Virus record (IMG/VR): IMGVR_UViG_2681813316_000023 | Span: 1 to 4,853 of that record | Reading direction: 5' to 3' (one strand) | Source: a virus | Taxonomy: Duplodnaviria > Heunggongvirae > Uroviricota > Caudoviricetes | Length of the DNA stretch: 4,853 nt | Shown here: positions 1 to 4,853 of the stretch, in pieces | Numbering within the stretch: position 1 is the first letter of the stretch | Layout: each line of letters opens with the position of its first letter | The notes under the pieces: generated by a model | What the model was told of the DNA's origin: nothing | Database searches by the model: none | Seen by the model: only the letters and a program-made list of their open reading frames with translations | Made by a program: the position numbers and the translations under genes

Positions 1-1
1 T

Positions 2-121
2 ATAAAAGACAGTCTGACACTGGGACTGAATGCGCTGACGCTGACGGATGTTACAAAAAATGCAGCGTATGGCGTTGAGATAGAAAGTCTGATGCTGGAG
101 ATAAATGCACCGGCAGCATAA
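2..121 (+). CDS. 3' end of an upstream gene (partial, last 39 codons, ends ...LEINAPAA); product unknown, possibly the late-region gene preceding the lysis cassette
   Basis: Only frame 2 is open from the window edge to TAA at 119-121 (followed by a second TAA at 122-124); the other + frames hit stops within ~75 nt. Too short to assign a family. Confidence 0.3.
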   Translation: MKDSLTLGLNALTLTDVTKNAAYGVEIESLMLEINAPAA

Positions 122-158
122 TAAAAAAAGCCAGCGCCCACTCTGAAGGACGCTGGCT
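121..158 (-). terminator. Intrinsic-terminator-like hairpin oriented for the minus strand (stem 129-136/151-158, A7 tract on the + strand = U tract on the minus transcript)
   Basis: agccagcg (129-136) pairs perfectly with cgctggct (151-158), with two further C:G pairs possible inside the loop; the T/U run lies only on the minus-strand side. Confidence 0.5.
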
Positions 159-333
159 AAAACGGGTAGATGTACTTCACATGATACTTATATTTGGCAG
201 TACATTTTCTGACAGACAGTGACGGATGTTGTCAAGATATTGTGTCATTTATAACCTGAATCAGGGGTTGGTCGGAATGTTATCTGGCATTTTTAGCAGA
301 GCCTGAATGCCATAATCACGGCTCCCGGAGTTG

Positions 334-368
334 GCCGTCAGTGGGTGACACTGGCGGCTTTTTGTTTT
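334..368 (+). terminator. tR'-like rho-independent terminator in the late leader immediately upstream of the holin
   Basis: 10-bp stem gccgtcagtg (334-343) / cactggcggc (349-358) with one G:U, 5-nt loop ggtga, followed by TTTTTGTTTT (359-368). Confidence 0.6.
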
Positions 369-413
369 CCTTTACTTTCATTTTCTGTCGGCGGTGACGG
401 AGACATACATCAG

Positions 414-620
414 ATGGAAAAAATCACAACGGGTGTGTCATACACCACGTCAGCGGTGGGGACGGGATACTGGTTACTGCAGCTGCTGGACAAAGTCTCT
501 CCGTCCCAGTGGGTGGCAATAGGTGTACTGGGGAGTCTGCTGTTTGGCCTGCTGACGTATCTGACTAACCTGTATTTCAAAATCAGGGAGGACCGCCGTA
601 AGACGGCGCGGGGAGACTAA
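414..620 (+). CDS. S: Class II holin (pinholin, phage 21 S21 / E. coli essD family), 68 aa
   Basis: Translation [68 protein letters not shown] closely matches my recollection of S21(68)/EssD: two TMDs, the first Gly/Ala/Ser-rich, and a charged C-terminus ...[13 protein letters not shown]. Start placed at ATG 414, not the track's GTG 345, because GTG 345 lies inside the terminator hairpin and homologues begin at M-(D/E)-K. GGAG at 399-402. Confidence 0.85.
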
Positions 621-624
621 AGCG

Positions 625-1614
625 ATGAAGAAAAAATACGAACTGGTTGTTAAAGAGATAAATAATTACCCGGATAAGATTGCTGTTACTGTGGCACTTG
701 AAATTGGCGGGCATCCGTCGTTGTTGTTGCCACATGTGGCGATTAGTCTTGACCGTACTGAAGGTGCCACGCTGGAGTTCTACGAAGCTGAGGCGAAAAA
801 ACAGGCGAAGCAGTTTTTCATGGATATTGTTGCCGGGTTATGCGAAGGGGATGAACCGTCACCGGAAAAGCGCCCCGTAATTTTAGATGCGCAGGATGTA
901 TTGATAACCTACAAAGGAAAGCTACCGGGAAGAATTACTTGTTCTCTGAAGATGCCGCCGTCAACACTGCGGTCAGAAAAAGATGATGTTGAATCGCGTA
1001 TTGAAAAACTGGAGTGCTATATCGCTGAATTGAAAAAAAGCACCCCAACAAAAAATGAGGTGCTTGCAGCAGACGAAATGAAAGAAGCTATTCCTGATCG
1101 CGCGGCGAATCTAAGCTGCGCTTCATGGTTGAAAGAGCATCTTCAGCAGCCTGAAAAAAAACGCCGCGATGAGCAGTTTGCTGCGTTTTACGATTATTGC
1201 CGGAAAGTGATGAGCAGAAATCTCGCAGAGTGTTTCAGTATTCATAATGATAATTTCAGTGACCTGGAATGGGAGTGTAACCGGCCATCCTTTGTTGTAT
1301 CCGGTGATGCTGGGAAAATAACCATCTCAGAAAATGGAAAAGTAACACCGCCATCGCACCAGCATAGTGAGGAGCTCATTGAATTTGCCATTGATTACCT
1401 GAAGAACAATAAAAAGCAGGGGCTGATGAAGTGCATTGGTCGTTGCATGGGATATCTGCAGATAGCTGCTGAGATTGAAGCGCTGGCCAGTGGTGCGGAC
1501 AAGGATGCAGTTGTGCGGAAGGCTCTTCTTCGTGATTTTGATAATCCGCCCTTTAAAAAAGTGCCGGCTTACTGGTTTCATCCAGGACTGACTTATCTTA
1601 AAGGACGTATATAA
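625..1614 (+). CDS. Hypothetical 329-aa soluble protein inserted between holin and endolysin (moron/cargo gene); family not recognised
   Basis: Uninterrupted 329-codon ORF co-oriented with the lysis genes; ATG 625 lies 4 nt after the holin stop, with GGGAGA at 611-616. No signal peptide or TMD evident. Charged coiled-coil-like middle (about residues 110-180) and a Cys-containing C-terminal half. Confidence 0.75.
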   Translation: MKKKYELVVKEINNYPDKIAVTVALEIGGHPSLLLPHVAISLDRTEGATLEFYEAEAKKQAKQFFMDIVAGLCEGDEPSPEKRPVILDAQDVLITYKGKLPGRITCSLKMPPSTLRSEKDDVESRIEKLECYIAELKKSTPTKNEVLAADEMKEAIPDRAANLSCASWLKEHLQQPEKKRRDEQFAAFYDYCRKVMSRNLAECFSIHNDNFSDLEWECNRPSFVVSGDAGKITISENGKVTPPSHQHSEELIEFAIDYLKNNKKQGLMKCIGRCMGYLQIAAEIEALASGADKDAVVRKALLRDFDNPPFKKVPAYWFHPGLTYLKGRI

Positions 1615-1656
1615 GCTGGCTCGTTATCTGTTGCCGATAAATCCTGATAAATATCC

Positions 1657-2190
1657 ATGAACACCAAAATCAAATACGGCCTGTCGGCTGCCGTTCTGGC
1701 GCTGATTGCCGCTGGTGCGCCTGCGCCTGACATTCTCGACCAGTTTCTGGATGAAAAGGAAGGTAACCACACCACGGCATACCGTGATGGTGCGGGGATC
1801 TGGACCATCTGCCGTGGTGCCATCATGGTGGATGGTAAACCTGTTGTTCCAGGCATGAAGTTGTCGACGGCAAAATGCGCTCAGGTTAACGCCATTGAGC
1901 GTAATAAGGCGCTGGCATGGGTGGAGAAAAACATCAAAGTGCCATTGACCGAACCACAGAAAGCGGGGATTGCGTCATTCTGTCCGTACAACATTGGCCC
2001 CGGTAAGTGTTTCCCGTCGACGTTTTATAAACGAATTAATGCAGGCGATCGCAGGGGGGCGTGTGAGGCGATTCGCTGGTGGATTAAGGACGGTGGCAGA
2101 GACTGCCGTATTCGCTCAAACAACTGTTACGGTCAGGTATCCCGTCGCGACCAGGAGAGTGCGCTGGCGTGCTGGGGAATTGACAGATAA
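1657..2190 (+). CDS. R: SAR endolysin, T4-lysozyme-like muramidase (GH24), phage 21 R21 / P1 Lyz family, 177 aa
   Basis: N-terminal weakly hydrophobic Gly/Ala-rich signal-anchor-release segment YGLSAAVLALIAAGAPAP. Catalytic triad in the canonical context E35-G-N...R-D44-GAG-IW-T50. Downstream conserved blocks ...KINAGD..GACEAIRWW... match GH24 SAR endolysins as I recall them. Confidence 0.9.
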   Translation: MNTKIKYGLSAAVLALIAAGAPAPDILDQFLDEKEGNHTTAYRDGAGIWTICRGAIMVDGKPVVPGMKLSTAKCAQVNAIERNKALAWVEKNIKVPLTEPQKAGIASFCPYNIGPGKCFPSTFYKRINAGDRRGACEAIRWWIKDGGRDCRIRSNNCYGQVSRRDQESALACWGIDR

Positions 2191-2280
2191 GCAGAATATT
2201 TTGCTGAAAAATGCGGTTTGCTCACACGGACGGATAACACGAAATCCTGCGAACTGACAAAAACTAAGAGAATAAAAGTA

Positions 2281-2320
2281 AAAACCCCGTTTGTTGGCTG
2301 CAAGCGGGGTTTTGTGTTTC
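2281..2320. terminator. Strong hairpin / bidirectional intrinsic terminator between the endolysin and the Rz module
   Basis: aaaaccccgtttg (2281-2293) pairs with caagcggggtttt (2301-2313) around a 7-nt loop; A run before and T-rich tract (ttttgtgtttc) after. Confidence 0.6.
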
Positions 2321-2349
2321 CTGACTCCGGAAAAGTCAAAGGAGAAAGT

Positions 2350-2487
2350 GTGTTTGATTTTAGCAAACTGATTCGGGAGATTCGAGTGATGGCTGAAAAA
2401 TTATCCACCTGGAAGTTCATTCTTATCTGGCTGGTGTTTGTGATTATGGCCTCCGGTTATTTCATCGGTCAGATACGCTGGTGGTGA
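2350..2487 (+). CDS. Small single-TMD membrane peptide (45 aa from GTG 2350, or 32 aa from ATG 2389), translationally coupled to Rz; function unknown
   Basis: AAAGGAG (2338-2344) lies 5 nt upstream of in-frame GTG 2350; a second in-frame start ATG 2389 follows GGGAGA (2375-2380). Product ...MAEKLSTWKFILIWLVFVIMASGYFIGQIRWW has one ~21-residue hydrophobic helix. TGA 2485-2487 is 1 nt from the Rz ATG 2489. Confidence 0.35.
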   Translation: MFDFSKLIREIRVMAEKLSTWKFILIWLVFVIMASGYFIGQIRWW

Positions 2488-2488
2488 A

Positions 2489-2926
2489 ATGAACCGCGTA
2501 CTGTGCGTGGTCATCATTGCCCTGCTGGTGGCCTGTGGTGCGCTTAGTCTGGGGCTGAATCATTACCGTGATAACGCCATAACCTACAAAGAGCAGCGCG
2601 ATAAAGCCACATCCACAATCGCTGATATGCAGAAGCGTCAACGTGACGTAGCAGAACTCGATGCCAGATATACAAAGGAGCTTGCTGATGCTAACGCGAC
2701 TATCGAAAGCCTCCGTGCTGATGTTTCTGCTGGGCGTAAGCGCCTGCAAGTCGCCGCTACCTGTGCAAAGTCAACGACCGGAGCCAGCGGCATGGGCAAT
2801 GGAGAAAGCCCAAGACTTACAGCAGATGCTGAACTCAATTATTACCGTCTCCGAAGTGGAATCGACAAGATAACCGCGCAGGTCAACTACCTGCAGGAGT
2901 ACATCAGGACGCAGTGCTTAAAATAA
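2489..2926 (+). CDS. Rz: Rz i-spanin (inner-membrane spanin subunit), 145 aa
   Basis: N-terminal TMD followed by NHYRDNAITYKEQRDKA...MQKRQRDVAELDARYTKELADA...AGRKRLQV, near-collinear with lambda Rz as I recall it. Contains the embedded +1-frame Rz1. Confidence 0.9.
   Translation: MNRVLCVVIIALLVACGALSLGLNHYRDNAITYKEQRDKATSTIADMQKRQRDVAELDARYTKELADANATIESLRADVSAGRKRLQVAATCAKSTTGASGMGNGESPRLTADAELNYYRLRSGIDKITAQVNYLQEYIRTQCLK
2688..2873 (+). CDS. Rz1: Rz1 o-spanin (outer-membrane lipoprotein spanin subunit), 61 aa, embedded in the +1 frame of Rz
   Basis: AAAGGAG (2674-2680) sits 7 nt before ATG 2688. Signal peptide MLTRLSKASVLMFLLGVSA with lipobox L-G-V-S-A-C, then a Pro-rich mature region CKSPLPVQSQRPEPAAW...LNSIITVSE resembling lambda Rz1. 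ATG 2661 from the ORF track was not used (no SD, over-long signal peptide). Confidence 0.8.
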   Translation: MLTRLSKASVLMFLLGVSACKSPLPVQSQRPEPAAWAMEKAQDLQQMLNSIITVSEVESTR

Positions 2927-2963
2927 TTTTAATTTCACTGAAATTTAATACGTGACTTTCAGG

Positions 2964-2992
2964 AAAATGCCTCGCAGATGCGGGGCATTTTT
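2964..2992 (+). terminator. Rho-independent terminator closing the lysis operon
   Basis: Stem tgcctcgc (2968-2975) / gcggggca (2980-2987) with one G:U, 4-nt loop agat, flanked by AAAA (2964-2967) and TTTTT (2988-2992). Confidence 0.7.
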
Positions 2993-3285
2993 GTACAGGT
3001 ATTTCACCGCGCACCGCAGTGCACTCAACCACGTCGAACCAAACCCTTTGGAATGAGCCTTTGAGTAGTCAGTTAGTGCTGGTGAGCCTTGACGGGCTGA
3101 TCTCCTATGCAGCAAAGGTTCATCTCAAAGTAAGGCGAACGCTATGACAAACCAAGATTCTATAGACCTATCTGATCTTCGTGGAATGGTCAGTTTTCCA
3201 GACAAAAGGTAATCACCATAGTCGTATGGCTATGAATCTTGTTGCTGCAGATAAGCATTTTGTGATTGAAGTGGTCAAATCTCTC

Positions 3286-3342
3286 AAATGCAGTAAAATG
3301 CAGTGCGCTATAATTCAATAACGGAGGGAGTAAGGAGAAGTC
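3286..3342 (+). promoter_or_regulatory. Putative promoter/operator and RBS of the island nuclease-like gene: tandem 9-mer AAATGCAGT x2, consensus -10 TATAAT, SD AAGGAG
   Basis: AAATGCAGT at 3286-3294 and 3296-3304 (10-bp register); TATAAT at 3309-3314; GGAGGG at 3323-3328 and AAGGAG at 3332-3337, 5 nt before ATG 3343. No clean TTGACA-like -35 was found. Confidence 0.35.
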
Positions 3343-3963
3343 ATGAAAGATCAAGATGTTAGGTTCGCGGTGCATCATAAGCTTTTGAAAGAATCGCATT
3401 TAGATCCAGACTGCCTTGTGGTCGATGAATTTTCCATATCCCTTGGCGCCAGTAGAGCAGACATTGCTGTAATAAATGGTGTTATACACGGGTACGAGCT
3501 CAAAAGTGAATATGACTCTTTGGAGCGTTTGCCTCTTCAAATCAAGCATTATTCTTCTGTAATGGACAAGGTTACTCTTGTCGTAGCTGAGAAACATCTT
3601 GAGGGAGCATTAAAGTTAATCCCAGGTTGGTGGGGCGTTAAAACGGTTTCTGTTGGGCCAAAAGGCGCCATTCTTATAAAGCACATGCGTGGAGAAAAGC
3701 TTAATCGAAACCATGACACATTGATGCTCGCTCAATTGCTTTGGAAAGATGAATGTATCGACGTACTTGAACGATGGGGCTATTCCAAAGGAATCAAAAG
3801 CAAGCCCCGATTTGAGTTATGGAATATTATTGCGGAAAATATTCCAATAGCGAATCTCAGGCTTGAAGTCAGAACAGCCTTAAAGAAACGCGTAGGCTGG
3901 AAAGTTAAGGCTTGGCAGGCTGAGTCTGCGCCAACCAATAAAGCTGTCTCACGACTAACGTAA
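3343..3963 (+). CDS. PD-(D/E)xK (restriction-endonuclease-fold, Hjc/Mrr-like) nuclease-domain protein, 206 aa, on an AT-rich island
   Basis: Long ORF in AT-rich DNA with a strong SD. Motif E29 (VVDEF) ... D40 (RADIAVING) ... E52-L-K54 (VIHGYELKS) is the arrangement of PD-(D/E)xK nucleases. The C-terminal ~110 residues are basic and Trp-rich with no motif I recognise. Confidence 0.75.
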   Translation: MKDQDVRFAVHHKLLKESHLDPDCLVVDEFSISLGASRADIAVINGVIHGYELKSEYDSLERLPLQIKHYSSVMDKVTLVVAEKHLEGALKLIPGWWGVKTVSVGPKGAILIKHMRGEKLNRNHDTLMLAQLLWKDECIDVLERWGYSKGIKSKPRFELWNIIAENIPIANLRLEVRTALKKRVGWKVKAWQAESAPTNKAVSRLT

Positions 3964-4774
3964 TATGGTGCGTATGTGCAACTTTACGCCATTCTTTAGA
4001 GCCGCCAGATTTGTTAGCGCCTAATGATCTTTGGTAAATGTAATCATCCCCCCAACTAAATTTGGAACCAAAGACTTGATACTCTGGCGAACTAACAAGG
4101 GTAGTACATAAGTTTTTAGTTTGGCCCCATCCATTTCCTTTAACTGCGGTACCTTTTACAAAGATCCATGAGGTATCGTTCGAATATCTCACTGAGACAT
4201 ACTGAGACATGAAGCGTGGGTCTACGCTCGTAATGGTAGAGCTAGCGGTGGGATAATCACTAAAACTTGGCGTTCTTCCATTGCTAAAATTCTGTACTAC
4301 GTACATCCAAAGATCGTATTCATGGCGCGGAATATGATGAACTTGATGTTGCGGTATCCCTGCCTGTGATGCTGGGTATGCGGTTGAAGATAAAATCAAG
4401 TTTCTCCACGGAGCTTGGCCTGATAATGTGTTGACCATGCTTAATGCTTGTTGTTTTAAACTATCAGTTGCGTTTTGAATATCTCCAAAATCAATGATTA
4501 CATCAATTAAACTAGGATGAATATTTAAGTGGTTAACCAGACTTGTGAATTGGTGCCATGTCTGGGGGGTGATAGATATAGCGAGCCCATTGATTAAGTT
4601 GCGTTGAACAGCATGTATATAGTTTGTTGAATATGCGGGAGAAACAACAGGGATAATTTCCTTACCATTTACTCTAGCATCTTGGATACACATATCTAGA
4701 GGATGATGGCGGCTCGAACCATGTTTATCTAAATATTTAACATCCAGCAAAACAGGACGATTGATCCTACCCAC
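3905..4774 (-). CDS. Hypothetical 289-aa protein on the AT-rich island, convergent with and 3'-overlapping the nuclease-like gene; function unknown
   Basis: 870-nt uninterrupted minus-strand ORF in AT-rich sequence, where long ORFs are unlikely by chance. First start is GTG at 4774 with no convincing SD (next ATG is codon 27), so the start is uncertain. No TMD or signal peptide; no motif I can assign. Confidence 0.65.
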   Translation of the reverse strand: MGRINRPVLLDVKYLDKHGSSRHHPLDMCIQDARVNGKEIIPVVSPAYSTNYIHAVQRNLINGLAISITPQTWHQFTSLVNHLNIHPSLIDVIIDFGDIQNATDSLKQQALSMVNTLSGQAPWRNLILSSTAYPASQAGIPQHQVHHIPRHEYDLWMYVVQNFSNGRTPSFSDYPTASSTITSVDPRFMSQYVSVRYSNDTSWIFVKGTAVKGNGWGQTKNLCTTLVSSPEYQVFGSKFSWGDDYIYQRSLGANKSGGSKEWRKVAHTHHITLVVRQLYWLAQTQPAKP

Positions 4775-4853
4775 GTAATATGGACACAGGCCTAAGCGAG
4801 GTTCTGGTTTTCAAATTGTTCCGGACTGAGGCCGCCACACCAACTGTGCCGCC

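Follow-up and report, generated by a model that had tools for sequence, protein, structure and literature searches.

The Q-modified RNA polymerase of phages lambda, 82 and 21 passes downstream terminators. In the curated annotation of phage 21, pR' (39506-39534), a Q-binding element, a pause element and a terminator, tR' (39543-39590), come directly after Q, about 275 nt and two tRNA genes 5' of the holin gene S21; the announcement of the phage 21 and 434 genomes discusses neither the terminator nor start codons (Feiss et al. 2022, PMC9119081). Stx2a phages have the order Q-stx-nanS-p-S, their nanS-p gene being inducible with mitomycin C (PMC10462455). The same region of related prophages encodes small RNAs: PasA and PasC are Northern-validated, Hfq-dependent sRNAs of the EPEC E2348/69 prophages, each encoded antisense in the gap separating an esterase gene from its downstream neighbour (Pearl Mizrahi et al. 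2021, PMC8550237; table S6), and EcOnc51/52 are the EHEC homologues of PasA. An esterase-Pas-holin-lysozyme arrangement has been described, with YYZ-2008 and 2B8 named as Pas carriers (Zhu, Shabalina and Storz 2026 preprint, bioRxiv 10.64898/2026.05.13.724894); both are among the best matches of the DNA considered here, a 4,853-nt stretch of a Caudoviricetes record (IMGVR_UViG_2681813316_000023; hereafter the window). A preliminary description of the window had placed a terminator just upstream of a single-start pinholin gene and read the two as a late leader of the lambda type.

The lysis region and its pinholin gene

Judged from its open reading frames and a Pfam scan, the window is a lambdoid lysis region (Table 1), followed beyond Rz by a convergent sce7726 / Beta-protein pair and then the end of an IS3 element. 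A megablast search with positions 1-700 matched 346 phage records, mostly Stx-converting phages and including H-19B, YYZ-2008, 2B8 and phage 434, and in the matched records the gene 5' of the holin region is a NanS-p / SASA sialate esterase. DNA homologous to the esterase fragment at the window's left end is annotated as yjhS/SASA esterase in 434, YYZ-2008, Stx1 phages and E. coli B-1109, and the 3' end of the esterase gene in prophage PP5 of E2348/69 is 99% identical to it. Among complete E. coli genomes, none carries the whole window in one piece (best match 78%). We consider it likely, as one part of the overall reading developed below, that positions 122-413 are the esterase-holin intergenic region of a lambdoid, Stx-phage-like prophage, several kilobases inside a Q-dependent late operon. 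Two known elements lie within it: PasC on the minus strand and an intrinsic terminator on the plus strand. A search for small protein genes in 160-413 found just ORFs of 21-26 codons, none with support, and an Rfam scan of the whole window (E <= 1) gave a chance rimP-leader match on the minus strand (2257-2346) as its sole hit, leaving the PasC locus unmatched.

Table 1. Positions of the features discussed, numbered from the first nucleotide of the window.
Feature	Position	Strand	Basis or detail
NanS-p / SASA-family sialate O-acetylesterase, 3' end	2-121	+	last 40 codons; stop TAA 119-121
PasC intrinsic terminator	122-158	-	terminator scan; stem-loop 158 to 129, U run 128 to 122
PasC sRNA gene, Hfq-dependent, about 78-79 nt	123-200	-	probe match and coordinate mapping
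Candidate PasC promoter	206-235	-	-35 TTGACA 235 to 230, 18-nt spacer, -10 CAGAAA 211 to 206
TTGTCA-15 nt-TATAAC promoter candidate	229-255	+	judged a chance match
Intrinsic terminator 5' of pinholin gene	333-369	+	stem 333-343/349-359, loop 344-348, U-tract 360-369
Shine-Dalgarno GGAGA	399-403	+	read from sequence; RBS annotated at the homologous place in 434
ATA at S21-71 (antiholin) start position	405-407	+	alignment with B-1109 and phage 21
Pinholin S, 68 aa, single start	414-620	+	Pfam PF04971
329-aa ORF, N-terminal DUF1327 domain	625-1614	+	
Phage lysozyme (Phage_lysozyme), hydrophobic N-terminus MNTKIKYGLSAAVLALIAAGAPAP	1657-2190		Pfam scan
Rz with embedded Rz1	2489-2926		

The holin matches PF04971, 'Bacteriophage P21 holin S', with E = 1.4e-32 (111.9 bits against a cut-off of 26), and the annotation of its homologues in 434 and H-19B reads 68-aa pinholin / putative holin. 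The single start codon reported earlier, with D-I-H-Q in frame before it (GAC ATA CAT CAG), had been framed correctly, but the first reading overlooked that the ATA stands at the position of S21 Met1: in alignment, the window has ATA CAT CAG ATG, B-1109 ATG TAC CAG ATG and phage 21 ATG AAA TCA ATG. The two in-frame starts three codons apart that make a dual-start gene are absent from the window. Between GGAG and the ATG at 414 there are 11 nt, but just 2 nt separate it from the ATA at 405, a spacing that makes ATA an unlikely start; with no usable Met1 codon, lysis timing would rest on the intrinsic behaviour of the pinholin rather than on an antiholin of the S71 type, the gene being, in our reading, a single-start 68-aa allele equivalent to S21-68. 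The contrast that the preliminary description drew with dual-start S21 holds to the extent that ATA replaces the Met1 ATG, but the allele is not unusual. Across 123 loci with the holin start pattern, M-x-x-M-E-K occurs in 93 and D-I-H-Q-M-E-K in 20, with other upstream codons in 10 (mostly unrelated sequences); 933W, H-19B and 434 have the single-start form as their common allele, and every locus of the window's type also has the esterase-Pas block.

The gene usually found between holin and endolysin encodes about 116 aa (351 nt in B-1109), as against 329 aa in the window; the first 100 residues of the long form are a DUF1327/YdfR domain (E = 8e-39), the remainder has no Pfam or PADLOC match, and a form 96% identical occurs in the Stx2a phage Stx2_95. 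This ORF is apparently the part absent from the best matches among complete E. coli genomes. Between the endolysin gene and Rz lies a second strong terminator-like hairpin on the plus strand (2281-2313; 14 pairs), and 3' of it a 32-codon ORF (2389-2487, plus strand) encodes the hydrophobic peptide MAEKLSTWKFILIWLVFVIMASGYFIGQIRWW and ends just 5' of the Rz start; B-1109 has an annotated 138-nt hypothetical gene at this site. The sce7726-family gene (3343-3963, plus strand; PADLOC 'cll', E = 4e-31) and the Beta-protein family gene (3905-4774, minus strand; PF14350; PADLOC PD-Lambda-2_C, E = 1e-25), the latter lacking its 5' part, are convergent and overlapping between Rz and the expected terminase site, and together look like a candidate moron for anti-phage defence. 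At its right end (4764-4853) the window holds the end of an IS3-family element present in thousands of copies across E. coli genomes, which apparently truncates the Beta-protein gene (289 aa in the window versus 355 aa in B-1109).

PasC on the opposite strand

Over positions 60-364 the window and the PasC locus of E2348/69 PP5 form an ungapped alignment of about 99% identity, so that the published PasC coordinates (NC_011601, 1290909 to 1290832, minus strand) map to window 200 to 123; the 25-nt PasC Northern probe, CGCTGGCTAAAACGGGTAGATGTAC, is an exact match to window 151-175. A terminator scan of the minus strand finds 11 pairs (8 G-C) and then TTTTTTT, and the RNA folds into a small 5' hairpin plus this 11-pair terminator hairpin with its U7 tail (z = -3.2). 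Its location, between the sialate esterase and holin genes and antisense to both, is that of the PasA/PasC family, as is the 3' end with stem-loop and poly-U, a terminator and likely Hfq site. By these sequence matches, the minus-strand RNA encoded from 200 to 123 is the published PasC, whose expression and Hfq dependence were demonstrated in E2348/69 only (PMC8550237). In the published EPEC data this minus-strand sRNA is the only abundant short RNA described at the esterase-holin spacer, and annotation of such spacers should include a PasA/PasC sRNA on the opposite strand.

PasC is presumably transcribed from the TTGACA / CAGAAA promoter of Table 1. A relaxed promoter scan gives its -35 hexamer as a perfect TTGACA; the spacer has a TG at 214-213, the predicted +1 falls near 200, in agreement with the published PasC 5' end, and TTGACA together with a downstream CTGTCTGT..AAAA block is retained in the diverged paralogous unit of 434 and H-19B, which have at the PasC site a PasA-type double unit about 150 nt longer. 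The proposed -10 is weak, and the 5' end of the related PasA may arise by processing, as the preprint suggests, so the promoter may lie further upstream. An alternative, CTGTCA-17-TATAAG (215 to 210 / 192 to 187, minus strand), was rejected as the main PasC promoter because its start would fall inside the mapped RNA. The convergent sRNAs of Tree et al. 2014 were likewise set aside, as they belong to another late-region site, after the moron beside pR', and EcOnc51/52 are absent from the main text of that paper.

Seen from the plus strand, the PasC terminator hairpin (129-158) is flanked by A-runs and is therefore not a terminator in that direction; a plus-strand RIL-seq fragment from uninduced EPEC, corresponding to window 76-251, runs through it. 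Since 129-158 cannot stop plus-strand transcription, polymerase leaving the esterase gene meets its first terminator at 333-369. Within the esterase coding region, positions 89-99 of the plus strand read CTGATGCTGGA, which is the PasA target-site motif reported for E2348/69 esterase mRNAs in the RIL-seq motif table, raising the possibility that the PasA/PasC family regulates its own neighbouring gene.

The terminator and its distance from Q

A terminator scan of the plus strand finds a stem-loop at 333-359 with 11 pairs, 7 of them G-C, and a 5-nt loop, followed by TTTTTGTTTTC: the G+C-rich stem, short loop and U-run (TTTTTGTTTT) directly 3' of the stem that make up an intrinsic terminator. The centroid fold has -20.5 kcal/mol, and a 61-nt segment containing the terminator has z = -2.4, with equal folding in 3 of 200 shuffles. 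About 45 nt separate the end of the U-tract from the holin ATG, and the stem overlaps neither the Shine-Dalgarno sequence nor the start codon. Scan, fold and the covariation described next all bear out the terminator of the preliminary description, with its stem now counted as 11 pairs.

We searched viral contigs for the holin start sequence and compared the 130 nt 5' of each locus. Homology near the holin extends to 51 of 63 distinct upstream sequences, behind several unrelated upstream contexts, and all 51 carry the hairpin at a near-constant distance from the holin start. An alignment of 24 distinct hairpins has 95% of its cells paired, with compensatory changes in 5 of the 11 stem pairs; none of 500 shuffles scored as high for covariation, and when partner columns were slid as a control, pairing fell to 27-70%. 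This pattern indicates that the structure of the stem is under selection. Most variants, that of the window included, have a canonical U-run right after the G+C-rich stem; in some homologous variants the U-tract is weak, as in CTCCTGTTGTTG, and these may terminate poorly, their hairpin possibly retained for some other reason. The annotation of phage 434 has a 'terminator' at the homologous site (6488-6524 of locus L001; OL657226 45673-45709), and phage 21 has an equivalent strong hairpin, then CUUCUUUUUUU, about 55 nt 5' of S21. Taken as sequence evidence, these comparisons assign the terminator to the pinholin module itself, as a mobile component with covarying stem pairs that phage 21 has as well. 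Our literature searches found no prior mention of it in these terms, and a full-text search for terminators between Q and the holin gene in Stx phages returned no papers.

Two individual loci deserve separate mention. The phage 21 hairpin (1255-1315 of locus L006, from OL657228) lies 3' of two tRNA genes and aligns with the window terminator; the curated record OL657228 does not label it a terminator. In E2348/69 PP5 (locus L127, about 2575 and 4880), ISEc13 and IS200C are inserted exactly at the U-tract of the plus-strand terminator, parting the holin gene from it, and the sequence immediately upstream of the holin gene resumes beyond the insertions.

The likeness to the lambda arrangement of pR', short RNA and tR' did not survive inspection of the neighbourhood: the gene upstream is a sialate esterase, not Q. 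Q and, where annotated, pR'/tR' lie about 4-6 kb upstream in 434, H-19B, Stx2_95 and E. coli B-1109. The 434 genome has a Q82-like gene with a terminator right behind it about 3.6 kb 5' of the terminator examined here, and the esterase gene and three small membrane-protein genes, one of them TciB, occupy the interval; H-19B has Q about 4.5 kb upstream, with stx1AB between, and an antiterminator gene lies about 5.4 kb upstream in B-1109 and about 6.4 kb upstream in Stx2_95. The window holds only 120 nt of the esterase gene, and we infer from these relatives that Q lies kilobases upstream in its own element too. With an esterase gene upstream and Q distant, the element is not a pR'-short RNA-tR' leader. 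The terminator is real and conserved, and it is internal to the late operon rather than a leader at the operon start. The proposal that Q antitermination is needed to reach the lysis genes remains reasonable for efficient access, though not by way of an adjacent leader; in a mosaic lambdoid prophage, a terminator ahead of the lysis genes should be called tR' only once Q has been located.

Signals that a leader would need are equally hard to find. The suggested comparison with pR'/qut regions yielded nothing in its phage 21 part, a search of the window for the phage-21 Q-binding element giving no match within 3 mismatches, a result that applies to the phage-21 type of Q. The sigma70 candidate has the hexamers attributed to it, TTGTCA (229-234) and TATAAC (250-255) with 15 nt between them, but not the standing of a promoter. 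It is the sole 10/12 match in a relaxed scan of 122-413, and when the intergenic region is shuffled with its dinucleotides preserved, 15% of the shuffles contain a 10/12 match with a spacer of 15-19 nt; TATAAC has C in place of the conserved T at the final -10 position, and no plus-strand promoter passes a standard promoter scan. We rejected it on its frequency in shuffles, its short spacer, the missing final T and the standard scan. The minus-strand TTGACA, read as its reverse complement, covers nearly the same bases as TTGTCA, offset by one position.

Proposed role, alternatives and comparison with known systems

RNA-seq of uninduced EPEC covers the homologous PP2 locus, where mean counts are 102 for the esterase gene, 3879 for pasA, 3.5 for holin, 3.2 for endolysin and 1.0 for Rz. 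Per nucleotide this amounts to a roughly 3-fold fall at the holin gene and a larger one beyond it, at very low counts and in a PasA-type locus rather than the window itself; the drop across the terminator is modest and only suggestive. Hfq-bound plus-strand RNA from the Pas-holin spacer is present in EPEC RIL-seq data (PMC8550237) and, with the fragment corresponding to 76-251, implies that ordinary polymerase does move toward the holin gene. Given that Q-modified polymerase reads through terminators, guarding the lysis genes is the most likely role for 333-369. The overall reading that we consider likely, which includes the placement of 122-413 within the late operon, is that the terminator shields the lysis cassette from transcription that has not been antiterminated, while letting Q-modified polymerase pass.

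Under this reading, PasC would be transcribed toward the esterase gene from its TTGACA promoter and end at its own terminator (158 to 129) and U-run. In the lysogen, 333-369 would block ordinary polymerase arriving from upstream before it reaches S, R and Rz, whether on the esterase transcript, which would run antisense through PasC, or on transcripts from moron promoters. After induction, Q-modified polymerase from a pR' several kilobases upstream would ignore the terminator, and the lysis genes would be expressed. A second and compatible role may be to form the 3' end of the esterase mRNA, with a tail antisense to PasC. A terminator that moves with the module fits this picture, as morons between pR' and S would make a local guard useful against accidental lysis.

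Some of these observations could be arranged differently. The terminator might serve mainly as the 3' end of the esterase mRNA, producing a 3'UTR of about 245 nt, fully complementary to PasC and ending in an Hfq-binding hairpin and U-tail, for antisense or sponge control of PasC or for control of the esterase by PasC, with shielding of the lysis genes a by-product. That 129-158 does not terminate plus-strand transcription, leaving 333-369 as the first stop after the esterase gene, accords with this, as do 668 RIL-seq chimeras that join PasA to plus-strand RNA from the 3' region of the PP5 esterase gene (window 76-251), and the pairing of plus-strand RNA from the Pas-holin spacer with PasB, also by RIL-seq. 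The hairpin is, however, equally conserved before pinholin genes with no esterase or Pas gene preceding them, and in phage 21 it follows tRNA genes; it tracks the holin, not the esterase. We regard this account, which is compatible with an insulator role, as unlikely to be the main one. Less likely by a good deal is that the hairpin stops no transcription and works in the S mRNA itself, either stabilising it as a 5' stem-loop or serving as a processing site, to tune holin translation and lysis timing: the stem is kept where the U-tract is poor, and its distance from the start codon is conserved, but most variants, including the window's, have a canonical U-run after a G+C-rich stem, which stands clear of both the Shine-Dalgarno sequence and the start codon.

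The original proposal, in which a late-type plus-strand promoter in 160-330 would yield a short leader RNA that terminates at 333-369 when Q is not acting, on the model of lambda pR'-6S RNA-tR', can draw on a real terminator near S, on the presence of TTGTCA and TATAAC, and on the Hfq-bound plus-strand RNA from the Pas-holin spacer. It is nevertheless very improbable, for the neighbouring gene is an esterase, the terminator at the tR' position of 434 is about 3.6 kb further upstream, and phage 21 too has its full pR'/tR' annotation directly after Q; the promoter match is at chance level, the window lacks the phage-21 Q-binding element, and the DNA concerned is where a validated sRNA of the minus strand has its promoter region. 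Least probable of all is that the holin is still dual-start, with ATA 405 as a weak near-cognate start giving a trace 71-aa antiholin-like product. The ATA does sit exactly at the S21 Met1 position, and near-cognate codons can support very low-level initiation in E. coli. Against it, GGAG ends too close to ATA for initiation, the I-H-Q extension lacks the kind of residue, lysine, to which the inhibitory effect of S21-71 is ascribed, and the curated 434 annotation has the 68-aa product only.

The guard role leaves room for a further idea, which we hold to be doubtful: that the esterase mRNA tail, convergent PasC and the pinholin-linked terminator form one regulatory unit. Were that so, plus-strand transcripts ending at 369 would contain the full complement of PasC and an Hfq-binding 3' end, and would titrate PasC or be degraded together with it; the terminator would then couple read-through of the prophage late region to the host sRNA network besides guarding the lysis genes. 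Every element of the locus has already been annotated or published, and the finding is an ordinary one whose importance beyond correct annotation is slight.

Set beside the lambda and phage 21 late leaders, the element shares an intrinsic terminator 5' of the lysis genes that Q-modified polymerase would be expected to override. Those leaders adjoin Q, whereas the window element follows an esterase gene, kilobases from Q in its relatives, and, unlike them, it has no credible plus-strand promoter and no phage-21 Q-binding element. The holin resembles S21 of phage 21 in family (PF04971) and in its length, that of S21-68, and downstream of it come a lysozyme with a hydrophobic, SAR-like N-terminus, a candidate SAR endolysin, and then Rz/Rz1; S21 differs in its dual start (S21-71 antiholin / S21-68 holin), the window holin having no upstream ATG. 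The PasC locus of E2348/69 PP5 has the same orientation (esterase >, pasC <, holin >) and the same terminator and U-run, with few differing positions over 60-364, but there ISEc13 stands right behind the plus-strand terminator and parts the holin gene from it, whereas in the window the holin gene follows directly. Phage 434 (OL657226; PMC9119081) has the same terminator in position and in hairpin sequence save for U-tract length, the same RBS and the same 68-aa single-start pinholin; it differs in the stretch from the esterase gene to the terminator, which is about 150 nt longer in 434 through a PasA-type double unit and holds one PasC-type unit in the window.

What the first reader, a model, noticed from the sequence alone, without database searches (positions are those of the whole stretch)
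625..1614. Unrecognised 329-aa gene wedged between pinholin and SAR endolysin inside the late lysis operon
In canonical lambda/21-type cassettes, holin and endolysin are adjacent. Here a ~1-kb gene sits between them, 4 nt after the holin stop, with no promoter or terminator of its own, so it should be expressed from the late promoter at lysis time. That is the same expression logic as lysis-released cargo such as Shiga toxin, or a late-acting host-takeover or counter-defence factor. It has no signal peptide or TMD, so any extracellular role would depend on lysis. Small genes at this position have precedent, but I do not recognise this protein.
Basis: partly seen in the sequence, partly recalled or inferred. 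Interest (0 to 1): 0.7.

Follow-up and report, generated by a model that had tools for sequence, protein, structure and literature searches.

The report
YdfR-family gene in prophage lysis cassette
The 329-codon gene between the holin and the endolysin is real, but it is a full-length member of the common, already catalogued and still uncharacterised YdfR/DUF1327 family of E. coli and Salmonella prophages, so it is ordinary in occurrence and open only in function.

Summary
An intact 329-aa ORF (625-1614, +) starts 4 nt after a phage-21-type class II holin and ends 42 nt before a SAR-type lysozyme. It has no transmembrane segment and no promoter-like site of its own.

It is not unrecognised. It matches Pfam DUF1327 (E 8e-39) and PHROG 1085 over its full length (E 2e-179), and NCBI's PGAP names it 'YdfR family protein'.

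The position is also usual. K-12 Qin has essQ-ydfR-rrrQ. Of 70 sampled S21-type cassettes, 52 carry an insert between holin and endolysin, nearly all with YdfR-family modules. In total, 491 of 5426 complete E. coli genomes hold at least 80% of this gene, and 2389 hold part of it.

New here:
- The protein is a mosaic of an N-terminal YdfR module, a linker, a coiled coil, and a conserved, unnamed C-terminal domain with no detectable fold relatives.
- The same architecture occurs at 27-45% identity in Salmonella prophages, there between Q and the holin.

Function is unknown. The best lead is that K-12 YdfR residues 1-72 bind the catalytic half of RNase E (PMC13232886). I infer a late-phase cytoplasmic factor that docks on RNase E or RNA (about 0.3). 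Toxin, antirepressor and defence readings have no support.

The parts
414..620 (+). Phage-21-type class II holin (pinholin family by homology), 68 aa. There is no upstream in-frame Met.
   Evidence: PF04971 E 1.4e-32 and PHROG 'holin'. PGAP names it 'class II holin family protein' in a near-identical locus.
610..615 (+). GGGGAG Shine-Dalgarno-like run for the 329-aa gene, inside the holin's 3' end and 9 nt before the ATG.
   Evidence: Read directly from the sequence. Its function is inferred.
625..1614 (+). Full-length YdfR-family gene, 329 aa plus stop.
   Evidence: DUF1327 E 8.4e-39. PHROG 1085 E 2e-179 over residues 1-329. 'YdfR family protein' in RefSeq. dN/dS 0.17-0.53.
625..858 (+). N-terminal module (aa 1-78), three beta-strands then a long helix, corresponding to the DUF1327/YdfR core.
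   Evidence: 40% identity to K-12 YdfR over 75 aa. AF2 pLDDT is about 70-86 for E5-14, E18-27, E37-43 and H50-73.
859..990 (+). Linker (aa 79-122), predicted disordered and variable between family members.
   Evidence: pLDDT 22-34. Variable or absent in alignments.
991..1269 (+). Helical, coiled-coil-like segment (aa 123-215). It includes a central stretch of about 33-40 aa that the 296-aa variants lack.
   Evidence: Helices 112-138, 143-162 and 180-205. Weak GCN4-type coiled-coil matches only. Alignment A1.
1270..1611 (+). Conserved C-terminal domain (aa 216-329) with no Pfam name. Invariant residues are H247, G272, R273, L278, Q279, A281, A282, P309, K311, W317, P320, G321, Y324 and L325.
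1615..1656 (+). 42-nt spacer before the endolysin. A 36- or 42-nt spacer is constant across E. coli loci, and there is no obvious Shine-Dalgarno sequence before the R ATG.
   Evidence: 78 of 83 loci have R 36-42 nt downstream. Sequence.
1657..2190 (+). SAR-type T4-lysozyme-family endolysin, 177 aa.
   Evidence: PF00959 E 3.8e-24 and PHROG 7 endolysin. The Gly/Ala-rich N-terminus and the E-x8-D-x5-T motif are read from the sequence.
2489..2926 (+). Rz-type inner-membrane spanin, 145 aa.
   Evidence: PF03245 E 2.3e-37 and PHROG 13.
2688..2873 (+). Rz1-type outer-membrane lipoprotein spanin embedded in the +1 frame of Rz. The listed ORF starts at 2661, but the likely start is the ATG at 2688 before the lipobox LLGVSAC.
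   Evidence: ORF list and sequence. The assignment is by analogy with lambda Rz1, from established knowledge.

Best explanation
Identity (about 0.95): the gene encodes a full-length member of the YdfR/DUF1327 (PHROG 1085) family. This is an accessory, highly mosaic, cytoplasmic protein of lambdoid prophages of Escherichia, Shigella and Salmonella. It is encoded at the 5' end of the Q-dependent late operon, and in E. coli always between the class II holin and the SAR endolysin.

Mechanism (inferred, about 0.3): the protein is made together with the lysis proteins. Its N-terminal three-strand-plus-helix module docks on the catalytic N-terminal half of host RNase E and/or on RNA, as reported for K-12 YdfR residues 1-72. 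The central coiled coil makes it oligomeric. The conserved C-terminal domain supplies a second, still unknown binding or catalytic activity. The net effect would be to change RNA decay late in infection, either protecting the long late transcript or speeding host mRNA turnover. In that respect it would work like the RNase E N-terminal binders T4 Srd or RapZ without being related to them.

Shown: family membership, architecture, position, selection and distribution. Inferred: late expression, transfer of the RNase E interaction from YdfR (40% identity) to this protein, oligomerisation, and any effect on RNA. The confidence value given (0.3) is for the mechanism.
For: - Family: DUF1327 132 bits against a 25-bit cut-off. 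PHROG 1085 full length, E 2e-179. PGAP name 'YdfR family protein'.
- Position: K-12 essQ-ydfR-rrrQ. S21-type holin upstream in 81 of 83 loci and R 36-42 nt downstream in 78 of 83 E. coli C-domain loci.
- Salmonella homologues at 27-45% identity keep the N module, coiled coil and C domain. They lie between Q and the holin, next to SAR-type lysozymes.
- Purifying selection: dN/dS 0.17-0.53.
- Cytoplasmic: no transmembrane segment.
- No own promoter-like site.
- RNase E lead: YdfR(1-72) gave two-hybrid signals with Rne 1-597, Rne 1-598 co-eluted with Strep-YdfR, and RNA co-purified (PMC13232886).
- The YdfR-type N module occurs fused to the same linker, coiled coil and C domain in the 296-aa protein P0025, which is 81% identical to YdfR.
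- The paper itself draws the Srd and RapZ analogy.
Against: - The window protein's N module is only 40% identical to YdfR, so the interaction may not transfer.
- In PMC13232886, ydfR overexpression changed few transcripts and did not affect growth, and the authors could not exclude a contaminant as the source of the co-purified RNA.
- 22 of 83 E. coli loci carry a coiled-coil-plus-C-domain gene with no N module, so the C domain must have a role independent of RNase E docking.
- Many prophages carry only truncated forms, so the function is dispensable.
- No structural or sequence relative suggests RNA binding or catalysis.
Confidence: 0.3

Rival explanations
1. It is a cytoplasmic lysis-timing regulator. 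The protein would bind the charged cytoplasmic C-terminal tail of the pinholin, or act on SAR-endolysin export or release, and so delay or sharpen lysis. This is analogous to the cytoplasmic T4 co-antiholin RIII or to P1 LydB.
For: - In E. coli the gene is always inside the lysis cassette, 0-4 nt after the holin stop and 36-42 nt before R.
- The Salmonella homologues also neighbour a class II holin and a SAR-type lysozyme.
- The holin here has no second upstream start that could give an antiholin form.
- RIII and LydB are known from the literature, not tested here.
Against: - 18 of 70 cassettes do without any insert, and many others carry truncated genes.
- In Salmonella the gene is outside the holin-endolysin pair, sometimes separated from the holin by an opposite-strand gene and with a different holin family, PF16080.
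- There is no similarity to any known lysis regulator.
- Overexpression of K-12 ydfR gave no growth or lysis phenotype.
Confidence: 0.2
2. This is the first reader's reading: a late-expressed cargo released at lysis (a toxin or effector), or a counter-defence or host-takeover factor.
For: - It has the same transcriptional position as the stx and nanS-p cargo downstream of Q.
- The Salmonella homologues sit in the Q-to-holin cargo region.
- GC and GC3 (45% and 44%) are lower than in the flanking lysis genes (54% with 67%, and 54% with 59%), as for acquired cargo.
Against: - No toxin, antirepressor or enzyme domain.
- No PADLOC match.
- No signal peptide or transmembrane segment.
- No fold relatives.
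- Counter-defence proteins are usually made early, not with the lysis genes (general knowledge).
- The family is confined to Escherichia, Shigella and Salmonella: only 73 clusters at 50% identity among 1.84 billion representatives, and 3 loci among 185,579 species genomes.
Confidence: 0.1
3. The protein has no function for the phage, or the insert acts only in cis. On this view the insert is a drifting, recombining passenger. Its main consequence is to uncouple endolysin translation from the holin, replacing a 1-nt stop/start overlap with a 42-nt spacer that lacks a Shine-Dalgarno sequence.
For: - Extreme mosaicism, with many truncated or frameshifted forms of 89-176 aa and 135-161 aa.
- Cassettes without an insert have S and R overlapping by 1 nt.
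- The spacer before R has no obvious Shine-Dalgarno sequence.
Against: - dN/dS is well below 1 in both domains.
- 16 residues of the C domain are invariant between E. coli and Salmonella at about 35% identity.
- The three-module architecture is kept in another genomic position.
Confidence: 0.1
4. It is a gene that benefits the lysogen. It would be expressed from the repressed or cryptic prophage under stress, for example cold, and would contribute to host envelope or RNA physiology rather than to phage growth.
For: PMC13232886 cites database evidence for cold-stress induction of the Qin ydfR cluster, and a genetic screen linking ydfR to envelope integrity. The family persists in cryptic prophages such as Qin.
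Against: There is no promoter-like site upstream or inside the gene. RNA-seq in that paper found almost no ydfR reads under standard growth. The data concern the 103-aa K-12 form only.
Confidence: 0.1

Closest known systems
E. coli K-12 YdfR (b1555, Qin prophage; Pfam DUF1327)
   Same: - Homologous N-terminal module: 40% identity over 75 aa, and the DUF1327 HMM scores well above its cut-off.
- Same position, 4 nt after a class II holin and directly before the lysozyme.
   Different: YdfR is 103 aa and has only the N module. The window protein adds a linker, a coiled coil and a 114-aa conserved C-terminal domain. The YdfR-type N module also exists fused to that C-terminal part (P0025, 81% identical to YdfR).
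PHROG 1085 / 'YdfR family protein' of Stx phages (for example BCI50300.1 of Stx2a phage Stx2_95, and orf5 of Stx2 phage 86)
   Same: Full-length match (E 2e-179), the same 329-aa length and the same position. The whole lysis region is 95.8% identical at DNA level.
   Different: Essentially none, because this is the same gene. All are annotated as hypothetical or of unknown function.
Salmonella enterica prophage hypothetical proteins (P0144, P0198, P0201 and others)
   Same: Same order of three modules, with 16 invariant C-domain residues. They lie in the late operon next to a class II holin and a SAR-type lysozyme.
   Different: Only 27-45% identical, and the N module falls below the DUF1327 cut-off. 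They are located between Q and the holin, not between holin and endolysin.
RNase E N-terminal-half binders: phage T4 Srd and E. coli RapZ
   Same: Only a possible functional analogy. K-12 YdfR binds Rne 1-597/598, as Srd and RapZ do (PMC13232886).
   Different: No sequence or fold relationship was detected. Srd is an early T4 protein. The interaction has not been tested for this protein.
Cytoplasmic or accessory lysis regulators (T4 RIII, P1 LydB, Mu endolysin regulators)
   Same: They are encoded with lysis genes, and some are soluble cytoplasmic proteins (from the literature; the Mu paper PMC9239132 appeared).
   Different: There is no homology, and no evidence that YdfR-family proteins alter lysis timing.

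Membership tests
Pfam DUF1327 / PGAP 'YdfR family protein' | Score above the Pfam gathering threshold for PF07041. | tested here: met
   132.1 bits against a 25-bit cut-off, E 8.4e-39, residues 1-100. RefSeq copies are named 'YdfR family protein'.
Pfam DUF1327 / PGAP 'YdfR family protein' | Encoded directly after a class II (S21-type) holin and before the lysozyme, as ydfR is in Qin. | tested here: met
   4-nt gap after the holin and 42 nt before R. K-12 essQ-ydfR-rrrQ. Surveys.
Pfam DUF1327 / PGAP 'YdfR family protein' | Single-domain protein of about 100-115 aa. This typical family length is recalled from the Pfam description, so it is from memory. | tested here: not met
   The protein is 329 aa, and DUF1327 covers only residues 1-100. 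It is therefore a long-form member with extra modules.
PHROG 1085 | End-to-end match to the family profile. | tested here: met
   E 2e-179, residues 1-329 against profile positions 1-296 of 296.
   No such family at E <= 0.1 in Pfam, and none in NCBIfam.
Holin / antiholin | At least one transmembrane segment. | tested here: not met
   The highest Kyte-Doolittle 19-residue mean is 1.09, and there is no holin family hit.
Known anti-phage defence proteins (PADLOC-DB) | A match to a PADLOC model. | tested here: not met
   0 families at E <= 0.01.
Secreted toxins (Shiga-toxin-like cargo) | A signal peptide and a recognisable toxin domain. | tested here: not met
   No hydrophobic N-terminus, no toxin domain, and no fold match.
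RNase E N-terminal-half binding proteins (a functional class, not a homology family) | Physical binding to Rne residues 1-597. | not testable with these tools
   Reported for K-12 YdfR residues 1-72 by two-hybrid assay and co-purification (PMC13232886). The window protein's N module is 40% identical.

The most novel reading that the evidence does not exclude
Full-length YdfR-family proteins could be a so far undescribed class of late-phase regulators in lambdoid phages, including Shiga-toxin phages. A modular N-terminal docking domain would tether an unknown, conserved C-terminal effector domain with no recognisable fold to RNase E. That would reprogramme RNA decay, or alternatively time pinholin and SAR-endolysin lysis, and so affect burst size and toxin release.
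Probability: 0.2. Interest if true: 0.6.

Novelty: already known. Interest (0 to 1): 0.3.

Why it matters
The family is one of the commonest uncharacterised genes in E. coli prophages. Part of this gene is found in 2389 of 5426 complete genomes, and it sits inside the lysis cassette of Shiga-toxin-converting phages, directly downstream of stx and nanS-p. If it modulates RNase E or lysis timing, it would influence phage burst and toxin release.

This analysis adds three things:
- The long form with three modules, not the 103-aa K-12 YdfR, is the form conserved between E. coli and Salmonella.
- There is a well-conserved C-terminal domain that no database names.
- The one published biochemical lead, RNase E binding, can be tested directly on these long forms.

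As a discovery in this window it is ordinary, because the gene, its family and its position are already catalogued.

Tried and rejected
- **Sequence searches for a function.** Pfam, NCBIfam and PADLOC gave nothing beyond DUF1327. A relaxed Pfam scan of nine C-domain sequences gave only DUF6200 in 2 of 9 (best E 0.005), which I judged to be noise.
- **PDB sequence profiles.** The full-length profile matched only coiled-coil proteins (E >= 0.1). The C-domain profile's best match was a PhoU homologue at E 0.013 over 35 residues, which I rejected.
- **Zinc site.** The conserved Cys and His in the C domain suggested one, but the cysteines are replaced by Ser or Ala in the Salmonella homologues.
- **Tail-fibre relationship.** Two Salmonella homologues gave weak PHROG matches in their linkers (E 8e-5 to 4e-4). 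The window protein does not match, and the match is probably to coiled-coil sequence.
- **Failed or uninformative searches.** A genome-contig scan with the full-length alignment failed for lack of a conserved stretch. The literature holds nothing on 'YdfR family' and only one incidental mention of DUF1327.

Full report
**1. The observation**

The window carries a typical lambdoid late lysis region.
- A 68-aa phage-21-type class II holin lies at 414-620 (PF04971, E 1.4e-32).
- A 329-aa ORF lies at 625-1614.
- A 177-aa T4-lysozyme-family endolysin lies at 1657-2190 (PF00959). It has a Gly/Ala-rich signal-anchor-release-type N-terminus and an E-x8-D-x5-T motif.
- After a 300-bp gap come Rz (2489-2926, PF03245) and an embedded Rz1 lipoprotein frame.

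The 329-aa ORF starts 4 nt after the holin stop. A GGGGAG run lies 9 nt upstream of its ATG, inside the holin gene. The ORF ends 42 nt before the endolysin ATG.

It is not a chance ORF. The longest ATG-ORF in 300 shuffles of the window was 199 aa. Pairwise dN/dS against homologues is 0.17-0.53 in both the N- and C-terminal parts.

There is no transmembrane segment. There is no + strand promoter-like site between 345 and 2200, and only one weak terminator-like pattern inside the coding region.

**2. It is a recognised family, and the position is the usual one**

- The protein matches Pfam DUF1327 at 132 bits against a 25-bit cut-off, over residues 1-100.
- It matches PHROG 1085 end to end (E 2e-179). 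That PHROG is of unknown function.
- In RefSeq, copies 99.9% identical at DNA level are named 'YdfR family protein'. In total, 491 of 5426 complete E. coli genomes hold at least 80% of the gene, and 2389 hold part of it.
- E. coli K-12 has the same arrangement in the cryptic prophage Qin: essQ, a 4-nt gap, ydfR (103 aa), then rrrQ.
- The Stx2a-converting phage Stx2_95 has a 329-aa homologue in the order stx2AB, esterase, holin, this gene, endolysin. Stx2 phage 86 has a YdfR-family gene under the same match.

I surveyed 70 IMG/VR contigs that carry a close relative of this holin together with an endolysin.
- In 18 of them S and R are adjacent, usually overlapping by 1 nt.
- In 52 there is an insert of 358-1316 bp. 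Nearly all of these inserts contain YdfR-family modules. Three hold an unrelated 687-bp insert.

In a second survey of 83 loci that encode the C-terminal domain, 81 have the S21-type holin upstream. In 66 of those it lies within 10 nt. In 78 loci the endolysin follows 36-42 nt downstream.

An insert between holin and endolysin is therefore the majority state in this type of cassette, not an anomaly.

**3. Anatomy**

Alignments and the AlphaFold models divide the protein into four parts.
- An N-terminal module, aa 1-78: three strands and a long helix, pLDDT about 70-86.
- A linker, aa 79-122, predicted disordered.
- A helical, coiled-coil-like segment, aa 123-215.
- A C-terminal domain, aa 216-329: a small beta-sheet followed by helices, core pLDDT 71-90.

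The family is strikingly mosaic. The holin-endolysin position can hold any of the following.
- N-only proteins of 86-116 aa, and a 176-aa form that adds the linker and part of the helical segment. The N-only forms include the YdfR type.
- Genes of 185/186 or 213 aa with the coiled coil and C domain but no N module (22 of 83 loci for the 185/186-aa form).
- Full forms of 268, 296/297 and 329 aa.
- Frameshifted remnants.
- In one locus (L028), a coiled-coil-plus-C-domain gene followed by a separate, divergent 75-aa N-like gene.

The N module comes in two alleles. The window type is 40% identical to K-12 YdfR. The YdfR type occurs fused to the same linker, coiled coil and C domain in the 296-aa protein P0025, which is 81% identical to YdfR. 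K-12 YdfR therefore corresponds to the N module alone.

The gene has lower GC and GC3 (45% and 44%) than the flanking holin (54% and 67%) and endolysin (54% and 59%). This fits an acquired module.

**4. Distribution and distant relatives**

The family is tiny and taxonomically narrow.
- Only 73 clusters at 50% identity match among 1.84 billion representative proteins.
- A scan of one genome for each of 185,579 species, using the most conserved C-domain pattern, confirmed only three loci, in Escherichia and Shigella.

The most distant relatives, at 27-45% identity, are Salmonella enterica prophage 'hypothetical proteins'.
- They keep the same order: a three-strand-plus-helix N module that falls below the DUF1327 threshold, a coiled coil, and the C domain.
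- Sixteen C-domain residues are invariant: H247, I256, L259, G272, R273, L278, Q279, A281, A282, P309, K311, W317, P320, G321, Y324 and L325.
- In three Salmonella contexts the gene lies between the Q antiterminator and the holin, not between holin and endolysin. The holin is of the PF16080 or the PF04971 family, and the endolysins again have SAR-type N-termini.

The conserved association is thus with the start of the late operon and with a class II holin plus SAR-endolysin cassette, rather than with the exact holin-endolysin position.

**5. Function**

No search gave a functional assignment.
- Pfam, NCBIfam and PADLOC found nothing beyond DUF1327.
- PDB sequence profiles gave only coiled-coil noise.

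The single experimental lead is a 2026 study, PMC13232886.
- K-12 YdfR, through residues 1-72, gave two-hybrid signals with the N-terminal catalytic half of RNase E.
- Rne 1-598 co-eluted with Strep-YdfR, and RNA co-purified with it.
- Overexpression changed few transcripts and did not affect growth.
- The authors compare such binders to phage T4 Srd and to RapZ.

My best-supported model follows from this. The protein is made with the lysis proteins. It docks on RNase E and/or RNA through its N module, oligomerises through the coiled coil, and brings along the unknown activity of the C domain, so that RNA decay changes late in infection. I put this at about 0.3. Late expression, transfer of the interaction at 40% identity, and any effect on RNA are all inferences. 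The existence of genes without an N module also shows that the C domain has a role of its own.

The rivals are as follows.
- A cytoplasmic regulator of pinholin and SAR-endolysin timing (0.2). The conserved neighbourhood favours it. The many cassettes without the gene argue against it.
Only the position and the base composition speak for it.
- A passenger whose main effect is to uncouple endolysin translation from the holin (0.1). Purifying selection and cross-genus conservation argue against it.
- A gene that serves the lysogen under stress (0.1).

**6. Verdict**

It is a known, catalogued, widespread family of unknown function in its usual place.

There is no homology to a known lysis accessory or structural protein, and the gene is not ubiquitous core machinery. 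Even so, 'unrecognised' and 'unusual' do not hold.

The remaining interest is that a gene this common in E. coli and Shiga-toxin prophage lysis cassettes has no known function. It has a conserved, unnamed C-terminal domain, and there is now a directly testable link to RNase E.

Noticed in passing
window 3343-3963 (+) and 3905-4774 (-): A converging gene pair downstream of Rz. One is an sce7726-family protein (NCBIfam NF033832, E 2.3e-54; PADLOC model 'cll'). The other is a 'beta family' protein (PF14350; PADLOC PD-Lambda-2_C-like, E 1.4e-25). Together they look like a candidate anti-phage defence cassette in the prophage's cargo region.
   Followed up: partly
window about 4775-4853: The terminus of an IS3 element, 100% identical to 'IS3 family transposase' elements in thousands of genomes. 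It cuts off the 5' end of the beta-family gene, leaving 289 aa here against an intact 355-aa gene in strain B-1109.
   Followed up: yes
window 2191-2488: A 300-bp gap between endolysin and Rz. It holds a 14-bp-stem hairpin at 2281-2313 flanked by A and T runs, which looks like a bidirectional terminator in the middle of the lysis cassette. It also holds a small ORF (2389-2487) encoding a 32-aa hydrophobic peptide. In some Stx phages an ant gene appears among the genes of this lysis region.
   Followed up: no
L001 6001-6990 (NZ_CP027548.1): PGAP annotates only the first 336 nt of an intact 329-codon copy as a 'YdfR family protein, missing C-terminus' pseudogene, although the ORF reads through. 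This looks like an annotation artefact caused by the short YdfR reference.
   Followed up: yes
window 414-620: The holin is 68 aa and has no upstream in-frame Met, so it appears to lack the dual-start holin/antiholin motif described for phage 21 S. That motif is recalled from memory. Strain B-1109 has a 71-aa version.
   Followed up: no
window 625-1614 against its flanks: The YdfR-family gene has GC 45% and GC3 44%. The holin has 54% and 67%, and the endolysin 54% and 59%. The compositional history therefore differs within one operon.
   Followed up: partly
window 1038-1065 (- strand): A terminator-like hairpin followed by a T run on the minus strand, inside the central segment of the YdfR-family gene that only the 329-aa variants carry. 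It is probably coincidental.
   Followed up: no
L011 4204-4895, also L040 and L062: In 3 of 70 cassettes the holin-endolysin position holds an unrelated 687-bp insert with a 104-aa ORF on the opposite strand. The position therefore accepts other cargo too.
   Followed up: partly
Proteins P0201 (aa 93-183) and P0168 (aa 92-176), Salmonella homologues: The linker and coiled-coil region gives weak PHROG matches to the central tail fibre J and to tail-fibre proteins (E 8e-5 to 4e-4). The window protein shows no such match, and the cause is probably coiled-coil composition.
   Followed up: no
window 129-158 and 333-359: Two terminator-like hairpins lie between the upstream esterase gene's end (about position 122) and the holin. 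The first is on the minus strand, with an A run upstream of it on the + strand. The second lies immediately before the holin. They would have to be read through by Q-modified polymerase.
   Followed up: no

Follow-up and report, generated by a model that had tools for sequence, protein, structure and literature searches.

A mobile hairpin and dual-start membrane-peptide gene between endolysin and Rz of a tailed phage, probably silenced by a short antisense RNA

Background

Type I toxin-antitoxin (TA) systems in which a cis-antisense RNA lies over the ribosome-binding site of the toxin include SymE/SymR, Hok/Sok, Ibs/Sib and ZorO/OrzO, and their antisense RNAs are about 60-140 nt long. Phages also encode cis-antisense RNAs, namely the sar RNA of P22 acting on ant and the OOP RNA of lambda acting on cII, which are about 70-77 nt long and are transcribed from promoters that lie within their target genes or beside them. 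Among lysis genes, dual-start holin/antiholin genes are known from lambda (S107/S105, with the sdi stem-loop) and from phage 21 (S21 71/68), and LysA of P2 is an accessory membrane protein of the lysis cassette. The gp25 'releasin' of Mu is another such accessory protein (PMC9239132). Morons have been described in the late operons of lambdoid phages (Juhala et al. 2000, as cited in PMC4104026).

The locus studied here lies in the lysis cassette of a Caudoviricetes phage (IMG/VR record IMGVR_UViG_2681813316_000023, positions 1 to 4,853), and the whole stretch of 4,853 nucleotides is referred to as the window. The spacer between its endolysin and Rz genes was compared with these systems.

Results and Discussion

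The spacer and its neighbouring genes

The initial annotation of this DNA had proposed an insert of about 300 bp between endolysin and Rz. The insert was borne out by comparison with other phages in which R and Rz overlap, such as the K-12 prophage Qin, an 'empty site' where rrrQ and rzpQ overlap by 4 nt, and all the sequence features that the annotation listed were found where it had placed them. The flanking features are as follows.

1657-2190, plus strand: SAR (signal-anchor-release) endolysin of the R21 type, the upstream neighbour (Pfam Phage_lysozyme, E 3.8e-24)
2191-2270, no strand: endolysin-linked 3' flank of about 80 bp (88% identity to the Sakai Sp10 R-ant spacer over 2191-2283)
2489-2926, plus strand: Rz i-spanin, the downstream neighbour (Pfam Phage_lysis, E 2.3e-37)
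2688-2873, plus strand: Rz1 o-spanin embedded in Rz, from the ORF list (lipobox LLGVSAC)

The window also holds an S21-type pinholin at 414-620 (Pfam Phage_holin_2_1). The endolysin gene ends with TAA at 2188-2190, the N-terminus of its product (MNTKIKYGLSAAVLALIAAGAPAP) is weakly hydrophobic, and the equivalent gene of H-19B is annotated as R, similar to phage 21 R. The 3' flank contains a small palindrome, GGATAACACGAAATCC, at 2232-2247. The Sakai Sp10 R-ant spacer that resembles this flank is without the hairpin cassette described below, and in many E. coli genomes the match is restricted to the first 130-157 nt of the query. No homology was found between the flank and Qin rzpQ, for which reason its origin as a decayed rzpQ start was rejected, and no reading frame through it was conserved among related loci. 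The chances are about even that the spacer is made of two parts, the endolysin-linked flank (2191-2270) and a self-contained mobile cassette (about 2271-2487).

The spacer was highly variable, with 51 distinct versions in about 80 related loci, marking it as a recombination hot spot. At other loci the cargo of this spacer is ant, a DNA methylase or a different small ORF, and the Sakai prophages have other cargo types there. A near full-length copy of the present spacer was found in 869 of 5426 complete E. coli genomes (about 16%), including many Stx1 and Stx2 phages, H-19B among them. It was also observed that in E. fergusonii a remnant of a lambda-Rz-like start adjoins another small ORF.

The small membrane-peptide gene

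The 3' part of the spacer holds a short gene with two in-frame starts that closely adjoins Rz.

2350-2487, plus strand: 45-codon gene with a GTG start for a tail-anchored single-pass membrane peptide (phrog_6632; dN/dS)
2375-2391, plus strand: internal start, with the SD-like GGGAG at 2375-2379, a 9-nt spacer and ATG 2389 (Met14), giving a 32-aa short form
2485-2491, plus strand: stop/start joint TGA-a-ATG read from the sequence, with TGA 2485-2487, one base and the Rz ATG at 2489

The encoded peptide, MFDFSKLIREIRVMAEKLSTWKFILIWLVFVIMASGYFIGQIRWW, showed one hydrophobic stretch at residues of about 22-41 (Kyte-Doolittle >2), in accordance with the earlier description of the product as essentially one transmembrane helix. 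At 45 aa (32 aa in its short form) it falls among membrane peptides of less than 60 aa, as type I toxins do. It matched phrog_6632, a phage protein family with no assigned function, over its entire length (E 1.2e-29, residues 1-45 on profile positions 1-45 of 45). The ORF has been annotated by PGAP as WP_000459345.1 and is left unannotated in most phage records. Its dN/dS was 0.09-0.15 against the Salmonella, Citrobacter and E. fergusonii homologues, with dS saturated, which indicates purifying selection. This conservation pattern shows that the small ORF is a genuine gene.

The profile search of 1.84 billion representative proteins revealed 41 representative clusters, all of 32-86 aa, and viral contigs were searched with two sub-alignments of the 21-sequence family alignment. 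Homologues were found in E. albertii, E. fergusonii, Salmonella, Citrobacter, Burkholderiaceae, Neisseria, Pasteurellaceae and Pseudomonas phages, so that the family spans phages of gamma- and beta-proteobacteria. Searches of Pfam, NCBIfam and PADLOC gave no match for the peptide, known holin and toxin families included; holins have 2-4 helices or are of class III, and here a single C-terminal helix was seen. No report was found on searching the literature for the peptide sequence and for small ORFs of Stx-phage lysis cassettes. The type C peptide is unrelated to this family, as the hhalign probability was 0.2%. The R-Rz junction is a hot spot that gathers several unrelated one-helix peptides and needs a functional explanation.

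It had also been suggested that the hydrophobic segment is a remnant of the N-terminus of another spanin. This idea was rejected, as the peptide has no similarity to Rz (BLASTP against the Rz of the window gave no alignment), its profile matches are all of 32-86 aa with no full-length spanin among the relatives, and its dN/dS is about 0.1. The same data bear on the broader explanation that the ORF is recombination debris, either the decayed N-terminus of a spanin or holin or no more than a leader ORF that delivers ribosomes to Rz. The hot-spot character of the spacer (51 versions in about 80 loci), the E. fergusonii remnant beside another small ORF and a joint that suits a leader role agree with debris, but family members without any downstream spanin add to the evidence of selection, size and dissimilarity, and the selection and distribution data effectively refute this explanation, whose probability is now negligible. 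Most probably the peptide is a late protein that acts on the membrane and is potentially toxic.

Dual start and joint with Rz

The two in-frame starts proposed earlier, each with its SD, were present and conserved. The first consists of AAGGAG at 2339-2344, a 5-nt spacer and GTG 2350. At the internal start, 90% or more of the 21 diverse members of the family had Met14, and codon choice preserved an SD-like motif before it in 12 of 13 lineages, where 2.7 would be expected. In three natural variants (L139, L176 and L177) a stop occurs at codon 12 and the short frame is intact. Both starts and both SDs being conserved, two products are predicted, as from dual-start holin/antiholin genes.

The ORF had been described as coupled to Rz. 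Its end 1 nt before the Rz ATG is real, and the same stop-1 nt-ATG joint was found in Salmonella, Citrobacter, E. fergusonii and SPN3UB before different i-spanin families, which makes it a conserved feature of enterobacterial lambdoid phages. This is the geometry expected for translational coupling, and the coupling itself is what the geometry suggests. Distant relatives have no spanin downstream of the small ORF; hence any coupling to Rz would be local and not a trait of the family.

Terminator hairpin and SD-occluding stem

Two RNA stems precede the first start.

2271-2323 (stem-loop 2281-2313), both strands: predicted bidirectional intrinsic-terminator hairpin, from terminator scan, folds and conservation
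2317-2345, plus strand: second stem, in which UUUCCUGACU pairs with AGUC..AGGAGA and the first SD is occluded in the fold

The strong hairpin terminator that the initial annotation placed at 2281-2320 was recovered by the terminator scan and by RNA folds as a stem-loop at 2281-2313. It reads AAAACCCCGTTTGT-TGGCT-GCAAGCGGGGTTTT, forms 14 pairs and is followed by GTGTTTCC. Its 3' side provides the U-rich tail UUUUGUGUUU on the plus strand, while the A-run on its 5' side becomes UUUUUACUUUUAUU on the minus strand, so that a GC-rich stem-loop directly followed by a U-tract, the form of an intrinsic terminator, is predicted on both strands. The hairpin was the dominant RNA fold: the segment 2276-2400 gave -39.9 kcal/mol (z = -3.7), and 0 of 200 shuffles were equally stable.

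The hairpin was present in all 33 protein variants with energies of -14 to -26 kcal/mol, and the distance from its end to the ORF start was about 28-39 nt in all except L194, where the nearest hairpin is imperfect. The stems differ in sequence among family members, the spacing to the ORF is held, and it is kept across lysis, head and tail gene contexts. On the minus strand a U-tract 3' of the hairpin was seen in every lineage examined. Covariation was found in both helices. Helix 1 (the hairpin) was 93.6% paired with compensatory changes in 7 of 11 pairs, and helix 2 (the SD-occluding stem) was 75.9% paired with compensatory changes in 3 of 5 pairs; in relatives the equivalent of the second stem, CCUUG/CAAGG, becomes CGUUA/UAACG, CCUUCUG/CAGAAGG or CAUG/CAUG. 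For both helices 0 of 500 shuffles reached the observed pairing, and slid controls were far lower. As judged from this conserved arrangement, the hairpin belongs to the small ORF and not to the endolysin, which is a new finding. The comparison with R-Rz junctions of related phages that had been advised thus showed an ORF under selection, with the hairpin and two starts conserved in distant phages.

The terminator had been taken to imply that Rz and Rz1 depend on antitermination or on an internal promoter. A need for antitermination is ordinary lambdoid biology because Q-modified polymerase reads through terminators in lambdoid phages; what had been missed is that the hairpin travels with the small ORF and not with R, and that it is bidirectional.

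Predicted antisense promoter and RNA

The bidirectional hairpin could also end a transcript of the opposite strand, for which two features are predicted.

2357-2365, minus strand: predicted antisense promoter, with the extended -10 TGCTAAAAT and a weak -35-like TCGAAT at 2380-2385
2272-2350, minus strand: predicted cis-antisense RNA of about 80 nt, from the geometry of promoter and terminator

A minus-strand extended -10 (TGnTAnnnT) ending 3-11 nt inside the ORF was found in 10 of 13 lineages, whereas the protein sequence alone predicts 1.0, and TAnnnT in 13 of 13 against 3.6. These counts are to be read with the facts that the lineages of the codon tests, that on the internal SD included, are not independent because they share ancestry and that AT-rich 5' codons could inflate a -10-like motif. 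The position of the motif was fixed at about +7, inside codons 3-5, and it was kept in GC-rich hosts too, as in L180 (64% GC) and Pseudomonas phage YMC11/02/R656. Synonymous divergence was low in codons 2-13 (pS 0.23-0.44) compared with codons 15-45 (0.72-0.92). According to the codon tests, it is synonymous codon usage that preserves both the minus-strand -10 and the internal SD. The -35 matched at 3 of 6 positions, and the generic promoter scan of the window did not report a promoter at 2357-2365. A second promoter-like site of the minus strand inside the ORF (2472-2443) was dropped, since the Salmonella homologue lacks its hexamers on inspection by eye.

An RNA of about 80 nt is predicted because the -10 is conserved at about +7 and the bidirectional terminator lies 28-39 nt before the start. 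It folds with -21.8 kcal/mol (z = -3.4); through its 5' part it is antisense to the start codon, to the SD and to stem 2, and the terminator hairpin and U-tail make up its 3' part. From this layout we infer that the antisense RNA exists and represses translation.

The evidence on the minus strand also bears on whether the locus is a plain moron. In that case the hairpin would be only a portable sense terminator or insulator at a module boundary, the ORF would encode a commonplace accessory membrane protein of the late phase, such as a spanin helper or a factor in lysis timing, there would be no antisense RNA, and the -10 look-alike would arise from the [FI]-S-K motif and AT-rich early codons. 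The hairpin is indeed good as a sense-strand terminator, the N-terminal motif is conserved family-wide at the protein level too, and the silent promoter scan at 2357-2365, the weak -35 and the lack of a reported sRNA at the site (Rfam, Sakai Hfq-CRAC) fit as well. But TGnTAnnnT occurs at a fixed offset beyond the protein requirement (10/13 against 1.0, GC-rich hosts included), the hairpin-to-start distance is held at 28-39 nt, and the 5' A-run of the hairpin is conserved, which is needless for a sense terminator, as such a terminator does not require a 5' A-run. The plain moron is the chief alternative, though a rather doubtful one.

Searches for a described RNA were negative. Rfam 15 (including AgvB, AsxR and STnc100) gave as its sole match a sub-threshold rimP-leader (26.8 bits against a gathering threshold of 47), driven by the terminator, and nothing was found by Rfam in the equivalent regions of five related loci. 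The Hfq-CRAC table of Sakai held no peak in the R-Rz spacers of Sp4, Sp6, Sp10 and Sp15, which carry other cargo; EcOnc11 of Sakai lies just downstream of Rz. Cis-antisense RNAs are often Hfq-independent.

These searches also weigh against a functional plus-strand sRNA, either derived from the endolysin 3'UTR or independent, which would end at the hairpin like AgvB/AsxR and leave the ORF secondary. Such a product would be consistent with the A-rich stretch and Rho-independent terminator, with the wider distribution of the first 130-157 nt than of the ORF half, and with the richness of prophage late regions in sRNAs (PMC4104026). However, besides the absence of an Rfam match and of Hfq-CRAC peaks in the Sakai R-Rz spacers, the scan of 2191-2349 found no sigma-70-like promoter on the plus strand, distant relatives have unrelated sequence 5' of the hairpin, and the published AgvB/AsxR sequences are different and lie upstream of the holin, which makes this product very improbable. 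An AgvB/AsxR-type anti-sRNA formed by the C/A-rich 2221-2245 and the terminator was rejected on the same difference in sequence and position: these sRNAs are located either 3' of stx or upstream of the holin gene, and their Rfam matches in Sakai Sp10 fall outside the spacer, ahead of the esterase gene. Pas sRNAs were likewise rejected, as they lie between the esterase and holin genes and not in the R-Rz spacer (bioRxiv 10.64898/2026.05.13.724894).

Genomic contexts and mobility

The same ORF and hairpin were found behind different holins, endolysins and i-spanins, and relatives of the small ORF also lie among head or tail genes, because of which the function of the peptide is not strictly tied to lysis. 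A specific link to SAR endolysins was rejected because the GH19 endolysin of E. fergusonii and the endolysin of Citrobacter, beside which the cassette is present, have no hydrophobic SAR-like stretch at the N-terminus. A Burkholderiaceae prophage carries two copies of the cassette in tandem, with other toxin-antitoxin morons next to them. In the loci examined it was always co-oriented with the late genes. Homology among relatives starts at the hairpin, and the sequence 5' of it is unrelated in distant relatives; hence no upstream promoter belongs to the cassette. Hairpin and ORF may, at even odds, form a widespread, undescribed mobile cassette of proteobacterial phage late operons.

Of the three ideas offered earlier for the peptide, the type-I-toxin-like one fits best because a conserved predicted antisense promoter and a terminator bracket the ribosome-binding site, though the part that did not stand is the toxin's own promoter: in type I systems the toxin is transcribed from a dedicated promoter into a stable mRNA, and no plus-strand promoter was found in 2191-2349. 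The cassette is not an autonomous toxin-antitoxin unit, since no sense promoter belongs to it. An autonomous system for addiction or abortive infection would make a depolarising toxin from its own promoter in the lysogen, held by an unstable antisense antitoxin, and would serve prophage maintenance or defence and not lysis. The small hydrophobic peptide, the predicted antisense promoter and terminator over the ribosome site, the occluded SD, the weak start, and the moron-like mobility next to toxin-antitoxin morons in the Burkholderiaceae prophage would suit it. Against this, the stretch of about 30 nt from hairpin to start holds no sense promoter and the hairpin is the 5' border of the cassette, the cassette is always co-oriented with late genes, and neither PADLOC nor a known toxin family matched, rendering such a system unlikely.

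Proposed model and significance

The reading that accounts best for these observations, with a confidence of about one half, is a membrane peptide with two starts that is guarded by an antisense RNA and made from late transcripts antiterminated by Q. Silencing of the peptide by this short RNA is probable and would resemble that in type I toxin-antitoxin pairs. The cassette would combine the bidirectional terminator hairpin, the SD-sequestering stem, the two-start peptide gene and a promoter on the opposite strand, from which an RNA of about 80 nt would run from the start codon across the ribosome-binding site to the same hairpin. In the lysogen, sense transcripts without Q modification would end at the hairpin, and the antisense RNA, together with the occluded SD and the weak GTG start, would block any leak-through. 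After induction, Q-modified polymerase would pass the hairpin, sense mRNA would exceed antisense RNA, and the peptide would be made in the long and/or short form. In the lambdoid context, ribosomes ending at TGA 2485-2487 could restart at the Rz ATG 2489. The layout may be compared to a type I toxin-antitoxin pair or to the antisense control of P22 sar/ant.

If this model holds, one of the most thoroughly studied gene cassettes in biology gains an RNA-controlled membrane peptide, which would have consequences for when lysis occurs and hence for when Shiga toxin is released. The terminator, antisense RNA and hidden SD would make a compact, portable off-switch design, and the type-I-toxin-like repertoire would be enlarged by a family across beta- and gamma-proteobacterial phages.

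A more far-reaching reading, which is speculative and improbable at present, is that the cassette represents an unrecognised, widespread class of phage 'locked' micro-membrane proteins, in which the antisense RNA and SD-hiding stem set the long/short ratio of a potent depolarising peptide acting as an extra lysis timer or trigger or in host shut-down. Such a peptide might fire pinholins and release SAR endolysins. If true, lambdoid lysis cassettes, including those of Shiga-toxin phage, would have an RNA-controlled fifth component, and the antisense RNA of a resident prophage might silence the gene and coupled spanin of a superinfecting relative.

Comparison with known systems

The cassette resembles type I toxin-antitoxin pairs in its hydrophobic one-helix peptide of less than 60 aa, in a short antisense RNA (here predicted, about 80 nt) with its own promoter and Rho-independent terminator and complementary to the SD and start, and in a translation start hidden in mRNA structure. 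It differs in that no dedicated sense promoter was found, so that the gene would be fed by late-operon read-through; its hairpin doubles as a sense-strand terminator; its helix is C-terminal (tail-anchored), whereas that of known toxins is N-terminal; and it has two conserved starts, with toxicity and antisense RNA being predictions. With P22 sar and lambda OOP it shares a short phage antisense RNA, predicted here, covering part of the target gene and acting on its expression. Their targets are regulators of the immunity region, whereas here the target is a late-operon membrane peptide, and there is no sequence similarity and no Rfam match.

Like the dual-start holins, the cassette encodes a small membrane protein of the lysis cassette with two in-frame starts and an upstream RNA stem affecting access to the first. 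It has one helix in contrast to the 2-3 of those holins, its starts are 13 codons apart, its gene follows the endolysin, and its relatives occur outside lysis cassettes. P2 LysA and Mu releasin are likewise small membrane proteins within or beside the endolysin-spanin genes and modulators of lysis, not its executors, a role that could be assigned here by analogy, and a SAR endolysin is present here as in Mu. Neither protein shows sequence similarity to the cassette peptide, releasin is anchored by its N-terminus and its cytoplasmic domain is larger, and the cassette peptide is also found beside endolysins without a SAR-like N-terminus. Finally, as with lambdoid morons, an extra, terminator-bounded and highly mosaic gene lies between essential late genes, but the terminator stands upstream of the cassette gene and not downstream, and no moron promoter is evident.

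Gene content of the window

The window represents the late region of a lambdoid E. coli prophage of the H-19B / Stx-phage type, and positions 1634-4763 showed 99% identity to strain 14EC047.

Features of the window in gene order
left end: 3' end of a nanS-p-type esterase gene
414-620: S21-type pinholin
625-1614: DUF1327/YdfR-like ORF, 329 aa, between the pinholin and the SAR endolysin
1657-2190: SAR endolysin
2191-2488: R-Rz spacer, 298 bp, between the SAR endolysin and Rz
2350-2487, plus strand: small ORF, 45 codons
2489-2926: Rz with embedded Rz1
downstream of Rz, last in order: defence-like gene pair, interrupted by IS3
3343-3963, plus strand: sce7726-family gene, its end overlapping the convergent minus-strand gene
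3905-4774, minus strand: 'beta family'/PD-Lambda-2_C-like gene, convergent with the sce7726-family gene

The DUF1327/YdfR match of the 625-1614 ORF was confined to its first 100 residues; since the YdfR protein at this position in related prophages has only about 115 aa, the ORF was regarded as an extended or fused form. It also matched phrog_1085. The defence-like moron downstream of Rz occupies 3343-4853; its 'beta family' gene is truncated at about 4764, where an end of the IS3 element lies, and strain 14EC047 has an intact version of 355 aa. Just past the esterase stop (120-365), convergent terminator-like hairpins were located on the minus strand (158-129) and the plus strand (333-359). 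Convergent sRNAs of the AgvB/AsxR/PasA/PasC type are encoded at this site in related phages; no Rfam match to them was obtained at 120-365, and a divergent or new sRNA pair may lie there. Another A/T-flanked hairpin, aaaatgcctcgcagatgcggggcattttt, was present just 3' of Rz (2960-3000). In Sakai Sp10, the minus-strand EcOnc11, a candidate Hfq-bound sRNA, lies immediately downstream of Rz, and the sequence of that region is not similar to that of the window.

The small ORF of the spacer

The features proposed in the initial annotation were examined. The strong hairpin terminator was recovered by terminator scan and RNA folds at 2281-2313 with a U-rich tail, and both proposed starts were located, the first being GTG 2350 behind AAGGAG with a 5-nt gap and the second, in frame, ATG 2389 behind GGGAG with a 9-nt gap. 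The ORF ends as described, with TGA 2485-2487 and a single base before the Rz ATG at 2489, and the 45-aa product carries its sole hydrophobic helix near the C-terminus, in accordance with the one-transmembrane-helix product expected. The region had also been called an insert relative to overlapping R and Rz; as the homologous rrrQ and rzpQ overlap by 4 nt in K-12 Qin, it is a true insert against an existing 'empty' arrangement. The suggestion that the peptide is a remnant of a spanin N-terminus was rejected, because no similarity to Rz was found.

The sequence comparisons indicated that the 45-codon ORF is a real gene. It showed a full-length match to phrog_6632 (function not known; E 1e-29) and is annotated as hypothetical by PGAP and in one phage record. 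Homologues occur in E. albertii, E. fergusonii, Salmonella and Citrobacter. Pairwise dN/dS was 0.09-0.15, synonymous sites being nearly saturated, and stops are abundant in the other two frames. Among 1.84 billion representative proteins, a profile search matched 41 clusters, every one of 32-86 aa, with named members from Burkholderiaceae, Neisseria, Pasteurellaceae and Salmonella phage SEN34; tblastn added SPN3UB, FSL SP-016, an Actinobacillus phage and a Pseudomonas phage. No mention of small ORFs of the R-Rz spacer was found in the literature searched.

Association of the hairpin with the small ORF

The hairpin belongs to the small ORF and not to the endolysin. The same ORF lies behind a different holin family and SAR lysozyme in Salmonella, between a GH19 endolysin and a DUF2514 i-spanin in E. 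fergusonii, and behind yet another endolysin in Citrobacter. In phages that are more distant, it is placed among head genes (Pasteurellaceae) or among tail or baseplate genes (Neisseria, Actinobacillus and Pseudomonas phages), and in Burkholderiaceae it forms a tandem pair close to terminase and toxin-antitoxin morons. A hairpin of -14 to -26 kcal/mol was found just upstream of the start in 33/33 protein variants, with the design AAA(A/G)CCCC...GGGG(U/C)UUU and an end-to-start distance of 28-39 nt in all variants except L194, whose nearest hairpin is imperfect; 5' of the hairpin, the sequences of different lineages are unrelated. In a 23-sequence alignment, pairing in the hairpin reached 93.6%, and 7 of 11 pairs showed compensatory changes. 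A further short stem (stem 2), in which CCUUG pairs with CAAGG of the SD, had 75.9% pairing and compensatory changes in 3 of 5 pairs, and its equivalents in other lineages are CGUUA/UAACG, CCUUCUG/CAGAAGG and CAUG/CAUG. None of 500 shuffles reached the observed values, and slid-partner controls were far lower. Because an A-run flanks one side and a U-run the other, the hairpin is predicted to act as a two-way terminator.

The tandem duplication in Burkholderiaceae prophage L181 (3229-4379) spans about 700 bp, and each copy is made up of a repeated upstream segment of about 250 nt, then the hairpin, then a small ORF ending AIRWW. The N-terminal halves of the two ORFs are different, and no spanin gene follows. 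The peptide of Actinobacillus phage vB_Apl-pPE4 (L284, 1995-2132) resembles the E. coli type very closely and recurs identically in IMG/VR contig L251. Since its gene sits between baseplate genes in a phage of a Pasteurellaceae host, recent horizontal transfer of the cassette is suggested.

Variability of the R-Rz spacer

The R-Rz spacer is a recombination hot spot. Among about 80 viral contigs with near-identical endolysins, 51 distinct spacers of several architectures were found.

Architectures of the R-Rz spacer
298 nt: after the endolysin flank, hairpin and the window's peptide (type A)
335 nt: hairpin and type B, another peptide, with the ending AIRWW
438-500 nt: hairpin and type C, a 60-aa peptide, then either type B' or type D, a 43-aa peptide
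642 nt: hairpin and four small ORFs or ORF remnants
~990 nt: antirepressor gene and type D, the arrangement seen in Sakai Sp6, Sp10 and Sp15
1426 nt: hairpin, small ORFs and a DNA methylase

The small peptides each have one helix, and each falls in its own PHROG, of function not known. The first ~90 nt past the endolysin stop (2191-2283, 88% identity) are retained even where the hairpin is missing, so this segment belongs with the endolysin gene. It holds a small palindrome, GGATAACACGAAATCC (2232-2247), which is conserved in the E. coli and Salmonella versions behind 15 variable nt.

In the spacers of E. coli prophages L013 (2656-2982), L014 (2656-3141) and L012 (2722-2835), one-helix peptides of at least three other, unrelated families are stacked, namely phrog_1115/4493, phrog_4906 and the AIRWW type. 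The type C gene has the same hairpin and SD stem upstream, and a minus-strand TATACT ends 7 nt inside its ORF. In E. fergusonii locus L009 (3736-3925), a second, unrelated one-helix ORF of 50 aa ending ...VKWW is followed by tATGTCCCGGGTA, resembling a remnant lambda-Rz start (MSRV), and then by the hairpin cassette, which looks like a recombination fossil at the small-ORF/Rz joint.

Dual start and predicted antisense promoter

The dual start is conserved. Met14 was present in at least 90% of 21 diverse family members, and an SD-like GGAG/GAGG 8-10 nt upstream of it was kept in 12 of 13 lineages, where 2.7 would be expected given the protein sequence, related lineages being treated as independent. 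This motif is often formed by CGG or AGG for Arg, both rare in the codon usage table employed for E. coli, together with GAG for Glu. Most lineages have GTG or TTG as the first start, and natural variants with a stop at codon 12 keep the short frame intact.

A conserved minus-strand antisense promoter is predicted within the ORF start. Its extended -10, TGCTAAAAT (minus strand, 2365 to 2357), ends 7 nt inside the ORF, and the same motif at the same offset was found in E. coli, Salmonella, Citrobacter, E. fergusonii, Burkholderiaceae, a Pseudomonas phage and two unrelated metagenomic lineages, one at 64% GC. Synonymous codons were re-drawn for each lineage's own amino-acid sequence in 13 lineages of <60% mutual identity; with related lineages treated as independent, TGnTAnnnT ending 3-11 nt inside the ORF occurred in 10/13 against 1.0 expected, and TAnnnT in 13/13 against 3.6. 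The pS of codons 2-13 (0.23-0.44) was low compared to that of codons 15-45 (0.72-0.92), which fits a conserved minus-strand -10. The -35 element is weak. The predicted RNA, with its 5' end at about 2350 and its 3' end at the minus-strand U-tract of the hairpin near 2272, would be about 80 nt long and complementary to the start codon, SD and stem 2; it would cover the first start only. It folds to -21.8 kcal/mol (z = -3.4). The spacer region matched no Rfam family, and Hfq-CRAC gave no peak in the R-Rz spacers of Sakai, which carry other cargo types.

Proposed working of the cassette

The proposed mechanism combines this anatomy with what is established for Q antitermination in lambdoid phages. 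The peptide would be kept off in the lysogen partly through the hairpin, which would terminate unmodified sense transcription, and partly through the predicted antisense RNA, occlusion of the SD and weakness of the start codon. Once the prophage is induced, polymerase modified by Q would pass the hairpin and the peptide would be made. In the window, ribosomes terminating at the small ORF stop could restart at Rz, one base on; this joint is kept among enterobacterial lambdoid phages and is missing elsewhere. Silencing on this scale would suggest that the product is potent and membrane-active; it may serve in lysis timing, depolarisation or something else. A strictly spanin- or endolysin-specific role is argued against by the occurrence of the cassette outside lysis cassettes. 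The observation in the initial annotation stands, and its interpretation is supported in part: a type-I-toxin-like peptide is favoured, and a remnant is rejected. The cassette is best filed as a putative antisense-controlled small membrane-toxin-like gene embedded in phage late operons, and its predicted antisense RNA has the cis-antisense regulator geometry common to SymR, Sok and P22 sar.

Follow-up and report, generated by a model that had tools for sequence, protein, structure and literature searches.

The window, i.e., the whole 4,853-nt stretch that was analysed, covers a moron locus of a prophage, situated after the lysis genes (holin, YdfR-like protein, lysozyme, Rz/Rz1) and before terminase. 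The first-pass annotation had recognised this locus, and the site between Rz and terminase is indeed variable in other prophages, the cassette described here being absent from most related ones. Rz is followed by an intrinsic terminator (2963..2998, plus strand) made of a 13-bp stem-loop and a U-tract. Its proposed existence is borne out by RNA folding, with a hairpin at 2963-2992 whose stem is 13 bp long (-21.5 kcal/mol, z = -6.3, 0 of 200 shuffles as good) and which is followed by UUUUUG. The scan for promoter and terminator consensus sequences failed to pick up this real terminator. The terminator belongs to a conserved post-Rz segment (2930..3147, plus strand) ending in the 5′ stub of a rha (Rha-family regulator) gene, which comprises 24 codons at about 3076-3147. 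The segment is 86% identical to positions 39429-39647 of P22, in which rha begins at 39575, and the E. coli prophage L086 shows 91% identity to the window, again reaching 3147. The left boundary of the cassette is placed at 3147, where homology to P22 and to Rha-bearing prophages stops. The stretch previously described as about 350 bp of non-coding sequence is therefore composite: 2930-3147 represents the post-Rz segment with the rha stub, and only 3148-3342 is the cassette's own.

Cassette-specific DNA occupies positions 3148..4763 of the contig (no strand assigned), with a GC content of 0.414, compared with 0.480 for positions 1-2992 and 0.422 for 2993-4763. The three GC counts made by hand are exact (0.267, 0.367 and 0.667), yet the lines quoted are extremes, and the supposedly sharp change in composition is a modest one (0.480 vs 0.422). 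The GC-rich sequence reported to resume near 4790 corresponds to the terminal 90 nt of an IS3 element (from 4762-4764) rather than to host or phage DNA. Repeats found in 2930-4853 are limited to two 12-nt chance pairs, none of them flanking the cassette. An Rfam search of the whole window (E<=1) returned only a rimP-leader match at 2257-2346 (26.8 bits vs 47), which is sub-threshold, lies outside the cassette region and was taken as chance.

The first gene of the cassette (3343..3963, plus strand) is intact and encodes a 206-aa member of the sce7726 / Phage_P4_cII family, which combines an N-terminal PD-(D/E)xK nuclease-like domain with a C-terminal helical (SAP-like) domain and a disordered tail (residues 190-206). 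Membership in the sce7726 family, first offered as a guess, is firmly established by the match to sce7726_fam (NF033832), which reaches 184.1 bits (curated cut-off 70 bits, E 2.3e-54) over profile positions 1-182 of 184. A PF26915 (Phage_P4_cII) assignment is also precomputed for a protein identical to the 206-aa product. The protein has the restriction-endonuclease-like alpha-beta-beta-beta-alpha-beta core fold. Residues D40, E52 and K54 lie at the positions initially given and, together with E29, are invariant among 27 homologues (39-84% identity). The PD-(D/E)xK fold thus comes with an intact catalytic signature, in line with the initial nuclease-like reading, and the protein is a putative nuclease. 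A profile search with the sce7726 family against solved structures gave no significant match, and no sequence-level relationship was found between the protein and any solved structure. Other PD-(D/E)xK nucleases used for comparison were the MmcB-like protein 3dnx, type II restriction endonucleases, Can2/Card1 and NucS; what sets the sce7726 family apart from them is its obligatory TIM-barrel partner and its C-terminal SAP-like domain.

Upstream of the sce7726 gene, a block at about 3258..3342 (plus strand) is kept in five genera (alignment A3: the window, Edwardsiella, Klebsiella, Pantoea and Pectobacterium). It contains a tandem ATGCAGT motif (3288-3294 and 3298-3304), a TATAAT hexamer (3309-3314) and the Shine-Dalgarno sequence AAGGAG (3332-3337), and is proposed as a candidate promoter of the gene. 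The promoter-like elements claimed for the region are only partly upheld, in that the conserved block provides TATAAT and AAGGAG, whereas the consensus promoter scan shows no excess, with 2 sites against 4.1 expected.

The two open reading frames (3343-3963, plus strand, 206 aa; 3905-4774, minus strand, 289 aa) and their 59-bp 3′ overlap were confirmed. This antiparallel overlap (3905..3963, no strand assigned) comprises the disordered tail of the sce7726 protein and the last 19 beta codons. The minus-strand gene proved to be incomplete. The 289-aa frame consists of the 3′ 285 codons of a 355-aa Beta_protein gene joined to an IS3-derived start, its GTG at 4774 falling within the IS3 inverted repeat. 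The native part is a 5′-truncated beta-family (Pfam Beta_protein, TIM-barrel) pseudogene (3905..4763, minus strand) that retains residues about 71-355 plus the stop codon. Pfam PF14350 (Beta_protein) matches the frame with 148.6 bits (gathering threshold 27 bits) over profile positions 61-342 of 342 only, while the intact E. coli homologue matches over its full length. Native residues begin at about N71, short of a complete beta protein of about 355 aa with its conserved N-terminal 70 residues, and the invariant Y6, P8, E16, P33 and K51 are lost. The IS3 insertion after codon ~70 leaves beta without its promoter, its ribosome-binding site and the 70 conserved residues of its N-terminus; the sce7726 gene is untouched.

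The right end of IS3 spans 4764..4853 (minus strand) and includes the terminal inverted repeat TGATCCTACCC... and the last orfB codons. The insertion lies at 4762-4764, and the initial TG of the inverted repeat may be 4762-4763. The element is oriented like the beta gene. In E. coli genomes, 13,564 places that carry an IS3 transposase annotation match its end with 99% identity across 99 nt. The minus strand translates to the C-terminus of orfB, ending in RHSWCGGLSPEQFENQNLA and a stop codon. Homology to the intact beta gene ends exactly at the IS3 terminus, the junction reading GACGATTG followed by ATCCTACCC in the window and GACGATTG followed by GCTTTCC in the intact copy. What had been taken for the right-hand end of the island is thus an insertion sequence and not a return to phage sequence. 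Because the window is the whole draft contig CYBQ01000077.1 (assembly GCA_001284265.1), which ends 90 nt into IS3, the far IS3 junction lies outside it. The truncated beta gene could conceivably be expressed by read-through from IS3.

Positions 2930-4763 show zero differences from E. coli 14EC047 (NZ_CP024155.1), which has an intact cassette at about 2217968-2220051. The intact cassette measures ~2.0 kb, extending another ~470 bp rightward of the part held by the window, and consists of two convergent genes with overlapping 3′ ends, encoding an sce7726/P4-cII-family protein and a 355-aa beta-family TIM-barrel protein. Flanking homology to the rha-ylcI prophage picks up again at position 8232 of intact copy L001. 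By these alignments, a ~2.0-kb foreign cassette took the place of most of rha and ylcI between Rz and terminase, and the comparison of related prophages shows that the cassette is exchanged against rha-ylcI as a unit. Intact copies occur in 123-126 of 5,426 complete E. coli genomes, and RefSeq annotates the same pair in >100 E. coli genomes. Elsewhere, among unrelated phages, a similar placement after the lysis genes is seen in a Gordonia phage, beside a toxin-antitoxin pair, and in Rac-SA53 the pair sits in the nin region beside hok/mok.

Since the beta gene is truncated by IS3, the cassette in the window is not intact, contrary to the original description, and its function has probably been lost; with its second gene cut, this copy is also a poor candidate for cloning. 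An intact and undescribed two-gene defence or accessory system, the sce7725/sce7726 pair, functional in this genome, would accord with the two open reading frames, the sce7726 membership of the 206-aa protein and the moron site. Such a system is nevertheless very unlikely, as the 289-aa frame starts in the IS3 inverted repeat and lacks both the promoter and the 70 conserved N-terminal residues. Its partner gene, moreover, does not belong to the sce7725 family: sce7725_fam (NF033831; cut-off 60 bits) gave no match at E<=1 for the 289-aa frame and none for the intact 355-aa protein, and the suggested sce7725 identity was rejected in favour of the beta family. Two other beta partners show marginal sce7725 matches (12-13 bits, E 0.05-0.1) confined to profile positions 1-35. 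The sce7725/sce7726 families (NF033831/NF033832) likewise form an adjacent two-gene pair in accessory DNA, but with a different partner. Nor can the system be called undescribed, since by profile assignment the pair falls into families already named as NCBIfam sce7726, Pfam PF26915 Phage_P4_cII and Pfam PF14350 Beta_protein, and its relatives belong to the published gop-beta-cII and PD-lambda-2 systems. The PADLOC models yielded single-gene matches only in a profile search, with no complete known system present.

The association of the two genes extends far beyond this prophage. In a survey keyed on sce7726, which is by design blind to cases of sce7726 decay, a convergent beta partner is found in 79 of 81 loci from many phyla, in a nearly fixed tail-to-tail geometry. 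Conversely, all 40 of the viral beta-anchored loci long enough to be assessed have an sce7726 partner. Among 69 non-redundant pairs, the 3′ ends overlap in 68, the frame relation is the same in 66 and the tail-to-tail spacing is -8 nt in 61. The pair also occurs on plasmids and in non-phage chromosomal contexts. On these comparisons, the tail-to-tail beta/cII pair is an ancient unit whose two genes are passed on jointly. Roughly three quarters of the loci in the survey hold these two genes only, and the cassette studied here represents the minimal, and also the commonest, form. Upstream of beta, the only recurring genes are homologues of PD-lambda-2 A and B and an alternative of 159-174 aa (6 loci). 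Of 71 non-redundant sce7726-anchored groups, 18 have a homologue of PD-lambda-2 B immediately upstream of beta, and 15 of these also have an A homologue. The beta/cII pair is also the shared core of P4 gop-beta-cII and of many PD-lambda-2-type loci, with extra toxin genes (gop, or HigB plus HigA-peptidase) placed upstream of beta.

The closest characterised arrangement is that of satellite P4, whose three-gene gop-beta-cII locus ('gop_beta_cll' in PADLOC) confers protection from lambda and P1 (Rousset et al. 2022, PMC9122126); a phage gene triggers the system. Both loci use the same two families, P4 cII being a member of sce7726/PF26915 and P4 beta the namesake of PF14350, and in both of them beta and cII are convergent. 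Like the cassette described here, gop-beta-cII belongs to a mobile element and occupies a hotspot, next to a packaging site, at which cassettes are exchanged. Identity to P4 cII is 27% for the sce7726 protein (E 1e-18), which is shorter (206 vs 264 aa), while full-length beta shares 21% identity with its P4 counterpart. The PADLOC 'cll' model matches the sce7726 protein with 4e-31, while the 'beta' model is weak (5e-7 for the window frame, 5e-10 for the intact protein). Instead of the 59-bp overlap, P4 has a 27-nt gap that holds a terminator. The convergent beta and cII homologues of gop-beta-cII are present, broken here by IS3, but gop itself, which lies upstream of beta in P4, is missing. 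A phmmer search with P4 Gop found no homologue in the 80-81 surveyed loci. Gop is likewise absent from the intact E. coli copies, in which 410 nt of intergenic DNA separate beta from the terminase gene upstream of it.

The second relevant system is PD-lambda-2 (Vassallo et al. 2022, PMC9519451), which acts by abortive infection and resides in accessory DNA of E. coli; the beta protein fits the PD-Lambda-2_C models (1e-25 to 2e-31) better than it fits P4 beta. Of the three PD-lambda-2 genes, only a C-like one is present (1e-25), and neither the window nor intact copy L001 contains the HigB-like gene A or gene B, which encodes HigA-HTH plus peptidase. The HigB/ImmA pair is also found on its own without beta, as in the plasmid matches that were inspected. 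The published PD-lambda-2 has no cII-like gene. As regards a convergent sce7726 gene at the native E. coli locus (ECOR42), the search for relatives of PD-lambda-2 B listed soil and metagenome relatives only. The published clone reaches only 396 nt beyond gene C, too short for a full sce7726 gene, and yet it defended, which indicates that the nuclease is not always needed.

Both systems invite the view that the pair is a toxin-antitoxin or addiction module, with the cII-like nuclease as toxin and beta as antitoxin, serving mainly to stabilise the prophage and providing defence as a by-product. P4 beta neutralises toxic Gop (Ghisotti 1990, as cited in PMC9122126), and Vassallo et al. describe PD-lambda-2C as 'related to a P4 phage antitoxin' (PMC9519451). 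The two genes are tightly linked, and the conserved upstream repeat could be an autoregulatory operator. The toxic component in P4 is, however, Gop and not cII (PMC9122126), and PD-lambda-2C is needed for defence but dispensable for neutralising toxicity (PMC9519451). The convergent layout is also atypical of type II toxin-antitoxin operons. In the window and at five other loci (L008, L044, L049, L053 and L125), beta is disrupted, truncated or replaced while the neighbouring sce7726 gene is intact, a loss that should be lethal were beta the antidote. We regard the addiction module as unlikely; the sce7726 and beta proteins would each be non-lethal alone at native expression.

The same tolerated loss bears on a restriction-modification-like scheme, in which beta would modify DNA or nucleotides (e.g., as a transglycosylase like TGT or DpdA) and the cII-like nuclease would cut unmodified DNA, for here the 'modification' gene is lost with the nuclease intact. 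TIM-barrel matches of the beta protein are generic only, at <10% identity, and those to TGT/DpdA, at 9% identity, rank under generic and de novo designed TIM barrels. As they are no better than generic barrels, this extremely improbable scheme was set aside. A profile search with the beta family against solved structures found nothing significant, and beta has no sequence-level match to any solved enzyme. Domain fusions offer no functional hint either: each of the 150 top-ranking proteins among 3,770 cluster representatives consists of a single domain and, a few short fragments aside, has the usual length.

A role outside defence, with the pair serving the phage or DNA repair, as an MmcB-like repair nuclease or a 'cII' regulator in lysis-lysogeny or packaging control, is highly improbable. 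The cassette is missing from most related prophages and interchangeable with unrelated genes, it occurs in many phyla on plasmids and in non-phage chromosomal contexts as well, and its relatives have measured anti-phage activity (PMC9122126, PMC9519451). Homology to these two experimentally validated systems supports the association with defence that was first suggested for the locus, and it is from this homology that we infer defence by the two-gene form, which lacks both gop and HigBA. It is likely that the contig carries a gop-less variant of the P4-type beta/cII pair, broken here by IS3, whose intact form is an anti-phage module. Such a prophage-borne module would act by abortive infection or superinfection exclusion.

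In a possible mechanism for this anti-phage module, the TIM-barrel beta protein would sense infection or regulate its partner, and the cII-like nuclease would cut nucleic acid once infection is detected; the role of beta as a sensor is a guess, given its generic matches at <10% identity. A bolder and rather doubtful extension is that the beta/cII pair, whose overlap frame is fixed from Patescibacteria to Enterobacteria, constitutes an autonomous and very widespread anti-phage system. Gop-beta-cII and PD-lambda-2 would then be elaborations that gained toxin modules next to beta. On this view, the TIM-barrel protein would represent a new type of infection sensor or enzymatic regulator, and the overlap would couple the expression of both genes.

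For this window, the result is chiefly corrective, as what had looked like a 'two-gene island' is a pair of known families with its second gene cut. Altogether, two separately published E. coli defence systems have a beta-family core in common, almost always tail-to-tail with a cII-like nuclease gene that was not included in the PD-lambda-2 study. If the intact two-gene cassette defends, the components of two catalogued systems would have their roles reassigned, and defence annotation tools would gain a common module.

The window corresponds to a complete draft contig (CYBQ01000077.1, 4,853 bp, assembly GCA_001284265.1), of which the left two thirds is filled by a lambdoid lysis cassette encoding a P21-type holin, a DUF1327/YdfR-like protein, lysozyme, and Rz with an embedded Rz1. 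The Rz1 o-spanin is read from a +1-frame ORF (2661-2873, plus strand) inside Rz (2489-2926) and carries a lipoprotein signal (…FLLGVSAC…), a nesting also found in P22 and lambda. Between holin and lysozyme, a 329-aa protein (625-1614, plus strand) resembles DUF1327/YdfR over its first ~100 residues, followed by a long extension that matches the separate PHROG families 36381 and 26186; the otherwise near-identical prophage of E. coli 14EC047 has a YdfR of only 116 aa at the same position. Rfam gave a weak hit to the rimP leader (2257-2346, minus strand; 26.8 bits, E 0.29; gathering score 47), which was taken as chance. The Rz terminator proposed by the first-pass annotation is real: RNA folding gives a stem of 13 bp at 2963-2992, with -21.5 kcal/mol and z = -6.3. 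The three hand counts behind its sharp GC drop past this point are exact, but the counted lines are extremes: mean GC passes from 48.0% (1-2992) to 42.2% (2993-4763), which is a modest fall. The two ORFs with 3′ ends overlapping by 59 bp are present as described, one of 206 aa (3343-3963, plus strand) and one of 289 aa (3905-4774, minus strand), here named sce7726 and beta after their families.

The 206-aa protein belongs to the NCBIfam sce7726 family (184 bits, cut-off 70), matches the PADLOC "cll" model (4e-31) and falls in the newer Pfam family PF26915, "Phage_P4_cII". Residues E29, D40, E52 and K54 are invariant across 27 homologues, a conserved catalytic signature that bears out the earlier nuclease-like call and its numbering of D40, E52 and K54. 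The suggested sce7725/sce7726 pairing thus holds for one gene only, as the partner is not sce7725 but a member of the Pfam Beta_protein family. This family is large (3,770 cluster representatives at E<=1e-3), and its best 150 representatives are all single-domain. The intact beta protein is predicted to adopt a TIM barrel (model pLDDT 93); solved relatives of either family were not detectable by sequence.

The beta gene of the window is interrupted by an insertion sequence. From 4762-4764 onward, the final ~90 nt match IS3 transposase annotations at 13,564 places in E. coli genomes with 99% identity, and the GC-rich sequence reported to resume near 4790 is therefore the end of IS3 rather than phage DNA. 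On the minus strand, this edge reads as the end of IS3 orfB (…RHSWCGGLSPEQFENQNLA, then stop), followed by the terminal inverted repeat. In complete E. coli genomes, the match to the window covers 2930-4763 and stops there; over this interval, 14EC047 (L001, NZ_CP024155.1) shows zero differences, and its minus-strand gene encodes a 355-aa "beta family protein" (WP_000077907.1). At the junction, GACGATTG is followed by ATCCTACCC in the window versus GCTTTCC in the intact copy. Short-read contigs commonly stop inside a repeat. Because homology to the intact copy stops precisely at the IS terminus, as expected of an insertion, a true insertion is favored over misassembly; the junction was absent from all 5,426 complete E. 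coli genomes. The GTG start of the 289-aa ORF lies within the IS3 inverted repeat, and native sequence is read from about N71 onward, in line with profile coverage (61-342 of 342 for Pfam Beta_protein, 71-356 for phrog_9159). The missing 70 N-terminal residues, which supply the opening strands and helices of the predicted barrel, are among the best conserved of the family (Y6, P8, E16, P33 and K51 are invariant). Since the promoter and ribosome-binding site are lost as well, this beta copy is most likely a pseudogene. The 14EC047 prophage carrying the intact cassette is itself defective: another IS3-family element sits within the small terminase gene (L001 8455-10316), and the large terminase gene carries a frameshift.

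Between the Rz stop and 3147, the sequence is homologous to P22 and to prophages that bear Rha, and this stretch includes a 5′ remnant of rha (first ~24 codons, about 3076-3147); in the intact copy, flanking homology restarts 188 nt upstream of the point where beta starts. These limits indicate that a ~2.0-kb cassette has taken the place of rha-ylcI in the interval from Rz to the small terminase gene, a site that holds yet other genes in other prophages and bears the cassette in 123-126 of the 5,426 genomes. Phage Rac-SA53 has a version with 54% identity in its nin region, beside IS1 and hok/mok. The pair also occurs in Gordonia phage DumpsterDude, behind the lysis genes and adjoining a BrnT-like toxin-antitoxin pair; the sce7726 ORF there (L132, MT024859.1 28666-29280, plus strand; 43% identity with the window protein across 203 residues) is missing from the annotation of the record, which gives a small minus-strand ORF (gene 32) instead. 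As the first reading anticipated, the beta/sce7726 module evidently moves as a unit. The non-coding lead-in with promoter-like elements fared less evenly: only 3148-3342 is cassette-specific, and a generic promoter scan gave no excess of promoter-like sites. Nevertheless, the last ~85 nt of this segment are conserved in five genera and contain an AAGGAG site, a perfect TATAAT (3309-3314) and, just upstream, a tandem ATGCAGT-AAA-ATGCAGT (3288-3304) that is kept in Edwardsiella, Klebsiella, Pantoea and Pectobacterium and may be an operator.

The pairing extends far beyond enterobacteria. Scanning the sce7726 alignment against one genome per species returned 80 loci from Proteobacteria, Firmicutes, Bacteroidota, Acidobacteria, Nitrospirota, Patescibacteria and others. 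With L001 added, a convergent beta-family ORF lies downstream of sce7726 in 79 of 81 loci, the exceptions being a contig end and a locus where kinase and phosphatase genes replace beta. Conversely, all 40 beta-anchored viral loci long enough to assess, which represent few lineages, have an sce7726 partner. Among 69 non-redundant pairs (from L001-L081), 3′ ends overlap in 68, the overlap length is 2 mod 3 (same frame relation) in 66, and the last conserved codons are exactly -8 nt apart in 61, across distant phyla; the enterobacterial subgroup of the window shows a 39-nt in-frame expansion of this spacing. Co-regulation and ancestral packing are candidate reasons for the fixed frame and spacing. 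On this comparative evidence, the pair is an ancient, locked unit. More distant sce7726-family genes occur on P. aeruginosa pF007 (L133), where a Tn3 transposase abuts the 3′ end of the gene, and M. abscessus pGD21-1 (L134), with no annotated beta or sce7725 partner.

The PADLOC "cll" and "beta" models derive from the satellite P4 gop-beta-cII locus, which protects against lambda and P1 and in which Gop is toxic without beta (Rousset et al., PMC9122126); a later preprint describes triggering of this toxicity by a phage gene. The P4 genes beta and cII converge as they do in the window, with gop upstream of beta, but identity to the P4 proteins is low (27% for cII, 21% for beta), and beta fits PD-Lambda-2_C models better than P4 "beta" (1e-25 to 2e-31). 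PD-lambda-2 comprises a HigB-like A, an HTH-peptidase B that is toxic alone, and C, "related to a P4 phage antitoxin", which defence requires but neutralisation does not (PMC9519451). Because gop and PD-lambda-2 A/B are absent from the window and from intact E. coli copies, the cassette is, by gene content, neither system as defined, and corresponds to the core that the two have in common, minus the added toxin genes. Directly upstream of beta, a B homologue is found in 18 and an A homologue in 15 of 71 non-redundant groups; no third gene recurs in the remaining ~75%. Pairs of HigB and HigA-HTH/ImmA-peptidase also occur without beta or sce7726 on plasmids of Paraburkholderia, Acinetobacter and Limnohabitans (L129, L130, L131), and so form an independent toxin module that combines with different third genes. 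The two-gene form is thus the common one, from which the three-gene systems described in the literature appear to have been elaborated.

Given this homology to validated abortive-infection systems, the intact cassette is probably a prophage-borne anti-phage module in which the TIM-barrel beta protein would sense or regulate and the nuclease-like sce7726 protein would act as effector. A simple arrangement with the nuclease as toxin and beta as antidote fits poorly, since PD-lambda-2 C is dispensable for neutralisation (PMC9519451) and beta is broken beside an intact sce7726 in the window and five other loci (L125, an IMG/VR contig, L049, L044, L053 and L008), being frameshifted, truncated or replaced, in L008 by a Ser/Thr-kinase fragment and a PP2C-like gene. 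The converse, an intact beta with a decayed sce7726, was not seen, although this asymmetry is at most suggestive because the genome survey took sce7726 as its anchor. As for the sensor-effector scheme, evidence against the nuclease as a universal effector comes from Gop, the known toxin of P4, and from the published PD-lambda-2 clone, which reaches just 396 nt past gene C, too short for a full sce7726 gene, yet defended. The searchable literature yielded no experimental work on the two-gene form. The proposal of an undescribed accessory or defence cassette is thus upheld in its kinship to validated defence systems, but the families are already named and this copy is a gop-less variant, most likely inactivated by IS3. 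Its significance would lie in the core pair recognized across phyla rather than in the copy carried by the window.

Follow-up and report, generated by a model that had tools for sequence, protein, structure and literature searches.

A nuclease-like gene behind the lysis cassette

A small gene that follows the lysis cassette of a prophage, and whose product displays what looks like a PD-(D/E)xK active site, raises the question of whether it encodes a genuine nuclease and, if so, what that nuclease is for. The gene lies in a stretch of 4,853 nucleotides (the window), which belongs to an E. coli lambdoid prophage. The initial annotation, made from the letters alone, described a nuclease with its own promoter on an island of foreign composition, a typical effector candidate accompanied by a 289-aa partner. 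Its open reading frame (3343-3963, 206 aa), residue numbering and quoted strings are all correct and its interpretation is partly supported; it had missed that the protein belongs to a named family found in a published defence system and that the partner is truncated. Based on sequence, structure models and analogy, we propose with a probability of about 0.6 that the P4 cII-family nuclease and its partner Beta form a two-gene, prophage-borne anti-phage module, which would be disabled in the strain of the window. The gene and the features that precede it are:

345-620, P21-type holin
625-1614, DUF1327 protein, between holin and lysozyme
1657-2190, phage lysozyme
2489-2926, Rz spanin
about 2963-2992, plus strand, intrinsic terminator 3′ of Rz (13-bp G+C-rich stem, then UUUUU)
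3272-3299, plus strand, candidate sigma-70 promoter of the nuclease gene (TGGTCA-16-TAAAAT; weak, 9/12 consensus match)
3343-3963, plus strand, P4 cII / sce7726-family gene, ATG-initiated ORF of 206 aa

The ATG is preceded, at a distance of 6 nt, by an AAGGAG ribosome-binding site. The encoded protein is 100% identical to RefSeq WP_000654790.1 ("sce7726 family protein") and scores 184.1 bits against NCBIfam NF033832 (cutoff 70), with residues 1-183 covering profile positions 1-182 of 184. It is also matched by the PADLOC model "cll" (4e-31) and by phrog_984 (7e-52), and its homologues bear Pfam PF26915 Phage_P4_cII. Alignment shows that the 206-aa protein is homologous to P4 cII (NP_042034) along its whole length, with 27% identity and E 1e-18. 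P4 cII itself passes the NF033832 cutoff with 151 bits and, at 264 aa, is extended at its C-terminus by about 70 further residues. Judged by sequence, the 206-aa protein is thus a member of the catalogued P4 cII / sce7726 family and no unknown effector. An exhaustive search for relatives returned 3,733 clusters at 50% identity. Among 5,426 complete E. coli genomes, 127 carry the nuclease-Beta pair at an identity of at least 99%, and in these 127 the nuclease gene is annotated as "sce7726 family protein". An intact copy of the pair, flanks included, lies at about 1,430,300-1,432,600 of E. coli 55989 (NC_011748.1). Some homologues are named "regulatory protein" in databases, and one metagenomic homologue is labelled "MmcB-like".

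The terminator behind Rz, which a simple terminator scan overlooked, has a predicted stability of -22.6 kcal/mol (z = -5.4), and none of 200 shuffled sequences was as stable. Because so strong a terminator follows Rz, read-through from the lysis operon into the nuclease gene is unlikely, which fits the earlier suggestion that the gene has its own promoter. The promoter at 3272-3299 itself is a candidate only, since shuffled sequences yield sigma-70-like matches at least as often as the region does. The lower G+C content on which the claim of a foreign island was built is real (0.40-0.44 over 3150-4800 versus 0.46-0.53 in the upstream lysis genes), but the shift is modest. Rfam gave no match anywhere in the window. 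In intact relatives of the prophage the terminase subunit genes come next, so the nuclease and Beta genes fill a cargo ("moron") slot.

Fold and invariant residues of the nuclease

The following features of the nuclease gene, all on the plus strand, are assigned from alignment and an AlphaFold2 model:

3343-3690, predicted N-terminal PD-(D/E)xK nuclease-fold domain, residues 1-116
3427-3429 (GAA), catalytic candidate E29
3460-3462, catalytic candidate D40
3496-3498, catalytic candidate E52
3502-3504, catalytic candidate K54
3700-3912, predicted C-terminal four-helix SAP-like domain, residues about 120-190, with the motif LLWKDECIDVLERWGYSKGIKSKPRFELW

We aligned 129 sequences, comprising the query, 127 representatives at 36-48% identity and P4 cII. 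E29, D40 (within RADIAVING), and E52 and K54 (E52-L-K54 within HGYELKS) are each invariant in 129/129 sequences, P4 cII included, which takes the PD-(D/E)xK pattern proposed from a single sequence well beyond chance. R38, D58, R62 and Q66 are likewise invariant in all 129, position 70 is always Y or F, and an independent 87-sequence alignment (A1) again returned E29, D40, E52 and K54 as invariant.

The AlphaFold2 model of the 206-aa protein, computed from the 129-sequence alignment, reaches a pLDDT of 90.4 and a pTM of 0.85. Its residues 1-116 form two helices, strands 25-32, 37-44 and 48-54, helix 63-73, strand 76-82, a further helix and two strands, and in this model they are the alpha-beta-beta-beta-alpha-beta core of the restriction-endonuclease fold, as the initial annotation had predicted. 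Strand 1 carries E29, strand 2 carries D40, and strand 3 carries both E52 and K54; going by the hairpin boundaries, E29, D40 and E52 would lie next to each other across the strands, and K54 and R38 would point to the same side of the sheet. D58, R62 and Q66-x-x-x-Y70 are borne by the helix that follows the ExK strand. A QxxxY motif in this place is one of two marks of the RecB / Cas4 / lambda-exonuclease branch, the other being closest fold similarity to it, and the 206-aa protein may belong to this branch.

Foldseek returned SfsA as the best match of the model, and solved PD-(D/E)xK structures with a similar core are SPO1766 (3dnx, which we take to be a DUF1052/MmcB-like representative), Can2, NucS, SdaI, PaqCI and SfsA. 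These nucleases have the core fold and the D...(D/E)xK residues on strands 2 and 3 in common with the 206-aa protein. They differ from it in showing no detectable sequence similarity, in the position of its first acidic residue (E29, on strand 1), and in both its domain partner (SAP-like) and its genomic partner (Beta). Neither the single sequence nor the family profile gave more than chance-level matches when searched against solved structures, a Pfam set without this family's own model gave no nuclease-family match at E up to 10 for any of 87 members, and membership of the Hjc, Mrr or NucS families in Pfam was not found. The likeness to Hjc/Mrr/NucS-type enzymes drawn earlier therefore holds at the level of the fold only, as there is no sequence relationship to solved structures or to Pfam nuclease families.

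The C-terminal part had been described as a nucleic-acid-binding or partner-interaction module, and the model makes the former plausible. It contains a four-helix SAP-like domain in which N121, W134, E137 and R183 are invariant, the LLWKDECIDVLERWGYSKGIKSKPRFELW stretch looks like the SAP helix-turn-helix motif, and Pfam FANC_SAP gave a weak match in one family member. Of the strings pointed out previously, WW is found at 96-97, WGYSKGIKSKPRFELW at 145-160 and KRVGWKVKAW at 182-191; residues 191-206, encoded where the partner gene overlaps, form a low-confidence, disordered and non-conserved tail. The SAP-like domain probably binds DNA, as far as can be judged from the model. A SAP domain and a PD-(D/E)xK domain (VRR-NUC) are also combined in FAN1. 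There the domain order is reversed, and the 206-aa protein is without a TPR domain; the resemblance is weak and probably reflects architectural convergence, not orthology.

Could such a protein bind DNA without cutting it, for instance as a regulator of Beta or of neighbouring genes? Catalytically dead PD-(D/E)xK domains that only bind DNA exist, the name cII, given to the gene in the older P4 genetics, hints at a regulatory phenotype, and the database names mentioned above point the same way. The conserved overlap of the convergent 3′ ends suggests coupled expression, and the nuclease may be dispensable in a published clone of a related system (both described below). However, dead PD-(D/E)xK domains normally lose their acidic and lysine residues, whereas in the present family none of the four varies in 129 sequences of about 40% identity, nor does any of R38, D58, R62 and Q66. 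In addition, there is no HTH in the 206-aa protein, and the pair occurs in very varied genomic surroundings with no conserved target genes. We consider a purely DNA-binding regulator unlikely, and since the catalytic set is invariant, catalysis is favoured over mere DNA binding. From the alignment and the model we infer that the 206-aa protein is an active metal-dependent nuclease with DNA as its substrate. Our literature search found no paper treating the fold of the sce7726 family. This would give the P4 cII / sce7726 family a concrete biochemical identity that can be tested: four named catalytic candidates in a PD-(D/E)xK nuclease domain, joined to a SAP-like domain that probably binds DNA.

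The nuclease gene is almost always paired with Beta

Downstream of the nuclease gene, the window contains:

3905-3963, overlap of the convergent 3′ ends, 59 bp
3905-4763, minus strand, Beta-gene remnant encoding residues 71-355 (the intact protein, a predicted TIM barrel, has 355 aa), converging on the nuclease gene
4764-4853, end of an IS3-family element that interrupts the Beta gene (junction about 4762-4764)

As read in the window, the convergent open reading frame (3905-4774, minus strand) encodes 289 aa, and this is the partner of the initial annotation; it is in fact a Beta remnant that has lost its first 70 residues to an IS3 insertion. It matches Pfam PF14350 Beta_protein (4e-43) from profile position 61 onwards, whereas no NCBIfam model matches Beta, which may be the family named sce7725. 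In the intact E. coli locus (L001) Beta has 355 aa, the same length as P4 beta. The AlphaFold2 model of intact Beta (31-sequence alignment) has a pLDDT of 92.9, and a fold search with it found generic TIM barrels only and no specific enzyme relative. The invariant polar residues of Beta include Y6, E16, D77, D239, Y240, H335 and H336, and this conservation suggests that Beta is an enzyme.

To describe the surroundings of the nuclease we used 80 loci, one genome per species, which were fetched by the nuclease and span Proteobacteria, Myxococcota, Firmicutes, Acidobacteriota, candidate-phyla-radiation (CPR) bacteria and others. Beta lies directly downstream and convergent in 77 of the 80, and once two loci cut off by a contig end are set aside, in 77 of the 78 that can be assessed. 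The pair is also present in phage Rac-SA53 and in P4-like satellites, and in the Gordonia phage DumpsterDude it is located just after the lysis genes. Nuclease and Beta are thus almost always paired, and prophages and satellites are among their carriers. Of 79 related loci, 77 show an overlap between the 3′ ends of the nuclease and Beta genes (median 53 bp; values from -39 to 158), across which antisense coupling is possible. No gop homologue was found in the intact E. coli locus or near the 80 related loci. The unit conserved across phyla is therefore the nuclease-Beta pair, of which neither gop nor HigB is a part.

Several details of these loci deserve mention. The region of 3′ overlap comprises the non-conserved nuclease tail and the C-terminus of Beta. 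The only genuine orphan among the 80 is in a Xenorhabdus koppenhoeferi prophage (L009 4414-6810), where the sce7726 gene follows an Rz-like gene and Beta is replaced by ORFs that, judged by eye, resemble a Ser/Thr-kinase fragment and a PP2C-type phosphatase. In DumpsterDude a full-length sce7726 homologue with 43.5% identity occupies L084 4001-4615, where GenBank annotates a small opposite-strand gene (gp32) instead, and the convergent gp33 matches a Beta-family HMM (E 5e-74). Upstream of beta, the intact E. coli locus has a 133-aa ORF on the minus strand, which we dismissed as an artefact since it overlaps the terminase gene and an IS3 end.

Relation to gop-beta-cII and PD-lambda-2

Two published defence systems contain relatives of these genes. 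The three-gene gop-beta-cII locus of P4 itself protects against lambda and P1, presumably by abortive infection, with gop being toxic and beta counteracting it (PMC9122126), and its killing is triggered by the gene orf184 of lambda-family phages (bioRxiv 10.1101/2023.04.06.535777); a 2024 survey still listed the gop-beta-cII genes as being of unknown function. The intact E. coli locus resembles P4 in that the nuclease gene is convergent with a 355-aa Beta gene and in that both reside on a mobile element. It differs from the three-gene set of gop-beta-cII (DefenseFinder Rst_gop_beta_cll) in that the cII-like and beta-like genes are present and gop is absent, and no same-strand ORF was found upstream of beta in this locus. 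Furthermore, a terminator separates the cII and beta genes in P4, whereas the two genes overlap in the window; the element of the window is a lambdoid prophage and P4 is a satellite; and Beta is only 22% identical to P4 beta.

The second system, PD-lambda-2 (Vassallo et al. 2022, PMC9519451), consists of a HigB-like protein A, an HTH-M78 peptidase B and a Beta-like protein C, of which B is toxic, A rescues, and C is needed for defence and dispensable for neutralisation (PMC9519451). The Beta of the window scores better with the PADLOC model PD-Lambda-2_C (1e-25) than with the P4 "beta" model (5e-7). The A and B genes of PD-lambda-2 are absent from both the window and the intact locus, which contain only the C-type Beta. 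Genes for a HigB toxin and an HTH-M78 peptidase are found upstream of Beta in 14 of the 80 loci (including L039, L049 and L061), and here PADLOC recognises PD-Lambda-2_A (1e-41), full-length _B (1e-150) and Beta as _C (1e-40). The published three-gene definition has no convergent nuclease gene in it (PMC9519451), whereas complete A/B/C loci in many phyla bear a convergent sce7726 gene at their C end. In the reverse direction, we chose loci from metagenomes and viral contigs by their B protein (L095-L186), 62 of which had enough downstream sequence. Beta was found in 37 of the 62, and 34 of these 37 also carry the convergent nuclease gene; in a further 3 the nuclease gene was found and Beta was not detected, and in 22 neither gene was found. 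Given 34/37 among the loci with Beta, PD-lambda-2-type loci of this kind normally carry an sce7726 nuclease gene.

With the pair as the conserved unit and an unlisted nuclease in most PD-lambda-2-type loci, the choice of genes to mutate in studies of such systems becomes a different one. The published PD-lambda-2 clone, which covers 228,989-232,396 of ECOR42 contig QOYB01000002, reaches 396 bp past the Beta-like gene, an end point that would remove the N-terminal third of a convergent nuclease gene. Should the ECOR42 locus have such a gene, the clone's defence against lambda-vir did not depend on an intact nuclease.

Beta is disrupted beside an intact nuclease gene

In the window, identity to intact loci ends at base 4763, and bases 4764-4853 match IS3 copies in thousands of records at 100%. 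The insertion takes Beta residues 1-70, including Y6, E16 and P33, all of them invariant, as well as the two strands that open the barrel; the module is for this reason most likely inactive in the strain of the window. The junction between IS3 and Beta occurs in 0 of the 5,426 complete E. coli genomes and intact copies match the remainder of the locus at 100% identity, which makes the insertion strain-specific and recent. The nuclease gene of the window is most likely a recently orphaned survivor, as read from these sequence comparisons. Beta is also disrupted in three other E. coli strains, in which the nuclease ORF is intact:

L091 3563-3985, Beta disrupted by an IS66-type element (RM10410)
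L092 1563-3407, Beta disrupted by IS1 (NMBU-W12E19)
L093 1563-2631, Beta disrupted by a frameshift (PRO_A-1534)

The converse case, a broken nuclease gene beside an intact Beta gene, was not found among the 40 matches listed. We rejected the idea that this bias towards Beta is meaningful in itself, as all 4 of 4 events fall into a gene that makes up 63% of the target length (about p = 0.16).

The disruptions bear on how the two proteins might be connected. In a classical two-gene toxin-antitoxin system the nuclease would be a constitutively active toxin and Beta its protein antitoxin, and for this speak the tight two-gene linkage, which is typical of such loci, and the description of P4 beta as an antitoxin-like factor that counteracts gop (PMC9122126). 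However, Beta is disrupted in four independent strains (by IS3, an IS66-type element, IS1 and a frameshift) while the nuclease ORF remains intact and identical, and the two genes are convergent and not co-transcribed. Moreover, a 355-aa TIM-barrel protein with invariant polar residues resembles an enzyme and not a labile antitoxin, and PD-lambda-2C is not required to neutralise toxicity (PMC9519451). A toxin-antitoxin pair is in our view quite improbable, and these natural Beta knock-outs beside an intact nuclease ORF speak against the customary description of Beta as an "antitoxin".

The same four strains weigh on a scheme akin to restriction-modification, in which Beta would modify DNA and the nuclease would either spare the modified self DNA or cut the DNA marked by Beta. 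The TIM barrel of Beta is remotely like those of the DNA/tRNA transglycosylases DpdA and TGT. If Beta protected self DNA, however, it should not be found broken beside an intact nuclease ORF, and we regard the scheme as very improbable.

Finally, the nuclease might process DNA for the benefit of the phage, in recombination, host DNA breakdown or as a packaging aid, instead of serving defence. PD-(D/E)xK enzymes include phage recombination exonucleases, and in several prophages the nuclease gene follows Rz, between the lysis and terminase genes. That slot is nevertheless a cargo position behind a strong terminator, and the pair, with only 127 of 5,426 E. coli genomes carrying it, tolerates inactivation (RM10410, NMBU-W12E19, PRO_A-1534). 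It is also found in P4-like satellites, in chromosomes from CPR bacteria, Myxococcota and Firmicutes, and fused to HigB/HTH-peptidase toxin-antitoxin modules. A phage-beneficial enzyme is accordingly the least credible of the readings considered here, with hardly any likelihood.

A possible mechanism for the nuclease-Beta pair

In the defence module that we prefer, the SAP-like domain would tether the nuclease to DNA, which the nuclease would cut only once Beta, a phage trigger or both had licensed it. The intact pair, carried by prophages and satellites, would defend against superinfecting phages. Support for a defence role of the pair without gop comes from analogy, as gop-beta-cII (PMC9122126) and PD-lambda-2 (PMC9519451) are experimentally protective against phages in E. 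coli, a protection ascribed to abortive infection. The nuclease-Beta pair would be the shared core of gop-beta-cII and PD-lambda-2-type loci, to which some lineages would have added gop or the HigB/HTH-peptidase genes. Counting against the nuclease as the effector, toxicity in the studied relatives maps to gop (PMC9122126) and to PD-lambda-2B (PMC9519451).

The direction of control between the two proteins would be from Beta to the nuclease. Because Beta is found broken beside an intact nuclease ORF, we favour Beta as licensor or sensor, which for a TIM barrel without a specific enzyme relative is a guess. More tentatively, and at somewhat less than even odds, the Beta and cII-like pair may be an autonomous and very widespread immune module that works by an as yet undescribed mechanism, in which an enzyme-like TIM barrel senses or licenses a nuclease. 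It would then be the overlooked core of gop-beta-cII and PD-lambda-2, with gop and HigB/HTH-peptidase as lineage-specific add-ons and the nuclease as an unrecognised fourth component of PD-lambda-2.

Additional features of the lysis cassette

The DUF1327 gene of the window encodes 329 aa, of which DUF1327 spans residues 1-100 only, whereas the phrog_1085 match is full-length; the corresponding YdfR-family gene of the related prophage L001 encodes 116 aa. By comparison of these predicted proteins, the lysis cassette bears a variable C-terminal extension on its DUF1327 protein. Between lysozyme and Rz lies an 89-aa ORF (2218-2487) with a hydrophobic C-terminal segment and no Pfam match; at this position a related locus has only a 45-aa hypothetical protein annotated. 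Within Rz, in another frame, ORF 2661-2873 encodes a signal similar to a lipobox (LLGVSAC) and a stretch rich in proline, which we take to resemble that of lambda Rz1, and this ORF is likely the o-spanin Rz1.

Follow-up and report, generated by a model that had tools for sequence, protein, structure and literature searches.

The open reading frame (ORF) of 289 codons on the minus strand of the window (the whole stretch of 4,853 nucleotides analyzed here; ORF at 3905..4774) appears to be the remnant of a beta gene that was cut by an IS3 element. The gene belongs to a defense-related two-gene module without gop, and this module is likely inactive here. To this explanation as a whole we assign a probability of about 85%. 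The ORF should be annotated as a beta family pseudogene that IS3 has disrupted, and not as a gene of 289 amino acids with a GTG start.

The six-frame ORF list bore out the sequence-only reading with respect to the frame itself, that is, its 289 codons, position, strand, and GTG start. The translation matched the Pfam family PF14350 (Beta_protein) with an E-value of 4.1e-43 and a score of 148.6 bits. Because this is far above the gathering cut-off of 27 bits, the ORF is judged to be a true coding sequence as opposed to a chance ORF. Only profile positions 61–342 of 342 were covered, which is short of the full length of the family (~342 profile positions, ~355 aa). Of the PADLOC models, PD-Lambda-2_C recognized the fragment (PDLC03983, E 1.4e-25; PDLC03984, E 1.3e-24), while the match to the model "beta" was weaker.

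The missing part became visible in the comparison with an intact beta gene (L001, NZ_CP024155; 6806..7873 of L001) of 1068 bp, encoding 355 amino acids (WP_000077907.1, annotated in RefSeq as "beta family protein"). Residues 5–289 of the window ORF are identical to residues 71–355 of this protein. The beta remnant, consisting of codons 71–355 and the stop codon, was located at 3905..4761 on the minus strand by protein identity and by DNA homology to intact loci. In a megablast search of window positions 3100–4853 against complete E. coli genomes, 100% identity was found over 3100–4763 only, and RefSeq annotates "sce7726 family protein" and "beta family protein" under these matches. The homology of beta to the intact E. 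coli loci thus ends at window position 4763. The ORF therefore appears to represent the 3' four-fifths of a 355-aa beta gene, cut by IS3, and not a complete gene.

The first four codons of the window ORF (GTG GGT AGG ATC, 4763..4774, minus strand) have no counterpart in the intact beta protein, because they are supplied by the terminal repeat of IS3; the GTG occupies 4774–4772. No Shine-Dalgarno sequence was seen before this GTG when the sequence was read directly, and an in-frame TGA is located upstream at 4813–4811 on the minus strand. The GTG start is thus best regarded as an artefact of the IS3 insertion, being the first start-type codon after the in-frame stop. The intact gene starts with an ATG six bases after AAGGAG. 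The sequence-only reading had called the N-terminus uncertain, and its suspicion of a start without a Shine-Dalgarno sequence was justified; its view of the ORF as a complete gene was not, as the GTG comes from IS3. The homolog P0011 is also 289 aa long, but only by coincidence, as it proved to be a variant with a frameshift at the C-terminus.

The right end of IS3, with the terminal inverted repeat (TGATCCTACCCACGTAATATGGACACAGGCC on the plus strand) and the last transposase codons, was assigned to 4762..4853 on the minus strand. This segment is 99–100% identical to the IS3 right end (terminal repeat and 3' end of the transposase gene), and the last ~90 bases of the window recur at more than 13,000 sites, spread over 3990 of the 5426 E. 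coli genomes and annotated as "IS3-like element IS3 family transposase". In one such IS3 copy (L003), the match spans the 3' end of the transposase coding sequence and the end of the element, and in the alignment of the window with L003 the identity starts at the IS terminus (TGATCCTACCCACGTAATATGG...) at window position 4762. The terminus was set by aligning these two independent copies; an inverted-repeat scan of L003 with 8-bp seeds gave no ends. The junction between IS3 and beta is ambiguous by 2 bp, as positions 4762–4763 fit both the IS and the target. A four-base flank, CGAT, precedes the IS terminus in the window as well as in L003, and this sharing is by chance. The stop codon TAG of the transposase is located at 4794–4792 on the minus strand, out of frame with the 289-aa ORF as read directly; because it lies in another frame, no transposase-beta fusion protein is formed. 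Read-through from IS3 could nevertheless transcribe the beta remnant.

The window corresponds to the whole 4853-bp contig CYBQ01000077.1 of the draft assembly GCA_001284265.1, which stops 92 bp within IS3. It ends inside the repeat because it is a complete draft contig. Since the window holds one side of the IS only, a larger rearrangement instead of a simple insertion may have taken place. The IS3-beta junction of the window was not found in complete E. coli genomes (n = 5426). The locus is present at ≥80% coverage in 126 of them and is uninterrupted in all among the matches listed. The insertion is judged to be recent, because the 285 retained codons show no amino acid change.

Homologs of the intact gene form a large and uniform family. 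The intact allele covers positions 1–356 of PHROG 9159 and is matched by PADLOC PDLC03984 (PD-Lambda-2_C, E 4.4e-32) as well as by the PADLOC model "beta" (E 3.5e-10 over residues 3–338). A tblastn search with the beta protein of P4 gave an E-value of 2e-5. A profile search of 1.84 billion representatives yielded 3756 clusters at 50% identity (E ≤ 0.001), of which nearly all are 350–370 aa long and match from profile positions 1–5. The alignment of 31 beta relatives revealed 38 invariant columns. Invariant residues within the lost segment include Y6, P8, E16, L20, P33, K51, and L57; further ones are D77, H90, D157, R190, R216, D239, R253, R262, H335, and H336. The assignments to PF14350, PADLOC PD-Lambda-2_C/beta, and PHROG 9159 supersede the initial statement that the protein has no assignable motif. 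"Unknown function", as PHROGs also lists for both beta and its partner, was too pessimistic, as members of the family are components of anti-phage systems demonstrated by experiment (PMC9122126, PMC9519451).

The AlphaFold2 model of intact beta (pLDDT 91.9, pTM 0.91) shows strands alternating with helices. Based on this confident model and its matches to solved barrels, the intact protein is predicted to be a TIM barrel. These matches are generic, with 5–12% identity, and no chemistry can be read from them. Searches with the beta and sce7726 profiles against the sequences of solved structures gave chance-level matches only. Residues 1–70 of the model comprise the strands 9–11 and 34–36 and several helices. 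Truncation removes these first two strands of the barrel, and the 289-aa product could therefore not close it. Because of the unclosable barrel and the missing ribosome-binding site, the remnant is very probably non-functional, and the pair would be inactive in this strain.

Two explanations would leave the organism with a working beta protein. In the one, the organism has an intact gene and the junction arose as an artefact of short-read assembly. The complete 4853-bp contig indeed ends 92 bp within a high-copy repeat, which is where draft assemblies break. An intact gene, however, would have let the contig run on into unique beta sequence. Furthermore, unique sequence passes directly into IS3 at its exact terminus (TGATCC...), with only 2 bp in common, which has the look of a real insertion, a join in a graph assembly would presumably need spanning reads, and the identical contig is recorded for two samples. 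We consider an artefact very improbable. In the other, the 289-aa ORF encodes a real and functional short form of beta, with the GTG or an internal codon as its start. The frame is open and its 285 retained residues are identical to the intact allele; as IS3 has the same orientation, read-through might reach the ORF. This is hard to reconcile with a start codon that lies in the IS3 repeat and lacks a ribosome-binding site, with a family that is uniformly ~355 aa long and has a conserved N-terminus, and with the loss of two barrel strands by truncation. In addition, the junction occurs in no complete E. coli genome, and the 126 genomes that carry the locus have it uninterrupted among the matches listed. 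A functional isoform is, in our view, about as improbable as an artefact, and an IS3-disrupted beta gene remains our reading of the locus.

The gene that converges with beta (3343..3963, plus strand, 206 aa) appears to be intact. It encodes an sce7726 family protein resembling cII of P4 (PF26915, Phage_P4_cII) and was recognized by NCBIfam NF033832 (sce7726, E 2.3e-54), by the PADLOC model "cll" (E 4.3e-31), and by tblastn with P4 cII (E 1.9e-16). The protein is 100% identical to the L001 copy (WP_000654790.1, annotated in RefSeq as "sce7726 family protein"). A link to NCBIfam sce7725 was rejected, as it consisted of one sub-threshold N-terminal match (E 0.008) in one of 10 relatives. The invariant residues of the partner include E29, D40, E52, and K54, which correspond to the PD-(D/E)XK pattern. 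The AlphaFold2 model (pLDDT 89.5) shows a PD-(D/E)XK nuclease-like core and a helical C-terminal domain. Its best match in the PDB was 3dnx (SPO1766; E 6.2e-4, probability 1.00, 16% identity), with modest TM-scores of 0.42/0.55. We take 3dnx to represent the MmcB-like DUF1052 nuclease-fold family. The E...D...ExK motif is common to this family and the partner, whereas a relation at the sequence level is lacking and the extra helical domain at the C-terminus is found in the partner. With core fold and motif present, the partner is modeled as a PD-(D/E)XK nuclease-fold protein, for which catalysis is predicted. A weak sigma-70-like site, TGGTCA-16-TAAAAT (3272..3299, plus strand), lies ~45 bp upstream of the ATG of the partner and agrees with the consensus in 9 of 12 positions. 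The sce7726-like gene might be transcribed from this site, which is a candidate promoter only, as the number of such sites is not above the shuffled expectation.

The coding sequences of beta and its partner overlap at their 3' ends by 59 bp (3905..3963, both strands). This segment codes for beta residues 337–355 on the minus strand and approximately the last 19 residues of the partner (188–206) on the plus strand. The ORF coordinates thus confirm the convergent overlap with the 206-aa gene that had been read from the sequence, and an identical overlap of 59 bp is annotated in RefSeq genomes. It was also correctly concluded that the transcript ends are antisense to each other, which follows from the convergent overlapping ends. 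No intrinsic terminator was found within or near the overlap in the window. Most homologs of the partner are ~190 aa long; in the E. coli lineage, the usual stop codon TAG reads TGG, which adds 16 residues and accounts for the 59 bp in E. coli. Residues 189–206 are modeled as disordered (pLDDT <50).

The extent of the overlap varies among lineages. The 3' ends are separated by a gap of 4 bp in Vibrio, and they overlap by 4 bp in Yersinia, by 11 bp in Klebsiella, Pantoea, Pectobacterium, Edwardsiella, and Cronobacter, by 23 bp in a metagenome relative with 31% identity, and by 29 bp in a Bacteroidetes metagenome-assembled genome (MAG). Overlaps of 41, 56, and 62 bp were found in Acinetobacter, Burkholderia, and a JGI metagenome homolog, respectively, while the 59 bp recur in E. 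coli, E. albertii, and one viral contig with 49% identity. Tail-to-tail packing, usually with an overlap, thus appears to be the conserved trait, whereas the exact length of 59 bp is not conserved. The idea that the 59 bp are a one-off accident of E. coli had to be softened, as distant lineages overlap by 41–62 bp.

A convergent sce7726/cII-like gene follows beta in all 53 related loci of the genome and IMG/VR collections that extend past the 3' end of beta. It is also present next to the metagenome beta relative with 31% identity, and, looked up from the partner side, beta adjoins three distant partner homologs (Burkholderia, Acinetobacter, and the JGI metagenome). The pair ranges from Proteobacteria to the Bacteroidetes MAG. 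The identities of beta and partner fall in parallel across lineages, and the pair is thus inherited as a unit. The proposal that the ORF is the partner of the nuclease-like gene is strongly supported by the 53 loci and these four further contexts. The sequence-only reading had named a decayed fragment of a longer gene with no conserved pairing as evidence against it. Homologs indeed show that the ORF is only part of a longer gene into which IS3 has cut, but the pairing with the nuclease-like gene is conserved.

No third gene is conserved around the pair. Its neighbors are lysis genes and the terminase in E. coli, Klebsiella, Cronobacter, and Yersinia, an integrase in Vibrio, and type I restriction-modification genes in Pantoea and Edwardsiella. 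The small terminase gene of L001 is separated from beta by a stretch with the lambda cos sequence GGGCGGCGACCT. The pair hence adjoins cos, as the P4 hotspot does (PMC9122126). In the present case, the host is a lambdoid prophage, in which the module has the lysis cassette on one side and cos/terminase on the other. Judged by these neighborhoods, the pair seems to be a mobile two-gene module of prophage accessory-gene (moron) sites and defense islands. A second damaged copy was found in L057, where a frameshifted beta accompanies an intact partner.

The closest known arrangement is the gop-beta-cII locus of P4, with gop (133 aa), beta (355 aa), and a convergent cII (264 aa; "sce7726 family protein" in RefSeq). 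Rousset et al. (2022, PMC9122126) showed that it confers protection against lambda and P1. As cited there, gop is toxic without beta, and P4 beta suppresses this toxicity (Ghisotti, 1990). The phage gene orf184 triggers cell death via gop-beta-cII (Silas et al., bioRxiv 10.1101/2023.04.06.535777). Phage protection and triggered toxicity are reported only for the three-gene locus of the P4 type (PMC9122126; bioRxiv 10.1101/2023.04.06.535777). The intact pair resembles this locus in that a beta protein of equal length (355 aa) is followed by a convergent cII/sce7726 family gene, in its location directly beside the packaging site (cos) of a mobile element (PMC9122126), and in that the PADLOC models beta and cll match both of its proteins. 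However, the identity to the P4 proteins is only ~22% (beta) and ~27% (cII), and the partner has 190–206 aa here and 264 aa in P4. The genes overlap here, whereas in P4 they converge across a gap of 27 bp in which a terminator is annotated. Their host is a lambdoid prophage in one case and a P4-like satellite in the other, and the beta gene of the window is broken. Moreover, the pair is without gop, the toxic component of the P4 system. No gop was found by PADLOC or by tblastn with P4 gop in the window or its intact relatives, and the 412 bp upstream of beta in L001 contain no ORF suitable for a gop-like third gene; in the window, the upstream region of beta is replaced by IS3.

The second system for comparison is PD-lambda-2, whose component C, a beta family protein, is the best PADLOC match of beta. 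This beta-like third component is needed for defense, but not for toxin neutralization (Vassallo et al., 2022, PMC9519451), and the system is described as toxin-antitoxin-like (PMC9519451). Its HigB-like and Xre-peptidase fusion partners are absent from the pair, no such genes are adjacent to the pair in any related locus, and an sce7726 partner is not described for PD-lambda-2. The pair belongs to neither of the named systems, because their effector genes are absent; beta is common to both, and cII is shared with P4. We found no mechanistic paper on sce7726 or PF14350 and none on the two-gene form. The pair is hence a two-gene relative, without gop, of P4 gop-beta-cII and PD-lambda-2 that is inactivated here. 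Compared with the intact pair WP_000077907.1/WP_000654790.1, the window copy has lost codons 1–70 and the upstream region of beta to IS3.

Most likely, the intact pair would act as a compact prophage-borne anti-phage module. The nuclease-fold partner is likely its effector, because the PD-(D/E)XK motif is invariant; this role would follow by analogy, given that gop is absent. By analogy with PD-lambda-2C, the TIM barrel of beta would be a required sensing, licensing, or enzymatic component. The convergent overlap, which forces the two mRNAs to be antisense, may balance the expression of both genes. By inserting at codon 70/71, IS3 would have replaced the first 70 codons, the ribosome-binding site, and the promoter of beta, and with two strands and conserved residues missing from the truncated beta, the module is most likely inactive here. 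A more far-reaching proposal, which we put forward tentatively and with odds somewhat against it, is that the intact pair provides autonomous defense against phages and represents the ancestral core from which gop-beta-cII and PD-lambda-2 arose, with the TIM barrel performing enzymatic sensing or signaling and the antisense overlap setting the mRNA ratio.

The division of labor could also be the opposite, with beta as an enzymatic effector that acts on a nucleotide, a cofactor, or DNA, and the cII-like protein as a DNA-binding sensor or regulator. Beta has an enzyme-type fold, and several of its 38 invariant columns are acidic, basic, or histidine; some cII homologs are labeled "regulatory protein" by their sources, and a costly effector might be selected against, which could account for an IS in beta. 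The complete and invariant PD-(D/E)XK motif of the partner speaks against reversed roles, as it argues for a catalytic activity of its own. Reversed roles are thus rather unlikely, although they deserve more weight than a classical toxin-antitoxin addiction pair with sce7726 as toxin and beta as antitoxin, serving the maintenance of the prophage rather than defense. Such a pair is suggested by the tightly linked and overlapping genes, by the suppression of gop toxicity by P4 beta (Ghisotti, 1990, cited in PMC9122126), and by the description of PD-lambda-2 as toxin-antitoxin-like (PMC9519451). It is made improbable by the locus itself, where the gene of the putative toxin remains intact and identical to the wild-type next to a disrupted beta, and by L057, where an intact partner likewise accompanies a damaged beta; cells should not tolerate a toxin that has lost its antitoxin. 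Furthermore, a TIM barrel of 355 aa with many invariant polar residues resembles an enzyme and not a labile antitoxin, and the beta-like protein of PD-lambda-2 is dispensable for toxin neutralization (PMC9519451). We therefore prefer the defense module with the nuclease-fold protein as its probable effector.

At least two anti-phage systems demonstrated by experiment involve the beta family, and the bare pair of beta and cII-like genes, without gop or HigB/Xre partners, is very widespread. A simple antitoxin role of beta is disfavored by the fact that its loss is tolerated next to an intact nuclease gene. The two-gene pair represents a minimal system in which the roles of both proteins could be dissected, and if its reading as an autonomous core is true, the mechanism of the beta family would be directly testable in minimal form.

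The beta/sce7726 gene pair is preceded in the window by a lambdoid lysis cassette (414-2926). The cassette comprises a class II holin (414-620), a DUF1327 protein of 329 aa (625-1614), a lysozyme (1657-2190), a conserved ORF of 45 aa assigned to PHROG 6632 (2350-2487), and an Rz-type lysis protein (2489-2926). Read in translation, an out-of-frame ORF embedded within the Rz gene (2661-2873, plus strand) encodes a lipoprotein-type signal (..LMFLLGVSAC..) followed by a proline-rich tail, and looks like a putative Rz1 outer-membrane spanin nested in Rz. The DUF1327 segment of the window is mosaic, as E. coli locus L001, which elsewhere nearly matches the window, carries a YdfR-family gene (116 aa) at this position, where the identity between the two is only about 80%.

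The window corresponds in reverse orientation to a complete contig of an NCBI draft assembly (CYBQ01000077.1, GCA_001284265.1; 4853 bp = window 1-4853), and repeated prophage or IS sequence is found at both of its ends. Window bases 2-127 share 93% identity with the 3' terminal part of a gene that occurs in lambdoid prophages and encodes a carbohydrate esterase of the SASA family.

In L001, a lambda-type cos sequence (GGGCGGCGACCT, L001 8095-8110) has beta on one side and the gene for the small terminase on the other. In the terminase region (L001 8285-10146), the small terminase gene is split by an IS3-family element different from that of the window, and the large terminase carries a frameshift. 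The prophage that hosts the pair in L001 is defective, whereas the beta/sce7726 pair itself is intact.

In Yersinia prophages (L017 and L018, 4001-5628), the pair is located immediately 3' of the lysozyme gene and not after a complete lysis cassette; therefore, the insertion site of the module within prophages varies. Small ORFs beyond the pair gave Pfam matches to DUF2570 and LysC, which suggests additional lysis functions.

Beta genes decayed independently in further lineages. In the related locus L057 (3001-4066), beta carries a 1-nt frameshift near residue 229 and the partner is intact. The relative P0011 is a C-terminally frameshifted variant of 289 aa, and the match of its length to that of the window ORF is a coincidence. 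P0033 is a form short at the N-terminus (272 aa).

One of ten distant beta relatives, P0185, showed a sub-threshold match to NCBIfam sce7725_fam (E 0.008) over the first 33 positions. This family takes its name from the gene adjoining sce7726 in Sorangium, and sce7725 might be a candidate for a very distant beta-like partner.
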